From contig CAVOUS010000008.1 of the NCBI GenBank assembly GCA_963699675.1, forward strand, positions 1,126-65,125: a stretch of 64,000 nt of DNA, in the 5' to 3' direction. Under the pieces are notes generated by a model that had not been told where the DNA came from, searched no databases, and saw nothing but the letters and a program-made list of their open reading frames with translations. The position numbers were made by a program, and so were the translations under genes. Of this stretch, positions 1 through 64,000 are shown one piece after another. Each line of letters starts with the position of its first letter. Positions within the stretch are counted from its first letter, which is position 1. Source of the DNA: an uncultured Actinomycetota bacterium. Its GTDB lineage: Bacteria > Actinomycetota > Thermoleophilia > Solirubrobacterales > Solirubrobacteraceae.

Positions 1-1105
1 TGCGGCTCGGTCAATGGCAGCGTGAGCCTCGGTTCCGCGGTCCGCGATCACTTTCGTGCGCAGATCACCGTTGGGGGCGGTCGCCCACGACCCGATGATC
101 TCGCCGTTCCACCACAGGGTGGGGCCGATGTTGCCGGCGCGGTCGAATACGTGGCCTGGGTCTATGCCGAGGAACCAGTCGCGGGTCTTCCATCCCATTG
201 GGGTGGGGTCGAGCGCCGGCAGCAGCGTCGCGGTCGGGGTGCCCGCCGCCTCATCGGCAAACTCCCCGGGCGCGCTCGCGAGGACGATTCCGGCTTGGCC
301 GTGCAGGTCGACTTCCTCGATCGCGAGCTCTTGGAGCGCGCGGCGGGTGGTGGTCTTGTTCCATCCGGTCCACCACTGCAGGTCCTCGGTTCTCGCCGGG
401 CCGAAGCGGGCCAGCCAGCGGCGGGCGAGATCGCGTTGCGCCTCTATCGGGTCGATCGGTGGTAGGCCCTGCGGCCACCAGCGTGAGGCCGGCTCCCAGC
501 GATGATGACGGCTGGTCCAGGCTCCGGTCGGGGTGCCGCGAACGATTCGCCCGCTGGCGCTCATGAGGGTGAGCAGGGACGTGGTGACGTTCTGCGGTTG
601 ATCGGACGGCGCTCTGGCGAGGATGAGCGTCCTTAGCGCCGGCTCGTCATCGGCCAACTGCGCGCCGGTGGCCGTACCGCGTCGCGTGAGCGTTCGGTCG
701 ACGTGATCCTCAAGGTCGGCCAGCCACCGGCCAACATCCCCGTCGATGATCGGCTCGCTGCCGTTGCGTTGCAGCTGGCTGACGAGGCGTCGACGGAGCA
801 TCGCGGCCAGGGGCGTGCTGACGGCGGCTTGCACGGTCGGGATGTCCTCGCGCGCGAAGACGAACAGTGTGCGACGCATCGCCATCCACCGCACCAGGCT
901 GCGCCGCTCATACATCGCGTCGGCGACATCGGCCAGGGTCGATAGCGGCGCTGCGCGCGAGCACGGACAAGTAGACCGACGCCGGATCGCTCGCATGCAA
1001 CGCGATCAGCGCTCGCGTCACCGCCTCTGGACAGTCAGCATCGCCTGCGAGATGGTGTCGATGCACCATCGCGCGTCGTCGTTCCTGCACCGTGATCGTC
1101 CGCAC
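1..1105 (-). pseudogene. AlkZ/HTH_42-family (winged-helix DNA glycosylase-like) gene, frameshifted near 940, runs off the window
   Basis: GTG at 1105 after an AAGGAGG RBS gives MRTITVQERRRAMVHRHHLA...LHASDPASVYLSVLARS. After a frame change it continues STLADVADAMYERRSLVRWMAMRRTLFVF...RWLARFGPA..EDLQWWTGW..LLPALDPTPMGWK..GNIGPTLWWNGEIIGSW, motifs typical of the actinobacterial family. Confidence 0.8.
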
Positions 1106-1155
1106 CTTGGACCTCCTTCATCGGTCTCGTATCAATCGTGCGACATCTTGATAGC

Positions 1156-1187
1156 GATACTTGCACATATCGATATGCATCAGTATC
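1156..1187. promoter_or_regulatory. Interrupted palindrome, likely TetR operator overlapping the -10 box of tetR
   Basis: GATACT-tgca-CATATCGATATG-catc-AGTATC in the AT-rich divergent intergenic region. TATCAT at 1184-1189 lies 7 nt before ATG 1197. Confidence 0.6.
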
Positions 1188-1196
1188 ATTATCGGT

Positions 1197-1847
1197 ATGA
1201 GCAACAGTACGAGAGCCGCAGACACGGAGAACACGGGCACGATGCCCGAGCACGAGCGCCGCTCCCGGGCGGGTCGCAAACGAGACCACAGTCGCGATGG
1301 CGTCATCCTCGAAGCAACGCTGGCCGTTTTAGCCGAGCACGGCTATGACGGCATGACAATCGACATGGTCGCCGCCCGAGCTGGCTCGGCGCGGGCGACC
1401 GTCTATCGGCGTTGGGCGACCAAAGCCGAACTCGTGCTCGAGGCCGTGGCGCAGATGAGCCGCGGCGACGTCAACCTGGATCAGCTGCCGGACACCGGCA
1501 CCCTGCGCGGGGATGTCACCGCCATGATCCTTCCCCTCAGCGACCAGGCGCAGCAGGTCCGCATCCAGGCAATGGCCGCTCTGCTGTCGCTGTCCAAAAC
1601 CGACGGCCGGCTCGCCGACGCCGCAAACGCCGCGGGCATCGGGCCGTGGATCGAGGTCAACCGCATCCTGATCCAGCGCGCGGTCGACCGCGGCGAGTTC
1701 CCGCCGCCAAGCGACATCGACACACTTGCCGAGCTCATCCCCATGATGTGCGTCTCGCGTGCTGTGCAACAGCAACCGATCACCCGGGAGTTCAGCCTCG
1801 CACTGATCGACGGCGTGATCATCCCCGCTCTGCGCGGCGGCCCCTGA
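1197..1847 (+). CDS. TetR/AcrR-family transcriptional regulator
   Basis: ILEATLAVLAEHGYDGMTIDMVAARAGSARATVYRRWATKAELV HTH; C-terminal PDTGTLRGD motif. Confidence 0.93.
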   Translation: MSNSTRAADTENTGTMPEHERRSRAGRKRDHSRDGVILEATLAVLAEHGYDGMTIDMVAARAGSARATVYRRWATKAELVLEAVAQMSRGDVNLDQLPDTGTLRGDVTAMILPLSDQAQQVRIQAMAALLSLSKTDGRLADAANAAGIGPWIEVNRILIQRAVDRGEFPPPSDIDTLAELIPMMCVSRAVQQQPITREFSLALIDGVIIPALRGGP

Positions 1848-2021
1848 TCTCACGGCTGCAAAGGCCGCTCAGGGAGTCGAACCGGCCCTGAACCGACAAC
1901 AAACCATGCCTCGGCTCACGGCCCGAGGCCGGGACATCGATCGACCGCGTCCGGGCGCCTCGCCCGGAAGGCCGGGCGCACCCGTGCCCGGAAAGCCACA
2001 CCTAACGAAAGGCAGACCAGC

Positions 2022-2450
2022 ATGAGCGTTAGCACCACCACTCACGTCAACTTCCGCGGCCAAGCCCGGGAAGCGCTCGAGTTCTACCAGTCCGTGTTCG
2101 GTGGCGAGAGGTCGATCGCCACCTACGCCGACATCCACGCCGTCGAGGAACCCGCCCAAGCCGACCACGTTGCCTTCGGACGCGTCGACGCGCCGAACGG
2201 CTTCACCATCATGGCCTACGACGTGCAGCCGTCCAAGGGCTATGACCCCGGCGAGAACCCCTTCTACATCACCCTGCAAGGAACCGCGGGCGACGAGATC
2301 CAACCGCTGTGGGACGCCCTAGCCGACTCGGCGACGACCATCCTCATCCCGCTCGCGCCCGCCCCCTTCGCTCCCCTCTACGGCATGCTCACCGACCGCT
2401 ACGGCGTCACCTGGATCGTCGGCGCCGACACCGCCCCGCAAACTGACTGA
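2022..2450 (+). CDS. VOC/PhnB-like glyoxalase family protein
   Basis: HVNFRGQAREALEFYQSVFGG and PFAPLYGMLTDRYGVTWIV motifs; GAAAGG RBS. Confidence 0.92.
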   Translation: MSVSTTTHVNFRGQAREALEFYQSVFGGERSIATYADIHAVEEPAQADHVAFGRVDAPNGFTIMAYDVQPSKGYDPGENPFYITLQGTAGDEIQPLWDALADSATTILIPLAPAPFAPLYGMLTDRYGVTWIVGADTAPQTD

Positions 2451-2501
2451 CCGTGCCGCCGGTGAGGTGGCAACCCGCCCCCGCCCACGCGTCCAGCGCG
2501 C

Positions 2502-2726
2502 TCACGCCGCCTGCTCGACGCCTGGGCCTCGCACAATCCACCAGCCGCGGCGGAAATCCTCGATGGCGAGGCACCGCTGCGCGCCGGTAACGCTGTCGCG
2601 GAACACGACGCAGCCGGTCGCGCCGATCGCGACGACCTCGACCAGCGACCCGCCGTCGGTGTAGTAGCCGCCGACGGGGACGCGTCGGCCGAGAGCGCGC
2701 TTCTGCTGAAAGTCGAGCAGGCTCAC
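2502..2726 (-). CDS. Small hypothetical protein (74 aa from GTG 2726)
   Basis: Protein-like sequence VSLLDFQQKRALGRRVPVGGYYTDGGSLVEVVAIG...WWIVRG; start overlaps the stop of the upstream ORF (GTGA). Confidence 0.5.
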   Translation of the reverse strand: MSLLDFQQKRALGRRVPVGGYYTDGGSLVEVVAIGATGCVVFRDSVTGAQRCLAIEDFRRGWWIVRGPGVEQAA

Positions 2727-2899
2727 GGGACCTCCAGCGCCGACTGGATCGTTGCGGGCGCGAAGCCGGGGAAGGCCATCGACGGTCGGCGTGCGAGGCG
2801 CGGCTGCTCGTCTTGCTCGCCGACCTGCTGCCGGCACTGGCGCGGTCGGATCTGGCAGGAGTCGCCGGGAACGTCGTTATTGGGGAATCGTCGCGCCAT
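2723..2899 (-). CDS. Small hypothetical ORF coupled to the 2502-2726 ORF
   Basis: ATG 2899 to TGA 2723 with a 4-nt overlap onto the next start; no family recognised. Confidence 0.3.
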   Translation of the reverse strand: MARRFPNNDVPGDSCQIRPRQCRQQVGEQDEQPRLARRPSMAFPGFAPATIQSALEVP

Positions 2900-3610
2900 G
2901 GCGGATGTATCGGCTGGCTGCGAGGGGTACATAAGCTGTCGGACATGCCCAGCTGCTGGCCTATTCCAGCCGAGTCCGGCTTCAGCTGACTCTCATTGTC
3001 CCGACCCGGACGTGCGCGACGGGGAACTCTGGACCCGTCCGTGGTCTAGTCGGCGTGGGTGAGACTGTCGCCCAGCGGCGTACGGTAGGAGAGGACTGAG
3101 CGTCCGCTGCGGCGTTGCCGGGACGAGTTCGACGTCGAGGAGGGTTTTGGGGTGTCCGCCGACTGAGCCGAGGCTGTGCCGGTCAGCGCGACGCAGCTGG
3201 CTGGTGCTTCGCGGTTCTGCCCGCTGGTTGAGAATGGGTGCGCGCGGGACCGATCGGTCCGGCCAATGCGCGCGATCGCGAGGAGGTGGGGGCGTTGGCG
3301 AGAATCCGGCGGAGGGGTAGATGGTCGCGTAGCGGTGTGGCTCGGCCCAGGTGGCGAGCGGTGGGCGTTTGGTGGAGGGGATGAACATCAGCTCGGCGTC
3401 GGTGATGGCGCGTGGCGGCGGAAGTCGAAAGCGGCCGACCCGAGCCTGATGAGATGCTCGTCTCTCGCCTCGTGAAAGTAGGCGATGCGGACATCGAAGT
3501 CGACGAGCTCCATCGCGCGGATGACCAGCCTCCCACTCCGCGATTGGCGAGCGGTGGTCGTCGATCATCCGCAGGCCGGCGCGGTGGGGACACTGCGTCG
3601 GTGCCGAGGG

Positions 3611-3868
3611 TCAGCGGAACGTATCGGCGGTGACGCGATCGACTTCGGTGATCGCGTCCGCCGGGATGCCCGCCCGCTTGGCGGCGGTGAGGATCGCGTC
3701 GGGGCTCGGCGCCTCGTAGAGGCAGTAGGAGCGGTGCCGATCGGCGCTCAGGAAGGAGAACAACCAGCTCACGCCCTCGTCGGCGTTGATGTGTTCGATC
3801 AGCGTCACGTCGTCGCTCGTCAAGTCGAGCTGTTCGGCGAAGTTGCGTTCGATCAGGTACGTCGGCAT
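3611..3868 (-). CDS. DUF4242 (SCO4226-like, nickel-binding) protein
   Basis: MPTYLIERNF...WLFSFLSADRHRSYCLYEAPSPDAILTAAKRAGIPADAITEV signature; TAGGAT 7 nt upstream of the ATG. Confidence 0.88.
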   Translation of the reverse strand: MPTYLIERNFAEQLDLTSDDVTLIEHINADEGVSWLFSFLSADRHRSYCLYEAPSPDAILTAAKRAGIPADAITEVDRVTADTFR

Positions 3869-3878
3869 GGCGGCGATC

Positions 3879-6860
3879 CTAGCGCGCGTCGGTCCGGTTG
3901 ACCAAGGCGTGGTTATAGGCGTAACCCGCCGCCTCGGTGCGGTTCGCCACCCCGGTCTTGCGCAGGATGCTGCGTACGTGATTGGCGACCGTGTGACCAC
4001 TGATGCAGAGTTCCTCCCCGATCTCGCGGTTACTCCGTCCGGTGGCGACGAGTTGCAGGACTTCGACTTCGCGCCAGGACAGATCGTCAGGAAGCGTGCG
4101 CGCGCGGTCGATCCGGGCTCCGAGTGCAGTCGCGCGCGCCAGCAGGGTCGGCATGCCGACCCGCTGCGCAAGGTTCGCGGCCTCGGAGAGCAGCCCGGAC
4201 GCGTGGAGGGCATCGGGGCTGTGGCCCCGCATCTGCAGCGTTCGGCCGTACGCGTACAGGGTGTGGGCGACCCACGTCGTCGCACCCATCTTGCGATTGA
4301 CGGTCAGAGCCTGCTCAAAGTGCTCGATCGCTCGGCCGTGATCGCCCAGCGTCGAAGCCAGCAGACCGAGATAACGGTCAGCGGCGCCGTAGCAGGCGAC
4401 GCCATGGCCGATCGCCACGGTGCCGCCGGCGAGGGGCGCGAGCTCGGGGTAGAGCAGCGCGGCGAGCGTCTCGTCGCCGACCGCGGCGCACGCATCAGTC
4501 AGATAGGACAGGGAGGCCACCCAGAGCCCGGAGCGGAGTTCGTCAAACCCGGTTTCGCGCACCCGCGTGAGCTCGTGGCGGGCCTCGTCTTCCATTCCGA
4601 GCTCGGCCAGCAGCGCCGCGTAACCCGGTCGCCATGCGCTGCTCGAATGGTCGCCGGCGGCGAGGATCCTGGTGACTGGGGCCAGCTCGGCGAGGCGCCC
4701 CTGCTCGCGGCGGACGCCGAACATCTGTATGCCGTAGGTGCCCGAGGCGGGCCGGGCCGTGAGCAGCTGGCTCCATTCGTGCGAGCGCCGCGCGGCGGCC
4801 TCGGCTTCGGCCAGCCTGCCAGCACACAACGCCAGCGTCGAGGCGAAGCTCTCGACGACGTGTAGCGTGAATGGCTGGCGCAGGCGAACGGCCATCGCCT
4901 GGCCGTCGGCGAGTTCGACCTCGGCCCTGCTCAGATCGCCCAGAGCGATCATGCAGGCCACCCGCCATCCGATTGCCTCGGCCTGCAGATCGCTCTCGCC
5001 TAGGCCTTCAGACAGGTCGCGGGCTTCGGCCAGTGTCGCCAGCGTCTGCTCGGGATCGCCCTCGACGCGTGACCAGTAGGAGCGCATCAGCACCGTCGCG
5101 AGACCGAGCCGATCACCGAGCCGGCGCGCCATCGCGATCGCCCTCCCCTCGGAGACGGCGCTCGCCGCGTAGTCGCCCGCGAACGCGTGCGCACGGGCGA
5201 GGCCGGCGAGCAGCATGACGCGGAGCTTGGAATCTCCGTCGCCGACCCCGAGCGATGCCTCCTCGAGCAGTTCGGCCGCGCCCGCGTCGGTGATCCCCGG
5301 AGGCCAGCAGGCCTCCTCCAAGCCGACCGCGGCCGTCGCGAGCATCTCAGCGTCGGCGAGCTCGCGCGCGATCTGCGCTGCAGCGCGGAACGCTTCGATC
5401 GCCTCGCCCGATCGACCAGCGCGGTAGCGAGCGGTTCCGAGCTCGAGCTGCAGCGCCCCGCGCCGTCGCGGATCCAGCACATCAAACCCCAGGGCGGACG
5501 AAAAGCGGGTGTCGGCCTCATCGAAGTCCAGCGTTCTCAGCGCGTCATGGCCCGCGAGCAGGGAGTACTCGACCGCGCGTCGAGGTCCGTCGATCGGCGC
5601 CGCGGCGCCGAAGTGGTGGGCGAGCTCGGCAAGGCCACGGGTCTCGCTGGTCGTGTGCGCGCGCTCCAATGCCTCGGCGACCCGTAGGTGCAGCTCGGCA
5701 CGCCGCAGGGCCGGTATGCGATCGTAGAGCGCACGGCGCACCAGCTCGTGGGTGAACCGGTAGACAACCCCGCGCGCCGGCACCTCCTCGATCATCCCGT
5801 GCGCGATTGCCTGTTCGAGAGCAGCGTGCAGCTCCGCTTCGGCCAGCCCGGACTGGTTGATCACGGTCAGGTCGAATTCCGGGCCGGCGACGGCGGCCAG
5901 CTCGAGCAGCGTCGTGGTGGCGGTGCTCAGGCGCGCCAGCCGCTGGCTCACGACCTCCCGCACTCCCTCCGGGCTGCCAAGCTCGGCGGCCGCGCGGGCC
6001 AAACGGACGTTGCCGTCGTGGACCGAGAGTGTCTCGGTCTCAAGCAGGGTGCGCCACAGCTCGGTGATCAGGAACGCGTTTCCGCCGGTCAGGTCGCGCA
6101 GTACGCGGGCGAGTTCGGGGAGCTGGGGCCCGAGGTCACCCTCGACCGCATGATCGACGAACTCCGAGATCTCCGCGGCGCTGAGTCCCGCCAGTCGCAG
6201 CCGTACGACACCTTCCGCGCGGCGCAGGTCAACCAGCGCCGCCGAGAGTGCCTGCGGAACCTCGGCCTCGGTGTCGCGGAAGGTGGTGAGCAGCAGCGCG
6301 CGGGCCTCCGGTGCGCCGCGGGCCAGATGGCGCAGCAGCAGCAGCGTCGGCGTGTCAGCCCAGTGCCCATCCTCGATCACGAGAACCACCGGCGCCCGCC
6401 GGCCGACAGCGGCGAGCAGATCGCCGACCGCGCTGTGCAGCCGGTGGCGCTCGGTGTCCGGATCGGCCGCGAGCGGAGCCGGCAGCTCACCGACCCGCTG
6501 CGCGAGGTCGGGCAGCAGGCGCGAGAGCTCCCCGCCCGCGGCGCCGAGGTCGGCGCGCAACGTCGACGGGTCGGTGCTGCGCACGAGCTGATCAAGCGCC
6601 TCCACGAACGGCCGGTAGGGCCGGCGTACGACCGCGTCACAGGCGCCGTAGAGCACGATCGCACCACCGCCGGCGGCCTCCTGCGCGAACTCGCGGACCA
6701 GGCGGCTCTTGCCCGAGCCGGCCTCGCCGCCGACCAGCGCGAATCGCAGTCCCTCTCCCGCCGCGTGCGGAATCAGCGGCCGCAGCGTCGCCAGCTCGCG
6801 GGAGCGCCCGGCGAACGGAAACGACGGCGTCAGCCGAAGCGGACCGGGGAGCTTGGACAT
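3879..6860 (-). CDS. Large STAND/AAA ATPase-TPR-LuxR transcriptional regulator (MalT/LAL-like)
   Basis: FAGRSREL, Walker A GEAGSGKS, Walker B LVIEDGHWAD, GGNAF, helical repeats, C-terminal LSWREVEVLQLVATGRSNREIGEELCISGHTVANHVRSILRK. Confidence 0.93.
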   Translation of the reverse strand: MSKLPGPLRLTPSFPFAGRSRELATLRPLIPHAAGEGLRFALVGGEAGSGKSRLVREFAQEAAGGGAIVLYGACDAVVRRPYRPFVEALDQLVRSTDPSTLRADLGAAGGELSRLLPDLAQRVGELPAPLAADPDTERHRLHSAVGDLLAAVGRRAPVVLVIEDGHWADTPTLLLLRHLARGAPEARALLLTTFRDTEAEVPQALSAALVDLRRAEGVVRLRLAGLSAAEISEFVDHAVEGDLGPQLPELARVLRDLTGGNAFLITELWRTLLETETLSVHDGNVRLARAAAELGSPEGVREVVSQRLARLSTATTTLLELAAVAGPEFDLTVINQSGLAEAELHAALEQAIAHGMIEEVPARGVVYRFTHELVRRALYDRIPALRRAELHLRVAEALERAHTTSETRGLAELAHHFGAAAPIDGPRRAVEYSLLAGHDALRTLDFDEADTRFSSALGFDVLDPRRRGALQLELGTARYRAGRSGEAIEAFRAAAQIARELADAEMLATAAVGLEEACWPPGITDAGAAELLEEASLGVGDGDSKLRVMLLAGLARAHAFAGDYAASAVSEGRAIAMARRLGDRLGLATVLMRSYWSRVEGDPEQTLATLAEARDLSEGLGESDLQAEAIGWRVACMIALGDLSRAEVELADGQAMAVRLRQPFTLHVVESFASTLALCAGRLAEAEAAARRSHEWSQLLTARPASGTYGIQMFGVRREQGRLAELAPVTRILAAGDHSSSAWRPGYAALLAELGMEDEARHELTRVRETGFDELRSGLWVASLSYLTDACAAVGDETLAALLYPELAPLAGGTVAIGHGVACYGAADRYLGLLASTLGDHGRAIEHFEQALTVNRKMGATTWVAHTLYAYGRTLQMRGHSPDALHASGLLSEAANLAQRVGMPTLLARATALGARIDRARTLPDDLSWREVEVLQLVATGRSNREIGEELCISGHTVANHVRSILRKTGVANRTEAAGYAYNHALVNRTDAR

Positions 6861-7028
6861 TCCAGGAGAGTTGCCGGCACCAATAGTCAGGTCTGATCAT
6901 GCCAGGCCCGACGGTCAGCGTTCAACTCCGGCGAAAGTCGGTCAGACCAGGTCATGACAGCGCGGGGACGGTGCCGTAGGTTGCTCTCCGGGCCGACCGG
7001 CCCACGGCCATCTACACCGGGGGAGATC

Positions 7029-8426
7029 ATGACCACCACCACGTCCCTTGCCGCGATCGCGCGGCGCGACCTCGCCGATCTCGACGACCGCATCGTCGGC
7101 CCCGGCGACCCGAGCTACGACGAAGCCCGCGCCGTTCACAACGGCATGATCGACCGGCATCCGGCTCTCCTGCTGCGGTGCACAAGCGCCGACGACGTCG
7201 CGCGAGCCATCACGTTCGCGCGTGCCCACAGCGCGCCGATCGCGGTGCGCGGCGCTGGACACAACGGCGGCGGTCTTGGCATCGTCGACGATGGCGTCGT
7301 CATCGACCTTGCCGGCATCGCCGGGATCGTGGTCGACTCCGAGGCCCACACGGTGCGTGTGGGCGGTGGCTGCACCTGGGGTGAGGTCGACCAGGCGACC
7401 GCGCAGCACGGGTGCGCGACGCCGTCAGGGATCATCTCGACGACCGGCGTCGGCGGGCTCACGCTCGGCGGCGGGCTCGGTCACCTCACGCGGCGCTTCG
7501 GCCTCACCATCGACAGCCTGATCGGCGCCGATGTCGTGCTCGCCGACGGATCTCAGGTCCACGCGAGCGCCGACGAGCACCCCGAGCTGTTCTGGGCGCT
7601 ACGAGGCGGCGGGGGGAACTTCGGCGTTGTCACATCGTTTGAGTTCCGCACCCACCCGGTTGGTGCCGCCGTGATGGCCGGGCCCACCTTCTGGCCAATC
7701 GAGCAGCTGCCGGAGGCGATGCGCTTCTATCGCGAGTTCATACCCTCCGCTCCGCGCGCCGTCAACGGCTTCTTTGCGGCGATGACGGTGCCGCCGGCGG
7801 ACATGTTCCCAGCGGAACTGCACCTGCGGAAAGTCGCCGCCGTGATGTGGTGCGTCGTCGGCTCCGAGGAGGAGGCGACGCGCCTGCTCGCGCCGGTGCA
7901 CGACGTCGGCACGCCGCTCCTGCATCACGTCGGACCGGTACCGCACCCGGCCCTACAGAGCCTCTTCGATGCGCTCTACCCCAAGGGCCTGCAGTACTAC
8001 TGGCGCGCGGACTTCGTCAACGAGCTCTCCGACGAGCTGATCGATCAGCACCTGACGTGGGGCCAGAAGCTGCCCACGATGCTGTCGGCGATGCACCTCT
8101 ACCCGATCGACGGCGCCGCGCACGACGTCAGCAACACCGACACCGCCTTCAGCTACCGCGACGCGCGATACGCCGAGGTCATCCTCGGAGCCGACGCCGA
8201 CCCGGCCAACGCCGACGCGATCCGAGACTGGACCGTGGGCTACTGGGACGCAACCCACCCCTACTCGGCGGGGGGCGCGTACGTCAACTTCATGATGGAC
8301 GAAGGCCAGGACCGCGTCCGCGCCACCTACCGCGATAACTACAACCGCCTCGCCCGCATCAAGACGCAATACGACCCGGACAACGTCTTCCACGTTAACC
8401 AGAACATCCAGCCCGCGGCTACATGA
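7029..8426 (+). CDS. FAD-binding oxidoreductase (FAD_binding_4 + berberine-bridge BBE domain)
   Basis: AVRGAGHN covalent-FAD motif, GVGGLTLGGGLG, LRGGGGNFGVVTSF, YVNF, KTQYDPDNVFHVNQNI. Confidence 0.93.
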   Translation: MTTTTSLAAIARRDLADLDDRIVGPGDPSYDEARAVHNGMIDRHPALLLRCTSADDVARAITFARAHSAPIAVRGAGHNGGGLGIVDDGVVIDLAGIAGIVVDSEAHTVRVGGGCTWGEVDQATAQHGCATPSGIISTTGVGGLTLGGGLGHLTRRFGLTIDSLIGADVVLADGSQVHASADEHPELFWALRGGGGNFGVVTSFEFRTHPVGAAVMAGPTFWPIEQLPEAMRFYREFIPSAPRAVNGFFAAMTVPPADMFPAELHLRKVAAVMWCVVGSEEEATRLLAPVHDVGTPLLHHVGPVPHPALQSLFDALYPKGLQYYWRADFVNELSDELIDQHLTWGQKLPTMLSAMHLYPIDGAAHDVSNTDTAFSYRDARYAEVILGADADPANADAIRDWTVGYWDATHPYSAGGAYVNFMMDEGQDRVRATYRDNYNRLARIKTQYDPDNVFHVNQNIQPAAT

Positions 8427-8664
8427 CGACGACACGCCGCGAGTGGTGTATGCCGAGGTCCGCGCCTCGGCTACGACGGCGTCAGCAACCACTACAAACG
8501 CGTGACGGCCAAGTCACCACGCGTGTCCATCGTCTCAGGGGTATCGATCAGCAGACGCCCCGAAAGACGCCGGCGACCATCGCACAAGGGAACGTTGAGC
8601 GAACGTCATGCCAGATCGTCGGGGCTGGGCAGCGCTTGACGGCTGCGTCGGCGAGAATCGTGGG

Positions 8665-9429
8665 ATGGAGCGGGTGCTCTATGACCGGATCGGTCGCGGC
8701 TATGCCGCGACTCGCCAGACCGATCCGCGGCTCGCCGCGCTGATCTGGGACGCGTTGGGTGACGCGGAGACGGTGCTCAATGTCGGTGCGGGCGCGGGCG
8801 CGTATGAGCCGCCGGACCGGACGGTGTTGGCGGTCGAACCGTCGGCAGTGATGCTCGGCCAACGCCCGGCGAATGCCCCTCCAACGGTGCAGGCGAGCGC
8901 CGAGGCGCTGCCGTTTGCCGACGATAGTTTCGACGCCGTCATGGCCGTGCTCAGCGACCACCATTGGCGTGACCGGCGCCAGGGGCTGCGGGAACTGCGT
9001 CGGGTGGCACGCCGTCGAGTCGTGCTGTTCAACGCCGACCCAGCCGAAGCCGAGCGGTTCTGGCTCACCGTCGAATACCTACCCGGTTTCCTTGACCTGA
9101 TCCCTGGTCGCTATCGCGTTGCCGGTGGGTGGCAAACCGAACTCGAACAGTCGTTAGGGCCGGTCCGGCTGATCGCCGCGCCCATCCCGCATGACTGCGT
9201 CGATGGGTTCTACGGCGCGTTCTGGCGTCGCCCCGCCGCCTACCTTGATCCGTCGGTTCGTGACGGGATCTCAGTGTTCTCTGCCCTCAATGCCGAAGAC
9301 GTCACTCGGGGCATCCACGGCTTGGAGGCCGACGTGCGCTCGGGTGCCTGGGACGAGCGGCACGTTGACATTCGCAACCGATCAGAACTGCACCTGGGCT
9401 ACTACGCAGTCACCGCCGAAGTGAGCTAA
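8665..9429 (+). CDS. Class I SAM-dependent methyltransferase
   Basis: YDRIGRGY, VLNVGAGAGAYE, AVEPSAVM, AEALPFADDSFDAVMA, HHW. Confidence 0.88.
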   Translation: MERVLYDRIGRGYAATRQTDPRLAALIWDALGDAETVLNVGAGAGAYEPPDRTVLAVEPSAVMLGQRPANAPPTVQASAEALPFADDSFDAVMAVLSDHHWRDRRQGLRELRRVARRRVVLFNADPAEAERFWLTVEYLPGFLDLIPGRYRVAGGWQTELEQSLGPVRLIAAPIPHDCVDGFYGAFWRRPAAYLDPSVRDGISVFSALNAEDVTRGIHGLEADVRSGAWDERHVDIRNRSELHLGYYAVTAEVS

Positions 9430-9528
9430 CCGAACCCAGAGATGGTGTCCTGAGCCTAACGCTGAGCGATCGGTCGGCCTGAGGAATCGGGCTGTCACGT
9501 TTTCGATCGCCCGTTACATGTACAGGAC

Positions 9529-10083
9529 ATGAACCACCTCAAAGCGAGCGACGCGGAGCTCCTCGTGGCCTCCGATAAGGATGCCGCGGCGTTTCGCGCC
9601 CTCTATAACCGCTACACGGAGCAGATCAACGGCTATCACCTGCGCCGTTGCCGTGACGAACAGGCGGCGGTTGACCTTACGGCCGAGACGTTCGCCCAGG
9701 CGTGGTGCGCACGGCGAGCGTTCCGAGACGAGGGGGGGAGCGCGGGGCCGTGGCTGTATGGGATCGCCCGCAACGTGTTGCTGCAGTCGGTCCGCCGCGA
9801 GCGCTTGGAGGATGGCGCCCGCCAGCGGCTCGGCATGCTCGAGCACACCGACCATCCGCCCGCCGCGCCCGAGCAGAGCTGGCTAAACGGTGTCGATGAG
9901 CTGCTCGACGAGCTGCCGGCCGATCAGCGCAGCGCGCTGGAGCTACGCGTCCTGGAGGACCTGTCGTACGTGGGAGTCGCCTCGCGGCTCTCGATCACAC
10001 CCGAGAACGCGCGGATGAGGGTCCATCGGGCTCTTAGCGCACTGCGCCGGGACCACTCACTCAGCACTGGAGAAGAGCAATGA
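9529..10083 (+). CDS. ECF RNA polymerase sigma factor
   Basis: DAELL..AFRALYNRY, DLTAETFAQAW, GPWLYGIARN (region 2); LPADQRSALELRVLEDLSYVGVASRL..ARMRVHRAL (region 4). Confidence 0.92.
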   Translation: MNHLKASDAELLVASDKDAAAFRALYNRYTEQINGYHLRRCRDEQAAVDLTAETFAQAWCARRAFRDEGGSAGPWLYGIARNVLLQSVRRERLEDGARQRLGMLEHTDHPPAAPEQSWLNGVDELLDELPADQRSALELRVLEDLSYVGVASRLSITPENARMRVHRALSALRRDHSLSTGEEQ

Positions 10084-10658
10084 AAATCGATCCGAAACTC
10101 GACGAGCTCGGTGATCGCCTCGAGCGATCCGCTGCCGCTGACCTGCGCTCCGAGCAGCGCACTCCCGGGGCGGTCATGGCGTGGGCGCGGCAGAGACGCT
10201 CGCGGCTGTTGGCAAGCAGCTCTCTTGGACTGGCGGGTATCGGCGCGGCCGTCGTGATCGTGCTCGGCGGCACCGCCGCAACCCCGCCGGCGTTCGCCAT
10301 CACCAGGCACGATGATGGCTCGGTGTTGGTGCAGCTCAGCGCCCAGGAGGACATCGCTCAGGCAAACCAGAAGCTTGCCACGATGGGGATCAACGAACAG
10401 ATCACGCTCTACTCCAACCCCAACCCGACCGCCGCCAGTGGGCGGGAGAATTGTGCCCCGGGTCCGGGCGCCGGGGTGCCCAATCCGCCCATCAAGGTCG
10501 TCGTCAACACAGACAACGCCGATAACACGGGCACCACCGGCGCCGTGGCCTGCGTCGTCGGGCCTCACACCTACTCGGGCCCCTACCCAGGCAACTCCGG
10601 TGACCCGGGCTCGGGCAACTCAGGTAGCACGACCGCCGGTAGCAAGAGCGCCGGTTGA
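10080..10658 (+). CDS. Single-pass membrane protein, putative anti-sigma factor
   Basis: ATGA overlap with the sigma gene; short cytoplasmic N-terminus, TM segment LGLAGIGAAVVIVLGG, extracellular PAFAITRHDDGSVLV domain with two Cys. Confidence 0.7.
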   Translation: MKIDPKLDELGDRLERSAAADLRSEQRTPGAVMAWARQRRSRLLASSSLGLAGIGAAVVIVLGGTAATPPAFAITRHDDGSVLVQLSAQEDIAQANQKLATMGINEQITLYSNPNPTAASGRENCAPGPGAGVPNPPIKVVVNTDNADNTGTTGAVACVVGPHTYSGPYPGNSGDPGSGNSGSTTAGSKSAG

Positions 10659-10985
10659 TCCACTGATGACTTCGGCGCCCGCCGGCAGCGGGCGTCGGCG
10701 AGCGCCGGATTGCGGCCTGGTCCCCTGGGGGTGGGGGCCGGGCCTCTGGTGCATGGTGGCCGCCGTGGCTGCTGGTGGCGGGGCGGTCGTTTCGAAACTG
10801 GCCGCGTCTCTTAGAGCCATCGACACTCGGACATCCCGAGCGTCCACAGCGAACGTCCGGCGCCAGCGCCCTACCGTCTCAGTTCCTAACCTCCAGCGGA
10901 CCGGGTTGCCCGGCTGGGTCTGGACCGTGTACGGGCAACTCTATGTTGGGTCGCATGGAGCAGTCGTTCGCGGCGGTAGGTCTGC

Positions 10986-12475
10986 TTAGGTGATCTGTCT
11001 GAGCACCCGCTCTACATCTCGGGGGTTGAACGGCCAGAGGAATAGGGCGCGCATGTGTCCGGTGGGGTCGATGATGAACGCGACTTCGGAGTGAGTGATG
11101 TAGTGGATCGTGATCCCGGAGATGTGTTTGGTGACGACGGACACGCCGATCTCGTAGTGCTTCCAGACGTGGGCGAGTTGAGCTGGGGAGCCGACGGCCC
11201 ATTGCCATTGGGGCACGAGCTCCCATTCGCGAAAATCTCGGAGCAGGTCCGCGCGTGTGTCGGCGTAGACGTCCACGCTGACGGCCAGGATCTCCGGCCG
11301 CTGCGATGCTGGCATCTGACGGACGACCTGATTGAGCGCCTGTGCCGTGAGCGGACAGAAATTGCGCAGAGGGGATCGATAAAGGTCACGATCACCGGCC
11401 GTCCGCGATAGGCGGTGAGCGAGACTCGCCGACCTACCTGGTCGCGCAGTGTGAACGCGGGCGCGGCCCGACGGCCGGCCGCCCAAGTGACTTGAGGGAG
11501 GGCAGGCTTCGAACTGACCCGGACGGCGGGCGCGGCATTGGCGTGGCGGAAAATGCCGACGGCGAGCACCGGTATCCCGACGGCGAGCCCGAGCAGGACC
11601 ACCACGCCGGGGACGGCCCAGCGCAGCCCGATCGGTACGCTCGTCGCGCTCGCGCCCGATTGTTCACCCACGACTGTCGGGCGCGGACGTCGTCGCCACC
11701 GGGCGACGGCAACGCCAAGCAGAAGAAGCAGGGCCGCGGTGACCGCCGTGAACACGATCACGCGATCGTCGCTATGGCGCGTGGCCGCCACTGTCGGACT
11801 GGAGCCGGCGTGCGTAGGCGAACCGACTGTGAAGCCGTCCGCTGCGGCGAGCCGACGCACCGCCGTTTGTGCGGCAGCGAGGATCCCGGCTGGGCCGGGT
11901 GCGATCCGACCTTTCGATAGGAGTCCGTAGGCGGCGGCTGTTGAATGGTTCGGCCAGTTGATGCCGAACCCGTTCGGCATCACCACGAGAAGCCGCTCCT
12001 TGTAAGTCAACGACAGCTCGATTCCCAAAAAGCGGGCGTAGATCCGCGGCTTGTGCCAGAGCTCTGTGATCGAGCCGAGGTCATAGTCAGTGGAGACGAC
12101 CGCGACGCGGATCGCGAACCCCTCGCGGTTCGCCGCACCGACGACGTCAAGCAATCGCCGGGCCGCTGCGGATTCCGAACCCGACTGGGACGTGACGAAG
12201 ACCTGTTTGGTCGTGAGGTAGTCGCTAGCGGGATCGCCGTCGGCGCGCGCGACCGCAGTAAACGCGCCGGCGCCCATGGCGACCACGAAAAGCGCCAGAA
12301 CACATCCACGCTTGATCCAGTCCGCTGCGCGCGACAACCATTTCGATGGCCGCCCTTGGTTCCCGCCGTATTGCTGCTCGTGCGTAGGGGGAGGACGGCG
12401 CCGGCCGCGATCAGCAGGAGCACGAGGAGGGTGGCCATGGCGGTCTGTCGGCGACGGGCTGTTCGGGTTGGTCAT
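10986..12475 (-). pseudogene. Secreted domain + 2 TM + SCO1/SenC copper-chaperone fusion, with a 1-nt frameshift near 11366
   Basis: APAFTLRDQVGRRVSLTAYRGRPVIVTFIDPLC continues in another frame as (R)NFCPL...ILAVSVD...ITHSEVAFIIDPTG. Restoring one C gives the SCO CxxxC (CRNFC) plus the conserved His. Confidence 0.82.
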
Positions 12476-13737
12476 TCGGCGGCTTTTTGACGGCCGGCGA
12501 GGAGAGGGAACGAGCGTTTGGCTCGCGGCGGGATGATGTAGTTGGCTCGTTTGAGGACAAACATGAACGCGTTGATCCCGTTGTTGACGGTGTCGGTGAT
12601 CGCTGGGTTTTGCAGCTGCGCGGATGACGCGTTCATCGCATTGCGGGTCGTGACGAAGTCCTCGATGGAGCGTTGGATCGAGACGAAGTGAAGCCCGGCT
12701 TGACCCCCGTCGACCGTGTTGAAGTCGCGGCGGATGATCAGTGGCTTGCCGTGCCGGCGAGCGCGGGCCGAGGTCTGGGAGTGACCGATCACGCCGTAGT
12801 GGTTGATCGCCTGGCCGAGGAGGTTGGGGTCGCTCTCGGCGTCGGTGGTGAACCGGCTGACCTCTTTGGGGGTGACCTGGGGGGCGTACATGCGGGCGAT
12901 CCGGTCTTTGGCGCTCAGTTCGCCATACCAGCTGTCAAGTCGCAGGCGCATGTAGCTGACCTGCATGGTGGTTCCGCCGGCGAATGGCCCGTCCGGCACG
13001 GTCACGGAGTCCTCGGTGGCCTGGTTTTTTCGGAGATTGGATTTGAATCCCATGAACAGCGGCGCGCCCGTGGCCACCGGCCGTCCGGCGGGGATCCCAC
13101 CGACGTTCTGATGCGCGGCGGGCAGGCCGGCACCGACAAATCCGGTCCGTGTCTCGCGCCAGACCAGCGCGCGTGAGATCTCCACGGGGCCATCGGCGCC
13201 CGGCAGCGGTTCGCCGTGAACCAGCGCGGCTTCGACGGCCGCGAGACGTTCCTCGTCGTTGCACGCGAAGTGCAGGCAGAGGTCGTAGTCGTCGATGGCC
13301 GGCAGTTCGAACTCCGATAGTCCCTTCGCGGCGGGGATCGGCGACGCGACCCGTAGGACCCGAGCGAAATAGCCTGGACCCCATCCGGCGGTGAACAGCA
13401 GCCCGTCCGGGCCCCACGGATATCGGCGCTCAAGCGTCCGTAGTGCTGCCTCCAGCACGCTCGCGTGCGCGGCAGTCGGGCCCCCGGCGATGCCGAAGAA
13501 CAGCAGCCGGTCAAACCGTGGCGCCACGGGATTGCCGTCAGCATCGCGGGTCAGGGTCGCCCCCCACGCGTGCTGGCGTGCCGGCAGGCCGTCGGGTTGG
13601 GAGCCGAGGGCGACCGGCGCAGGGGCCGGCGCGGGCGACGAGCCGTTGTTTAGGGCGCGGTCCAGGCCCACGCCGACGGCCGCGGCGCCAGCGACCACCG
13701 CGCCGGTCCCGAGCAGGAACCGCCGTCGGGTCAGCAT
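12472..13737 (-). CDS. Tat-exported DyP-peroxidase-like protein (resembles haloarchaeal DUF7405-type Tat proteins)
   Basis: Twin-arginine signal TRRRFL; LFMGFKS, FAGGTTMQVS, proximal IGHSQ, distal IIRRDF, LHFVSIQRSIEDF motifs. Confidence 0.7.
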   Translation of the reverse strand: MLTRRRFLLGTGAVVAGAAAVGVGLDRALNNGSSPAPAPAPVALGSQPDGLPARQHAWGATLTRDADGNPVAPRFDRLLFFGIAGGPTAAHASVLEAALRTLERRYPWGPDGLLFTAGWGPGYFARVLRVASPIPAAKGLSEFELPAIDDYDLCLHFACNDEERLAAVEAALVHGEPLPGADGPVEISRALVWRETRTGFVGAGLPAAHQNVGGIPAGRPVATGAPLFMGFKSNLRKNQATEDSVTVPDGPFAGGTTMQVSYMRLRLDSWYGELSAKDRIARMYAPQVTPKEVSRFTTDAESDPNLLGQAINHYGVIGHSQTSARARRHGKPLIIRRDFNTVDGGQAGLHFVSIQRSIEDFVTTRNAMNASSAQLQNPAITDTVNNGINAFMFVLKRANYIIPPRAKRSFPLLAGRQKAAE

Positions 13738-13768
13738 CGCGACCCTCGGAGTTCGGCTTGCGCGGCGT

Positions 13769-14407
13769 TCACGAGACGGGCTTCCAGTGGAAGGTGACGT
13801 TGGCGCGGTGGGGATGCAACCAAACGTTCTGATACTCGATGTGGCGCGCGGACACGGGCGGACTGACCAGGAGGCTCATCTGGTAGGTGCCCGCGCCCGG
13901 AAGGCTGACGTTGTTGCCGTAGTGGGGGCCCATGTACGCGGAGATCATCGGCCACATACGCTCGTCGTACACGACCTTTCCAGCCTTGCGGATCGTCGCC
14001 CACACGCTCGCGTAGGGAATCGCTACACCCGTGTGAGAGTCGTTGAGCATCACCATCAGGTGAAAGCTGGTGTTCTTGGGCGGCGTGATCTTCTGCTCGC
14101 GCGTGCCGTCGAACACGAAGAACGGGACCGCGGTCATCGCCTGCGCCTCGATCTTCATGCCCTGCCAAGTGGCGCTTGCCAGAGGCTGGGTCGGGACCGG
14201 CTTGATCCCGTTGACCGAGGCGACGGTCGAGCTGCCCGCCCCCGAGCCCATGTTCATCGCGGCCGTGCTCCCCGAGCCGCTTGACGCGGCCGCCACCGCG
14301 GTGGATGTTGCCTTGGTCGCGCTCGCGCAGCCCGCGATCAACACGACCGCGACGCACGCCAGCGTACCCCGGGCGGCCGTCTTGCGAGACCTACTTGTTT
14401 CAAGCAT
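13769..14407 (-). CDS. Lipoprotein of the P19/Tp34/FetP (Iron_transport-like) metal-binding family
   Basis: Lipobox IAGC; FHLM, MWPMISAYMGPHYGNNVSLPGAGTYQMSLLVSPPVSARH aligns with the family motif MPMxxxDGPHYGxNxxxxGxGxY...PP...RH. Confidence 0.8.
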   Translation of the reverse strand: MLETSRSRKTAARGTLACVAVVLIAGCASATKATSTAVAAASSGSGSTAAMNMGSGAGSSTVASVNGIKPVPTQPLASATWQGMKIEAQAMTAVPFFVFDGTREQKITPPKNTSFHLMVMLNDSHTGVAIPYASVWATIRKAGKVVYDERMWPMISAYMGPHYGNNVSLPGAGTYQMSLLVSPPVSARHIEYQNVWLHPHRANVTFHWKPVS

Positions 14408-14500
14408 CTGACATCTCCTGAAAGCTTTGGAATCGGTTCGCGGTCGCGCGAGGCCCCGCCGCTCTAACTGGGCGGGGCCTCGATCACGACTCCGCGTGGT

Positions 14501-15499
14501 TCAGACGGCGGCCGGCGAGACTTGGCGCGCGCCCGCGGCTCGCTCCGCCTCGCTCGGTACTCCTTGCTCGGACTTGATCAGCGTGTACAGCCCGAACGCC
14601 AGGACGACGAACAACAGTCCCGAGTTCGGGTCGGTAGCTCCGCCGGCGAAGATGCCGCCGAACCCCTGTCCGAGCACCCAGTAGGCGAGGTTCAGGACGA
14701 TCGCGAGAATCAAAAACGGCTTTGCCCGCCAATTGAACCCCACCGCGATCCCGATCGCCGCCGACGTGAACGCCAGCACGACCGCGATCACCAGCCCGTT
14801 GCCCTTCGCGGCATTCGCGGCCCAATCCTGGACCGTGCTCAGCCAGCTCATCCCCGACGGGGCGGCATTGATCAGATCGTGGGCGGCGTTTGCGCTGCTG
14901 TTCGGAGCGATCAGCCACAGCCACCCCATCAGCACCCACAGGATCGCCCACGCCGTCCGCGCGCCGCGCACCCCGAGCAACCCACCGGGACGCCCGTTGG
15001 GCCACACGATCGCGCCGATGATCGCGTACAGCAGCACCGCGCCGGGCGCGCCGGTGAGCGGGCTGGCCATATTCATGAACAGCATCCCGAACGCCTCCCC
15101 GAACCACCACACCACCAACGCCCACGCGAACGAGACAGCGAGCGCGGGCTTGACCGTTCGCCGCGACAGGATCCCGACCCCGATCGCAACCTGCACCAGA
15201 CCAGCCATGGTGTTGAACAGCGCCTGATGACCTTGGAGCGCGGTGGCGCCCCACGTCATGCTGTGCGTGACCCATGACGGCTGCCCCGCCGTCATCGCGG
15301 TCAGCATCGAGATAAAGCCCTTCCCGTACATGAACGACTGAAACTGCAGCGCCCCGTCCAACAGCCAGATCAGCCCCAGCACCGTCTGGATCGCACGGCG
15401 GGTATCCGAGGCGAAATACGCCCGGGCGCGAGGCACGACAGACGCGCCCGGAGAACTCCGGAGCGAGCCGGCCCCGAGGTCGGCACTACTCGTACTCAT
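14501..15499 (-). CDS. Polytopic membrane protein with internal duplication (DoxX-like halves), Met-rich
   Basis: About 8 hydrophobic segments; the halves end in WWFGEAFGMLF and YWVLGQGFGGIF...TDPNSG. Confidence 0.75.
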   Translation of the reverse strand: MSTSSADLGAGSLRSSPGASVVPRARAYFASDTRRAIQTVLGLIWLLDGALQFQSFMYGKGFISMLTAMTAGQPSWVTHSMTWGATALQGHQALFNTMAGLVQVAIGVGILSRRTVKPALAVSFAWALVVWWFGEAFGMLFMNMASPLTGAPGAVLLYAIIGAIVWPNGRPGGLLGVRGARTAWAILWVLMGWLWLIAPNSSANAAHDLINAAPSGMSWLSTVQDWAANAAKGNGLVIAVVLAFTSAAIGIAVGFNWRAKPFLILAIVLNLAYWVLGQGFGGIFAGGATDPNSGLLFVVLAFGLYTLIKSEQGVPSEAERAAGARQVSPAAV

Positions 15500-15733
15500 A
15501 TTCAGACTCCTTGAGTCGCGGAAATGGTCGGCAACCGCTGTGGTCGCCCGGGGCGGGCACGCAGCAGTCAGCCTCGACTGAGCAAACGAACACCCGTGGC
15601 GATCAGCCGCGAACGCCGCGGCCGGTCAGCCAGAAGCCCGGTCTTCGCTGACTAAATTGCGTTCAGAGTCGTCCCGGACGGACCCGACAGGCACGCGACC
15701 GACCCAAGTAAGGGCCGACCACGCACCACCGTG

Positions 15734-16345
15734 TCAGACCGGAGGACCGCGACCCGACCAACCGCCCGCCAGCGGCGCCAACCTCGGCACCAGCACATCG
15801 CGCGGGCGAAGCACCAAAACCACACACCGAGGACCCGCCGCGACCGGACGGGCACGACGCTCGGCGACCTCGTTGAGCACCCACCAGACGCCGTGAAACA
15901 CTGCCGCCAGTACCAAGCCCACGCACACCGCAGCCGGAACCGACCACATGCCGCCGTAGCCGAAGATCCCCGCCAAGCCGGCCGGATGGCCGGTCGCGAA
16001 CAGGCCCTCGAGAAACTCCTGAGACACATAGATCGCGACGAGACACGCCGAACACGCCAGCCACAACCCCGCGAACGACATCGAGTACCGCGCCACGGAA
16101 TGCTGGCCAGAAAAAGCCCGAGCCAACGCCCGCAGAAACCCGCCAACCACCAACGCGAGCAGCAACACCAGCCACGGAACGACCGAATGCAGATACGAAT
16201 GACCTGTGCGCTGAAGCTCGACGCCGGCAGCACCGCCAAACGCCAGCACATAGCGCAGCTCGTGCACCACAAACGCAGCCGGAGGCAACAACGCAACCTG
16301 CGCAAGCCCCCGAACCACCGACCGACGGTCAGCGCGCAACATCAT
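15734..16345 (-). CDS. Hypothetical membrane protein with His/Glu motifs
   Basis: About 4 TM segments; HELRY, GHSYLH, QEFLEG..GH. Confidence 0.7.
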   Translation of the reverse strand: MMLRADRRSVVRGLAQVALLPPAAFVVHELRYVLAFGGAAGVELQRTGHSYLHSVVPWLVLLLALVVGGFLRALARAFSGQHSVARYSMSFAGLWLACSACLVAIYVSQEFLEGLFATGHPAGLAGIFGYGGMWSVPAAVCVGLVLAAVFHGVWWVLNEVAERRARPVAAGPRCVVLVLRPRDVLVPRLAPLAGGWSGRGPPV

Positions 16346-16468
16346 CGATCCGACAGATTACCCGGAACCGATGTCTTTGGGGCGGGTTTGCAGCGGGCGG
16401 ACACGCAGGTAACGGTCCACTCCGCAGCGACGAGCATGCCGCCGATCGCCACCTTGGTGGAACCGGTG

Positions 16469-16590
16469 ACGTAGACCGAGCCCCCGTCCGGGCTGACCGC
16501 GACGCCGTTGGCGCCCTCCAGCGGCTCGCCGGGCGGATCCACGCAACCTGGGGATCGCGTTGTCAGACAGACAGCCCTGGAAGGTCAACT
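16469..16590 (-). pseudogene. Fragment of a beta-propeller (YVTN/lactonase-like) gene with a frameshift
   Basis: LTFQGCLSDNAIP then frame change to GCVDPPGEPLEGANGVAVSPDGGSVYVTGS, one propeller blade with no flanking gene. Confidence 0.5.
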
Positions 16591-16768
16591 GGGCCTGGGG
16601 AGCGACACTGAAAGACGAGATCGAGCTCTCCCGACAGGATGTCGCCGGGTCTCAGCGCATGGTCGCGTGCCAGCCATGTGGCCGAAAGCGGCCCCTGACC
16701 TGGCTTGATGAACGCCGTCGAGCGCAGGAGTCGCTGTGCGGTGAGGCGGTCTGTACTGTGGACTGGCA

Positions 16769-18277
16769 ATGTCGGACACTCAGGGCAAGGTCCGGCGGCC
16801 CAGCGGCCCGGATCGACGTGCCGCCACCGGCGGCAGGCTCCCCGCAAGCGCGCTCGAGGGCTTGGGAGCCGAGAGCGCCAGCGTGTTGCTGCTCGGTATG
16901 GAGGAGCTCGACGACGCATGTTGGGCTGTACTGGTCGAGGCGGGTGTTCCGCTTGAGCGCGTTGTGGATGTCGCCGGTGCGCTACGCGCCCTGACGAATG
17001 GCCCTGTTTCGGTGGTGATTGCGGGCGCGCGCTGGGCTAGCGAGCTGACGGCCGCAGTGCGGGGTCGGCGCGAGCTGGCCGAGGTTCATATCGTCGTGGG
17101 CGCGGCACTCGATTCGCCGCGCGAGTTGCGCGACGCGCTCGACGCTGGCGCCGATGACGTGATCCGCGTGCCCTTCGAACCGGAGGTGCTCGCGGCGCGC
17201 GTGGCGGCCGGGTTCCGCGCGGCGCGTTTGCGAGCCAACGAGGTCCTGCTGAGCTCGCTGGTCGCGAACATCCCCGGCGCCCTGTATCGCAGCGTTTGGG
17301 AGGCGAACTGGTTTACGATGAAGTGGCTGAGCGACGAAATCGAGGTGATCTCTGGCTACCCAGCCTCCGACTTCGTCGATAACTCCGCGCGGACGTTTGC
17401 GAGTGTGATCCATCCCGACGATCGCGAGCAGGTCGTACGGTCGGTGATAGAGGGGGAAAAGGCCGGCCGCCCGTTCACGTTGGAGTACCGGATCCAGCAC
17501 CGCGACGGCGATGTGCGCTGGGTGCTTGAACGAACTCAGGTCCGGGAGGCTGGCAACGGTCGGCGCTGGGGCGACGGAGCGATCTTCGACATCACCGTCC
17601 GCCGTGCCGCCGAGCAGGCACTGCGGGAGAGGGAGGTGGTCGACGCGCAGCTCGCCGAGGTCCGCGCCTCGCGGGCCCGCATCGTTGAAGCCGCCGACCG
17701 AGCCCGCCGCGAGATCGAGCGCAACCTCCATGACGGCGCGCAGCAGCGGTTCGTGTCAGTGGCACTGGAACTGCAACGGTGTTTGGCGCCCCACCGCGAG
17801 CTGTCCGATGACGCGCGCGGGGAGCTCGAGGGCGTGCTCACCGAACTGCGGGCCGGGCTCGCCGAGCTGCGCGACCTCGCCCGTGGCCTGCATCCGGCCG
17901 TTCTGACCGACCGCGGACTCGAGCGGGCGTTGACGACCCTCGCCGCCCACGCCACGGTGCCCGTCGAGCTTCGGGTCGCGCTTCCCGGGCCGCGGCTCGC
18001 CATGCCTGTGGAGGCCGCCGCTTACTTCACGGTCTGCGAGGCGCTGACGAACGTGGCTAAGCACGCACGCGCGACCCGTGTCTGGGTCAACGTTGAGCTC
18101 CTCGACGATCATCTCAGCGTCGAAGTGGGCGACGACGGCGCGGGTGGCGCTGACCTCAGCGCCGGCTCGGGCCTGCAGGGGCTCCGCGACCGCATCGCAG
18201 CGGTTAACGGACAGCTGACCATCGACAGTCAGCCCGGGGCCGGCACGGTCCTACGAGCGCGGCTGCCAATCGACTGA
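16769..18277 (+). CDS. Soluble sensor histidine kinase: degenerate receiver-like domain, PAS, HisKA_3, HATPase
   Basis: DALDAGADDVIRVPF; PAS SVIHPDDRE..FTLEYRIQHRDGDVRWVLE; IERNLHDGAQQR H-box; EALTNVAKHA; DDGAGG; GSGLQGLRDR. Confidence 0.9.
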   Translation: MSDTQGKVRRPSGPDRRAATGGRLPASALEGLGAESASVLLLGMEELDDACWAVLVEAGVPLERVVDVAGALRALTNGPVSVVIAGARWASELTAAVRGRRELAEVHIVVGAALDSPRELRDALDAGADDVIRVPFEPEVLAARVAAGFRAARLRANEVLLSSLVANIPGALYRSVWEANWFTMKWLSDEIEVISGYPASDFVDNSARTFASVIHPDDREQVVRSVIEGEKAGRPFTLEYRIQHRDGDVRWVLERTQVREAGNGRRWGDGAIFDITVRRAAEQALREREVVDAQLAEVRASRARIVEAADRARREIERNLHDGAQQRFVSVALELQRCLAPHRELSDDARGELEGVLTELRAGLAELRDLARGLHPAVLTDRGLERALTTLAAHATVPVELRVALPGPRLAMPVEAAAYFTVCEALTNVAKHARATRVWVNVELLDDHLSVEVGDDGAGGADLSAGSGLQGLRDRIAAVNGQLTIDSQPGAGTVLRARLPID

Positions 18278-18401
18278 TCGCACCCGAGCGGAGTACCGCA
18301 TCAACGCAGGGCTCGTCGCAGAAGCCCATGGCTGAGCGCACGCCGAGGCGGCCGATCAGAGCGACGGCATCCGGCTTCGGTCTCGTCGCAGATGCGGACG
18401 G

Positions 18402-18587
18402 CTATCGCGACGGCCACAGGATCGCTTGCGCGACTATCACGCGCTCGCCGTCGAACGTCACCGTGGGGCTGCCGTAGAGCTGGTAGCCGAGTTCGAGCGC
18501 CTCGCTCACGCGCCGGCAGAACGCGTCATCGTCGGGGCCGGTCAGGAGTCGGTAGGACGGCAGGCCATCCGGCGGTGGATTCGGCAC
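18402..18587 (-). CDS. DUF1737 small protein
   Basis: YRLLTGPDDDAFCRRVSEALELGYQLYGSPTVTFDGERVIVAQAILW signature. Confidence 0.85.
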   Translation of the reverse strand: MPNPPPDGLPSYRLLTGPDDDAFCRRVSEALELGYQLYGSPTVTFDGERVIVAQAILWPSR

Positions 18588-18692
18588 CGATGCATCGTCT
18601 CACAGGGCTCGACGCTGACTCCCGGACCCGGGAACCACGTGGATCCACGCTCAGCCGTGGGGTTCGGTGCCGCAAGCAAGGTTGGGACTGCC

Positions 18693-18831
18693 AGATCTTG
18701 GAAGTTATCGGTCGGCACCGTAACGGACTCGCGCAGTAGGTGTCCGATGTGCTCAGGGTCGAATACCACCGCGTCCGATCGCCTGCGCGTGATCTCCGTG
18801 ACCAATGTTGTCTTGCCGTATCCCGCGAACG
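18693..18831 (-). pseudogene. N-terminal remnant of a TmrB-like (tunicamycin-resistance-type) P-loop protein
   Basis: FAGYGKTTLVTEITRRRSDAVVFDPEHIGHLLRESVTVPTDNFQDL matches the GxFGxGKT...YDPEExG..LR....DFQDL pattern; no proper start and no C-terminus. Confidence 0.6.
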
Positions 18832-19036
18832 TCGTCCGAGGACCGGCGAGACGCGATGAGCCCGTTGTGACGGTCCAGCGCGCCGTCACCATATGAGGCG
18901 ACCTCACTCGACATCATCGTGGAGGACCCGGGGGGCTCGTGCTGCTCGGCGACGCCCCTAGCTTGTTCAAGATCAGGGCTGGAACCTCGTGCTCTCCGGG
19001 CCGCGGTGATGCGCGGCCCGGAGATGACGCGGTTGA

Positions 19037-20044
19037 TCAGTGGTTGTACGTCCCGTCGTAAACCTGGCGAAGCGAGGCCTTCGTGTACCCGGCGGGGATG
19101 GTCCGGTCTTTGGCCAGGGCGATGTTGTCGGGCGTAGCCGGGTCCCAATCGCCCACGTTCAGATCAGGCGCGCCGTTCTGCACCGAGACGGTGCGCAACG
19201 GCTGATAGGTCTGCGCATCGACATAGAGGGCGATCTGGGTGCTCGGGTTCCCGGGGGCGTTGGGCACCTCCAGCGAGAGCGCGATCACCTGCGTGCCGTC
19301 GACTGTCGCGTTCCCGTGTCGGATCACCTCGCCGTTCTGGAGCGCCTGTTGCACCTGCGCCGGAGTGCGGAACAACAGGCTGGCAGAGGGTCCCTCGTTG
19401 AGGTTGAAGGCGGCCTGGTACTGATTGCGGCTATACGTGTGGGTTGTTGGGTTGAGGACGGTCTCGATGTCGGTTCCCACCCGGCCGGCGAGCCCGGGCG
19501 TCCAATGGTCGAACGAGGTCAGCTCAATCGTCCCATCGCTGTAGTAGATCGCGCCTCGCGAGTCGGAGGTCCCGTCCGGGGCAACGTACTCGTAGGCGTC
19601 GCTCAGCTTCCGTCCCAGGTTGATGAGCGAGCCGTCCGCGGCCACGTCGCCACCCGCATAGGTGGCATACCGAACGACCGTGCCGTTCTCGACGCTGGTG
19701 GCGATGTTCGCCTTCACGCGCTTGATGATGTACGCGGTGTCCTCGGTCATCGCAGGGCTCACCGAAGACGTAAGCGCCTTGGAGAACGCCAGCCGCGGCG
19801 CCGCAGTTGCGCTCAGGGCACCGCTGGCGACAACGACACCGGCCGCGATCGCGGCCGCCGCGCCGACCATGCTGAGCCGCAGCGTGTTGCGGCGCCGGAC
19901 CGGAAGGCGCCAGCGAGCTCGCCGCGGTCCGGCAATCTCCCGCTGAAGCACCGCTCGAATTCGGTCCTCCCCCGCGTCACCGGGGGCGGGGGTCGCGACG
20001 CCGACGTCTCGCAGCATGGTGAGAAGGTCGTTGGTCTCAGGCAT
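19037..20044 (-). CDS. Single-pass membrane protein, putative anti-sigma (CU044_5270-like)
   Basis: Overlaps the sigma stop; Arg-rich cytoplasmic stretch, TM MVGAAAAIAAGVVVASG, large extracellular domain ending LYVDAQTYQPLR. Confidence 0.7.
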   Translation of the reverse strand: MPETNDLLTMLRDVGVATPAPGDAGEDRIRAVLQREIAGPRRARWRLPVRRRNTLRLSMVGAAAAIAAGVVVASGALSATAAPRLAFSKALTSSVSPAMTEDTAYIIKRVKANIATSVENGTVVRYATYAGGDVAADGSLINLGRKLSDAYEYVAPDGTSDSRGAIYYSDGTIELTSFDHWTPGLAGRVGTDIETVLNPTTHTYSRNQYQAAFNLNEGPSASLLFRTPAQVQQALQNGEVIRHGNATVDGTQVIALSLEVPNAPGNPSTQIALYVDAQTYQPLRTVSVQNGAPDLNVGDWDPATPDNIALAKDRTIPAGYTKASLRQVYDGTYNH

Positions 20045-20612
20045 GAGATCCTCCGTTGAGTTGGAGTTCCGCGTTGCCGGCCGGTCGGCCTGAGCGCAGC
20101 GAGGTCGTCATCAGCCGCTTGCGCGCCCGCGTGATCCTCGAACTGATCGTGCCGACGGGCACGCCGATCGCCACCGCGGCCTGCTCTTGGGTCAGCTCGC
20201 CCCAGACCACGAGCAGCAGCGTGTCGCGCTCGACTGCTGGCAGCGCGCGAAGCGCCGCCACCAGCTCAGGCGCAAGACCTGATTCACGATGCTCGACCAC
20301 CTCCGGCATCTCGCGCGTCAGGCGCTCAAGCGCCGCTAGTCGACGACGCTCCAGCCGCCGATGATCGGCGATCACGTTGTTGGCGATGCCGAGCAGCCAC
20401 GGCAGCGCCTGGTCATGATCCGCGCGATAGCCGGCCCGCCCGCGAAACGCTCGCACGAACACCTCAGAAGTGACATCGTCGCCCGCCTCGCCGATCCGTC
20501 GGATGGCATAGCGCCTCACCGCTTGCCCGTGCCGCTCGAAAAGCGCCGCGAACAACACGGGCTCCTCGACAGCGCGCGCCAGCAGCTCGGCGTCAGTTGA
20601 ATTGGAGTGCAT
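20037..20612 (-). CDS. ECF RNA polymerase sigma factor
   Basis: TDAELL..FAALFERH, DDVTSEVFVRAF, PWLLGIANN, LPAVERDTLLLVVWGELTQEQAAVAIGVPVGTISSRITRAR. Confidence 0.93.
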   Translation of the reverse strand: MHSNSTDAELLARAVEEPVLFAALFERHGQAVRRYAIRRIGEAGDDVTSEVFVRAFRGRAGYRADHDQALPWLLGIANNVIADHRRLERRRLAALERLTREMPEVVEHRESGLAPELVAALRALPAVERDTLLLVVWGELTQEQAAVAIGVPVGTISSRITRARKRLMTTSLRSGRPAGNAELQLNGGSHA

Positions 20613-20929
20613 ACCCGTTCATCGTTCGATCGCACGAAATCCCTCGCGGACTACGCGTGGTTCCTGGACCGCATCACGCCAGGGTCTCACCCGCACGACC
20701 TGCTGGCTCCTGCCATCGCGTAAAGCAGGACCGGCTCAGGCGAGCACCCACGTTCGCAGCGCACATGCCGGCACGCAGACGGAGAACCCTCACGCCCTCC
20801 GGGCCAAGCCTCGATCACACTTCCGCCGGGCCCGACAGCCTAGCGAGACGTGTTTCGCTTGGCGTCGCCAGCGCCGTCGGCGAGCGGGCTCACAGTGGCC
20901 GAGCACCTCGTTGATCAACTTCTGGCGTT

Positions 20930-21137
20930 CGGCGGCCTGGCGCAGGACCTTGCCCAATGGCGCATGGCATGCGGCCGTCCGGAGGATGACGAGCTGGTCA
21001 TTCGGCGCCCGTCACGCGACCTGCGCCCATACCGCCTTTGCGGCTCGTTCGTCTCGCTGCTGCTCTGGGAAGGGCACAGCCTGACCGACGTCGCTGAGCA
21101 GGCCGCGCACCCGATCGCCACGCTGGCGCGGAGCTAG
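20930..21137 (+). pseudogene. C-terminal remnant of a tyrosine recombinase/integrase
   Basis: LAQDLAQWRMACGRPEDDELV...RPYRLCGSFVSLLLWEGHSLTDVAEQAAHPIATLARS* is a degraded version of PYxLRHSFxSLL..G.S..EVA.QxGHS..T..xY. Catalytic RH and Tyr are lost; TAG 21135-21137 abuts the tRNA. Confidence 0.72.
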
Positions 21138-21210
21138 TGGACGATGCTGGGCTCGAACCAGCGACCTCCGCCTTGTCGAGGCGGCGCTCTCCCAGCTGAG
21201 CTAATCGTCC
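21138..21210 (-). tRNA. trnV: tRNA-Val(GAC), CCA not encoded
   Basis: GGACGAT/ATCGTCC acceptor stem, GCTC/GAGC D-stem, CCGCC-TCGACAA-GGCGG anticodon arm, GCTGG-TTCGAGC-CCAGC T-arm, discriminator A. Confidence 0.97.
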
Positions 21211-21311
21211 GGGGCTCGTAAATGTAGCGCGCTCACGCCCTTGCGGAAGGCCGCCCGCGGACGTTTGGACGGTCGCCGACCGGCGCTCGTGGGAGTAGCA
21301 TCCGCAACCTG

Positions 21312-21779
21312 ATGAGGCGATGCGTGCTCATCCTGGTTGCGGGGATGCTGGCGGTGGCGGCCATTCCGGCCGCCGGCGCGGTGTTGCCCGGGCCCGTGAC
21401 GTCAACCAAGGTGTCGGTCACGCCCGGCGCCGGGAGTCCGCGCACCACGTTCCGTTTTCGATTCCGCACGCCGGACATGACGGGCATCGGCGCTGGGTGG
21501 AGCCGAGTGAACACGCTGTCGGTGGGAGGTCCCACGCGCGCCGGCTGCGTTGCGGACGGCACCACGACGCTGCCCCGGTCGGCGGCCGGAGCGATGGTTG
21601 GGGTATCGATGAACCCGGCTCATCTCGGCGGCCGGTGGTGCGTCGGCACGTTCCGCGGAGAGGTCATCGAGAGCCAGCGCATCATCTGCGACCCCAAGCC
21701 GGTGTACGCCTGCCCGCAGCTTGTGATCGCCCCCCAGGTGATCGCCCGCTTCACGTTCCGCGTCACGCGAACCTCATAG
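21312..21779 (+). CDS. Secreted hypothetical protein with paired Cys
   Basis: Signal peptide MRRCVLILVAGMLAVAAIPAAGA; beta-rich mature part with 4 Cys; TAGCAT 10 nt upstream. Confidence 0.7.
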   Translation: MRRCVLILVAGMLAVAAIPAAGAVLPGPVTSTKVSVTPGAGSPRTTFRFRFRTPDMTGIGAGWSRVNTLSVGGPTRAGCVADGTTTLPRSAAGAMVGVSMNPAHLGGRWCVGTFRGEVIESQRIICDPKPVYACPQLVIAPQVIARFTFRVTRTS

Positions 21780-21792
21780 CATCAGCTCGCAG

Positions 21793-23730
21793 ATGGATTA
21801 CGAGCTTCCCGACGGGACGGTGCTGTCCCTGCCCGAAGGCGCCACCGGCGCCGACGCCGCCGCCGCGATCGGCGCGGGGCTGGCGCGCGCGGCGCTGGCC
21901 ATCCGGGTGAACGGCGAGCTGCGCGATCTGGGCCGCCCGCTTCCCGGCGGCAACGGCACGGCGCCGAAGCTGGAGATCCTGACCGACCGGAGTGGGGAGG
22001 ACGCGCTCGCCCTCGTCCGCCACGACGCCGCCCACGTCCTCGCCGCCGCGATGCTCGAGCTGTATCCGGGGGTCAAGATCTCGATCGGGCCGGCGATCGA
22101 CAACGGCTTCTACTACGACTTCGACTTCCCGGACGGCGTCACGATCAACGACGACGACTTCCCGGCGATCGAGGCGGCGATGAAGGCTCACATCGCCGCC
22201 GACGAACCGTTCGTCCGCGAGGACGTGTCGGTCAAGCACGCGCTGCAGCGCTTTCTCAACGAGGACCAGCCCTACAAGGTGGAGCTGATCGAGGATCTGA
22301 TCGCCAACGAGAGCGTCGACACGGTGTCGCTGTACACCAACGGCCCCTTCACCGACCTCTGCCGCGGCCCGCACGCTCCCACCACCAAGCGGATCAAGGC
22401 GTTCAAGCTGCAGTCGGTGGCCGGCTCGTACTGGCGCGGCGACGCGAAGCGCCAGATGCTCACGCGCGTGTATGGGACGGCGTTCTTCTCGGAGAAGGAT
22501 CTGCAGGCGTACCTGGAGCAGGTCGAGCGCGCTCGCGCCAACGACCATCGCCGCCTGGGACCGCAGCTCGGGCTGTTCGGCTTCTCCGACGTCGCACCCG
22601 GGATGGCGTTCTGGTACCCGCGCGGCGCCCAGGTGTTCAACGAGCTCGTCGCGCTCAGCCGGGAGATGGGCAAGCCCCGGGGCTATACCGAGGTCAAGAC
22701 GCCGCAGCTGTTTGACAGCGCGCTGTTCAAGACCTCGGGACATTGGGAGAAGTACCAGGAGCACATGTTCATCACGGAGTCCGCTGACGTCACGATGGGG
22801 CTGAAGCCGATGAACTGCCCGGGGCACTGTCAGCTGTACTCCATGACCGCCCACTCCTATCGGGATCTGCCCGTCCGGTTCTCGGAGCCGGGCCTGCTGC
22901 ACCGCAACGAGCCCTCGGGGACGCTGCACGGCCTCCTGCGCACGCGCAACTTCGTCCAGGACGACGCTCACATCTTCTGCACCGAGGACCAGATCCAGGA
23001 GGAGGTGGCGGGCTGCCTGGAGTTCGCCTTTGCCACCTACAAGGTGTTCGGCATCGACGTCCGCCTGGAGCTGTCGACCCGCCCCGAAGAACGGCTCGGT
23101 ACCGATGACCAGTGGGATCGCAGCGAGGGCGCCCTGATCAACGCATTGGAGAGCCAGGGGCTCGGCTACGACATCAACCCCGGGGACGGTGCGTTCTACG
23201 GAGCCAAGATCGACATGCACATGACCGATTCGCTGGGCCGCTCATGGCAGCTCGGCACCGTGCAGCTGGATTACCTGCAGCCGGAGCGATTCGGGCTCGT
23301 GTACACCGGGGCCGACAACGTCGAGCACCGACCGGTGATGATCCACCGTGCTCTGATGGGTTCCTACGAGCGGTTCATCGGGATCCTGCTCGAGCACGTC
23401 GGGGGAGAGCTGCCGGTGTGGCTGGCACCGGTCCAGGCGATCGTGCTGCCGATTGCCGATCGGCACCTCGATTACGCCACCGGCGTGCAGACCCGGCTGG
23501 TGCGGGCCGGTGTCCGGGCCGAGGTGGACGACCGCACCGAGTCGGTGGGACGCAAGATCCGCGACGCGGAGCTGCGCAAGATCCCCTACATGCTGGTCGT
23601 CGGCGACCGCGAGGCAGAGCGCGACGAGGTGAGCGTGCGCGAGCACCATGGCGAAGACGCCGGGAAGACGACCGTCGAGGCGTTCGCCGAGCGCGTGGCG
23701 GATGAGACACGAAGACGTGCCGGCGGCTGA
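21793..23730 (+). CDS. thrS: Threonine--tRNA ligase
   Basis: TGS domain, RHDAAHV, GFYYDF, DLCRGPH, NDHRRLG, KPMNCPGH, QDDAHIFC, GAFYGAKID, IHRALMGSYERF. Confidence 0.99.
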   Translation: MDYELPDGTVLSLPEGATGADAAAAIGAGLARAALAIRVNGELRDLGRPLPGGNGTAPKLEILTDRSGEDALALVRHDAAHVLAAAMLELYPGVKISIGPAIDNGFYYDFDFPDGVTINDDDFPAIEAAMKAHIAADEPFVREDVSVKHALQRFLNEDQPYKVELIEDLIANESVDTVSLYTNGPFTDLCRGPHAPTTKRIKAFKLQSVAGSYWRGDAKRQMLTRVYGTAFFSEKDLQAYLEQVERARANDHRRLGPQLGLFGFSDVAPGMAFWYPRGAQVFNELVALSREMGKPRGYTEVKTPQLFDSALFKTSGHWEKYQEHMFITESADVTMGLKPMNCPGHCQLYSMTAHSYRDLPVRFSEPGLLHRNEPSGTLHGLLRTRNFVQDDAHIFCTEDQIQEEVAGCLEFAFATYKVFGIDVRLELSTRPEERLGTDDQWDRSEGALINALESQGLGYDINPGDGAFYGAKIDMHMTDSLGRSWQLGTVQLDYLQPERFGLVYTGADNVEHRPVMIHRALMGSYERFIGILLEHVGGELPVWLAPVQAIVLPIADRHLDYATGVQTRLVRAGVRAEVDDRTESVGRKIRDAELRKIPYMLVVGDREAERDEVSVREHHGEDAGKTTVEAFAERVADETRRRAGG

Positions 23731-23745
23731 ATCCCCCGCTATACT
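23717..23745 (+). promoter_or_regulatory. Sigma70-type promoter for infC-rpmI-rplT
   Basis: GTGCCG-N17-TATACT. Confidence 0.55.
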
Positions 23746-23817
23746 CGCTCCCGTTGATTCAACTTCATCCCACACGGCGCGGCACCGCTTGAGTCAAGCC
23801 GCCGTTGCACGAAGCTA

Positions 23818-24672
23818 GTGCCGGTCCCACGCAGATTTGACCGGCGCCCGCCCGAGCGGGACCAGACTCGGATCAACGACCGCATTCGCGTGCCGGAAGT
23901 ACGGCTCGTCGGCGAGGATGGCAAGCAGATCGGCGTCATCAAGACGACCGAGGCGCTGGCCTACGCCCAGGAACGCGATCTGGATCTCGTGGAGGTCGCT
24001 CCCGACGCCCGCCCGCCGGTGTGTCGCGTGCTCGACTACTCCAAGTACAAGTACGAGCAGGCCCAGAAGCAGAAGGCGGCCCGCAAGCACCAGCAGCAGA
24101 TCACGATCCGGGAGATCAAGTTCCGCCCCAAGATCGCCCAGAACGATTACGACACCAAGAAGGGCCACGTCAAGCGCTTCCTGCTCGGCAAGGACCGCGT
24201 CAAGGTGACGATCATGTTCCGCGGGCGCGAGGTCACGCACCCCGAGCGCGGCACCGCGCTGCTGGACAAGCTCGCCGGTGAGCTCTCGGAGGTCGCCGTC
24301 GTCGAGCAGCGTCCGATTCAGGACGGGCGCAACATGACGATGATGCTCGGCCCGTCCAAGACCGTCCTGTCGGGCGAGAAGGATGGCAAGGCCCCCGCCG
24401 TCGATTCGCCCGCCGCCGAGGCCCCCGCCGTCGATTCGCCCGCCGTCGATTCGCCCGCCGCCGAGGCCCCCGCCGTCGAGGCGCCCCCCGCTGAGGCGCC
24501 CCCTGTCGAGGCGCCCGCCGCTGAGGCGCCCGTCGCGCCCGCCGCCGAGGAGCCCGCCGCCGAGGAGCCCCCCGCCGAGGACGTCCCCCCGGCCGCAGCG
24601 GGCGCTGACAACGGACATCAGAACGGCGTGGCCGACACGCCGGCGCCGACGCCGAGCGACGCCGCCGCCTGA
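23818..24672 (+). CDS. infC: Translation initiation factor IF-3 with an acidic Pro/Ala C-terminal tail
   Basis: RINDRIRVPEVRLVGEDG, LDLVEVAPDARPPVCRVLDYSKYKYE, REIKFRPKI, KVTIMFRGRE, DGRNMTM. Confidence 0.98.
   Translation: MPVPRRFDRRPPERDQTRINDRIRVPEVRLVGEDGKQIGVIKTTEALAYAQERDLDLVEVAPDARPPVCRVLDYSKYKYEQAQKQKAARKHQQQITIREIKFRPKIAQNDYDTKKGHVKRFLLGKDRVKVTIMFRGREVTHPERGTALLDKLAGELSEVAVVEQRPIQDGRNMTMMLGPSKTVLSGEKDGKAPAVDSPAAEAPAVDSPAVDSPAAEAPAVEAPPAEAPPVEAPAAEAPVAPAAEEPAAEEPPAEDVPPAAAGADNGHQNGVADTPAPTPSDAAA
24391..24582 (+). repeat. 15-bp tandem repeat encoding (A/S)P(A/P)(V/A)(D/E) pentapeptides in the IF-3 tail
   Basis: Nine in-register units at 24391-24525 (e.g. GCCCCCGCCGTCGAT, TCGCCCGCCGCCGAG), then about four degenerate units. 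Confidence 0.9.
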
Positions 24673-24724
24673 GCCCGCCGGGCGCAGGACGTTGTACCGG
24701 GGTCTGCTTTACTCTCGGATCGTC

Positions 24725-24925
24725 ATGCCGAAAATGAAGACCCACTCCGGCGCCAAAAAGCGCTTCAAGCTGACCGCGACCGGCAAGGTCAGGGGCCGGC
24801 ACGCCTTCACCAGCCACATCCTGGAGAAGAAGTCGGCCAAGCGCAAGCGGAAGATGGGTGAGCCGGTCCAGATTTCCAAGCACGACGAGCCTCGGATCAA
24901 GGTCATGCTGGGAGCCAAGAAATGA
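24725..24925 (+). CDS. rpmI: 50S ribosomal protein L35
   Basis: [35 protein letters not shown]. Confidence 0.98.
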
Positions 24926-25284
24926 GCCGCGTCAAGCGCTCGGTCCACGCCCGTAAGAAGCGTCGCGCGACGCTGAAGCTGGCCAAGGGCTACCGGGGCG
25001 ACGCCAGTCGGCATTACAAGACCGCCAAGGAGGCGGTGCTCAAGGCCGACCAGTACCGGTACCGGGACCGCCGCAACCGCAAGCGCGACTTCCGCCGCCT
25101 GTGGATCACCCGGATCAACGCCGCCGCTCGCCAGAGCGATCTGTCGTACTCGCAGTTCATGCACGGGCTCCAGCTCGCCGGGGTGGAGCTGGACCGCAAG
25201 ATCCTGGCCGACATGGCCGTACACGACGCCGACACCTTCCGACGCTTTGCCGACCGCGCCCGTGAGGCGCTGGCGGCCGGCTGA
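24922..25284 (+). CDS. rplT: 50S ribosomal protein L20
   Basis: [50 protein letters not shown]. Confidence 0.99.
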
Positions 25285-25316
25285 GCTCCACGCCGACCAC
25301 CCAGCACCGCCACCCG

Positions 25317-25350
25317 GGCGCCCGCTTCTTCGAAGCCGGCGCCTTTTTTT
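25317..25350 (+). terminator. Intrinsic terminator after rplT
   Basis: GGCGCC-C-GCTTC-ttc-GAAGC-C-GGCGCC hairpin followed by T7. Confidence 0.85.
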
Positions 25351-25357
25351 ATCTCCG

Positions 25358-26065
25358 ATGACGATCACCAGCCACCACAACGAACAGCTCAAAGAGGTCC
25401 GCAAGCTCAACCAGCGCCGTCGCTGGCGCGAGCGCGCCGGCCGGTTCGTGGCCGAGGGGGAGGATCTGCTCGCCGCCGCCGATGCCGCCGGGTGGCCGGC
25501 GGTCCAGCGGTTCTGCGCCGCCGGCAGCGGCCTGACCGGTACCGAGGTGGAACCGGGCGTGCTCGCGTCGGCGTCCGAGCTCGGATCGGGCACGCGCGCG
25601 CTCGCCGTGTACGACGAGCGCTGGGCGCCGGTGCCCGTCGGCCCCCTGTGCGTGTATCTCCATGAAGTCCACGATCCCGGCAACGTCGGCACGATCCTGC
25701 GCTCGGCGGACGCGTTCGGCGCGGCATCGGTGGCGATCGGCCCCGGGACCGCCGATCCGTTCGGCCCCAAGGCGGTGCGGGCGAGCATGGGGGCGGTGTT
25801 CTCGGTGTCACTCGCCCGGGTCGCCGAGATCGACGCGCTGCCGGGGGAGACGGTCGCGCTGGTGGCCGGCCGGGGAGCGCCGCTCGATGAGCTGGCGCTG
25901 ACCGAGGCGACGCTGCTGATCGGCGCAGAGCGTGATGGCCTCCCCGACGGGATCGTCAACGCCGCGGATCACGTCGCCCAGATCCCGATCGCCAACCACT
26001 CGCTCAACGCTGCGATGGCGGCGACGGTGGCGCTGTATGAGGCGTCTAGGATGGCCCGCAAATGA
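25358..26065 (+). CDS. TrmH/SpoU-family RNA methyltransferase
   Basis: ITSHHNEQLK, FVAEGE, VHDPGNVGTILRSADAFG, KAVRASMG, IGAERDGL, SLNAAMAATVALYE. Confidence 0.95.
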   Translation: MTITSHHNEQLKEVRKLNQRRRWRERAGRFVAEGEDLLAAADAAGWPAVQRFCAAGSGLTGTEVEPGVLASASELGSGTRALAVYDERWAPVPVGPLCVYLHEVHDPGNVGTILRSADAFGAASVAIGPGTADPFGPKAVRASMGAVFSVSLARVAEIDALPGETVALVAGRGAPLDELALTEATLLIGAERDGLPDGIVNAADHVAQIPIANHSLNAAMAATVALYEASRMARK

Positions 26066-27141
26066 CCGATCGCATCACCGAGATCCAGCGGGAGGCGACC
26101 GCGGCGATCGCCGCTGCCGCCACGAGCACGGCGCTGGAGGATGTGCGCGTCCACTACCTCGGCCGCAAGGCCGAGCTCCCCAATCTGCTGCGCAGCGTCG
26201 CCGAGCTCGCGCCGGAGCAGCGGGCGGCGACCGGCAAGGCCGCCAACCAGGCGCGCCACGCGCTCGAGGCGGCGATCGAGCAGCGGGGTGGCGAGCTGGC
26301 GAGCGCGGAGCTCGAGCAGCGGCTGGTCGCCGACCGGATCGACGTCACGCTGCCGGCCGATCCGCTGCCGGCGATCGGCCGCCTGCACCTGATGACCCAG
26401 ACCCGGCGCGAGATCGAGGACGTGTTCATCGGGCTGGGGTTCAACGTGGCCGAGGGCCCCGAGGTGGAGACCGTCTACTACAACTTCGACGCGCTCAACC
26501 ACGCAGCGACGCATCCCGCGCGGCTGCTGACCGACACCTTCTACATCAAGACCGGAACCGACGGGGTGGACATCTTCGACCCCGAGGCGGCGCTGCTGCG
26601 CGTTCACACCTCACCGATGCAGATCCGCGCGATGGAGAGCCAGCCGCCGCCGATCTACATCATCGTGCCCGGACGGGTCTACCGCCCCGACTCCGATGCG
26701 ACCCACACGCCGCAGTTCCATCAGATCGAGGGGCTGGCGGTGGACACGGACATCACCCTGGCCGATCTCAAGGGGACGCTGCTGACCTTCGCCCGCGCGA
26801 TCTTCGGCGACGAGCGCGAGGTCCGGCTGCGCCCGCACTTCTTCCCGTTCACCGAGCCGAGCGTGGAGGTGGACGTCTCGTGCTTCAACTGCGTGAAGGG
26901 GATCACCGCCGACGGCCACCGCTGCCCGCTGTGCCGGGGCACCGCGTGGCTGGAGATCCTCGGCTCCGGGATGGTCGATCCTAACGTCCTCGCCACCGTG
27001 GCCGACAACGGCTATGACCCCGAGACGGTGCAGGGGTTCGCGTTCGGCATGGGGATCGAACGGATCGCGATGCTCAAGCACAGCGTGCCGGATCTGCGGC
27101 TGTTCTATGACAACGACATCCGGTTGCTGGAGCAGTTCTAG
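26062..27141 (+). CDS. pheS: Phenylalanine--tRNA ligase alpha subunit
   Basis: NFDALN..THPAR..DTFY, LRVHTSPMQIR, PGRVYR, HTPQFHQIEG, FFPFTEPS, FAFGMGIER. Confidence 0.99.
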   Translation: MTDRITEIQREATAAIAAAATSTALEDVRVHYLGRKAELPNLLRSVAELAPEQRAATGKAANQARHALEAAIEQRGGELASAELEQRLVADRIDVTLPADPLPAIGRLHLMTQTRREIEDVFIGLGFNVAEGPEVETVYYNFDALNHAATHPARLLTDTFYIKTGTDGVDIFDPEAALLRVHTSPMQIRAMESQPPPIYIIVPGRVYRPDSDATHTPQFHQIEGLAVDTDITLADLKGTLLTFARAIFGDEREVRLRPHFFPFTEPSVEVDVSCFNCVKGITADGHRCPLCRGTAWLEILGSGMVDPNVLATVADNGYDPETVQGFAFGMGIERIAMLKHSVPDLRLFYDNDIRLLEQF

Positions 27142-29579
27142 TGGGATCGGTCCTGCGCCTGCCGCTGACCTGGCTGCACGAGTACTGCCGGCCGGACCTC
27201 AACGCGTTCGATCTCGCCGATCGTCTGGCGATGACCGGCACCGAGGTCGAGCGGGTGGAGGCCCACGGCGTGTCGGGGCTGGAGCACTTCGTCGTCGGCA
27301 AGGTCCTCGACGCCCGGCAGCATCCCGATGCCGACCGCCTGCGGGTCTGCCAGGTGGACACCGGTGACGGCGAGGCCAGCCAGATCGTGTGCGGGGCCCC
27401 CAACGTCGCCACCGGGCAGACGGTCGCGGTCGCCAAGCCGGGCGCGGTGATGCCCGACGGCACCAGGCTCAAGGTGGCCAAGCTGCGCGGCCAGCCGTCC
27501 AACGGCATGATCCTGGCCGAGGACGAGGTGTCGATCGGCACCGATCACAACGGGATCATGGTGCTGCCCGACGAGCTCGCGGCCGGCACCCCGCTGACCG
27601 AGGTGCTCCCCATCGCCACCGACGTGCTGCTGGTGGAGGTGACACCCAACCGCCCCGACTGCCTGGGGGTGTACGGGGTCGCCCGCGAGGTTCACGCCGC
27701 CACCGGCGCCGCGCTCTCGCCGCCGCCGTGGTCAGATGATCCCCACCCGCCTGGGGATCTAACCGCGGCTGGGATCGAGGTGCAGTGTCCCGAGCTGTGC
27801 CCGCGGTTCACCGCCCGGGCATTCGAGGACGTGACGATCGGGCCGTCACCGGCGTGGCTGAAGGCGCGGCTGATGGCGGCCGGCCAGCGGCCGATCTCCA
27901 ACGTCGTCGACATCACCAACTACGTGATGCTGTTGACCGGCCAGCCGTTGCACGCGTTCGATCTCGACCGCATCGCCGGGGCGCAGCTGACGATTCGCGC
28001 CGCCCGCGACGGCGAGACGATGGAGACGCTCGATGGCCAGACGCGGACGCTTGATCACGAGATGGTGCTGATCGCCGACGCCGAGGGCCCGACCTCGATC
28101 GCCGGGGTGATGGGCGGCGCCCGCTCCGAGGTCCAGGCCTCCACCACGCGCGTGCTGATGGAGGTGGCCAACTGGGACGGCGCCAACGTCCACCGCACCT
28201 CGCTCAAGCTCGGGTTGCGCAGCGAGGCCTCCACTCGCAACGAGAAGGGGCTCCAGCCCGAGTCGTGCCTGGAGGCCCAGGCGATCGCCAGCCGGTTGAT
28301 GGTGGAGCTGTGCGGGGCCCGGATGGTCCCGGGGACGATCGATATCGGCGGCGAGGGACCACCGCTGCAGACGATCGCCCTGCGTGACGCCCGCGTCACC
28401 GGCCTGCTCGGGATCGAGATCCCTCGAGCCCGGTGCGCCGAGATCCTCACCGCGCTGGAGTTCGCGCCCAAGCTCGCCTTTGACGGTCTCGATGTGATCG
28501 TCCCCGCATTTCGCCGTGGCGACGTCACCCGCGAGGCCGACCTGATCGAGGAGATCGCCCGGCTCGGCGCGCTGGAGCAGCTGCCCGCCACCCTGCCGTC
28601 GCGCCACGGCGCCTCGGCGCGCCTCACCGATCGCCAGCAGCTGCGCCGCCGCGCCGCGGACGCCCTGACCGCCCAGGGACTGCACGAGATCGTCGGGTGG
28701 AGCTTCGAGGGACCGGAGCTGGCGACGCGACTGCGGATCGAAGACCGCCCCGTCGTCGAGCTCGAGAACCCGATGTCGGCCGACCAATCCCGGTTGCGGG
28801 TGACCCTGCTGGGATCGCTGCTCGACGTCGGCCGGCGTAACCGCTCCCGCGGCGCGGCGGCGATCCGACTGTTCGAACAGGGCGCCGTGTATCTCCCGAG
28901 CGCCGGCGACGCCGCTGCCGCTGCCGCTGCCCGGCCCGACGAGCCCCACCACGTGGCGACGCTGCTGTCGGGGCCGGTCCGCCCCGCCACCTGGCGTGAC
29001 CCCGAGCCGCCGGCGGCCGATTTCTTCAGCGCGAAAGGGGTGTTGGCGGGGATGCTCGACACCGTCCGCGTGCCGTGGAGCCTGGAGGCCGACCCCGGCG
29101 CCGAGCCGTTCTTGCACCCCGGACGGGCGGCGCGGATCCTGCTCGACGGCGCGCCCGCCGGATGGATCGGTGAGATCCACCCGCAGGTCGCCGGCGCCTG
29201 GGACTGGTCAGACGCGGTCGCCGCCTTCGAGATTGACCTCGACGCCGTCGCCGAGCTGGTCGCAGTCACTCGCTACGCCGATGTCACCAGCTTCCCCGAG
29301 GTGCGCGAGGACCTGGCGGTGATCGTTGCCGACACCGTCTCCGCCGCCGAGGTGATCGCCGTCGTCCGGCAGGCCGGCGGCGCGTTGCTCGCCGGCGCCG
29401 AGGTGTTCGACGTGTACCGCGACGAGCAGCGCGTCGGCGCTGGGAAGGTGTCACTGGCGCTGCGGCTGCGCTTCCGCGCGCCCGACCGGACGCTCACCGA
29501 CGAGGAGGTGGCCACGCGCCGGCGCAAGATCGCCGCGGCGCTGACCACGCAGCTCGACGGGAGGGTCCGTGACTCCTGA
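27141..29579 (+). CDS. pheT: Phenylalanine--tRNA ligase beta subunit
   Basis: QHPDADRLRVC, IVCGAPNV, EVTPNRPDCLG, NVVDITNYV, QPLHAFD, RREADLIEE-like motif, NPMS, C-terminal FDX-ACB domain. Confidence 0.98.
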   Translation: MGSVLRLPLTWLHEYCRPDLNAFDLADRLAMTGTEVERVEAHGVSGLEHFVVGKVLDARQHPDADRLRVCQVDTGDGEASQIVCGAPNVATGQTVAVAKPGAVMPDGTRLKVAKLRGQPSNGMILAEDEVSIGTDHNGIMVLPDELAAGTPLTEVLPIATDVLLVEVTPNRPDCLGVYGVAREVHAATGAALSPPPWSDDPHPPGDLTAAGIEVQCPELCPRFTARAFEDVTIGPSPAWLKARLMAAGQRPISNVVDITNYVMLLTGQPLHAFDLDRIAGAQLTIRAARDGETMETLDGQTRTLDHEMVLIADAEGPTSIAGVMGGARSEVQASTTRVLMEVANWDGANVHRTSLKLGLRSEASTRNEKGLQPESCLEAQAIASRLMVELCGARMVPGTIDIGGEGPPLQTIALRDARVTGLLGIEIPRARCAEILTALEFAPKLAFDGLDVIVPAFRRGDVTREADLIEEIARLGALEQLPATLPSRHGASARLTDRQQLRRRAADALTAQGLHEIVGWSFEGPELATRLRIEDRPVVELENPMSADQSRLRVTLLGSLLDVGRRNRSRGAAAIRLFEQGAVYLPSAGDAAAAAAARPDEPHHVATLLSGPVRPATWRDPEPPAADFFSAKGVLAGMLDTVRVPWSLEADPGAEPFLHPGRAARILLDGAPAGWIGEIHPQVAGAWDWSDAVAAFEIDLDAVAELVAVTRYADVTSFPEVREDLAVIVADTVSAAEVIAVVRQAGGALLAGAEVFDVYRDEQRVGAGKVSLALRLRFRAPDRTLTDEEVATRRRKIAAALTTQLDGRVRDS

Positions 29580-30591
29580 CGCTCCGACCGTCGCGGTGTT
29601 CGGCGCCGCCGGTTACGCGGGCGCGCTCAGCGCGCGGCTGCTGTATCGCCACCCGTCCTTCATGTTGACGACCGTCACCGCGCGTTCGGACGTCGGCCGG
29701 CGGCTCGATGACATCTATCCCCACCACCGGGTGCCGATGATGCTCGAGGAGCTCGACCTCGACCGGCACGGTGACGTCGACGCGGCGATCGTCGCCTATC
29801 CCCACGGGGCGTCCGCCGAGGTGGTCTCAGAGCTGCACCGCCGCGGGGCCAAGGTGGTGGACCTCAGTGCCGACTTCCGCCTCCGCGACCCCGCGGTGTA
29901 CGAGGAGTGGTACCGCCCGCACCCGGTTCCGGGGCTGATCGCCGACGCCGTGTACGGCCTGCCCGAGCACTACCGCGACGAGATCGCCGGCGCGTCGATC
30001 GTCGCCAACCCCGGCTGCTACCCGACGGCGGCGATCCTCGGGCTGGCGCCGCTGGCCCGCGCCGGGCTGATCGGCGACGTCGTGATCGACGCGAAGTCCG
30101 GCGTGTCGGGCGCCGGGCGGGGCGCCACCGACCAGACGCACTTCGTCACCGTCGACGAGAACCTCATCGCCTACGGGGTGCCCCGCCACCGCCACACGCC
30201 GGAGATCGAGCAGGAGCTGGCGGTCCTCGGCGCCGATCTGCGGATCACGTTCACGCCGCACCTGGTGCCGCTGGACCAGGGTGAGCTGGTCTCCTGCTAC
30301 GTGACCGTCCCCGCCGGCGCGGCCGACGCCGCCGGTGACGCCGGCGACGTGGCGATGCTGTATCGCGAGGCCTACGCCGACGAGCCGTTCGTGGAGGTGG
30401 CGAGCGGCCCACCGGGCGTGCGTGACGTGCGCGAGACCAACATCTGCCGCATCTCGGTGCACCGCGACGAGCGCACCGGCCGCGTGATCGTGCTCTCGGC
30501 GATTGACAACCTGTGGAAGGGCGCCGCCTCGCAGGCCGTCCAGAACCTCAACCTGATGTTCGGGCGTCCGGAGGGGGAGGGGATCAGTTGA
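29569..30591 (+). CDS. argC: N-acetyl-gamma-glutamyl-phosphate reductase
   Basis: FGAAGYAG, VDLSADFRL, VANPGCYPT, DAKSGVSGAG, HRHTPEI, IDNLWKGAASQAVQNLN. Confidence 0.98.
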   Translation: MTPDAPTVAVFGAAGYAGALSARLLYRHPSFMLTTVTARSDVGRRLDDIYPHHRVPMMLEELDLDRHGDVDAAIVAYPHGASAEVVSELHRRGAKVVDLSADFRLRDPAVYEEWYRPHPVPGLIADAVYGLPEHYRDEIAGASIVANPGCYPTAAILGLAPLARAGLIGDVVIDAKSGVSGAGRGATDQTHFVTVDENLIAYGVPRHRHTPEIEQELAVLGADLRITFTPHLVPLDQGELVSCYVTVPAGAADAAGDAGDVAMLYREAYADEPFVEVASGPPGVRDVRETNICRISVHRDERTGRVIVLSAIDNLWKGAASQAVQNLNLMFGRPEGEGIS

Positions 30592-31829
30592 CGCCGTTCT
30601 TCGCCAGCCGCTGGGTGCCGTGCCCGGACCACGTCGCCGAGCTCGGTGGTGACGGGCTCCCGGCCGGCTTCCGCGCGGCGGGCGCGGCCGCGGGGATCAA
30701 GCCGAGCGGAGCCCCGGACGTCGGCCTGATGGTCTGCGACGCGCCGGGGGCGACGAGCGCCGCGCGGTTCACCGCCTCCGGCACCCAGGCGCCGCCGGTG
30801 CTGCTGTGCCGCGAACGCTCCCGGCTCGGGGCGCTGCGCGCGGTGGTCGTCAATGCCGGCAACGCCAACGCGGCCACCGGGCCGTCCGGGTTCGAGAACG
30901 CCGCCAAGATGCAGGGCGCGGGCGCGCTGGTGGCCGGCGTCACCGAGGATCAGGTGGCGGTGTGCTCCACCGGCGTGATCGGCGTGCCGCTGCCGATGGA
31001 CAAGATCAACCAGGGGATCCTCGCGGCCGCGCACGCCCTGTCCGGCGACGGCGACGCCGCCTTCAGCGCGGCGATCCAGACGACCGACGCGTTCGAGAAG
31101 CGCGCCCGGCTCCAGGTCACGCTGCCCTCGGGCACGGTGACGATCACCGGGCAGGCGAAGGGCGCCGGGATGCTCTCCCCGAGCTTCGCCACGCTGCTCG
31201 TGTTCATCCAGTCCGACGCGCTCCTGTCCGCCGACACCTGCGATCTGCTGCTGGGCGTGTGCGTCAAGCGCTCGTTCGAGCGGGTCTCGGTCGACGGCCA
31301 GCTCTCCACCAACGACACGGTCATCCTCCAGTGCAGCGGCGAGTCCGGCGTCGCCGTGGAGCCCGAGACCGAGGACGAGCTCCGCTTCGGCGAGGCGCTC
31401 GACGCGCTCCTGCGCCAGCTGTCCCTGCTGGTGGTGCGCGACGGCGAGGGCGCCAGGCGGGTGGGCCGGGTCGTCGTCCGCGGGGGAGACGCGGCGGCGG
31501 TCGACGCCGTCGCCCGCTCGGTGGCCAACTCCGCCCTGGTCAAGACGGCGCTGTACGGCGGCGATCCCAACTGGGGGCGGATCATCCAGGCCGTCGGCGC
31601 GGCGATGCCGGGCACCGCGCCACTGCCGGTTGACATCGCCATCGAGGGCATGCCGGTCTGCGGGCGGGGCGCGGTGATCCCCCATGACGCCGCGGCGCTG
31701 GCCGAGGCGGTGTCCGGCGACGAGATCGAGTACGAGATCGGGTTGCCGGGGGAGGGGGCCGAGGCCGAGGTGTTCTTCTCAGATCTCGGCCACGAGTACG
31801 TCACGATCAACGCCGAGTACACGACATGA
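30588..31829 (+). CDS. argJ: Ornithine acetyltransferase/N-acetylglutamate synthase
   Basis: GFRAAG, NAGNANA, STGVIG, AKGAGMLSPSFATLL (autocleavage Thr), STNDTV, DGEGA, LVKTALYGGDPNWGRI. Confidence 0.97.
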   Translation: MTPFFASRWVPCPDHVAELGGDGLPAGFRAAGAAAGIKPSGAPDVGLMVCDAPGATSAARFTASGTQAPPVLLCRERSRLGALRAVVVNAGNANAATGPSGFENAAKMQGAGALVAGVTEDQVAVCSTGVIGVPLPMDKINQGILAAAHALSGDGDAAFSAAIQTTDAFEKRARLQVTLPSGTVTITGQAKGAGMLSPSFATLLVFIQSDALLSADTCDLLLGVCVKRSFERVSVDGQLSTNDTVILQCSGESGVAVEPETEDELRFGEALDALLRQLSLLVVRDGEGARRVGRVVVRGGDAAAVDAVARSVANSALVKTALYGGDPNWGRIIQAVGAAMPGTAPLPVDIAIEGMPVCGRGAVIPHDAAALAEAVSGDEIEYEIGLPGEGAEAEVFFSDLGHEYVTINAEYTT

Positions 31830-32689
31830 GCTCGAGGCCCCTCCGCGATGTCACGACGCTGCTGGAGGCGCTCCCGTACATCCGGGAGTTCCACGGCCAG
31901 ACGGTGGTGATCAAGTACGGCGGCGCGGCGATGACCAATCCGGAGCTCAAGGAGGAGTTCGCGCGCGACGTCGTGCTGCTCAAGTATGTGGGGATGAACC
32001 CGATCGTCATCCACGGCGGCGGCCCGGAGATCTCGAGCTACATGCGGAGGCTGGATCTGCCGATCGAGTTCGTCGACGGCCTGCGCGTGTCGAGCGCCGA
32101 GACGGTGGAAGTGGCCAAGATGGTGCTCGTCGGCAAGGTCAACAAGGACATCGTGCTCCGCCTCAACCGTCACGGCCAGCCGGCGGTGGGCCTGTGCGGC
32201 GATGACGGGCTGCTGTTCCGCGCCGCCCGCCAGGCGGCGCCGAGCGGACAGGACATCGGCTTCGTGGGGCGGATCGAGCGCGTCGACGTCGAAGTCCTCA
32301 TGCATGTCGCCCAGGACTACATCCCGGTCGTCGCCTCGGTCGGGGCCGACCGCGAGGGCAACTCGTACAACATCAACGCCGACGAGGCGGCTGGAGCCGT
32401 CGCCCGCGCGCTCGGCGCCTACAAGATCATGTTCCTCACCGACGTCGCCGGCTGGCTGCGGGACCCGGAGGACCCCTCGAGCGTCATCTCCGAGATCGAC
32501 GCCGACGAGGTGCGGGCGGCGCTGCCGACGGTGGCCGGCGGGATGCGTCCCAAGCTCGCCGCCTGCCTGGACGCGATCAATGGCGGGGTCTCCTATGCCC
32601 ACATCGTCGACGGGCGCGTCCCCCACTCACTGCTGCTCGAGCTGTTCACCGACGCCGGTCAGGGCACCAAGATCGGGCCGGTCTCCTAG
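31826..32689 (+). CDS. argB: Acetylglutamate kinase
   Basis: VIKYGGAAM, IHGGGPEI, NINADEAA, LTDVAG, GGMRPKL, HSLLLELFTDAGQGT. Confidence 0.98.
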   Translation: MSSRPLRDVTTLLEALPYIREFHGQTVVIKYGGAAMTNPELKEEFARDVVLLKYVGMNPIVIHGGGPEISSYMRRLDLPIEFVDGLRVSSAETVEVAKMVLVGKVNKDIVLRLNRHGQPAVGLCGDDGLLFRAARQAAPSGQDIGFVGRIERVDVEVLMHVAQDYIPVVASVGADREGNSYNINADEAAGAVARALGAYKIMFLTDVAGWLRDPEDPSSVISEIDADEVRAALPTVAGGMRPKLAACLDAINGGVSYAHIVDGRVPHSLLLELFTDAGQGTKIGPVS

Positions 32690-32708
32690 CCATGCCCGGG
32701 GTGCACGC

Positions 32709-33878
32709 GTGAGCTATCCCTCGCTGGACGAGCTGCGGCAGCTGGAGCGTGACTTCGTCATCCCGACGTACGCCCGCAACCCGGTCCAGTTCGTCCGCGG
32801 CCAGGGCTGCACGCTGTGGGACGCCGACGGCAACGAGTACCTCGACTTCCTGGCCGGGATCTCGGTGCTCAACGTGGGCCATTGCCACCCGCGGATCGTC
32901 GCCACCGTCCGCGAGCAGGCCGGCCTCCTGACCCACGCCACCAACCTCTACTACACCGCCCCGGCGATGCAGCTGTCAGCGCGCCTGTCTGAGAGCTCGC
33001 TCGGGGGCAAGGTGTTCCTCTGCAACTCCGGGACCGAGGCCAACGAGGCGGCGATCAAGCTGGCTCGCCGCGCCCGCCCCGGCGGCAAGCTGATCGTTCT
33101 GCAGGAGGCATTCCACGGGCGCACGTACGGCTCCCTGTCGGCGACCCCGCAGGAATCCAAACAGGCGCCGTTCGCGCCGCTGGTGCCGGGGTTCGAGGTG
33201 ATCCCCAAGGACCCCGCCGCGGTGACGGCGGCGGTCGATGGCGACACCGCCGCCGTGCTGCTGGAGCCGATCCAGGGCGAGACCGGCATCCATCCGCTGT
33301 CACCGGAGCTGCTCCGGGCGGCGCGGGCGGCCTGCGATGACACCGGCGCCGCGCTCATCTTCGACGAGATCCAGACCGGGATGGGGCGGACCGGGACGCT
33401 GTGGGCCTACGAGCAGACCGGGGTCGTGCCGGATGCGATGACGAGCGCCAAGGCGCTGGGCGGTGGATTGCCGATCGGCGCGCTCATCACCGGGCCCCGG
33501 CTGGCCGACGTGTTTCAGCCCGGGGATCACGGGTCCACGTTCGCCGGCGGCCCGCTCGTCTCGGCGGCGGCGCTGGTGGCGCTCGAGCTCTGCGCGGATC
33601 CCGGCCTGCTGGCGAGCGTCCGGACGCTGGGCGAGCGGCTGCGTGAGGGGCTGGCGTCCCTGCCGGTCGTCCGGACGGTGCGCGGCCGCGGGCTGATGAT
33701 CGGCGTCGACCTGCAGGACGGCGTCTCGGCACCTGAGCTGGCGAGCCGGGCGCTGCTCGAGCAGCGCCTCGTGCTCAACGCCACCGGTCCCGCGACGATC
33801 CGCTTTGAGCCGCCGCTGGTCGTCTCGGAGGGCGAGATCGACGAGGCGCTCCATCGCCTCGTTGAGCTCACGCGTTGA
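32709..33878 (+). CDS. argD: Acetylornithine aminotransferase
   Basis: YLDFLAGISV..GHCHP, NSGTEANEAAIK, FHGRT, EPIQGE, FDEIQTGMGRTG, AKALGGG, HGSTFAG. Confidence 0.96.
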   Translation: MSYPSLDELRQLERDFVIPTYARNPVQFVRGQGCTLWDADGNEYLDFLAGISVLNVGHCHPRIVATVREQAGLLTHATNLYYTAPAMQLSARLSESSLGGKVFLCNSGTEANEAAIKLARRARPGGKLIVLQEAFHGRTYGSLSATPQESKQAPFAPLVPGFEVIPKDPAAVTAAVDGDTAAVLLEPIQGETGIHPLSPELLRAARAACDDTGAALIFDEIQTGMGRTGTLWAYEQTGVVPDAMTSAKALGGGLPIGALITGPRLADVFQPGDHGSTFAGGPLVSAAALVALELCADPGLLASVRTLGERLREGLASLPVVRTVRGRGLMIGVDLQDGVSAPELASRALLEQRLVLNATGPATIRFEPPLVVSEGEIDEALHRLVELTR

Positions 33879-34827
33879 GCGCCGCGGCCCGCGCCAAGGT
33901 CGATGTCCCGCTCGCGTTTGACCAGCGGACCGATGCGGCCGCCGTGGCGGTGCTGCGACGGCTGCTGACCGTGATCCGGGACAACGTCGAGGGCGCGATC
34001 AGCGGCGAGGATGACGAGCACCTGCACCAGCTGCGGATCGCGGTGCGCCGGTCGCGCATGGTTCAGCGGCAGCTCGCCGGAGCGTTCGGACCCGAGGAGC
34101 TGCCCGGATTTCGCAGCGAGTTCCGCTGGCTGCAGCAGGTGACCGGGCCCACCCGGGACCTCGATGTCTACGTCTCAGAGCTCGGCTCGATGCGCGATCT
34201 GCTGCCGGAACCGATCCGGGATGACCTCGGTCCGCTGCGGCCGGTGCTCGTCCACGGCCGCCTCGCCGCCCGCGCCGACATGACCCGCGCGCTCATGTCC
34301 GCCCGCACCACCAACCTGTTCGAGGACTGGGACCGGCTGCTGGAGAGCCTCGTCGAGCTGGCGGCGGAGGACCGGCCGCTGGCCCGGCGCCCGATCGGGG
34401 AGGTGGCGGGCAAGCGAATCACCAAGGTCTACAAGCGGATGGTCCGCATGGGGAAGGCCATCGACGAGGCCAGCCCGGCCACGGACTACCACGAGCTGCG
34501 CAAGAAGGGCAAGGAGCTGCGCTACCTGCTCGAGCTGTTCGGGGTCAAGCTGTTCGACGACGCGACCGTCGGGCCGTTGGTCAAATCGCTCAAGGGCCTC
34601 CAGGACGTCCTGGGCCGCCACCAGGACCGCGAGGTGCAGACGGCGATGCTGCGCTCCACCGCCGACGAGGTGGCGACGCTGCGCGGCGGTGCCGCCGCCT
34701 GCATGGCGATGGGGGTCCTCGTCGAGCGGCTGCGGTCAGACGAGGCGGCCGCCCGCCACGAGTTCGGCGAGCGCTTCGCCGCACTGGCTTCGACGGAGCA
34801 GCGCGCCCTGGTGCGGGAGACTTTCAT

Positions 34828-34831
<4 letters not shown>
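33875..34831 (+). CDS. CHAD-domain (polyphosphate-binding) protein
   Basis: EHLHQLRIAVRR.R, GPTRDLDV, YHELRKKGKELRYLLE, LQDVLGRHQD. Confidence 0.9.
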
Positions 34832-39900
<5,069 letters not shown>

Positions 39901-39936
39901 GCCGCGATCGTCGCGCTGCGCCCGCGAGCGGAGCGC

Positions 39937-42006
39937 GTGAGCCCGGCTGAGGATCGCCCGCTGGGCATCCTGCTGGTCGACGATCACAAGGAGAATCTGG
40001 CGGCGCTGCGGGCGGTGCTGGAGCCCCTGGGCGAGCGCCTGGTCACCGCCGATTCCGGTGAGCAGGCGCTGCGGGCGCTGCTGCGCGAGGACATCGCGGT
40101 CATCCTGCTCGACGTCCGCATGGCCGGCCTGGACGGGCTGCAGACCGCGCGCATCATCCGGGCCCGTCCCCGCACCCGCCACATCCCGATCATCTTCCTC
40201 ACCGCCCAGGTCTCCGACGTGGAGCAGATCACCCTGGCCTACGCCTCGGGCGCCGTGGACTACGTCGTCAAGCCGTTCGAGCCCGACATCCTGCGGGCGA
40301 AGGTGTCGGTGTTCGTCGAGCTCAGCCGCGAGCGCGGTGAACGCGTACGCCAGTCCCGGGCCCGCGCGGAGGCCGAGGCTGTGGCCCGCACCGTGCGCAC
40401 GTTGCAGATCCTGTCCGACGCCGCGCTCTCGCACCTGGAGATGGGCGGCCTGACCGCAGAGCTCGTGGAGCGGGCCGCGACGCTGTTCCAGGCCGACGCG
40501 GCCTGCCTGCTCCTGCGCGACGAGAGCGCCCCGGGCCTGGGGGTGCACGCGGGTCGCGGCGCCCTCCCGGTGCCCGCCGGCGGCCGGGTGATGCTGGGTG
40601 ACGGCACCTTGGGGCGTCTCGCCGTCGAGCGCCGGACGGCGCTGCTGGTGGGCGACGAGCTGCCGCCCACCGAGACGGTGCCGGTGGGGGAGGGCGCCGA
40701 TGACCAGGCGCCGATCGCGTGCCTCCTGGTGGTCCCGCTGGTCGCCTCCGACGAGTTGCTGGGCCTGATCGTGCTCGGGGCCACCGCCGAGGACCGCTTC
40801 GACGCCGGGGACCTCGAGCTGCTCACGCTCGCCGCCGACCGGATGGCGATCGCCATCGACCACGTCCAGCGCTTCGCCCACGGACGCCAGCTGGTGGAGA
40901 CGCTCCAGCGCAGCCTGCTGCCCGACCGCCTCCCGCACCACCCGCGCCTCGAGCTCGCCGCACGCTACCTCCCCAGCGGCCTGGCGCCGCAGATTGGCGG
41001 CGACTGGTACGACGCGCTCGAGCTCGATCGCGATCGCACCGCGGTGATGATCGGGGACGTCGTCGGCCACGGCGTGCGGGCGGCCACGACGATGAGCGAG
41101 CTGCGTAACGCGCTGCGTGCCTTCGCCGTCGAAGGCCACGGCCCGGGGGCGGCGCTGCACCAGCTCGACCGGGTCGTCCACGCCACCTTCGGCCCGGGGA
41201 TGATCGCGACCGTCCTGTTCCTGGTCATCGACGCGTCCAAGGGGACGGTGTCGATCTCGCGCGCCGGGCACCCGCCGCCGGCGCTGCGGACCGCGGACGG
41301 CGAGATCCGCTTCCTGGAGACGGGGAGCACGCTGCCGCTGGGCATCGACTGCCGCCGCTCCGCCGACGAGGCCGAGTACACGGTGAGCCCGGGCGACACA
41401 CTGCTCCTGTTCACCGACGGGCTGGTCGAGCGCCGCCGCGAGTCGATCACCACCGGCTTCGATCGCCTGCGCGATGCCTTCACCGACGCGCCTGCGGACG
41501 TCGAGGAGCTGTGTGACCACATCCTCGAGCGCACGGTGTCCGAGCAGGCCAGCCACGACGACATCGCGGTGCTGGCCGTCCGCGTGCTCGGCCCGCCGCT
41601 GGGCGCGCTGGAGCTCGTGCTGGCGGCCAGGGCCGCCTCGGTCCCGCTGGCGCGCCACCGCCTGCGGGGGTGGCTCAACGAGAACGTGCCCGAGCTCGAT
41701 CGCGTCGCCCGCGGTGACCTGGAGCTGGCGTGGTCTGAGGCGTGCACCAACGTCATCCGCCACGCGTATGGTCCCGGCGATGCGACGTTCCAGGCCACCG
41801 CGGCACGTGACGACGACGCCGTCGCGCTGCAGGTGCGCGACAGCGGCCAGTGGCGCCCGCCGCGGGGCCAGCACGGTGGGCGCGGCATCGCCCTGATGCG
41901 CGAGCTGTGCGACGCCGTCCGGGTGGACCGCCGCTCGGAGGGGACGACCGTGTCGATGCGCCGCAGCTTCGGCGACGCCCCCGCGGACGGACCGCCGGCG
42001 TCGTGA
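39937..42006 (+). CDS. REC-GAF-PP2C(SpoIIE)-HATPase(RsbW-like) fusion protein
   Basis: OsaB-like receiver (ILLVDDHKENL..LLDVRM..HIPIIFLTA..AVDYVVKPF..LRAKVSVFVEL), GAF, GGDWYD/IGDVVGHG/FTDGLVE/DDIAVL, then EACTNVIRHAY..DSG..GGRGIALM. Confidence 0.92.
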   Translation: MSPAEDRPLGILLVDDHKENLAALRAVLEPLGERLVTADSGEQALRALLREDIAVILLDVRMAGLDGLQTARIIRARPRTRHIPIIFLTAQVSDVEQITLAYASGAVDYVVKPFEPDILRAKVSVFVELSRERGERVRQSRARAEAEAVARTVRTLQILSDAALSHLEMGGLTAELVERAATLFQADAACLLLRDESAPGLGVHAGRGALPVPAGGRVMLGDGTLGRLAVERRTALLVGDELPPTETVPVGEGADDQAPIACLLVVPLVASDELLGLIVLGATAEDRFDAGDLELLTLAADRMAIAIDHVQRFAHGRQLVETLQRSLLPDRLPHHPRLELAARYLPSGLAPQIGGDWYDALELDRDRTAVMIGDVVGHGVRAATTMSELRNALRAFAVEGHGPGAALHQLDRVVHATFGPGMIATVLFLVIDASKGTVSISRAGHPPPALRTADGEIRFLETGSTLPLGIDCRRSADEAEYTVSPGDTLLLFTDGLVERRRESITTGFDRLRDAFTDAPADVEELCDHILERTVSEQASHDDIAVLAVRVLGPPLGALELVLAARAASVPLARHRLRGWLNENVPELDRVARGDLELAWSEACTNVIRHAYGPGDATFQATAARDDDAVALQVRDSGQWRPPRGQHGGRGIALMRELCDAVRVDRRSEGTTVSMRRSFGDAPADGPPAS

Positions 42007-42428
42007 CGGGCGCGTCCGGCAGCGAGCCGTCGGCCCGGAGCGGCCCCGAGTCCACGCCGGCCCCGGACGGGTTCGCCCACGTGGCCATGCAGGACCACGA
42101 CGGCGTGCCGGTGGCCGTCATCAGCGGCGAGGTCGACATCGCCAACATCGACGACATCACCCGGCAGCTCATCGCCCTGCCCAACTTCGCCCCCGGCCTG
42201 GTCGTGGACCTGCGCCGGGTCGACTACATGGACAGCACCGGGATCTCCCTGCTGCACGACCTGGCGGGGCGGCTGCGCGAGCGCTCCCAGCAACTGGTCG
42301 TGGTCAGCCCGCCGGGGTCGCCGCCGCGGCGGGTGCTCGAACTGACCGGGCTCATCACCCGGACCACCGTGGTCGACGATCTCGCGCCGGCGGTGCAGGC
42401 GATACGGCACGTGGCCCCCCTGAGGTAG
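42003..42428 (+). CDS. STAS-domain anti-anti-sigma factor
   Basis: VISGEVDIAN, VVDLRRVDYMDSTGI (phosphoacceptor Ser), RRVLELTGL; GTGA overlap with the upstream stop. Confidence 0.92.
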   Translation: MTGASGSEPSARSGPESTPAPDGFAHVAMQDHDGVPVAVISGEVDIANIDDITRQLIALPNFAPGLVVDLRRVDYMDSTGISLLHDLAGRLRERSQQLVVVSPPGSPPRRVLELTGLITRTTVVDDLAPAVQAIRHVAPLR

Positions 42429-42438
42429 CATCGACTCC

Positions 42439-42615
42439 ATGGGCTACAAGATCCTCGGCTTTGCCGTCTGGCAGGGCAGCAAGTGGTACCTGAGGCGCCG
42501 CATGAGCGGGTTCCGCGCCAAGGCCGCGATCGCCGGCGTCGGTGCCGTGGTCGTCGCCGGGGTGCTCGTCGCGGGCCGCCAGGCCACCGCCGGACGCCAG
42601 GCAACACATCAATAA
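42439..42615 (+). CDS. 58-aa small membrane protein (below the ORF-track cutoff)
   Basis: MGYKILGFAVWQGSKWYLRRRMSGFRAKAAIAGVGAVVVAGVLVAGRQATAGRQATHQ; one TM; TAGCAT 7 nt upstream. Confidence 0.7.
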   Translation: MGYKILGFAVWQGSKWYLRRRMSGFRAKAAIAGVGAVVVAGVLVAGRQATAGRQATHQ

Positions 42616-42717
42616 CGCCTAAGTTTGCGTAGGGTTTAGGCAGGGACTCGCGGTGCGCCCGGCGAATGGACGAAGGCGAGACCGCACGCACGGATCGGCT
42701 TTGCGACTCGCCCCAGA

Positions 42718-44070
42718 ATGACTGACCGCGCCTCCGCTGACACCCTGATCGCCATCGACCGCGTTGACCGAGCGCGCGGCGCCGGTGACGGGATCAGACT
42801 GCGGCTGAGTGGGCGCTGGCTCGGCTCGGGCCGCGTCGAGGAGCACGAGCCGCTGCTGGTCATCCAGCTGCAGGGCCGCCGCCATCGCTTCCCGGCCAAT
42901 CACGATGACGCGCCCGTCGGCTCGCGGCCCACCGGTTCATGGGAGGCGACCTTCACCGTGCCGCAGTGGGCCGAGCCCAGCCAGGACGGGCAGGCGGCGC
43001 TGTGGGTCGGCACCGACGTGGTTCCGGTCCCGTTGGCCGGGTCGACGAGCGCTGCCGTCCCGTCACCGGAGCCCGGCCCGCCCGCCGCCGCGGCGTCCCA
43101 GCGGCTCCCCGCGCCGCCCGCGCTCGGCGAGGCGCGAGCCTGGCCGTCCCCGCTGCCGCCCGGCGAGCGCTCGCCCGGCGACCCGGCCGAGGTCGCGGTC
43201 GACTCCGGGCGGCCCGGGCCGCTGGCCGAGCTGCTGTTCAAGGAGAGCGTCTCGGCGCTGCATGTCGAGCTCGAACAGCGTTCCGCCGAGGCGGCTCGGC
43301 TGCGGGGCGCCCTGTCCAACGCTCAATCAGAGCTCGAGGCCCGGACCGCGATGCAGGCCGCGCTCGAGTCCGCGCACACCGATCTGCGCGGCGAGCTCCA
43401 GGATCTGATGTCCGCGGTGACGGCCCAGCGCGACGACTTCGAGCGTCGCTTCGGTGACGTCGAGGCGCGTCTGGCGGCAGCCGAGTCCGAGCGAGACGCC
43501 GTGCGCGAGGAGCTCGAGTCCGAGCGTGCCGGCGCACGCCGGGAGCTCGAGTCGGTGCGTGCCGACGCGCGGCACGAGCTCGAGGCCGCGCGCGCTGACG
43601 CCGCGCGTGAGCTCGAGTCCGTGCGTGCCGATGCGCGGCGGGAGCTCGAGGCCGCGCGGGCCGTCGCCCAGCACGACGCGGAGGCCGAACGCGCGAGCGG
43701 ACGCAGCGAGCTCGAGGCTGAGCGGGCGCGGGCCGCCGAGCAGCTCGCCGAACTCACCGCCGCCCGCGATGCCGCCACCCGTGAGGTGGCCATCCTGAGC
43801 GAACGCGTCGCGGCGGTCACCGGCACCCACCAGCAGTACGCCGACGAGCTCGCCGCGCTGCGCGAGCAGCTCGCCACCGCCCAGGTATCACGCGAGGCCG
43901 CCGCCGGCGAGGTGGCCGGCCTGCGCGCCGAGCTGGACCGCCTCGGCAGTGAGCTGGCGGTGTCCCGCGAGCAGATGTCGGCCCAGGGGGGCGATCTCGG
44001 CGAGGCGCAACGGCTGCTCGCCGACGCCCGGGCCCTGACCGAGCAGCTGCGCGGGCAAAACCCGCAGTAA
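42718..44070 (+). CDS. Coiled-coil protein: N-terminal beta domain, Pro linker, long coiled coil
   Basis: IRLRLSGRW..PLLVIQLQGRRHRFPA..WEATFTVP head; A/E/R/L-rich rod to the C-terminus. Confidence 0.8.
   Translation: MTDRASADTLIAIDRVDRARGAGDGIRLRLSGRWLGSGRVEEHEPLLVIQLQGRRHRFPANHDDAPVGSRPTGSWEATFTVPQWAEPSQDGQAALWVGTDVVPVPLAGSTSAAVPSPEPGPPAAAASQRLPAPPALGEARAWPSPLPPGERSPGDPAEVAVDSGRPGPLAELLFKESVSALHVELEQRSAEAARLRGALSNAQSELEARTAMQAALESAHTDLRGELQDLMSAVTAQRDDFERRFGDVEARLAAAESERDAVREELESERAGARRELESVRADARHELEAARADAARELESVRADARRELEAARAVAQHDAEAERASGRSELEAERARAAEQLAELTAARDAATREVAILSERVAAVTGTHQQYADELAALREQLATAQVSREAAAGEVAGLRAELDRLGSELAVSREQMSAQGGDLGEAQRLLADARALTEQLRGQNPQ
43501..43731 (+). repeat. 33-bp (11-residue, hendecad) tandem repeats in the coiled coil
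   Basis: VREELESERAG ARRELESVRAD ARHELEAARAD AARELESVRAD ARRELEAARAV AQHDAEAERAS GRSELEAERAR. Confidence 0.85.
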
Positions 44071-44119
44071 GCGGAAACGGCGGCCGTGTCCGTCCGCCGA
44101 GCGACGTACCGTCGCGGCG

Positions 44120-46670
44120 ATGAGCGACTTGTCGGGGCCCTCCGCGGTCGGGATCGAGACGGTCGAGTGGTCGTCCGAGCCCGGAGGCAATCTCTCCGTC
44201 CGGATCACCGGTCGCTGGCGCCGGCGCCGACCGATCACCACGGGCCAGCCGACGCTCGTCATCGAGGCCGATGGCCGTCGTCACCGGTATCCGGCGATGC
44301 CCGAGCCGCCGAGCCTGGCCGGGACCGGACCCGGGCTGTGGCGCCTCAGCTTCACCGTGCCCGGCTGGATGGCGCCCGATCTCGGCCGCACCTGGCTTCA
44401 GTTCGGGACGGTGGTCGTGCCGCTGCCGGTGGCGGTCCCGGCGCCGGGGGAGCGGCAGCCGCCGGGCGAGCGGGAGCCGCCGGCCGAGCGGGAGCCGCCG
44501 GGGGATCGGCAGCCGAGGCAGACGGAGGCGGCCCCGGGGCAGCAGCAGCGCGAGCCCCCGCCGGCCGGAGTGACGCAGCTCGGGGCGTACGGTCCACGCG
44601 CGGGCGAGCCCGGGCGCGCCGCCGATGCCGGCTCGTCGCGGCCGCCGTCACCACCGCGTCTCGTGACGCCGGACAGCCGGCCCACCGAGGCCGGCACCAC
44701 CGTTTCCGAGCTCGCATCGAGAATGGCGGCGCTCGAGCGGGAGCTGCGCGCCGCCCGCGCCGGCCGGGACGAGCTGGCCGCGTCACTGGCGGACCGTGAC
44801 CGCAGCCGGCGGATCGCCGAGCAGCGGGCGCATGCCGAGCAGGCTCTGCGCCAGGATCTGGCGCGGCAGCTGAGCGTGAGCGCGCGTGAGGCCGAGCGCA
44901 GCCGCCAGGCGATGGGTGACCTGGCCGCCGCCGAGGAGCGGATCCGCGGCCTGGAGCGCGAACTGGACGGGGCCCGGCGTCGCAGCGACGAGGCCGAGCA
45001 GGTCGCCGCGGCGGCGGCCGTCGCCCGCGAGCGCGCCGACGCCGAGCGGACCCGCGCGCTCGAGGCCCTCGCGCAGCGAGCCGAGCCGGCCGCGGCCGAG
45101 ACCGCGCGGCTTCACTTCGAGGCGCAGCTGCGGGACCGCCGGGAGCAGGACGCGGTGTGGATCCCGGCCGAGCCGATCGCCGCCGCGCTCCCGCGCCCGC
45201 GCCGCCGCCGCCCGCCCCGGAATCGCTGCCCCCGGCCGTGATCGCACCGGCGCCGGGCGCCGGGAGCGACGGGCTCGTCACCACGCTTCGCCAGGAGCTC
45301 GCGTCCCGGACGCGAGCCGATGCCGCCGTCCGGGCTCGGCTGATCGACGCCGAGGCTCGCCTGGCGGCGCGGATCCTGCTCGAGCAACGCACCACCGACG
45401 CGCTGGCGCAGGTGCGGGGCGAGCTCGACACGCTGCGGGATGCCCTGGTCCGGGAGCGCGAGTTGCGCGGTGCCGCCGACCACCGCGCCGCCGAGCTCGA
45501 GCGCGAGCTGGAAGGCCAGCGGGCGCTATCCCGGGACGCGTACGACGCCATCGGAGAGCTGCGCGGGGCGCTCGAGCGTCTCGCCGCTCCCCAGCCGGAG
45601 GCAATCGAGCCGCCGGTGCCCGAACCGCCCCCGCCCGCGCCGCCCCCGCCCGCGCCGCCCCCGTCGCCCGCCGCCGCCGCCGCCCGCCGCCGCCCGTGCC
45701 CGCGCCGCCGCCGCCCGTGCCCGCGCCGCCGGTGCCCGCGCCGCCGGCGCCCCCGCCGGAGGGCGGTCTCGGCCAGTCCCTCGCGCGCCTGGCGCCGCCG
45801 GCGTCATCCGAGCAACCGCCGAGCGCGCTCGTGGAGCCGGCTCGTCTCAACGACGCGCTCACCCGCCTGCGAGGAACGATCGCGCCGCAGGAAGATCCGG
45901 CGCCCCCCGGCACGGCGGTGGCTCGGCCGCCCTCGCTGCTCGAGGCGCTCGGACGGCCGACGCTGGAGGGCCCGTTCCGCAAGCTGGTGCGCGCCGACGC
46001 CGACGCGGCCGGCCGGCTCGTGCTCGAGCTGCTGCCGCTGCAGCGGGTCGTCTACCCGCACTCGATCGCCTACGACCTCGTGGTCGGCGCCGGGCCGGGC
46101 CGGGGCTGCGTGTCGGTCACCGTGGCCAACGGCACGGCGACGATCGCGGTACAGAGCACCCCGCGCCCGCGGGAGAGCGTGGACTTCCAGGTCTACGGCG
46201 AGCCGGCCCGGATCGCGCGGCTGCTGACCGCCGGGCGCTGGCGCCGCCGGTTCAGCCGGCGCGTCGCCCGCGTGCGCGGCCGCCGGGAGGGCGTGGCGGC
46301 CCTGTCGGCACTGCTCGGAACCCCGCTCGATCTCAAGGCGCTGCACGAGGCGGGCGTGCGGCTCGACCCGGCCACCGCGTTCTGGCTGGTCGCCAGCATG
46401 ATCGACCCGGCGTGGACCGCGCGCGAGCGCTTCACGCTGGCCCACATCGGGTCCGAGACCGCCACCACCTACATGATCGTCAGCGACGGACGGCCGATCG
46501 AGGTGACTCGGACCGCCCCCGAGGGGCGGATCACGACGACGCTCAGCTGCACTTCGGATCAGCTCCTGGCCGTACTGTCCGGACAGCCGGTCAGCGGACT
46601 GACCGTCAGCGGTGACGGTGACGCGCTCACCTCGCTGCGCCAGTGGATCAAACACGCTCAGAGCGAGTAA
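44120..46670 (+). pseudogene. Paralogous coiled-coil protein with C-terminal alpha/beta (SCP2-like?) domains; two frameshifts (near 45190 and 45690) in Pro/GC-rich tracts
   Basis: Three protein-like segments in three frames (44120, 45157, 44886) join into one product; head VRITGRW..PTLVIEADGRRHRYPA..WRLSFTVP; TACCGT 7 nt before the ATG. Confidence 0.72.
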
Positions 46671-46739
46671 AACCGCCGGTGCCGAGCCCCGGGCGAGGCC
46701 GCGGCGTCCGGCCCGGCGCCTAACCTAGAACCAGCCGCC

Positions 46740-49700
46740 ATGACGCCCGCCTGCGCCCACCTCCACGTCCATTCCGAGTACTCGCTGCTGGACGGAGCGT
46801 GCAAGGTCGACGCCCTGGCGGCCCGGGCGGCGGACTTCGGCCAGCCCGCTCTGGGGCTGACCGATCACGGGGTGATGAACGGCTCGGTGGAGCTGTTCAC
46901 CGCGTGCCGCAAGCACGGGATCAAGCCGATCATCGGCTGCGAGGTGTACATCGTCGAGGACCACGCCCTCCGCGCCCCGGGACGGCTGGAGCGCTTCCAC
47001 CTGACGCTGCTGGCCGCCACCCCGACCGGTTACCGGAACCTGGTCAAGCTGTCTTCGGCCGGGTTCCTGGAGGGCTATCAGCGCGGGAAGCCGTCGGTTG
47101 ATATGGCGCAGCTCGCCGAGCACGGCGAGGGCCTGATCGCCCTCTCGGGCTGCCTGCAGTCGCGTTTCTGCCAGCACCTTGTCAATGACCGGCCCGACCA
47201 GGCCCGCGCCCATGCCCAGGTGCTGATGGATGCGGTCGGCGGCGACAACGTCTACTTCGAGGTCCAGAAGAACGGCCTTCCCATCCAGGACAAGTGCAAC
47301 GAGGAGATCGTCCGCATCGCCGGGGAGCTGGGACGCCCGCTCGTCGGGACCGGTGACGTGCACTACCTGCGGCGCGAGGATTACCACCACCACGCGGCGC
47401 TGCTGTGCGTGCAGACCAAGTCGACGCTCAGCCAGCCGAAGATCACCTTCGACACCAACGAGTTCTACCTGCGTTCCAGCCAGGAGATGGTCGACTCGTT
47501 CGCGGAGTGGCCGGAGGCGATCGCCACCACGCTGGAGATCGCCGAGCGCTGCGACGTCGAGCTGGAGCTCGGCCGCCAGCTGATCCCCCGGTACCCGACG
47601 CCGGACGGGACGGGGGAGGACCGCTACCTGCACGGGCTCGTCGACGAGGGCCTGCGTCAGCGCTACGGCGACCCGGTGCCGGCGGCCGCGCGCGAGCGCG
47701 CCGACTACGAGCTCGGTGTGATCGACCGGATGGGCTTCAACGCCTACTTCCTGATCGTCTGGGACTTCGTCAAGTACGCCAAGGACGCCGGCATCGCCGT
47801 CGGCCCGGGACGCGGCTCGGCGGCGGGCTCGATCGTCGCCTACTGCCTGCAGATCACCGACGTGGACCCGCTGCGCTATGACCTCCTGTTCGAGCGCTTC
47901 CTCAACCCCGAGCGGGTGTCGATGCCGGATATCGACATGGATTTCTCGGTGCGCGGCCGCGAGCGCGTGATCCGCTACGTCAGCGACAAGTACGGCAAGG
48001 AGGCCGTCGCCCAGATCGTCACCTTCGGCAAGATGTTCCCGCGCGCGGCGACGCGCGACGCCGCCCGGGTGCTCGGCCACGACTACGGCGTCGGAGACCG
48101 GCTGGCCAAGCTGATCCCCGATCCGATCATGGGCCGCTCACCGAGCTTCGAGGAGTGCCTGGCGCCCGGGCAGCCGCTGCGGGCCGAGGTGGACCGCGAC
48201 GGCATCGCCAAGTCGATCGTCGACGTCGCCCAGGGTCTCGAGGGGATCGTCCGCAACTCCTCCATCCACGCTGCCGCGGTGGTCATCTCCGACCGTCCGC
48301 TCACCGACATCCTGCCGCTGCAGATCGCCGACGCCGGCGCCGACGAGAACGGCGAGCGGGTGTTCCGCACCGTCACGCAGTTCTCGATGAAGCCGGTCGA
48401 GCAGCTCGGCCTGCTGAAGATGGACTTCCTCGGCCTGCGCAACCTCGACGTGATCGAGGACGCGCTCGACATCATCGAACGCTCTACCGGCGAGCGGCCG
48501 GACATGAGCACGCTGCCGCTCGACGACGCCAAGACGTACGAGATGATGGCTCGGGGCGACTCGATCGGGGTGTTCCAGTTCGAGTCCGAGGGGATGCGCG
48601 AGACGCTCAAGAAGACCGGGCCGACCGAGCTCGAGCACCTGATCGCGCTCAACGCGCTGTACCGCCCGGGCCCGATGGAGCAGATCCCCACCTACATCCG
48701 GGGCAAGCACAATCCCGACGCGGTCTCCTATCCCGACGACCGGTTGCGCCACCTTCTGGAGCCGACCAACGGCGTGGTCGTCTACCAGGAGCAGGCGATG
48801 CAGATCTCCAAGGAGATCGCCGGCTTCAGCGGCGCCAAGGCTGACGACCTGCGTAAGGCGATCGGCAAGAAGAACCGGGAGGCGATGGCCAAGCTCAAGC
48901 CCGAGTTCTTCGCCGGCTGCCGGGCGTCCGGGACGAGCGAGTCGGTGACCGAATGGCTGTGGACGACCAACGAGCGGTCCGCTGACTACAGCTTTAACAA
49001 GTCGCATTCTGCGTGTTACGCGCTGATCGCCTACCGGACCGCGTGGCTGAAGGCGAACTACCCGGCGGAGTTCATGGCGGCGCTGATCTCCTCGGTGATG
49101 GATACCAAGGACAAGGTTCCGTTCTTCGTCGCCCAGGCCGAGCAGATGGGGATCGCGATCCTCCCGCCCGATGTCAACCTGTCAGATCACGAGTTCGTGG
49201 TGGTCGACGGCAACATCCGCTTCGGGCTCGACGCGGTCAAGGGCGTTGGTTACCAGGCAGTCGAGGCGATCAAGCGCGCTCGCGAGGAGACCGATGCGGC
49301 CCATCCGACGCGGCGCCCGTTCACCAGCCTGTTCGACTTCTGCGAGCGCGTCGACAACCGCGCCGTCAACAAGAAGGCGATCGAGGCGCTGATCAAGTGC
49401 GGGGCGTTCACCTCCACCAGCGCCTCGCGCAAGGGCATGCTGATGGTGCTCGAGCAGGCCCAGGCTGCCGGTCAGAAGACCCAGCAGGATGCCATCATCG
49501 GCCAGGGATCGATCTTCGATCTGGCGCCACCCGCCGGTGATCTCGGCGGCCGCGGGGGACAGGATCCCAACGGCTCGGCGGCTGCGTTCACCGGCCCCAG
49601 CCACGCCCCGATCCCCGGTGACGAGTTCGATCGCTCGGAGATGCTCGCCGCCGAGAAGGAGTCGCTGGGCCTGTTCATCTCGGCGCACCCGCTCAAGGAC

Positions 49701-50342
49701 GTCGGGCCGGCCCTGCAGGCCAAGGCCGACAGCACCCTGGCCGAACTTCCCAACCGTCGCGACGGTGACTGGGTGACGATCGGCGGCATGGTCACCCAGG
49801 CCCGGAAGATCAAGACGCGCAAGGGCGATTGGATGATGTTCGCCACGCTCTACGACCTCGAGACGTCGGTGGAGATCGTCGTCTTCGGCAAGGTGCTGGA
49901 CGCCGCCGGCGACGCCCTGGAGACCGACTCGATCGTGCTCGTCCGCGGCAAGGTGGACCACAAGGACCGGGACACGACGTGCCTCATCGCGCAGCAGGTG
50001 GAGCGCTTCGAGCCCAGCGACGAGGAGGTCCTGAACGCCCAGGTGCAGGCCGCCAAGCCGGCCTTGGCGCCGAGCGCGCTGCGGCTGCGCCTCGACGCCA
50101 CGGCGCTGCCGATGTCAGTCCTGGGTGAGCTGAAGGAGCTGCTGACCGGCTTCCCCGGCGAGTCCGACGTCGTGATCGAGCTGCGCACCACCGTCGGCCA
50201 CCGCCGGCTGAAGCTCGGCCCCAGCTACCGGGTCGCACACAGTGCCAATCTCCACGCGGAGCTCGACGCGCTGCTGGGCGCCGCGCTGATGCCGGCGCCC
50301 GTCGCCGTCGCGCCGGAGCCGGAGCCCGCCGGCGTCTCCTAG
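46740..50342 (+). CDS. dnaE: DNA polymerase III alpha subunit
   Basis: HLHVHSEYSLLDG, TDHG, GPGRGSAAGS, LLFERFLNPERVSMPDIDMDF, LLKMDFLGL, YSFNKSH, OB fold; no intein-sized insertion. Confidence 0.99.
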   Translation: MTPACAHLHVHSEYSLLDGACKVDALAARAADFGQPALGLTDHGVMNGSVELFTACRKHGIKPIIGCEVYIVEDHALRAPGRLERFHLTLLAATPTGYRNLVKLSSAGFLEGYQRGKPSVDMAQLAEHGEGLIALSGCLQSRFCQHLVNDRPDQARAHAQVLMDAVGGDNVYFEVQKNGLPIQDKCNEEIVRIAGELGRPLVGTGDVHYLRREDYHHHAALLCVQTKSTLSQPKITFDTNEFYLRSSQEMVDSFAEWPEAIATTLEIAERCDVELELGRQLIPRYPTPDGTGEDRYLHGLVDEGLRQRYGDPVPAAARERADYELGVIDRMGFNAYFLIVWDFVKYAKDAGIAVGPGRGSAAGSIVAYCLQITDVDPLRYDLLFERFLNPERVSMPDIDMDFSVRGRERVIRYVSDKYGKEAVAQIVTFGKMFPRAATRDAARVLGHDYGVGDRLAKLIPDPIMGRSPSFEECLAPGQPLRAEVDRDGIAKSIVDVAQGLEGIVRNSSIHAAAVVISDRPLTDILPLQIADAGADENGERVFRTVTQFSMKPVEQLGLLKMDFLGLRNLDVIEDALDIIERSTGERPDMSTLPLDDAKTYEMMARGDSIGVFQFESEGMRETLKKTGPTELEHLIALNALYRPGPMEQIPTYIRGKHNPDAVSYPDDRLRHLLEPTNGVVVYQEQAMQISKEIAGFSGAKADDLRKAIGKKNREAMAKLKPEFFAGCRASGTSESVTEWLWTTNERSADYSFNKSHSACYALIAYRTAWLKANYPAEFMAALISSVMDTKDKVPFFVAQAEQMGIAILPPDVNLSDHEFVVVDGNIRFGLDAVKGVGYQAVEAIKRAREETDAAHPTRRPFTSLFDFCERVDNRAVNKKAIEALIKCGAFTSTSASRKGMLMVLEQAQAAGQKTQQDAIIGQGSIFDLAPPAGDLGGRGGQDPNGSAAAFTGPSHAPIPGDEFDRSEMLAAEKESLGLFISAHPLKDVGPALQAKADSTLAELPNRRDGDWVTIGGMVTQARKIKTRKGDWMMFATLYDLETSVEIVVFGKVLDAAGDALETDSIVLVRGKVDHKDRDTTCLIAQQVERFEPSDEEVLNAQVQAAKPALAPSALRLRLDATALPMSVLGELKELLTGFPGESDVVIELRTTVGHRRLKLGPSYRVAHSANLHAELDALLGAALMPAPVAVAPEPEPAGVS

Positions 50343-50511
50343 CGTCGCGCGCCGATCGGTGGGGCCAAAGCGGTGATCGTGGAGGACGACGGTCTCGTCG
50401 TCCCGGGGTCGTGAGCCGATCGCTGTCATCACGACTGCGCCACGGCGCGAGGATCGCCGCAGACGTCGAGGCCGTCGGCAACGGCAATCCACGGCGGATT
50501 GCCCGGGGTGA

Positions 50512-50919
50512 TCAGGACGACGGAGGGGTGATCAGCACGACGTCCGGGAAGTAGGTCTTTACGCGGGCCGGGTCGCGCGTGAGAAGCGTCAGCCCGGCCG
50601 CTTGAGCGTGCGCGCCGATAAAGAAGTCGGGCAGCGGAAGGGTGCGGGGGCCGCCTGCGCGACGGTAACGTCCGAACGCATCGGCGACCAGCCAGGCGCT
50701 GGCCCACGGTAGCGACAGCCGCTTGATCGCGGCGCCCTGGAGTGTGCGTTCAAGCTGCCCCTGGGTTGCGAAGCCCACCGCGACCTCGGCGTAGATGACT
50801 TGGTTGATGGCGACATCGCCGGCGTCGACTGCCGCGGCGAGATTCTCCTCGGACCATTGGCGCCAGGGCGATGGCGCCATGATATCGAGCAGCACGCTCG
50901 AATCGATCAGCGTGCTCAC
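50512..50919 (-). CDS. vapC: VapC/PIN-domain toxin
   Basis: LIDSSVLLD, INQVIYAEV, LPDFFIGAHA, LLTRD. Confidence 0.92.
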   Translation of the reverse strand: MSTLIDSSVLLDIMAPSPWRQWSEENLAAAVDAGDVAINQVIYAEVAVGFATQGQLERTLQGAAIKRLSLPWASAWLVADAFGRYRRAGGPRTLPLPDFFIGAHAQAAGLTLLTRDPARVKTYFPDVVLITPPSS

Positions 50920-51149
50920 GCCTGGTCGTCGCCGCGCGTGAGGCGCAGGACGGCGTCGGCGTCGAGCCCGCCGTCGGCTCGGTCGCGCAGCCGGGCCACG
51001 ACCTCGACTCCCCGAGTCCCCCGTGCGGCGGGGCGCACGAGCGCTCCGTCGTCGGTCGCGACCACATCCACCTCGGCGCCGGCACCCAGGCCGTAGCGCT
51101 CGCGCAACTCCAGCGGAATCGTGACTTGTCCTTTGGAGGTCATCCTCAT
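50916..51149 (-). CDS. AbrB/MazE-type antitoxin (VapB)
   Basis: MRMTSKGQVTIPLELRERYGL..G.EV; GTGA overlap with the toxin start. Confidence 0.92.
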   Translation of the reverse strand: MRMTSKGQVTIPLELRERYGLGAGAEVDVVATDDGALVRPAARGTRGVEVVARLRDRADGGLDADAVLRLTRGDDQA

Positions 51150-51154
51150 CGTAC

Positions 51155-51176
51155 GTAAGGATGGTACCAGTCTTAC
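51155..51176. promoter_or_regulatory. Palindromic operator of the toxin-antitoxin operon
   Basis: GTAAG-ga-TGGTACCA-gt-CTTAC (18 of 22 positions symmetric), covering a TACCAT hexamer on the minus strand. Confidence 0.7.
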
Positions 51177-51478
51177 CTCGCTGGCTTGTGAATAGCCCCG
51201 GACCACCGCCGGGCATTGCCGCGACCGCCCGCGGGCTGGAGACGGAGGACGGGCCGTCCGTTCAGGTACTGAACACTCGGGGGGGCCGGAACGCCTGTTG
51301 CCTTTCCGCCGCGGAGGCGCACAATATGCAGATCCTCGGGGGCCTCCGGGATCCATAGTTCTTTCAAGGAAGAAGGACCAATGGCACCACACGATGAGCA
51401 GGTTGGCCGACGGGTCCGGCTCGCAGGCTGGGGCAGCTCTGCGGACCGGATAAATCTCAGGATGGGGGCGGCGGGCAG

Positions 51479-51688
51479 ATGCTTGCCAAGACAGCGGTTG
51501 CGGTCGTGATGGTCGCGCTCGTCCAGGCTCCCGCACGGGTCGCCACCTCCGCGCTGTTCTTGCGACGCATGCGCCGCACGATGCCGGAGTTGTTCGACGG
51601 TGCGGCATGCAAGGCCGCGATCGCGGTCTGCCTGGACGAGTATCAACGAGAAGTCGTGAGCCGGGCACCACGGGTGGCGGCGCACTGA
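51479..51688 (+). CDS. Hypothetical protein; may be the 3' part of a frameshifted gene starting at ATG 51381
   Basis: Hydrophobic N-terminus; a strong GGAAGAAGG RBS precedes ATG 51381, which is in another frame. Confidence 0.3.
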   Translation: MLAKTAVAVVMVALVQAPARVATSALFLRRMRRTMPELFDGAACKAAIAVCLDEYQREVVSRAPRVAAH

Positions 51689-51733
51689 GCTCGGCAGCGG
51701 GGGATCCTGGGACGCGCTCCAGGATCCCTTGCG

Positions 51734-51901
51734 TCACTTGATGTGGAGGTTGATCCCCAGCAGCAGCAGGGGCCACAGCGCCACCGCCAGCACTGCGGAG
51801 ACCACCGGTTTCAGCGCGTTCACGTGCCGCAGATAGTGGTGCGATGACGCCACCAGGACTCCGACGATCAGCCAGATGATGCTGCTCAGGCTCAATCTCA
51901 C
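51734..51901 (-). CDS. 55-aa small membrane protein (below the ORF-track cutoff)
   Basis: MRLSLSSIIWLIVGVLVASSHHYLRHVNALKPVVSAVLAVALWPLLLLGINLHIK; two hydrophobic segments flanking HHY..H; AGGAG upstream. Confidence 0.72.
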   Translation of the reverse strand: MRLSLSSIIWLIVGVLVASSHHYLRHVNALKPVVSAVLAVALWPLLLLGINLHIK

Positions 51902-51993
51902 GTCGCTCGCTCCTGAGTTGGGCGGCTCACGGCGATAAAGCTACCCGGAAGCGCGGCGTAGCGTGAGTCCAAGCCGGCCTGGTGTGAGGCTGC

Positions 51994-53542
51994 CTATGGC
52001 AGCGTCACGGCCTGGTATCCGAGCAGCGTCCCGAGGAGGTTCGGCGGCGCTCCCTTCTGCACGATCGTCACGCCGGCGTAGTTGGTGCCCGAGCACCAGT
52101 TGCCGGGCGTGGTCGCGGTGGCCGGTGGCGACAGGGCGACGGAGATCAGCTTGCCCGGGGGCGGTGCGACGATCCGAGTGCCAACGGTGTCCGCGCACGT
52201 TCCTCCGGTGGTTGAGAGGGCCTCAAGCCCGATCTGGTACTCCTGACCGGCGGGGAGCGTCTCCTGTGTCCGGAAGCTGATGGTCACCGGAGCCGTCGCC
52301 GTCGCGGCCGGGTGGATCGACAGGCTGATCTTCTGGAGCTTCTCATACCCGCCGACCACGTGCGGCTTCCGCGCGCTGTTCAGCTCCACCAACTTGCCGT
52401 TGCGAATGTCGAACGGAATGCGCCCTGTCACGGCCTTGCCGGTCGGCGGGGTGATCGTGACCCGCCCGCCGCCACGGGCGGAGAACACCCCATGCGAGAA
52501 CGCGAACTGGATGATCTGGGTCGGCGGCGAGTAGTGGCTGAAGGCAAAGTGATAGCCCCATGCCGCGCCGTTGGTCTCTACGGTCGTGAACGTCCAGCTC
52601 TTCGGTTTTGAGACGACCGGCTTGAACGGGTTCCAGGCCAGCATGTCGGTCAGGCTCTGGAGCCAGGTCGCGTCGGTATGTGTGCCGGCGTGCTGGTCGA
52701 AATGGATGGAGTCGTCCGCCGCCCGCGCCTTCGCGGCGAACGCCAAGGATTCCTGATCGAACTCCCCCTCCTCGAACTGAGCTGTGGAGTTGTCCGTCTC
52801 CCCGGCGGTTGGAATGCCATTGCCGACACCGACGAAGAGCCGTGTGTGCTGGAGATTGCCGACCAGCGCGAGCGGGTCATGGCCGATGGCATAGAACTTG
52901 TCCGGCGGACCCCACAGGGTCGGGAACTGGGGATAGATACTGATGAAGTTGGGGCTCTCCGGTGAGAGAACGCCCGAAAACGATCCGGCGGTACCGAAGT
53001 AATCGGGGCGCTGGGAGGCGAGGTACATGGCGCCGTAACCGCCCATGGAGAGCCCGGCGATGACATGGTCCTGCCGGCTCGGGCAGACGTTGAGCCGATG
53101 AGCGACGAGCGGCACGAGGTCCTGGAGCACCCAGCTGCCCCACGCCGGATGCCGATATCCGTTCCACCAGTCGTTGATCCACCAGGAATATCCGCTGCCG
53201 CCCGGGACGACCAGGATCGCGGGAATGTTCATCTTCAAGAGCTGTCCGTTGCCGATCTGAAGCCATTGCAGGGAAACCGGCTGCGTCTGACCGGGGACCG
53301 CGGTGCCGTGGAGCAGGTAGATGACGGGCCAGCAGCTGCGCTGCTTGTAGCCGGTCGGAAGCACGACGCTGGTGATCAGCTTGCCGTTGACGGTGTCGAC
53401 CCCGGAGCTTGTCGTAGTCCTTCGGGTTGATCAGCTGCGTATTGGGCGTGTTCCAGCGTTCGACGGTGACCGCTCCCGCTGTCGACACGAAGACCGCGAG
53501 CAGCCCGATGCTCACCAGAACGACGACGATGCTGCGCCTCAT
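51994..53542 (-). pseudogene. Secreted esterase (antigen-85/PF00756-like alpha/beta hydrolase) with C-terminal beta domains; frameshift near 53400
   Basis: Signal peptide MRRSIVVVLVSIGLLAVFVSTAGA in one frame; VVLPTGY..PVIYLLHG..IAGLSMGGYGA..SFSG..HAGTH in the next. Confidence 0.82.
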
Positions 53543-53646
53543 TGCTGCTCCTCCACTGACAGGATTGCGTCCGCCCCATGCGGGACGACCCGCCTGGTCC
53601 TCAACCTGAGTGCGTCTGCCGGGCTTCCGTTCCGCGCCAGGCGATG

Positions 53647-53686
53647 CGCCAATTTAGCAAGGAATCCGCCGATTTAGCAACGAATC
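53647..53686. repeat. 20-bp AT-rich tandem direct repeat upstream of the esterase gene
   Basis: CGCCAATTTAGCAAGGAATC / CGCCGATTTAGCAACGAATC (18 of 20 identical). Confidence 0.8.
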
Positions 53687-53829
53687 TCATTGGGCACCGA
53701 CCGATGACCAGAAGCGCCGGTGCGTCTCCCTGCTCGTCGAGCGGCCAGGGACCTCGTCGCGGCCGGCGTGTGGAGCGCGGATCATCCGGAGCCTGGCGAC
53801 CAACCGCCAGCGATGTATCTGGGAAACGT

Positions 53830-55230
53830 CTAGCTCGGCAGCCAGGGGCCGCGCCAGCCGCCGAAGCCGGAGACGAGCTGCTCTGACTCGGCCGGCCCCC
53901 AGGAGCCCTGGGCGTAGGGGATCGACTTGGGTGGCGCGTCGAGCAGGGGCTGGAGCACGCGCCAGCACTGCTCGACGCTGTCCTGGCGGGTGAAGTGGCT
54001 GGCGTCGCCGATCAGCGCCGCGTGCAGGAGCACCTCGTAGGGGGTGGCGCCCTCGCCGCCCTCGTTGACGAATTGCATGTCGAGATCGATCTCGCTGGCG
54101 CCGGGCGTATCGGCGCGCTGGGCGTCGAGCACGATTCGGATTCCGGTCACCGGGTCGATCCGGAAGACGATCTGGCTCGGCGCCGGCCGGCGGCGGCCGC
54201 TGGGAATGAACGGCAGCTTCGGGGCATGGCGGAACACGAGGCGCAGCTCGGTCTGGGTGACCGGCAGCCGCTTGCCGGTGCGGATGAAGAACGGCACGCC
54301 CGACCACCGCCAGCTGTCGATCGCCAGCCGCAGGCCCACGTAGGTCTCGGTGTCCGAGTTCGAGCGCACGCCGTCGATCTCCCGATAGCCGTCGTACTGG
54401 CCACGCACATAGTGATCGGGCTCGGCGTCGGCCATCGCGGCGAACACCGCGTACTTGGCGTCCTTCTGGCTATCCGGGTCGCCGGACGCGGGCGGCTCCA
54501 TCGCGGCCGCGGCGACCATCTGGAGCAGATGGTTGACGACGACATCGCGCAGGGCGCCGACCGGGTCATAGAAGTGGCCGCGGTCCTGGACGCCGAAGCT
54601 CTCGGCCATCGTGATCTGCACCGCCGACACGTAGCTGCGGTTCCAGACCGGCTCCAGGATCGCATTGGCGAACCGCAGGTACAGGATCTCGTCGAGGCCC
54701 ATCTTGCCCAGGAAGTGGTCAATCCGGTAGATCTGAGGCTCCTCGAGGTACTTGTGCAGGTCGCGGGCGAGTGCCCGGGCGGAGTTGAGGTCATGACCGA
54801 ACGGCTTCTCGACGACGACGCGTCGTCCGCCCTGCACGAGCTTGGCCTCCGACAGGCCGGCGACGACCGTCGCGAACAGCGATGGTGGGATCTCGAGGTA
54901 GAAGACCGGATTCCCGCAGCCGGTCAGCTTCGCCGCGACCGCTTCGTAGGTGGCGCCGTCGCTGAAATCGCCGCGGACGTATGACAGCCGCTCGGCAAAG
55001 CGCTTCCAGACGGCGTCATCGATCGTCTCGCCGGATGCCTTGACCGCCTCCAGCGCGTGCTGGCGCAGCTGGTCCTCGGTCCAGTCGTCGACGGCGACGC
55101 CGATCACCCCGCAGTCGAGCAGCCCGCGTCGTTCGAGGCGGTACAGGGAGCGCAGCGTCATCTTGCGCGCGAGGTCACCGGTGATCCCGAACACGACCAG
55201 CGCATCTCCGGGGCGGGGCAGGGGGCTCAT
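53830..55230 (-). CDS. zwf: Glucose-6-phosphate dehydrogenase
   Basis: [51 protein letters not shown]. Confidence 0.97.
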
Positions 55231-55242
55231 GCCGCACGCACG

Positions 55243-56133
55243 CTAGCGGGATTTCCTGGCGCGGGTGGCGGCCCGGGCGCGGGACGCCTGGCCGCGCTTG
55301 CGCAGCGCGAAGCACAGCTCCACCTCTTCGCGGGTCGGTCCCTGGCGCTCGGGTCCCTGCGTCTCGATCACGAGCGGCAGCTTCTCGAACCGTGGCTCTG
55401 ACAGGTAGGCGGCGCACCCGCGTTCACCGAGCTCGCCGGTGCCGACGTTGGCATGGCGATCACGGTTGGAGCCCAGCGGGGTCTGCGAGTCGTTGAGGTG
55501 CAGCGCCCCGAGCCGCCGGAGACCGACGATCCGGTCGAAATCGTCGATCGTCTCCTCCAAGCCGGCGGCGGTGCGGATGTCATAGCCGGAGGCGAGCAGA
55601 TGACACGAGTCCAGGCACACGCCGAGGCGCCTGCCGCTCCCCGACGCGGAAATCAGGTCGGCGAGCTCCTCGAACGACCTCCCGAGGGTTCCGCCCGCTC
55701 CCGCCGTGTCCTCGAGGTACAGCGGGCAGCGCTCGGAGTCAGACAGCGCCTCCTTGATCACCGTGCCGGCCCGCTTGATCGCCAGCTTGACGTCACCCTG
55801 CTTGGCCGAGCCCGGGTGCAGCACGACACCGGCCGCCCCGATCCCGGCGCCGACCCGCAGCGACTGGATGAGCGATGTACGGGACTTGCTGCGGATCTCG
55901 GCGTCCTCGGACGCGCAGTTGAGCAGGTAGACCGCGTGGATGAGCACGGCCTTGACCGGGCTCGGCTTCATCGCTCTGCGGAAGGCGGCGAAGTCGTCCT
56001 CGTCGTAGGCGGTCGGCCGCCACATCCGTGGCGACTGGTTGAAGATCTGGATCGCCTGACAGCCGCGCTCGGCTCCCCGCTCGATGGCGTTGGGTAGGCC
56101 ACCGGCCGGTGATACGTGGGCGCCGATTAGCAT
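55243..56133 (-). CDS. nfo: Endonuclease IV (AP endonuclease family 2)
   Basis: IGAHVS, IQIF..SP, IHAVYLLN, VLHPGS, LEDTAG, CLDSCH, LHLNDS, DRHANVG.G, IET. Confidence 0.95.
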   Translation of the reverse strand: MLIGAHVSPAGGLPNAIERGAERGCQAIQIFNQSPRMWRPTAYDEDDFAAFRRAMKPSPVKAVLIHAVYLLNCASEDAEIRSKSRTSLIQSLRVGAGIGAAGVVLHPGSAKQGDVKLAIKRAGTVIKEALSDSERCPLYLEDTAGAGGTLGRSFEELADLISASGSGRRLGVCLDSCHLLASGYDIRTAAGLEETIDDFDRIVGLRRLGALHLNDSQTPLGSNRDRHANVGTGELGERGCAAYLSEPRFEKLPLVIETQGPERQGPTREEVELCFALRKRGQASRARAATRARKSR

Positions 56134-56142
56134 GCTTGGATC

Positions 56143-57492
56143 ATGTCCTTGAGAGTCAGATTTGCTCCATCCCCGACCGGGGCACTGCACATCGGTGGCG
56201 CGCGAACGGCGCTGTACAACTGGCTGCTGGCGCGGGGCCAGGGCGGCACCCTCGTGCTGAGGATCGAAGATACCGACCGGACGCGGTCCACGCCGGAGAA
56301 CGTCGACCAGATCCTCGACGCCCTGCGGTGGCTGAACCTCGATTTCGACGAGGGGCCGATCTTCCAATCCCAGCGGGCCGAGCGGCACGCCGAGGCACTC
56401 GACCAGCTTCTGACCAGCGGACACGCCTACCACTCCGCCGCCACCGCCGACGACGTCCGCGCCTACAAGGAGCGCCACGGCGCCGACCGCGGCTTCCGGG
56501 GCGAGGCCGAGCCTGCCGGAGCGGTCCGGCTGCGGGTTCCCGACGGCGGCGACACGCTCGTCCACGACGTGATCCGCGGCGAGACGCGGTTCCCGAACGT
56601 CAACCTCGACGACCCGGTCATCGCCCGGGCGGACGGCTCGGTGCTCTACAACTTCGCCGTCGCGATCGACGACCTCGACGCCGGCATCACCCACGTCGTC
56701 CGCGGCGAGGACCACCTCTCCAACACCCCCAAGCAGCTGCTGGTGCTCGAAGCGCTCGGCGCCGAGCCCCCCCAGTACGCGCACCTGCCGCTGCTGCACG
56801 GCCCCGATGGGCGCAAGCTGTCCAAGCGCCACGGCGCCGCGTCGGTGCAGGAGCTGCGCGACGCCGGCTATCTGCCCGAGGCGGTCGACAACTACATCGC
56901 GTTGCTGGGCGCCGGCTTCGCCTCTGACGAGGAGTTCTTCACCTTGCCGGAGCTGGCCGGGCGCTTCCGCCTGGAACGGGTCTCCAAGAACCCCGCCGTG
57001 TTCGACGAGCACAAGCTCCGTCATCTCAACGGACGCCACCTCCGGGAGCTGAGCAGCGACGAGCTGACCGAGCGCCTGGAGCAGTTCACCGGCCGAACCG
57101 GTCTGCACGGCGCGGTGGAGATCGCCGCGGAGAAGATCCAGACGCTCGCTGACTTCTGGCCGCTCGTCTCGTTCCTGTTCGACGGCCCCGTCGACGATCC
57201 GGCCGCGTTTGACAAGACGATCCGGCGCGACGGCGGAGTGGAGGCCCTGACCGCGGCGCGGCAGGCGCTCGCGCAGGCCGAGCCGTTCGACGTGTCCGGG
57301 GTCGAGCAGGCGCTGCGCGGCGTCGTCGAGCGGACCGAGACCAAGCCGGCGAAGGTGTTTCAGCCGGTGCGGGTCGCGATTGCCGGTCAGACCGTCTCGC
57401 CCGGTATCTTCGAAAGTGTGGCGCTGCTCGGAAAGAACGAGACCCTGGCGAGAATCGATTCCGCTCTCTCGCGCGCGCAGGACCACCCCTGA
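56143..57492 (+). CDS. gltX: Glutamate--tRNA ligase
   Basis: RFAPSPTGALHIGG, LRIEDTD, HVVRGEDH, KLSKRHG, anticodon domain SPGIFE. Confidence 0.97.
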   Translation: MSLRVRFAPSPTGALHIGGARTALYNWLLARGQGGTLVLRIEDTDRTRSTPENVDQILDALRWLNLDFDEGPIFQSQRAERHAEALDQLLTSGHAYHSAATADDVRAYKERHGADRGFRGEAEPAGAVRLRVPDGGDTLVHDVIRGETRFPNVNLDDPVIARADGSVLYNFAVAIDDLDAGITHVVRGEDHLSNTPKQLLVLEALGAEPPQYAHLPLLHGPDGRKLSKRHGAASVQELRDAGYLPEAVDNYIALLGAGFASDEEFFTLPELAGRFRLERVSKNPAVFDEHKLRHLNGRHLRELSSDELTERLEQFTGRTGLHGAVEIAAEKIQTLADFWPLVSFLFDGPVDDPAAFDKTIRRDGGVEALTAARQALAQAEPFDVSGVEQALRGVVERTETKPAKVFQPVRVAIAGQTVSPGIFESVALLGKNETLARIDSALSRAQDHP

Positions 57493-57621
57493 GCGCGGCC
57501 TTCTGACACCGGGCTAAACCGCGATCGGACATCTGCCGATATAGCGATTGAAGGTTGGGGAAGAGCTGATTCTGCCCAAGACGATAGGCCCGAGCCCGGG
57601 TAACGAAGGGATGCGATCCCG

Positions 57622-58704
57622 GTGGCAACCGCTGCTTTGAAGACTGTGCCGACTGACCCGTACGCCGCGCGCGAGCGCCATCACAACGAAGGCCACGGCC
57701 GGCGGCTGACCACGGCGTTCGAAGCGCTCGAGGCCTATCCCGTGCTGGTCGAGTCACGCAACCGCGTGCTGCGCCTGTTCGAGGACGGGGAGCCCGCCGT
57801 CGGCGACGTCGTGGCGGCTGTCGAGGCTGACGTAGCCCTGTCGGTGACGGTCGTGCGTCTCGCCAACCAGGTCGAGGGCCCGACCCGCGGCCGCGTCGAC
57901 AGCGTCGTCAACGGCGTCGATGTGCTCTCACCCCGCACCGTGCACGCCATCGCCAGCCGTGCCCGCACCTTTGACTTCTTCGAGCGCACCGCCGTCTGGC
58001 AGGGGATTCCCGAGCGCTTCCGGCTGCACTCGGTGGCCACCCAGCGCGCCGCCGACCGCCTGGCGCGAGAGATCGAGTACGACGCCCGTGATCGCCTGAT
58101 GGTCACCTCCCTGCTGCACGACATCGGCAAGCTCGTGCTCGTCCACGCCTACCCGGGGTACCCCGGCCAGGTCCACGGCGATGCCCGCACCCCGGAGGAT
58201 CGCCTCCAGCGCGAGCGCCGTGAGCTCGGCGTCGACCATGCGCTCGTCGGCGGCGTCCTCGCCCGCCGCTGGGCGCTGCCCAAGTCGATCGCCAGCGTCA
58301 TCGAGCGCCACCACGCCGAGGACTCCACCGGTGAGGCCGCCCTCGTCCGCCTCGCCGACATGCTCGCTCACTATGTGCTCGGCGGTTCGATCACCCCGGC
58401 CGAACTGCTGGCGGTGGCCCGCACGATCGGTCTGTCGCCCGCGAGCCTGCGCAAGGTGATGTACGAGCTGCCGCTGCCCGCCCTGAGCGACCGGCCCCGT
58501 CGGATCGAGCCATGCCCGATGTCCACCCGTGAGGTCGACGTGCTGCGGCGCCTCGCCAAGGGGATGGTCTACAAGCAGATCGCCGCTGAGCTCGGGCTGT
58601 CGACGAGCACGATCCGCACCCACCTGCACAACGTGTACGGCAAGCTCGGCGCGATGGATCGCGCCCAGGCGGTCCTGATCGCCACCGAGCGCGGCTGGAT
58701 CTAG
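57622..58704 (+). CDS. HDOD-domain protein with C-terminal LuxR HTH
   Basis: VEADVALSVTVVRLAN, LLHDIGKL, LGVDHALVGGVLARRWALP, then STREVDVLRRLAKGMVYKQIAAELGLSTSTIRTHLHNVYGKL. Confidence 0.9.
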   Translation: MATAALKTVPTDPYAARERHHNEGHGRRLTTAFEALEAYPVLVESRNRVLRLFEDGEPAVGDVVAAVEADVALSVTVVRLANQVEGPTRGRVDSVVNGVDVLSPRTVHAIASRARTFDFFERTAVWQGIPERFRLHSVATQRAADRLAREIEYDARDRLMVTSLLHDIGKLVLVHAYPGYPGQVHGDARTPEDRLQRERRELGVDHALVGGVLARRWALPKSIASVIERHHAEDSTGEAALVRLADMLAHYVLGGSITPAELLAVARTIGLSPASLRKVMYELPLPALSDRPRRIEPCPMSTREVDVLRRLAKGMVYKQIAAELGLSTSTIRTHLHNVYGKLGAMDRAQAVLIATERGWI

Positions 58705-58772
58705 AACCGCTCGTCGCTTGAAGCGCCGCGTCCTGAAAACGCTGGTGAAAGCTTGAGAGCTTTGAGAAGATT

Positions 58773-58801
58773 TTGGACGGATTGGCGAACTCTGCTACCT
58801 T
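58773..58801 (+). promoter_or_regulatory. Sigma70-type promoter for the epimerase-GT2 pair
   Basis: TTGGAC-N17-TACCTT in an AT-rich intergenic region. Confidence 0.55.
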
Positions 58802-58876
58802 GAGCGCAGAAATAGCTTCGAGTCACGGGGGGCCGTGCAGGGACTTGAAGCATTAGTCATCAGCTAAGGACGGTGA

Positions 58877-60001
58877 GTGACAATGCCAGATCGCGTTCTC
58901 GTGACCGGGGGTGCCGGTTTCATCGGGTCCCATGTCGTAGAGCTCTTGCTTGAGAAGGGGTATGAGGTCGTCGTTTACGACGCCCTGGTCGAGCAGGTCC
59001 ACCGCGGAGCCGGACCGGTCTACGTGCCGGCGGACGCACGTTTCATCCGGGGGGATGTTCGCGACCGCGATGCCCTCGGGGCGGCGTTGGAAGGGGTCGA
59101 CGCGGTTCTCCATCTCGCCGCTGAAGTGGGCGTGGGCCAGTCGATGTATGAGATCTCGCGCTACGTCGATGCCAATACGAGTGGCACCGGCGTCCTGCTT
59201 GATCTGATCGCCAATCAGGAGACACAGGTCCAGCGGATCGTGGTCGCGTCGTCGATGTCGATCTACGGCGAGGGTGCTTATGTCTGTGCCACGCATGGCC
59301 TGATGCACCCGGGGCTGCGGTCCAGCGCGCAGCTCGCCGAGCGTGACTGGGAGCTTCGGTGCCCGGAATGCGGTGAGGCGCTGATCCCGACCGGGACATC
59401 GGAGCTCAAACCGCTTCGGCCGACGTCGGTCTACGCCATCTCGAAGATGGATCAGGAGCTGCTGTGCCTGTCTGTCGGCGGCGCGTACGACCTCGGCGTG
59501 GTGGCGTTGCGGTACTTCAACACCTATGGACCGCGTCAGTCACTGTCAAATCCGTACACCGGAGTGGCCGCGATCTTCAGCAGCCGGCTCCTCAATGGGC
59601 GGTCTCCGCTCGCGTTCGAGGATGGCCAGCAGCTCCGGGATTTCATCCATGTCAGGGATGTGGCGCGCGCAACAGTGCAGGCGCTCGAGTCTCCGGCCGC
59701 CGACGGACAGGCGATCAACGTCGGCGCCGATGCGCCGATGACGGTCGTCCAGGTCGCCGAAAGTCTGGCCGGCGCCCTCGGCGTCGATCTCCTCCCGGAA
59801 CTCACGGGCACCGCGCGCGCTGGTGACATCCGCCATTGCTACGCGGACATGACCAAGGCGGCGGAGCTGCTGGACTTCCGGCCCGAGGTCAGTTTCGAAG
59901 CGGGGATCGGCGAGTTGATCGAGTGGCTGTCCGATCAACAGGCCGACGACCTCGTCGACCGGGCGCAGCGTGAGCTGTCCAGCCGCGGCCTGGCTCGCTG
60001 A
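58877..60001 (+). CDS. NAD-dependent nucleotide-sugar epimerase/dehydratase (extended SDR) with a Cys/His insert
   Basis: VTGGAGFIGSH, HLAAEVG, ASSMSIYGE, YVCATHG..CPECG, YAISK, RYFNTYGP, RDFIHVRD, GDIRH. Confidence 0.92.
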   Translation: MTMPDRVLVTGGAGFIGSHVVELLLEKGYEVVVYDALVEQVHRGAGPVYVPADARFIRGDVRDRDALGAALEGVDAVLHLAAEVGVGQSMYEISRYVDANTSGTGVLLDLIANQETQVQRIVVASSMSIYGEGAYVCATHGLMHPGLRSSAQLAERDWELRCPECGEALIPTGTSELKPLRPTSVYAISKMDQELLCLSVGGAYDLGVVALRYFNTYGPRQSLSNPYTGVAAIFSSRLLNGRSPLAFEDGQQLRDFIHVRDVARATVQALESPAADGQAINVGADAPMTVVQVAESLAGALGVDLLPELTGTARAGDIRHCYADMTKAAELLDFRPEVSFEAGIGELIEWLSDQQADDLVDRAQRELSSRGLAR

Positions 60002-60006
60002 CCGGC

Positions 60007-61452
60007 GTGCCAACTCCTGTAGCCGCGCTCTACGCGATCGTCGAGGTCGCCTACCTGGCCTGCCTCCTGGTCGTCCTCTGGATGTACACGCGCCGCGTCG
60101 ATCTGGTTGACATCGACGCCGCCGTCCGCTCCTCGAAGGCCGAGGACTGCCCGGACATCATCGTTCTGTATCCGGTGCTCGACGAACTCGAGAGCACCAT
60201 GCGAACGGCGATGCTCGGATTCGACCGTGCGGAGTATCCGCGCGGGACCCGGCGCGTCATCGCCATCCCCAACGCCGACGATCAGGCGACGATCGCCTCT
60301 CTGCAGCGAATCGCGGCGGACTACTCGTTCCTCGAGGTGCTTCCGGTTCCCCCGACCGAGGACCCGCGATGGGAACCGGTCTGGAACGCCTGGGACGGCA
60401 ATGTCAAGGCGTATTGGTGGCATGTCGGCAAACGGCACCACGAGCGGGCGCTGCCGCCGAAGAAAACCCGCCAGCTGACATACGCGTTCTACACCGTCGC
60501 GTCCGCCTATCCGGATGCGCTGCTGTCCTACATCGACGCCGACAGCGTGGTGCCTCCGGATTACTTCCTCACGGCGGCGGGCGGTATCAAGGACTACGAC
60601 GTCATCCAGAACACCAACGTCGCCGGCAACGCGTTGCACACGTGGGCGACCTCGATGTTCGCGATGGACCACATGTCGTGGGACGGGTCGCTGTATCAGC
60701 ACATGTCGGCGGGCGGGCGCCAGCCGTTCTACGTGCTCGGCAAGGGTCTGTTCTTTCGTATCTCAGACCTGATCGAGGTGGGCGGCTTCCATCCGTGGCT
60801 CACCATCGAAGATCCCGAGATCGGGATGAGGTTGTGGACGAACGGCCGACGGTTGGGGATCGTTCGCAGTCCGTTGATCGAAGAGGTACCGAGCACGTTC
60901 GCTCACGGCGTTACTCAGCGGAAACGCTGGGTCGCCGGCTTCTTTCAGTCACTCGGCGCGCCGCTGACGCTCATGGGGATGAGCTGGCGGCAGCGGATCC
61001 GCGCACGCTTGAACTTTGTTCCGTGCCTATCACTGTTGATCTGCCCGATCGGGTTCACCGTGGGCGTCTGGGCGTTTGTCGCCGCTGTCACGGCGAATCG
61101 GCGCGTCATCGACACCCCACTGGAGGCATTGTCGGCCACGACGATTGCGCTGATGGTCGTCGTCGTCAGCCTCTCGCAGCGCGCGGCCCTCAGACAGACC
61201 CGGCTGTTCCTCGTTCACCGCCGCGAGCGGGTGAAGCTGATGTTGCGGGTCAACCCGATCTTCGTCTTCGCCTTCTGGATCTGGTGGGCGATCCCGCTGG
61301 CGATCGGTTTCTCGATGTTCGTGCGTGACACCGGATTGCGCTGGGAGCGCACGCGCAAGATCGACGCGAACCACACTCTGGTCCGCGACGAGCTTCCGAT
61401 TCTGATCGAGCACGCCGAGTACGCGCACGAGATGGCCGGCGCCGGGGGGTAG
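60007..61452 (+). CDS. Membrane GT2 glycosyltransferase (processive-type motifs)
   Basis: YPVLDE, KTRQL, YIDADS, TIEDPEIG, QRKRW; N-terminal TM and several C-terminal TMs. Confidence 0.88.
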   Translation: MPTPVAALYAIVEVAYLACLLVVLWMYTRRVDLVDIDAAVRSSKAEDCPDIIVLYPVLDELESTMRTAMLGFDRAEYPRGTRRVIAIPNADDQATIASLQRIAADYSFLEVLPVPPTEDPRWEPVWNAWDGNVKAYWWHVGKRHHERALPPKKTRQLTYAFYTVASAYPDALLSYIDADSVVPPDYFLTAAGGIKDYDVIQNTNVAGNALHTWATSMFAMDHMSWDGSLYQHMSAGGRQPFYVLGKGLFFRISDLIEVGGFHPWLTIEDPEIGMRLWTNGRRLGIVRSPLIEEVPSTFAHGVTQRKRWVAGFFQSLGAPLTLMGMSWRQRIRARLNFVPCLSLLICPIGFTVGVWAFVAAVTANRRVIDTPLEALSATTIALMVVVVSLSQRAALRQTRLFLVHRRERVKLMLRVNPIFVFAFWIWWAIPLAIGFSMFVRDTGLRWERTRKIDANHTLVRDELPILIEHAEYAHEMAGAGG

Positions 61453-61470
61453 CGCTGGGTCCGAGCTGGA

Positions 61471-61734
61471 TCAGCCGGGCAGGCCGAGCTGAGTCAGGCT
61501 CACGTCCGAGTCAAACCACCCGCGGCGCAGGTCAGCGGCGCTGACCGTGTATCCGCTGACCACGGGCAGCCCGTACCCGTCCAGCGTCACGTCGGTCCGG
61601 TGATCGCAATAGACGTCGAACTGGCGGCCGCGCACGCGCAGCTGGAGCGTGGGCCAGCGTTTGGGGCGCAGGTCCTCCCACCGGTCGGAGGTGCCCGACT
61701 CCAGGTGCTCCAGAAGCTGTGATGCGTGGTCCAT
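61471..61734 (-). CDS. Small hypothetical protein
   Basis: 87-aa globular-looking ORF converging on the GT2 gene; no family recognised. Confidence 0.5.
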   Translation of the reverse strand: MDHASQLLEHLESGTSDRWEDLRPKRWPTLQLRVRGRQFDVYCDHRTDVTLDGYGLPVVSGYTVSAADLRRGWFDSDVSLTQLGLPG

Positions 61735-62029
61735 TGATCCCTCTCGCGCTGTCGCTGGGACGGAGAATCGCTCGTTTCGGTCGATCCCCCCAGTTTGCCC
61801 GCCTGTTTTTCTCGCTAATCGGACGCTTTTCCTGCCACTTGAACAGAGCCCGACCCCGATCGGTGATCAGGTCTGGAGGATCCTTCGGCACAGCGACGCC
61901 ATCTGAGGACTGCCGGGAGCCGCAGACGGACGAATGGAGTGGTCGGTCCGCGGCGGCGGGCGGCGCAAGAGGGTGGACGGCACGGCTCTCGCGCCGCATT
62001 GTCGGGGCGTCGCTTAGCATTGACGCGGC

Positions 62030-62422
62030 ATGATCTCGATCACGACCAAGTCGCCGTATGCCCTCAGCGCGCTGGTCGAGCTCTGTTGCCAGGGCGCCAC
62101 CGGTCCGGTCCCGATCGCCGAGCTGGCCCGGCGCCGCCAGATCCCGGTGCAGTTCCTCGAGCATCTGTTCGCGACGCTGCGGCGCGCCGGCATTCTCAGC
62201 TCCCAGCGCGGCGTGAAGGGGGGCTACAGCTTTGCCCGGCCGGCGAGCGAGGTGACGGTCCTGGAGCTCGTCGAGCTGCTCGACGGGCCCCTGGGGGTGG
62301 GCGCCACCGGCGTGTTCGCCGAAGCCGCGCAGGCTGCCAGCGCGGTCCTGCGCGAGGCCACCGTGGCCTCGATCGCCGAGCAGGAAATCCACTCCGCCGG
62401 CGCGCCGATGTACCACATCTGA
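62030..62422 (+). CDS. Rrf2-family regulator (CymR-like, no Fe-S Cys triad)
   Basis: ISITTKSPYAL..L, IAELARRRQIPVQFLEHLFATLRRAGILSSQRGVKGGYSFARPASEV; next to cysK-cysE. Confidence 0.9.
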   Translation: MISITTKSPYALSALVELCCQGATGPVPIAELARRRQIPVQFLEHLFATLRRAGILSSQRGVKGGYSFARPASEVTVLELVELLDGPLGVGATGVFAEAAQAASAVLREATVASIAEQEIHSAGAPMYHI

Positions 62423-62752
62423 CCGGAAATCGCTGTTTTGGACGCTCGCGATGGCGTCACCCACCGGCTTTGATCCGCCGCAGCGCGGCGGCTACGCTGA
62501 AGGCGCATGGATGCTCAGCGCGCGCCGCACACCCCGTCGCAGCGCGCGCGCCTGGAGCCCGCGGCCTAGCGCCCCCTCGGTCGCGGGCTCCCCATTTGCG
62601 CAATGCCCCTCCACCGGGGTGCGATAAGTAAGACGCGGGCAGCGGTCGCAAGTTGCGGTGCTCAGACGAGCCAAAACCCGCTATTTGGGCTCGAAGCGAG
62701 CTGCGGTGCGAAAGCGGCGGGGCGCGTCGCGGTTGTCTAGGGTGTTCCGGGA

Positions 62753-63679
62753 ATGCCGTCTATTCCGACGAACATCGCGGATTTGGTGGGACGGACGCCG
62801 ATGCTCAGGCTGGCGAGGCTGGCTCCGACCGACGGCGTCGAGCTGTTCGCCAAGCTCGAGGCGTTCAATCCGGGCGGCAGCGTCAAGGATCGCATCGGCG
62901 TCGCGATGATCGAGGCGGCCGAGCGTGACGGGCGGATCGAGCCGGGGAGGACCACGATCGTCGAGGCGACGAGCGGGAACACCGGGATCGCGCTCGCGTT
63001 CGTCTGCGCGGCGAAGGGCTATGACCTCGTCCTCACCTTGCCCGAGGGAATGAGCCGCGAGCGCGAGGGCCTGCTGCGGCTGTATGGCGCTCAGGTTCAG
63101 CTGACCCAGTCGATGGGGGGGATGACCGAGGCGGTGGACGCGGCGCGCGCCATGGCGACCGACCCGGATGTCTTCCTGCCCGATCAGTTCTCCAACCCCG
63201 CGAACCCTGAGATCCACCGTCGCACCACGGGCCCGGAGCTGTGGGACGCGCTCGACGGTCGCATCGACGTGTTCGTCGCCGGGGTCGGCACCGGGGGCAC
63301 GATCACCGGGGCCGGGGAGCTGCTCAAGGCTCGCAATCCGAACTGCCGCGTGATCGCCGTCGAGCCGCGCACATCTGCGGTGCTGTCCGGAGGGATCGCC
63401 GGTCCGCACAAGATTCAGGGGATCGGGGCCGGGTTCGTGCCGGCGGTCCTCAATCGCGAGCTGCTCGACGAGGTGATCGCCGTCGACGACGAGGATGCCA
63501 TCCAGACAGCCCGCCTCCTCGCCCGACGCGAGGGTGTCCTGGCCGGCATCTCCTGCGGCGCGGCGGTATGGGCGGCCCTGCAGATCGCCGCCCGGCCCGA
63601 GTCACGAGGGCTGCGGATCGCCACCGTTCTGCCCGATTCGGGTGAGCGGTACGTGTCGACACCGTTCTTTGCGCCGTAG
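62753..63679 (+). CDS. cysK: Cysteine synthase A
   Basis: VGRTPM, KLEAFNPGGSVKDR, EATSGNTG, QFSNPAN, GVGTGGT, HKIQGIGAGF, GISCG, PDSGERY. Confidence 0.98.
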   Translation: MPSIPTNIADLVGRTPMLRLARLAPTDGVELFAKLEAFNPGGSVKDRIGVAMIEAAERDGRIEPGRTTIVEATSGNTGIALAFVCAAKGYDLVLTLPEGMSREREGLLRLYGAQVQLTQSMGGMTEAVDAARAMATDPDVFLPDQFSNPANPEIHRRTTGPELWDALDGRIDVFVAGVGTGGTITGAGELLKARNPNCRVIAVEPRTSAVLSGGIAGPHKIQGIGAGFVPAVLNRELLDEVIAVDDEDAIQTARLLARREGVLAGISCGAAVWAALQIAARPESRGLRIATVLPDSGERYVSTPFFAP

Positions 63680-63732
63680 CCCCGGCGGCGGCCCGGCCGG
63701 GCGCGCGCGCCGCGCTCTGTAGCCTTGTCCTC

Positions 63733-64000
63733 ATGTTCGGCCTCGGGCTGATGGCGCGCACCGCGGCGGAGATCCGGCGGGATGTCGCCGCCGCACAAAG
63801 TCGGGATCCGGCCGCCCGGGGCGTGGGCTCGCTGGAGATCCTGGCCGCGTGGCCGGGGGTCCATGCGCTGCTCGCGCATCGGGTCGCGCACGCGCTGTAC
63901 GACGCCGGCGTACCGGTGTTGCCCCGGATGCTCGCGACCGTGGCCCGCTCGCTGACCGGGATCGAGATCCATCCCGCCGCCACGATCGGCGATGGCTTCT
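63733..64000 (+). CDS. cysE: Serine O-acetyltransferase (truncated by the window edge)
   Basis: RDPAAR..LEILAAWPGVHALLAHRVAH..RSLTGIEIHPAATIG. Confidence 0.93.
   Translation, partial: MFGLGLMARTAAEIRRDVAAAQSRDPAARGVGSLEILAAWPGVHALLAHRVAHALYDAGVPVLPRMLATVARSLTGIEIHPAATIGDGF

Follow-up and report, generated by a model that had tools for sequence, protein, structure and literature searches.

P19, FetP and FtrA are textbook components of copper-dependent iron uptake. The window, by which we mean the whole stretch of 64,000 nucleotides that was analysed, carries a gene for a lipoprotein related to them, and source annotations call it 'iron transporter' or 'Fe2+ transport protein'. The host is a soil actinobacterium. 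Which metal would be handled by a protein of this fold that has methionine where P19 has acidic ligands for iron? The original prediction, read from the sequence, was that the copper ligands are kept and that specificity has shifted to soft ions, either Cu(I) or Ag(I). We have followed this up using family profiles, structural models, and the sequences and gene neighborhoods of relatives. The features discussed are collected in Table 1.

Table 1. Genes, motifs and a hairpin in the region of the lipoprotein gene, in window coordinates.
Feature	Position	Strand	Basis or comment
Membrane-anchored Sco1/SenC-like copper chaperone gene, split	10986..12475	-	SCO1-SenC Pfam match, 3' ORF
DUF7405, Tat-signal EfeB/DyP-like protein, downstream partner	12472..13737	-	PF24152 at 1.6e-99
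P19/FetP-fold lipoprotein gene (DUF7350 clade)	13769..14407	-	ORF and translation, ATG start, 212 aa
A187-R188-H189 (ARH)	13841..13849	-	Alignments; H189 invariant
W152-P-M154-I-S-A-Y-M159-G-P-H162-Y-G loop, WPMISAYMGPHYG (residues 152-164)	13916..13954	-	Alignments, invariance
H116-L-M118-V-M120, in FHLMVM (residues 115-120)	14048..14062	-	Profile and MAFFT alignments
M51-N52-M53 Met motif (AAMNMG), tether between lipid anchor and domain	14249..14257	-	Conservation
Signal peptide and lipobox, residues 1-27, L-I-A-G-C27	14327..14407	-	Direct sequence reading
Perfect 11-bp G+C-rich stem, 10-nt loop	14450..14481	-	Between membrane-protein and lipoprotein genes; no T-run after
332-aa polytopic membrane protein, family without match	14501..15499	-	Upstream of lipoprotein gene
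203-aa membrane protein, first gene of cluster	15734..16345	-	Conserved H28, H49, H53, H120 and QExLEG

The open reading frame contains FHLMVM, WPMISAYMGPHYG, ARH and AAMNMG, all as had been described, and a lipobox. A lipobox is present in 117 of 120 close homologues, and both G26 and C27 are invariant in an alignment of 35 family sequences. Beyond the anchor lies a disordered tether, with residues 1-59 having pLDDT values below 50 in the AF2 model. Most of this linker is variable, but in the 35-sequence alignment M51 and M53 each reach a conservation of at least 90%, and an MxM or MxxM motif occurs in the tether of 118 of the 120 close homologues. The tethers of distant relatives are longer and rich in methionine and histidine.

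The core of the AF2 model is a beta-sandwich with pLDDT of 80-95. A Foldseek search of the PDB gave 29 matches at E <= 0.001, all of them chains of P19, FetP or FtrA or a designed cage built on the P19 scaffold, with TM scores of 0.58-0.68 (about 0.61-0.68 for the comparison with the P19 family normalised to the target). No significant match outside this family was found in the PDB; the Helicobacter pylori protein CrdA is a weak structural neighbor (E = 0.03). A profile of the 35 family sequences matched Brucella FtrA (8vv5) with E = 1.8e-10. The Pfam scan yielded only two families, PF10634 Iron_transport, at 40.3 bits (E = 4.6e-10; cut-off 21), and PF24041 DUF7350, at 33.1 bits (cut-off 27). 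The PCuAC family gave no match, and the spacing of its motif, H(M)x10Mx21HxM, was not found in the sequence. NCBIfam matched none of the six proteins of the cluster. The PF10634 match, the fold, the profile match and the lipobox LIAG-C27 together bear out the prediction of a P19/FetP-like lipoprotein.

We take the copper site of P19 to comprise three histidines and one methionine, His42, Met88, His95 and His132, ligands whose identities reportedly go back to Chan in 2010 and Koch in 2011. The fourth His of the P19/FetP copper site comes from the other subunit, and Glu46 of FetP serves as a copper ligand. Titles of PDB entries name the variants E44Q, M88I and D92H of P19, and E46Q and M90I of FetP, which supports these ligand identities. 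In the profile alignment 'tsfHLMvm' of the family pairs with 'SDVHLEAD' of FtrA, and 'PMiseyMGPHYG' pairs with 'PMVAN-DGPHYG'. The register was identical when full-length FetP of E. coli was aligned independently with MAFFT. In these alignments H116, M154, H162 and H189 occupy the positions of His42, Met88, His95 and the last histidine of P19, with H189 paired to the last His of 'HRH' in FetP and of 'NQH' in FtrA. The His/Met copper set has thus been kept in register, as predicted, and it is invariant.

The Mn/Fe ligands of P19 are Glu3, Glu44, Asp46 and Asp92 (PMC9174327). The alignments place M118, M120 and M159 at the positions of Glu44, Asp46 and Asp92, so that three of the four acidic ligands have been replaced by methionine in the lipoprotein. 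Two of these replacements, of the Glu in HLE and the Asp in DGPHYG, had been predicted, and both the profile and the MAFFT alignment put the methionines in register with the acidic residues of P19; the third, M120 for Asp46, had been missed. Placing Glu3 on the invariant K69 was considered and rejected, as two alignments disagreed. By homology to P19, M118, M120 and M159 would be clustered at one point. In the 35-sequence alignment H116, M118, M154, M159, H162 and H189 are all invariant. D148, E149 and E191 are the invariant acidic residues that remain in the lipoprotein, and they might yet coordinate a hard ion.

MGPHYG is found in 119 and FHLMVM in 105 of the 120 closest homologues, and these motifs are therefore not the product of chance. 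When representatives at 50% identity were compared, the signature H-M-x-W-M-M-H was found to belong to the whole clade of about 330 clusters. Judged by sequence, the methionine substitutions mark an existing Pfam clade, and not this gene alone. The replacements at M118 and M159 are clade-wide, with M120 confined to the Solirubrobacterales subgroup. No paper found in a literature search mentions either DUF7350 or DUF7405. The lipoprotein is a Met-site variant of the P19 fold, and the methionines at iron-ligand positions define an uncharacterised clade.

The clade includes two-domain, haloarchaeal-looking proteins that are Tat lipoproteins. Their first domain has the H, M, W, M, M and H of the signature, and the second provides only the last two histidines, so the His equivalent to H189 comes only from the second domain. 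Each protein therefore has one complete site, split between its domains, from which it follows that the methionine pair travels with a functional copper site. The single-domain lipoprotein of the window would presumably need to form a homodimer to complete its site, and the splitting of the site in two-domain relatives supports this indirectly.

Gene context was surveyed within 10 kb on either side in 80 species-level loci, almost all from Solirubrobacterales MAGs; the distant homologues P0167 and P0225 were left out because their contigs were too short. The gene for DUF7405 lies immediately downstream of the lipoprotein gene in 73 of the 80 loci, and also adjoins genes for distant two-domain DUF7350 proteins at two loci (L088 and L091). 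The DUF7405 protein gives a weak Pfam match to Dyp_perox_C. Foldseek returned 59 significant matches for its model, every one a DyP, with low TM scores because the model is poor (pLDDT 49.6, with residues 199-400 unfolded, built from close homologues), and we have used these matches only jointly with motif collinearity. GFKSN230, H319 and R337 are collinear with GFKDG232, H329 and R347 of E. coli EfeB, although the hhalign comparison with EfeB is statistically weak (probability 0.4), and PDB sequence searches with the single sequence and with a profile gave nothing meaningful. The His and Arg are kept in line, but the distal Asp of the DyP GXXDG motif is Ser. DUF7405 may therefore not be an ordinary peroxidase.

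Two membrane proteins are encoded upstream. The gene for the 332-aa protein precedes the lipoprotein gene in 67 of the 80 loci. The residues E135, G138, M139 and M142 are invariant within its family and M144 is at least 90% conserved. It had no match in Pfam, NCBIfam or the PDB, and when 29 family members were scanned against Pfam at lenient settings only noise came back. In one relative (P0500) a membrane protein of this type and a P19-like domain are read as a single ORF. The gene for the 203-aa protein precedes in 63 of the 80 loci, and its product matched nothing in Pfam or NCBIfam. Its QExLEG motif is faintly like the RExxE iron motifs of FTR1; RExxE itself is absent from the membrane partners.

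In 53 of the 80 loci a Sco-like gene is found no more than 10 kb away, and a third have none in that range. The Sco genes of these loci carry Cys-x3-Cys-Pro and His motifs. In the window the Cys-x3-Cys motif of the Sco gene is interrupted by the loss of one nucleotide at position 11365, and the two frames of the gene join as TFIDPLC followed by RNFCPL, where intact relatives have IVTFIDPLCRNLCPL and, further on, ITH[ST]. The extra base is present in contigs of other sequencing runs. Caa3_CtaG occurs in nine of the 80 loci, and at L092 it lies directly upstream of a distant homologue of the lipoprotein gene. In a run labelled as a metatranscriptome (X20), contigs of a relative of about 93% identity extend over the Sco, DUF7405 and 203-aa genes and leave the lipoprotein gene uncovered, from which, these being contig data, absence cannot be concluded.

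Components of known iron systems were sought in the same loci. No FTR1 permease was found within 10 kb in any of the 80 loci by jackhmmer with E. coli FetM, and the conserved neighbors gave no FTR1 match in Pfam. Neither EfeU nor EfeO (cupredoxin plus M75) is in the cluster. A search for the IdeR-consensus box gave no match with fewer than five mismatches and none at the start of the operon, with a consensus that may not be that of this order. Upstream of the operon no CsoR-like palindromes were found, and 7-mer counts revealed only the G+C-rich background.

On the evidence of sequence and gene context we consider the chances evenly balanced that the gene product is an extracytoplasmic, lipid-anchored copper-handling protein of the P19/FetP fold. 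The Cu(I) reading draws on the MxM tethers, the lack of FTR1, the Sco and CtaG neighbors, the DyP-like partner and the parallel to a copper operon of Streptomyces. The predicted shift toward soft ions has therefore become more likely for Cu(I). It has not for Ag(I), since nothing indicates silver biology, and Ag(I) would be a chemical mimic only. Counting against the copper reading are the invariant acidic residues, the QExLEG motif, the EfeB likeness of the partner, the frameshift or absence of Sco, the limitation of M120 to a subgroup and the poor quality of the DUF7405 model.

If the lipoprotein handles copper, the methionine tether might capture Cu(I) outside the membrane and deliver it to the Met-lined site beside the His3Met center, which M118 would perhaps join, shifting its preference toward Cu(I). 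The DyP-like haem protein could then alter the redox state of the copper, or the P19-fold protein could be its partner in redox chemistry. From there copper might pass to Sco and on to the centers of cytochrome oxidase, or cross the membrane by way of the 332-aa protein, which has a conserved MxxMxM motif.

Might the cluster be an iron-uptake hybrid of P19 and EfeB, in which the DyP-like protein oxidises Fe(II), the copper site serves iron redox chemistry, iron is bound at another acidic patch and the membrane proteins replace FTR1? This would agree with the Iron_transport match and the annotations, with the collinearity of DUF7405 and the EfeB of the EfeUOB iron system, with the invariant D148, E149 and E191, and with QExLEG and the conserved histidines in the 203-aa protein. 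We nevertheless regard it as unlikely. Methionine, now at three of the four Mn/Fe positions of P19, coordinates non-haem iron poorly; FTR1/EfeU is absent from the 80 loci and no IdeR-like operator was found; and the Met-rich tethers and the Sco and CtaG neighbors are hallmarks of copper.

The association with DUF7405 is the tightest and widest of the cluster, in 73 of 80 loci and with the distant L088 and L091. Taken with the full conservation of the His3Met site and a partner that lacks the distal Asp and is perhaps no ordinary peroxidase, it is consistent with a protein that carries no cargo, a single-copper, cupredoxin-like electron shuttle for DUF7405 in which the methionines tune the potential or serve as sacrificial antioxidants. 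We find this decidedly unlikely, as it leaves the MxM tethers, the membrane partners and the Sco and CtaG neighbors unexplained, and strict conservation at exactly two of the second-metal positions of P19 suggests that a second site has been retained. A hemophore or NEAT-like haem binder, its His and Met ligating haem iron that an EfeB-like deferrochelatase would extract, would suit a beta-sandwich with conserved His and Met and the proposed role of EfeB-type proteins as deferrochelatases (EfeB is entered as 'heme-containing peroxidase/deferrochelatase' in its E. coli record), but is highly improbable given that all four P19 copper ligands are kept in register, that no significant structural match lies beyond the P19/FetP/FtrA family and that the Sco and CtaG context suits copper.

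The copper reading can be taken further, into a proposal that is possible but doubtful. DUF7350 and DUF7405 might form an ancient archaeal-bacterial copper-redox module outside the cytoplasm, in which the substrate site of a ferroxidase-like protein of P19 type has exchanged Fe(II) for Cu(I). The Asp-less haem protein would act on the bound copper, whether as a redox switch or as a cuprous oxidase, and so load either Sco and cytochrome oxidase or a new permease lined with methionine. If this is true it would account directly, at the molecular level, for the association of DyPs with copper trafficking that DtpA shows in Streptomyces and that has had no explanation. Should the Met-lined clade handle Cu(I), hundreds of annotations would be wrong, in abundant soil Actinomycetota and in genomes of haloarchaeal type. 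The clade would then be a natural experiment in which the scaffold stayed the same and its hard-metal site became a soft-metal one, its EfeB/DyP-like partner a tractable system for the role of DyP-type proteins in copper trafficking, and the two unknown membrane proteins candidates for new copper permeases.

The window protein belongs with P19 of Campylobacter jejuni, FetP of E. coli F11, FtrA of Brucella, Bordetella and Rubrivivax, and Tp34 of Treponema pallidum in having the same beta-sandwich (PF10634). It shares with them the copper ligands His-Met-His plus His in register, including the PM...GPHYG loop, and like Tp34 it is a lipoprotein. It differs in having Met118, Met120 and Met159 for Glu44, Asp46 and Asp92 of P19, a one-residue insertion in the loop, Trp152 for the first Met of FMPM, and a Met-motif tether. 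Its cluster has no FTR1/FetM/FtrC (cFtr1) permease and neither FtrB nor FtrD; in their place it is accompanied by two membrane proteins of unknown family and an EfeB-like protein. The DUF7350 family (PF24041) shares the signature H-L-M / W-P-M...M-G-x-H-[YF]-G and the pairing with DUF7405; the window protein stands apart in having a single domain, an extra M120 and a GPHYG identical to that of canonical P19.

EfeUOB/FepABC similarly combines an extracytoplasmic copper-type binder with a Tat-exported EfeB-like protein, whose GFK motif, proximal His and RR are collinear with those of the window partner. The window cluster differs in lacking EfeU/FTR1, the EfeO cupredoxin and the M75 domain, in the change of the GXXDG Asp to Ser in the partner, and in the missing acidic iron site. 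The resemblance to CusF, CopC/PcoC, PcoE/SilE and CrdA is chemical only, with no sequence homology. Met-rich binders of Cu(I) and Ag(I) use thioether-rich sites and MxM motifs for these soft monovalent ions.

In the sco operon of Streptomyces lividans the gene for Sco stands together with genes for a copper chaperone that is a lipoprotein, for a putative copper transporter and for DtpA, a DyP exported by Tat; the authors of that work propose that DtpA might turn Cu(I) into Cu(II) (PMC4736821). ECuC/PCuAC also places His and Met ligands outside the membrane, and the window protein is like it in proposed role only, with no kinship in sequence or family, and with a different fold family, gene order and membrane proteins. 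The DyP-like partner in the window lacks the distal Asp, which is a further difference from the S. lividans operon. The two have in common a lipoprotein metallochaperone, one or more membrane proteins, a Tat-exported DyP-type protein and Sco, and by this analogy the window lipoprotein would fill the place of ECuC/PCuAC in the sco-ecuc-SLI_4212-dtpA operon.

The lipoprotein is a member of the PF10634/DUF7350 superfamily by both sequence and fold. At its N-terminus a basic n-region and a hydrophobic core lead up to the lipobox L-I-A-G-C27; behind this lies a Ser/Ala/Gly-rich tether holding M51-N-M53, and the globular part starts around residue 60. The core contains F-H116-L-M118-V-M120, W152-P-M154-I-S-A-Y-M159-G-P-H162-Y-G and A-R-H189; the nucleotide coordinates of each motif were verified on the DNA, and all the strings quoted in the original prediction lie in this ORF. 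Two Pfam families that are related to each other match the protein above their curated cut-offs, PF10634 (Iron_transport, the family of P19 and FetP; 40.3 bits, cut-off 21) and PF24041 (DUF7350; 33.1 bits, cut-off 27), while an NCBIfam scan gave no model. Its sequence matched the solved structures of Brucella FtrA, E. coli FetP, Treponema Tp34 and Rubrivivax FtrA-P19, and with the family profile as query C. jejuni P19 was reached too. In an AlphaFold2 model based on 35 homologues residues 1-59 are disordered and the core is confident (block pLDDT mostly 80-95). All 29 Foldseek matches in the PDB at E ≤ 0.001 were P19/FetP/FtrA chains or a designed P19-scaffold cage (target-normalised TM-scores 0.58-0.68), making the predicted P19/FetP fold a solid assignment. 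With the lipobox and the PF10634 score, this bears out the prediction of a P19/FetP-like lipoprotein.

The family profile places tsfHLMvm opposite SDVHLEAD of FtrA, PMiseyMGPHYG opposite its PMVAN-DGPHYG, and ARH opposite NQH of FtrA and HRH of FetP. The same register was given by an independent MAFFT alignment of FetP (the full-length E. coli sequence, taken from plasmid pUM146), the FtrA fragment and distant relatives, and residue numbering is fixed by the variants named in PDB titles (P19 E44Q, M88I and D92H; FetP E46Q and M90I). H116, M154 and H162 align with P19 His42, Met88 and His95, and H189 with the last His, all of which we take to be copper ligands; the His/Met set that had been thought to be kept is thus present in the P19 register. 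For P19 and FetP the copper ligands have reportedly been identified; the fourth His is said to belong to the neighbouring subunit, and Glu46 of FetP, which takes two positions, to contact copper in one of them. The iron surrogate Mn(II) is bound in P19 by Glu3, Glu44, Asp46 and Asp92, ~7 Å from the copper (PMC9174327). Three of these four acidic positions are Met in the lipoprotein, M118 aligning with Glu44, M120 with Asp46 and M159 with Asp92; Glu3 has no reliable counterpart by alignment. Of the earlier claim of two acidic-to-Met changes, both M118 and M159 stand in profile and MAFFT alignments alike, but the count does not, M120 being a third.

A word-indexed search found 1709 relatives, and MGPHYG is present in 119 and FHLMVM in 105 of the best 120 of them. 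H116, M118, M154, M159, H162, R188 and H189 are invariant in the 35-sequence alignment, with M120, M51 and M53 at least 90% conserved. When 1.84 billion representatives at 50% identity were searched exhaustively with HMMER, no more than 331 clusters came out at E ≤ 0.001. In alignment with the family model these follow the pattern H-M-x-W-M-M-H(-H), with T, V, M, S or L at position 120. The Met substitutions define a clade: M118 and M159, the originally predicted pair, are clade-wide, and M120 belongs to its Solirubrobacterales subgroup. One representative, P0260, is of the HLE type with His at the Asp92 position, showing that the two positions co-vary.

Among the representatives are two-domain DUF7350 proteins (P0200, P0212, P0225, P0237 and P0246) of 350-400 aa with Tat signals and lipoboxes, haloarchaeal in appearance. 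Their first domain has H, M, W, M, M and H without the last His, and the second has retained just the counterparts of H162 and H189. With the ligands split in this way, each protein can build exactly one complete copper site as a fused pseudo-dimer. This would fit an inter-subunit copper site like that of P19, and shows that the Met pair goes together with the functional site. Among 120 close homologues of the lipoprotein, 117 have a lipobox and 118 have MxM or MxxM between lipobox and domain; the tethers of distant relatives are far richer in Met (e.g. DDMGDMDMTEGSSDMAMDDADSMGDMGDMAMMM, SSMPGMKMGGKAGSMPGMDMGG and HGDDHGAAAADDHADADHDGHGGH). Met/His motifs of this kind are typical for Cu(I) capture, as in Ctr1, CopC/PcoC, PcoE/SilE and the CueO insert.

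Screening a single genome for each GTDB species gave 180 related loci, of which 80 were kept, almost all from MAGs of Solirubrobacterales, Solirubrobacteraceae or Conexibacteraceae, and their ORFs were searched with the window proteins.

Features of the cluster and its surroundings, with recurrence among the 80 loci
Feature	Coordinates	Strand	Gene order	Loci	Remarks
203-aa membrane protein	15734-16345	minus	1	63/80	mostly upstream of lipoprotein gene
332-aa membrane protein	14501-15499	minus	2	67/80	mostly upstream
Lipoprotein	13769-14407	minus	3		212 aa, ATG start
DUF7405 protein	12472-13737	minus	4	73/80	directly downstream; Tat signal
Sco1/SenC-like gene	10986-12475	minus	5	53/80	≤10 kb, often straight after DUF7405
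Sco 1-nt deletion	11365
ECF sigma factor gene	9529-10658	plus
ECF sigma factor gene	19037-20612	minus
PAS/HisKA_3 histidine kinase gene	16769-18277	plus			divergent from first gene of cluster
Stem-loop	14450-14481				between 332-aa protein and lipoprotein genes

The DUF7405-DUF7350 pair is also found beside two-domain relatives on two unrelated metagenomic contigs (L088 and L091), and is therefore the core module. Two lipoprotein-DUF7405 pairs occur in one genome on contig CAWKLB010000014.1 (loci L017 and L070), and again within one MAG (L056 and L080). Three further recurrent neighbours fall in no Pfam family: a ~378-aa membrane protein in 34/80 loci (e.g. L044:4620-5756), whose predicted mature N-terminus begins with His (ALA before HGP...) and recalls His-brace copper proteins; a ~210-aa lipoprotein in 28/80 (e.g. 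L076:12087-12719); and an 'ADGDP...' domain in 38 ORFs (e.g. L031:6353-7075), which is also the N-terminal part of Sco fusion proteins. Each flanking ECF sigma gene is followed by a gene for a probable anti-sigma membrane protein. The stem is a perfect 11-bp G+C-rich helix (GAGGCCCCGCC/GGCGGGGCCTC) with a 10-nt loop and no T-run after it; it may play a part in processing or stabilising the mRNA, or serve as an attenuator. Within the part of the window that was inspected (~1-27 kb), the remaining genes are unrelated (ThrRS, IF3, PheRS, regulators).

The DUF7405 protein has the twin-arginine signal LTRRRFLLG. Sequence searches of the PDB gave no match and its predicted model is poor (pLDDT 49.6); all 59 significant Foldseek matches of this low-confidence model are DyP-type peroxidases, and some JGI records label relatives 'dye decolorizing peroxidase'. 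At 421 aa against 423 for E. coli EfeB, the two have collinear motifs: GFKSN at 230 against GFKDG at 232 in the GXXDG region, GH319S against SH329I at the proximal His, and IIRR337D against MLRR347G at the distal Arg. The His and Arg positions are kept, and residue 233 is an invariant Ser where EfeB has the distal Asp. We read DUF7405 as a haem protein resembling EfeB in which Ser has taken the place of the distal catalytic Asp, a change that would argue against an ordinary peroxidase cycle; it may be no conventional peroxidase.

The 332-aa membrane protein matched no known family in Pfam, NCBIfam or the PDB. E135, G138, M139 and M142 are conserved, and M144 to at least 90%, inside GEAFGMLFMNMA. 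In P0500 and in loci L012, L015, L060 and L065 (~8900-10650) it forms one continuous ORF with the P19-like protein, in which the internal signal peptide and lipobox are still present, pointing either to a genuine fusion or to a lost stop codon. The 203-aa membrane protein conserves H28, H49, H53, H120 and a QExLEG motif. This motif, the resemblance of DUF7405 to EfeB and the acidic residues remaining in the lipoprotein would suit a divergent iron system, which we consider unlikely. No conserved neighbour has an FTR1 Pfam match, jackhmmer with E. coli FetM found an FTR1-type permease in 0/80 loci, RExxE motifs are essentially absent from both membrane-protein families, and no IdeR-like box was found near the operon. 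That the lipoprotein carries no cargo and serves the DyP-like enzyme as a copper-based shuttle for electrons is improbable, and that it binds haem is very doubtful indeed.

The best-supported reading, held with moderate confidence, is that the lipoprotein handles copper and not iron. From its fold, ligand mapping, conservation and genomic context, which are established, we infer the identity of the metal and every step of its route. The tethered P19-fold domain would take up Cu(I) with its Met tether and keep it at a site lined with thioethers that lies next to the His3Met centre or merges with it, acting together with the EfeB-like haem protein and the membrane proteins. In two-thirds of loci there is, within 10 kb, a gene for Sco, the copper chaperone that loads the copper centres of cytochrome oxidase. 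The Sco-like proteins carry C-x3-C-P, as CRNLCP or CTT[IV]CP, and those inspected individually (L008, L009, L010 and L015) have the ITH[ST]...ID motif, from which Sco proteins draw their His ligand. The cytochrome oxidase assembly factor Caa3_CtaG is encoded in 9/80 loci. In L092 (1-951 and 1772-3771) a Caa3_CtaG-like gene overlaps the start of the distant homologue P0161, and two proteins downstream have predicted mature N-termini starting with His (APA before HGG, AGA before HGF). The closest functional precedent is the sco operon of S. lividans, in the order sco, ecuc (for a copper chaperone that is a lipoprotein), SLI_4212 (for a putative copper transporter) and dtpA (for a Tat-exported DyP); supplementary copper rescues mutants of dtpA, sco and ecuc, and its authors propose that DtpA may turn Cu(I) into Cu(II) before transfer (PMC4736821).

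In the window the Sco gene is split by the deletion inside its Cys-x3-Cys motif, TGC-GC replacing TGC-CGC, so that the frames join TFIDPLC to RNFCPL where intact Sco of close relatives reads IVTFIDPLCRNLCPL. Logan contigs of three independent soil runs (X1, X2 and X4) share the deletion. The extra base is present in an otherwise identical contig of run X3, and in contigs of more divergent relatives (X12 and X20). On this evidence the frameshift is no assembly error but a genuine polymorphism of recent origin. The Sco partner is probably inactive in this strain.

The DUF7350 family is already catalogued, and the literature searched has no mention of DUF7350 or DUF7405; the re-tooled site, the invariable EfeB-like partner and the Sco/CtaG neighbourhood are undescribed. 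In its proposed role the lipoprotein resembles ECuC/PCuAC by analogy only, without homology. An acidic iron site and an FTR1 partner are two of the functional features that define the P19/FetP/FtrA systems; the lipoprotein has neither, and should therefore not carry the annotation 'iron transporter'.
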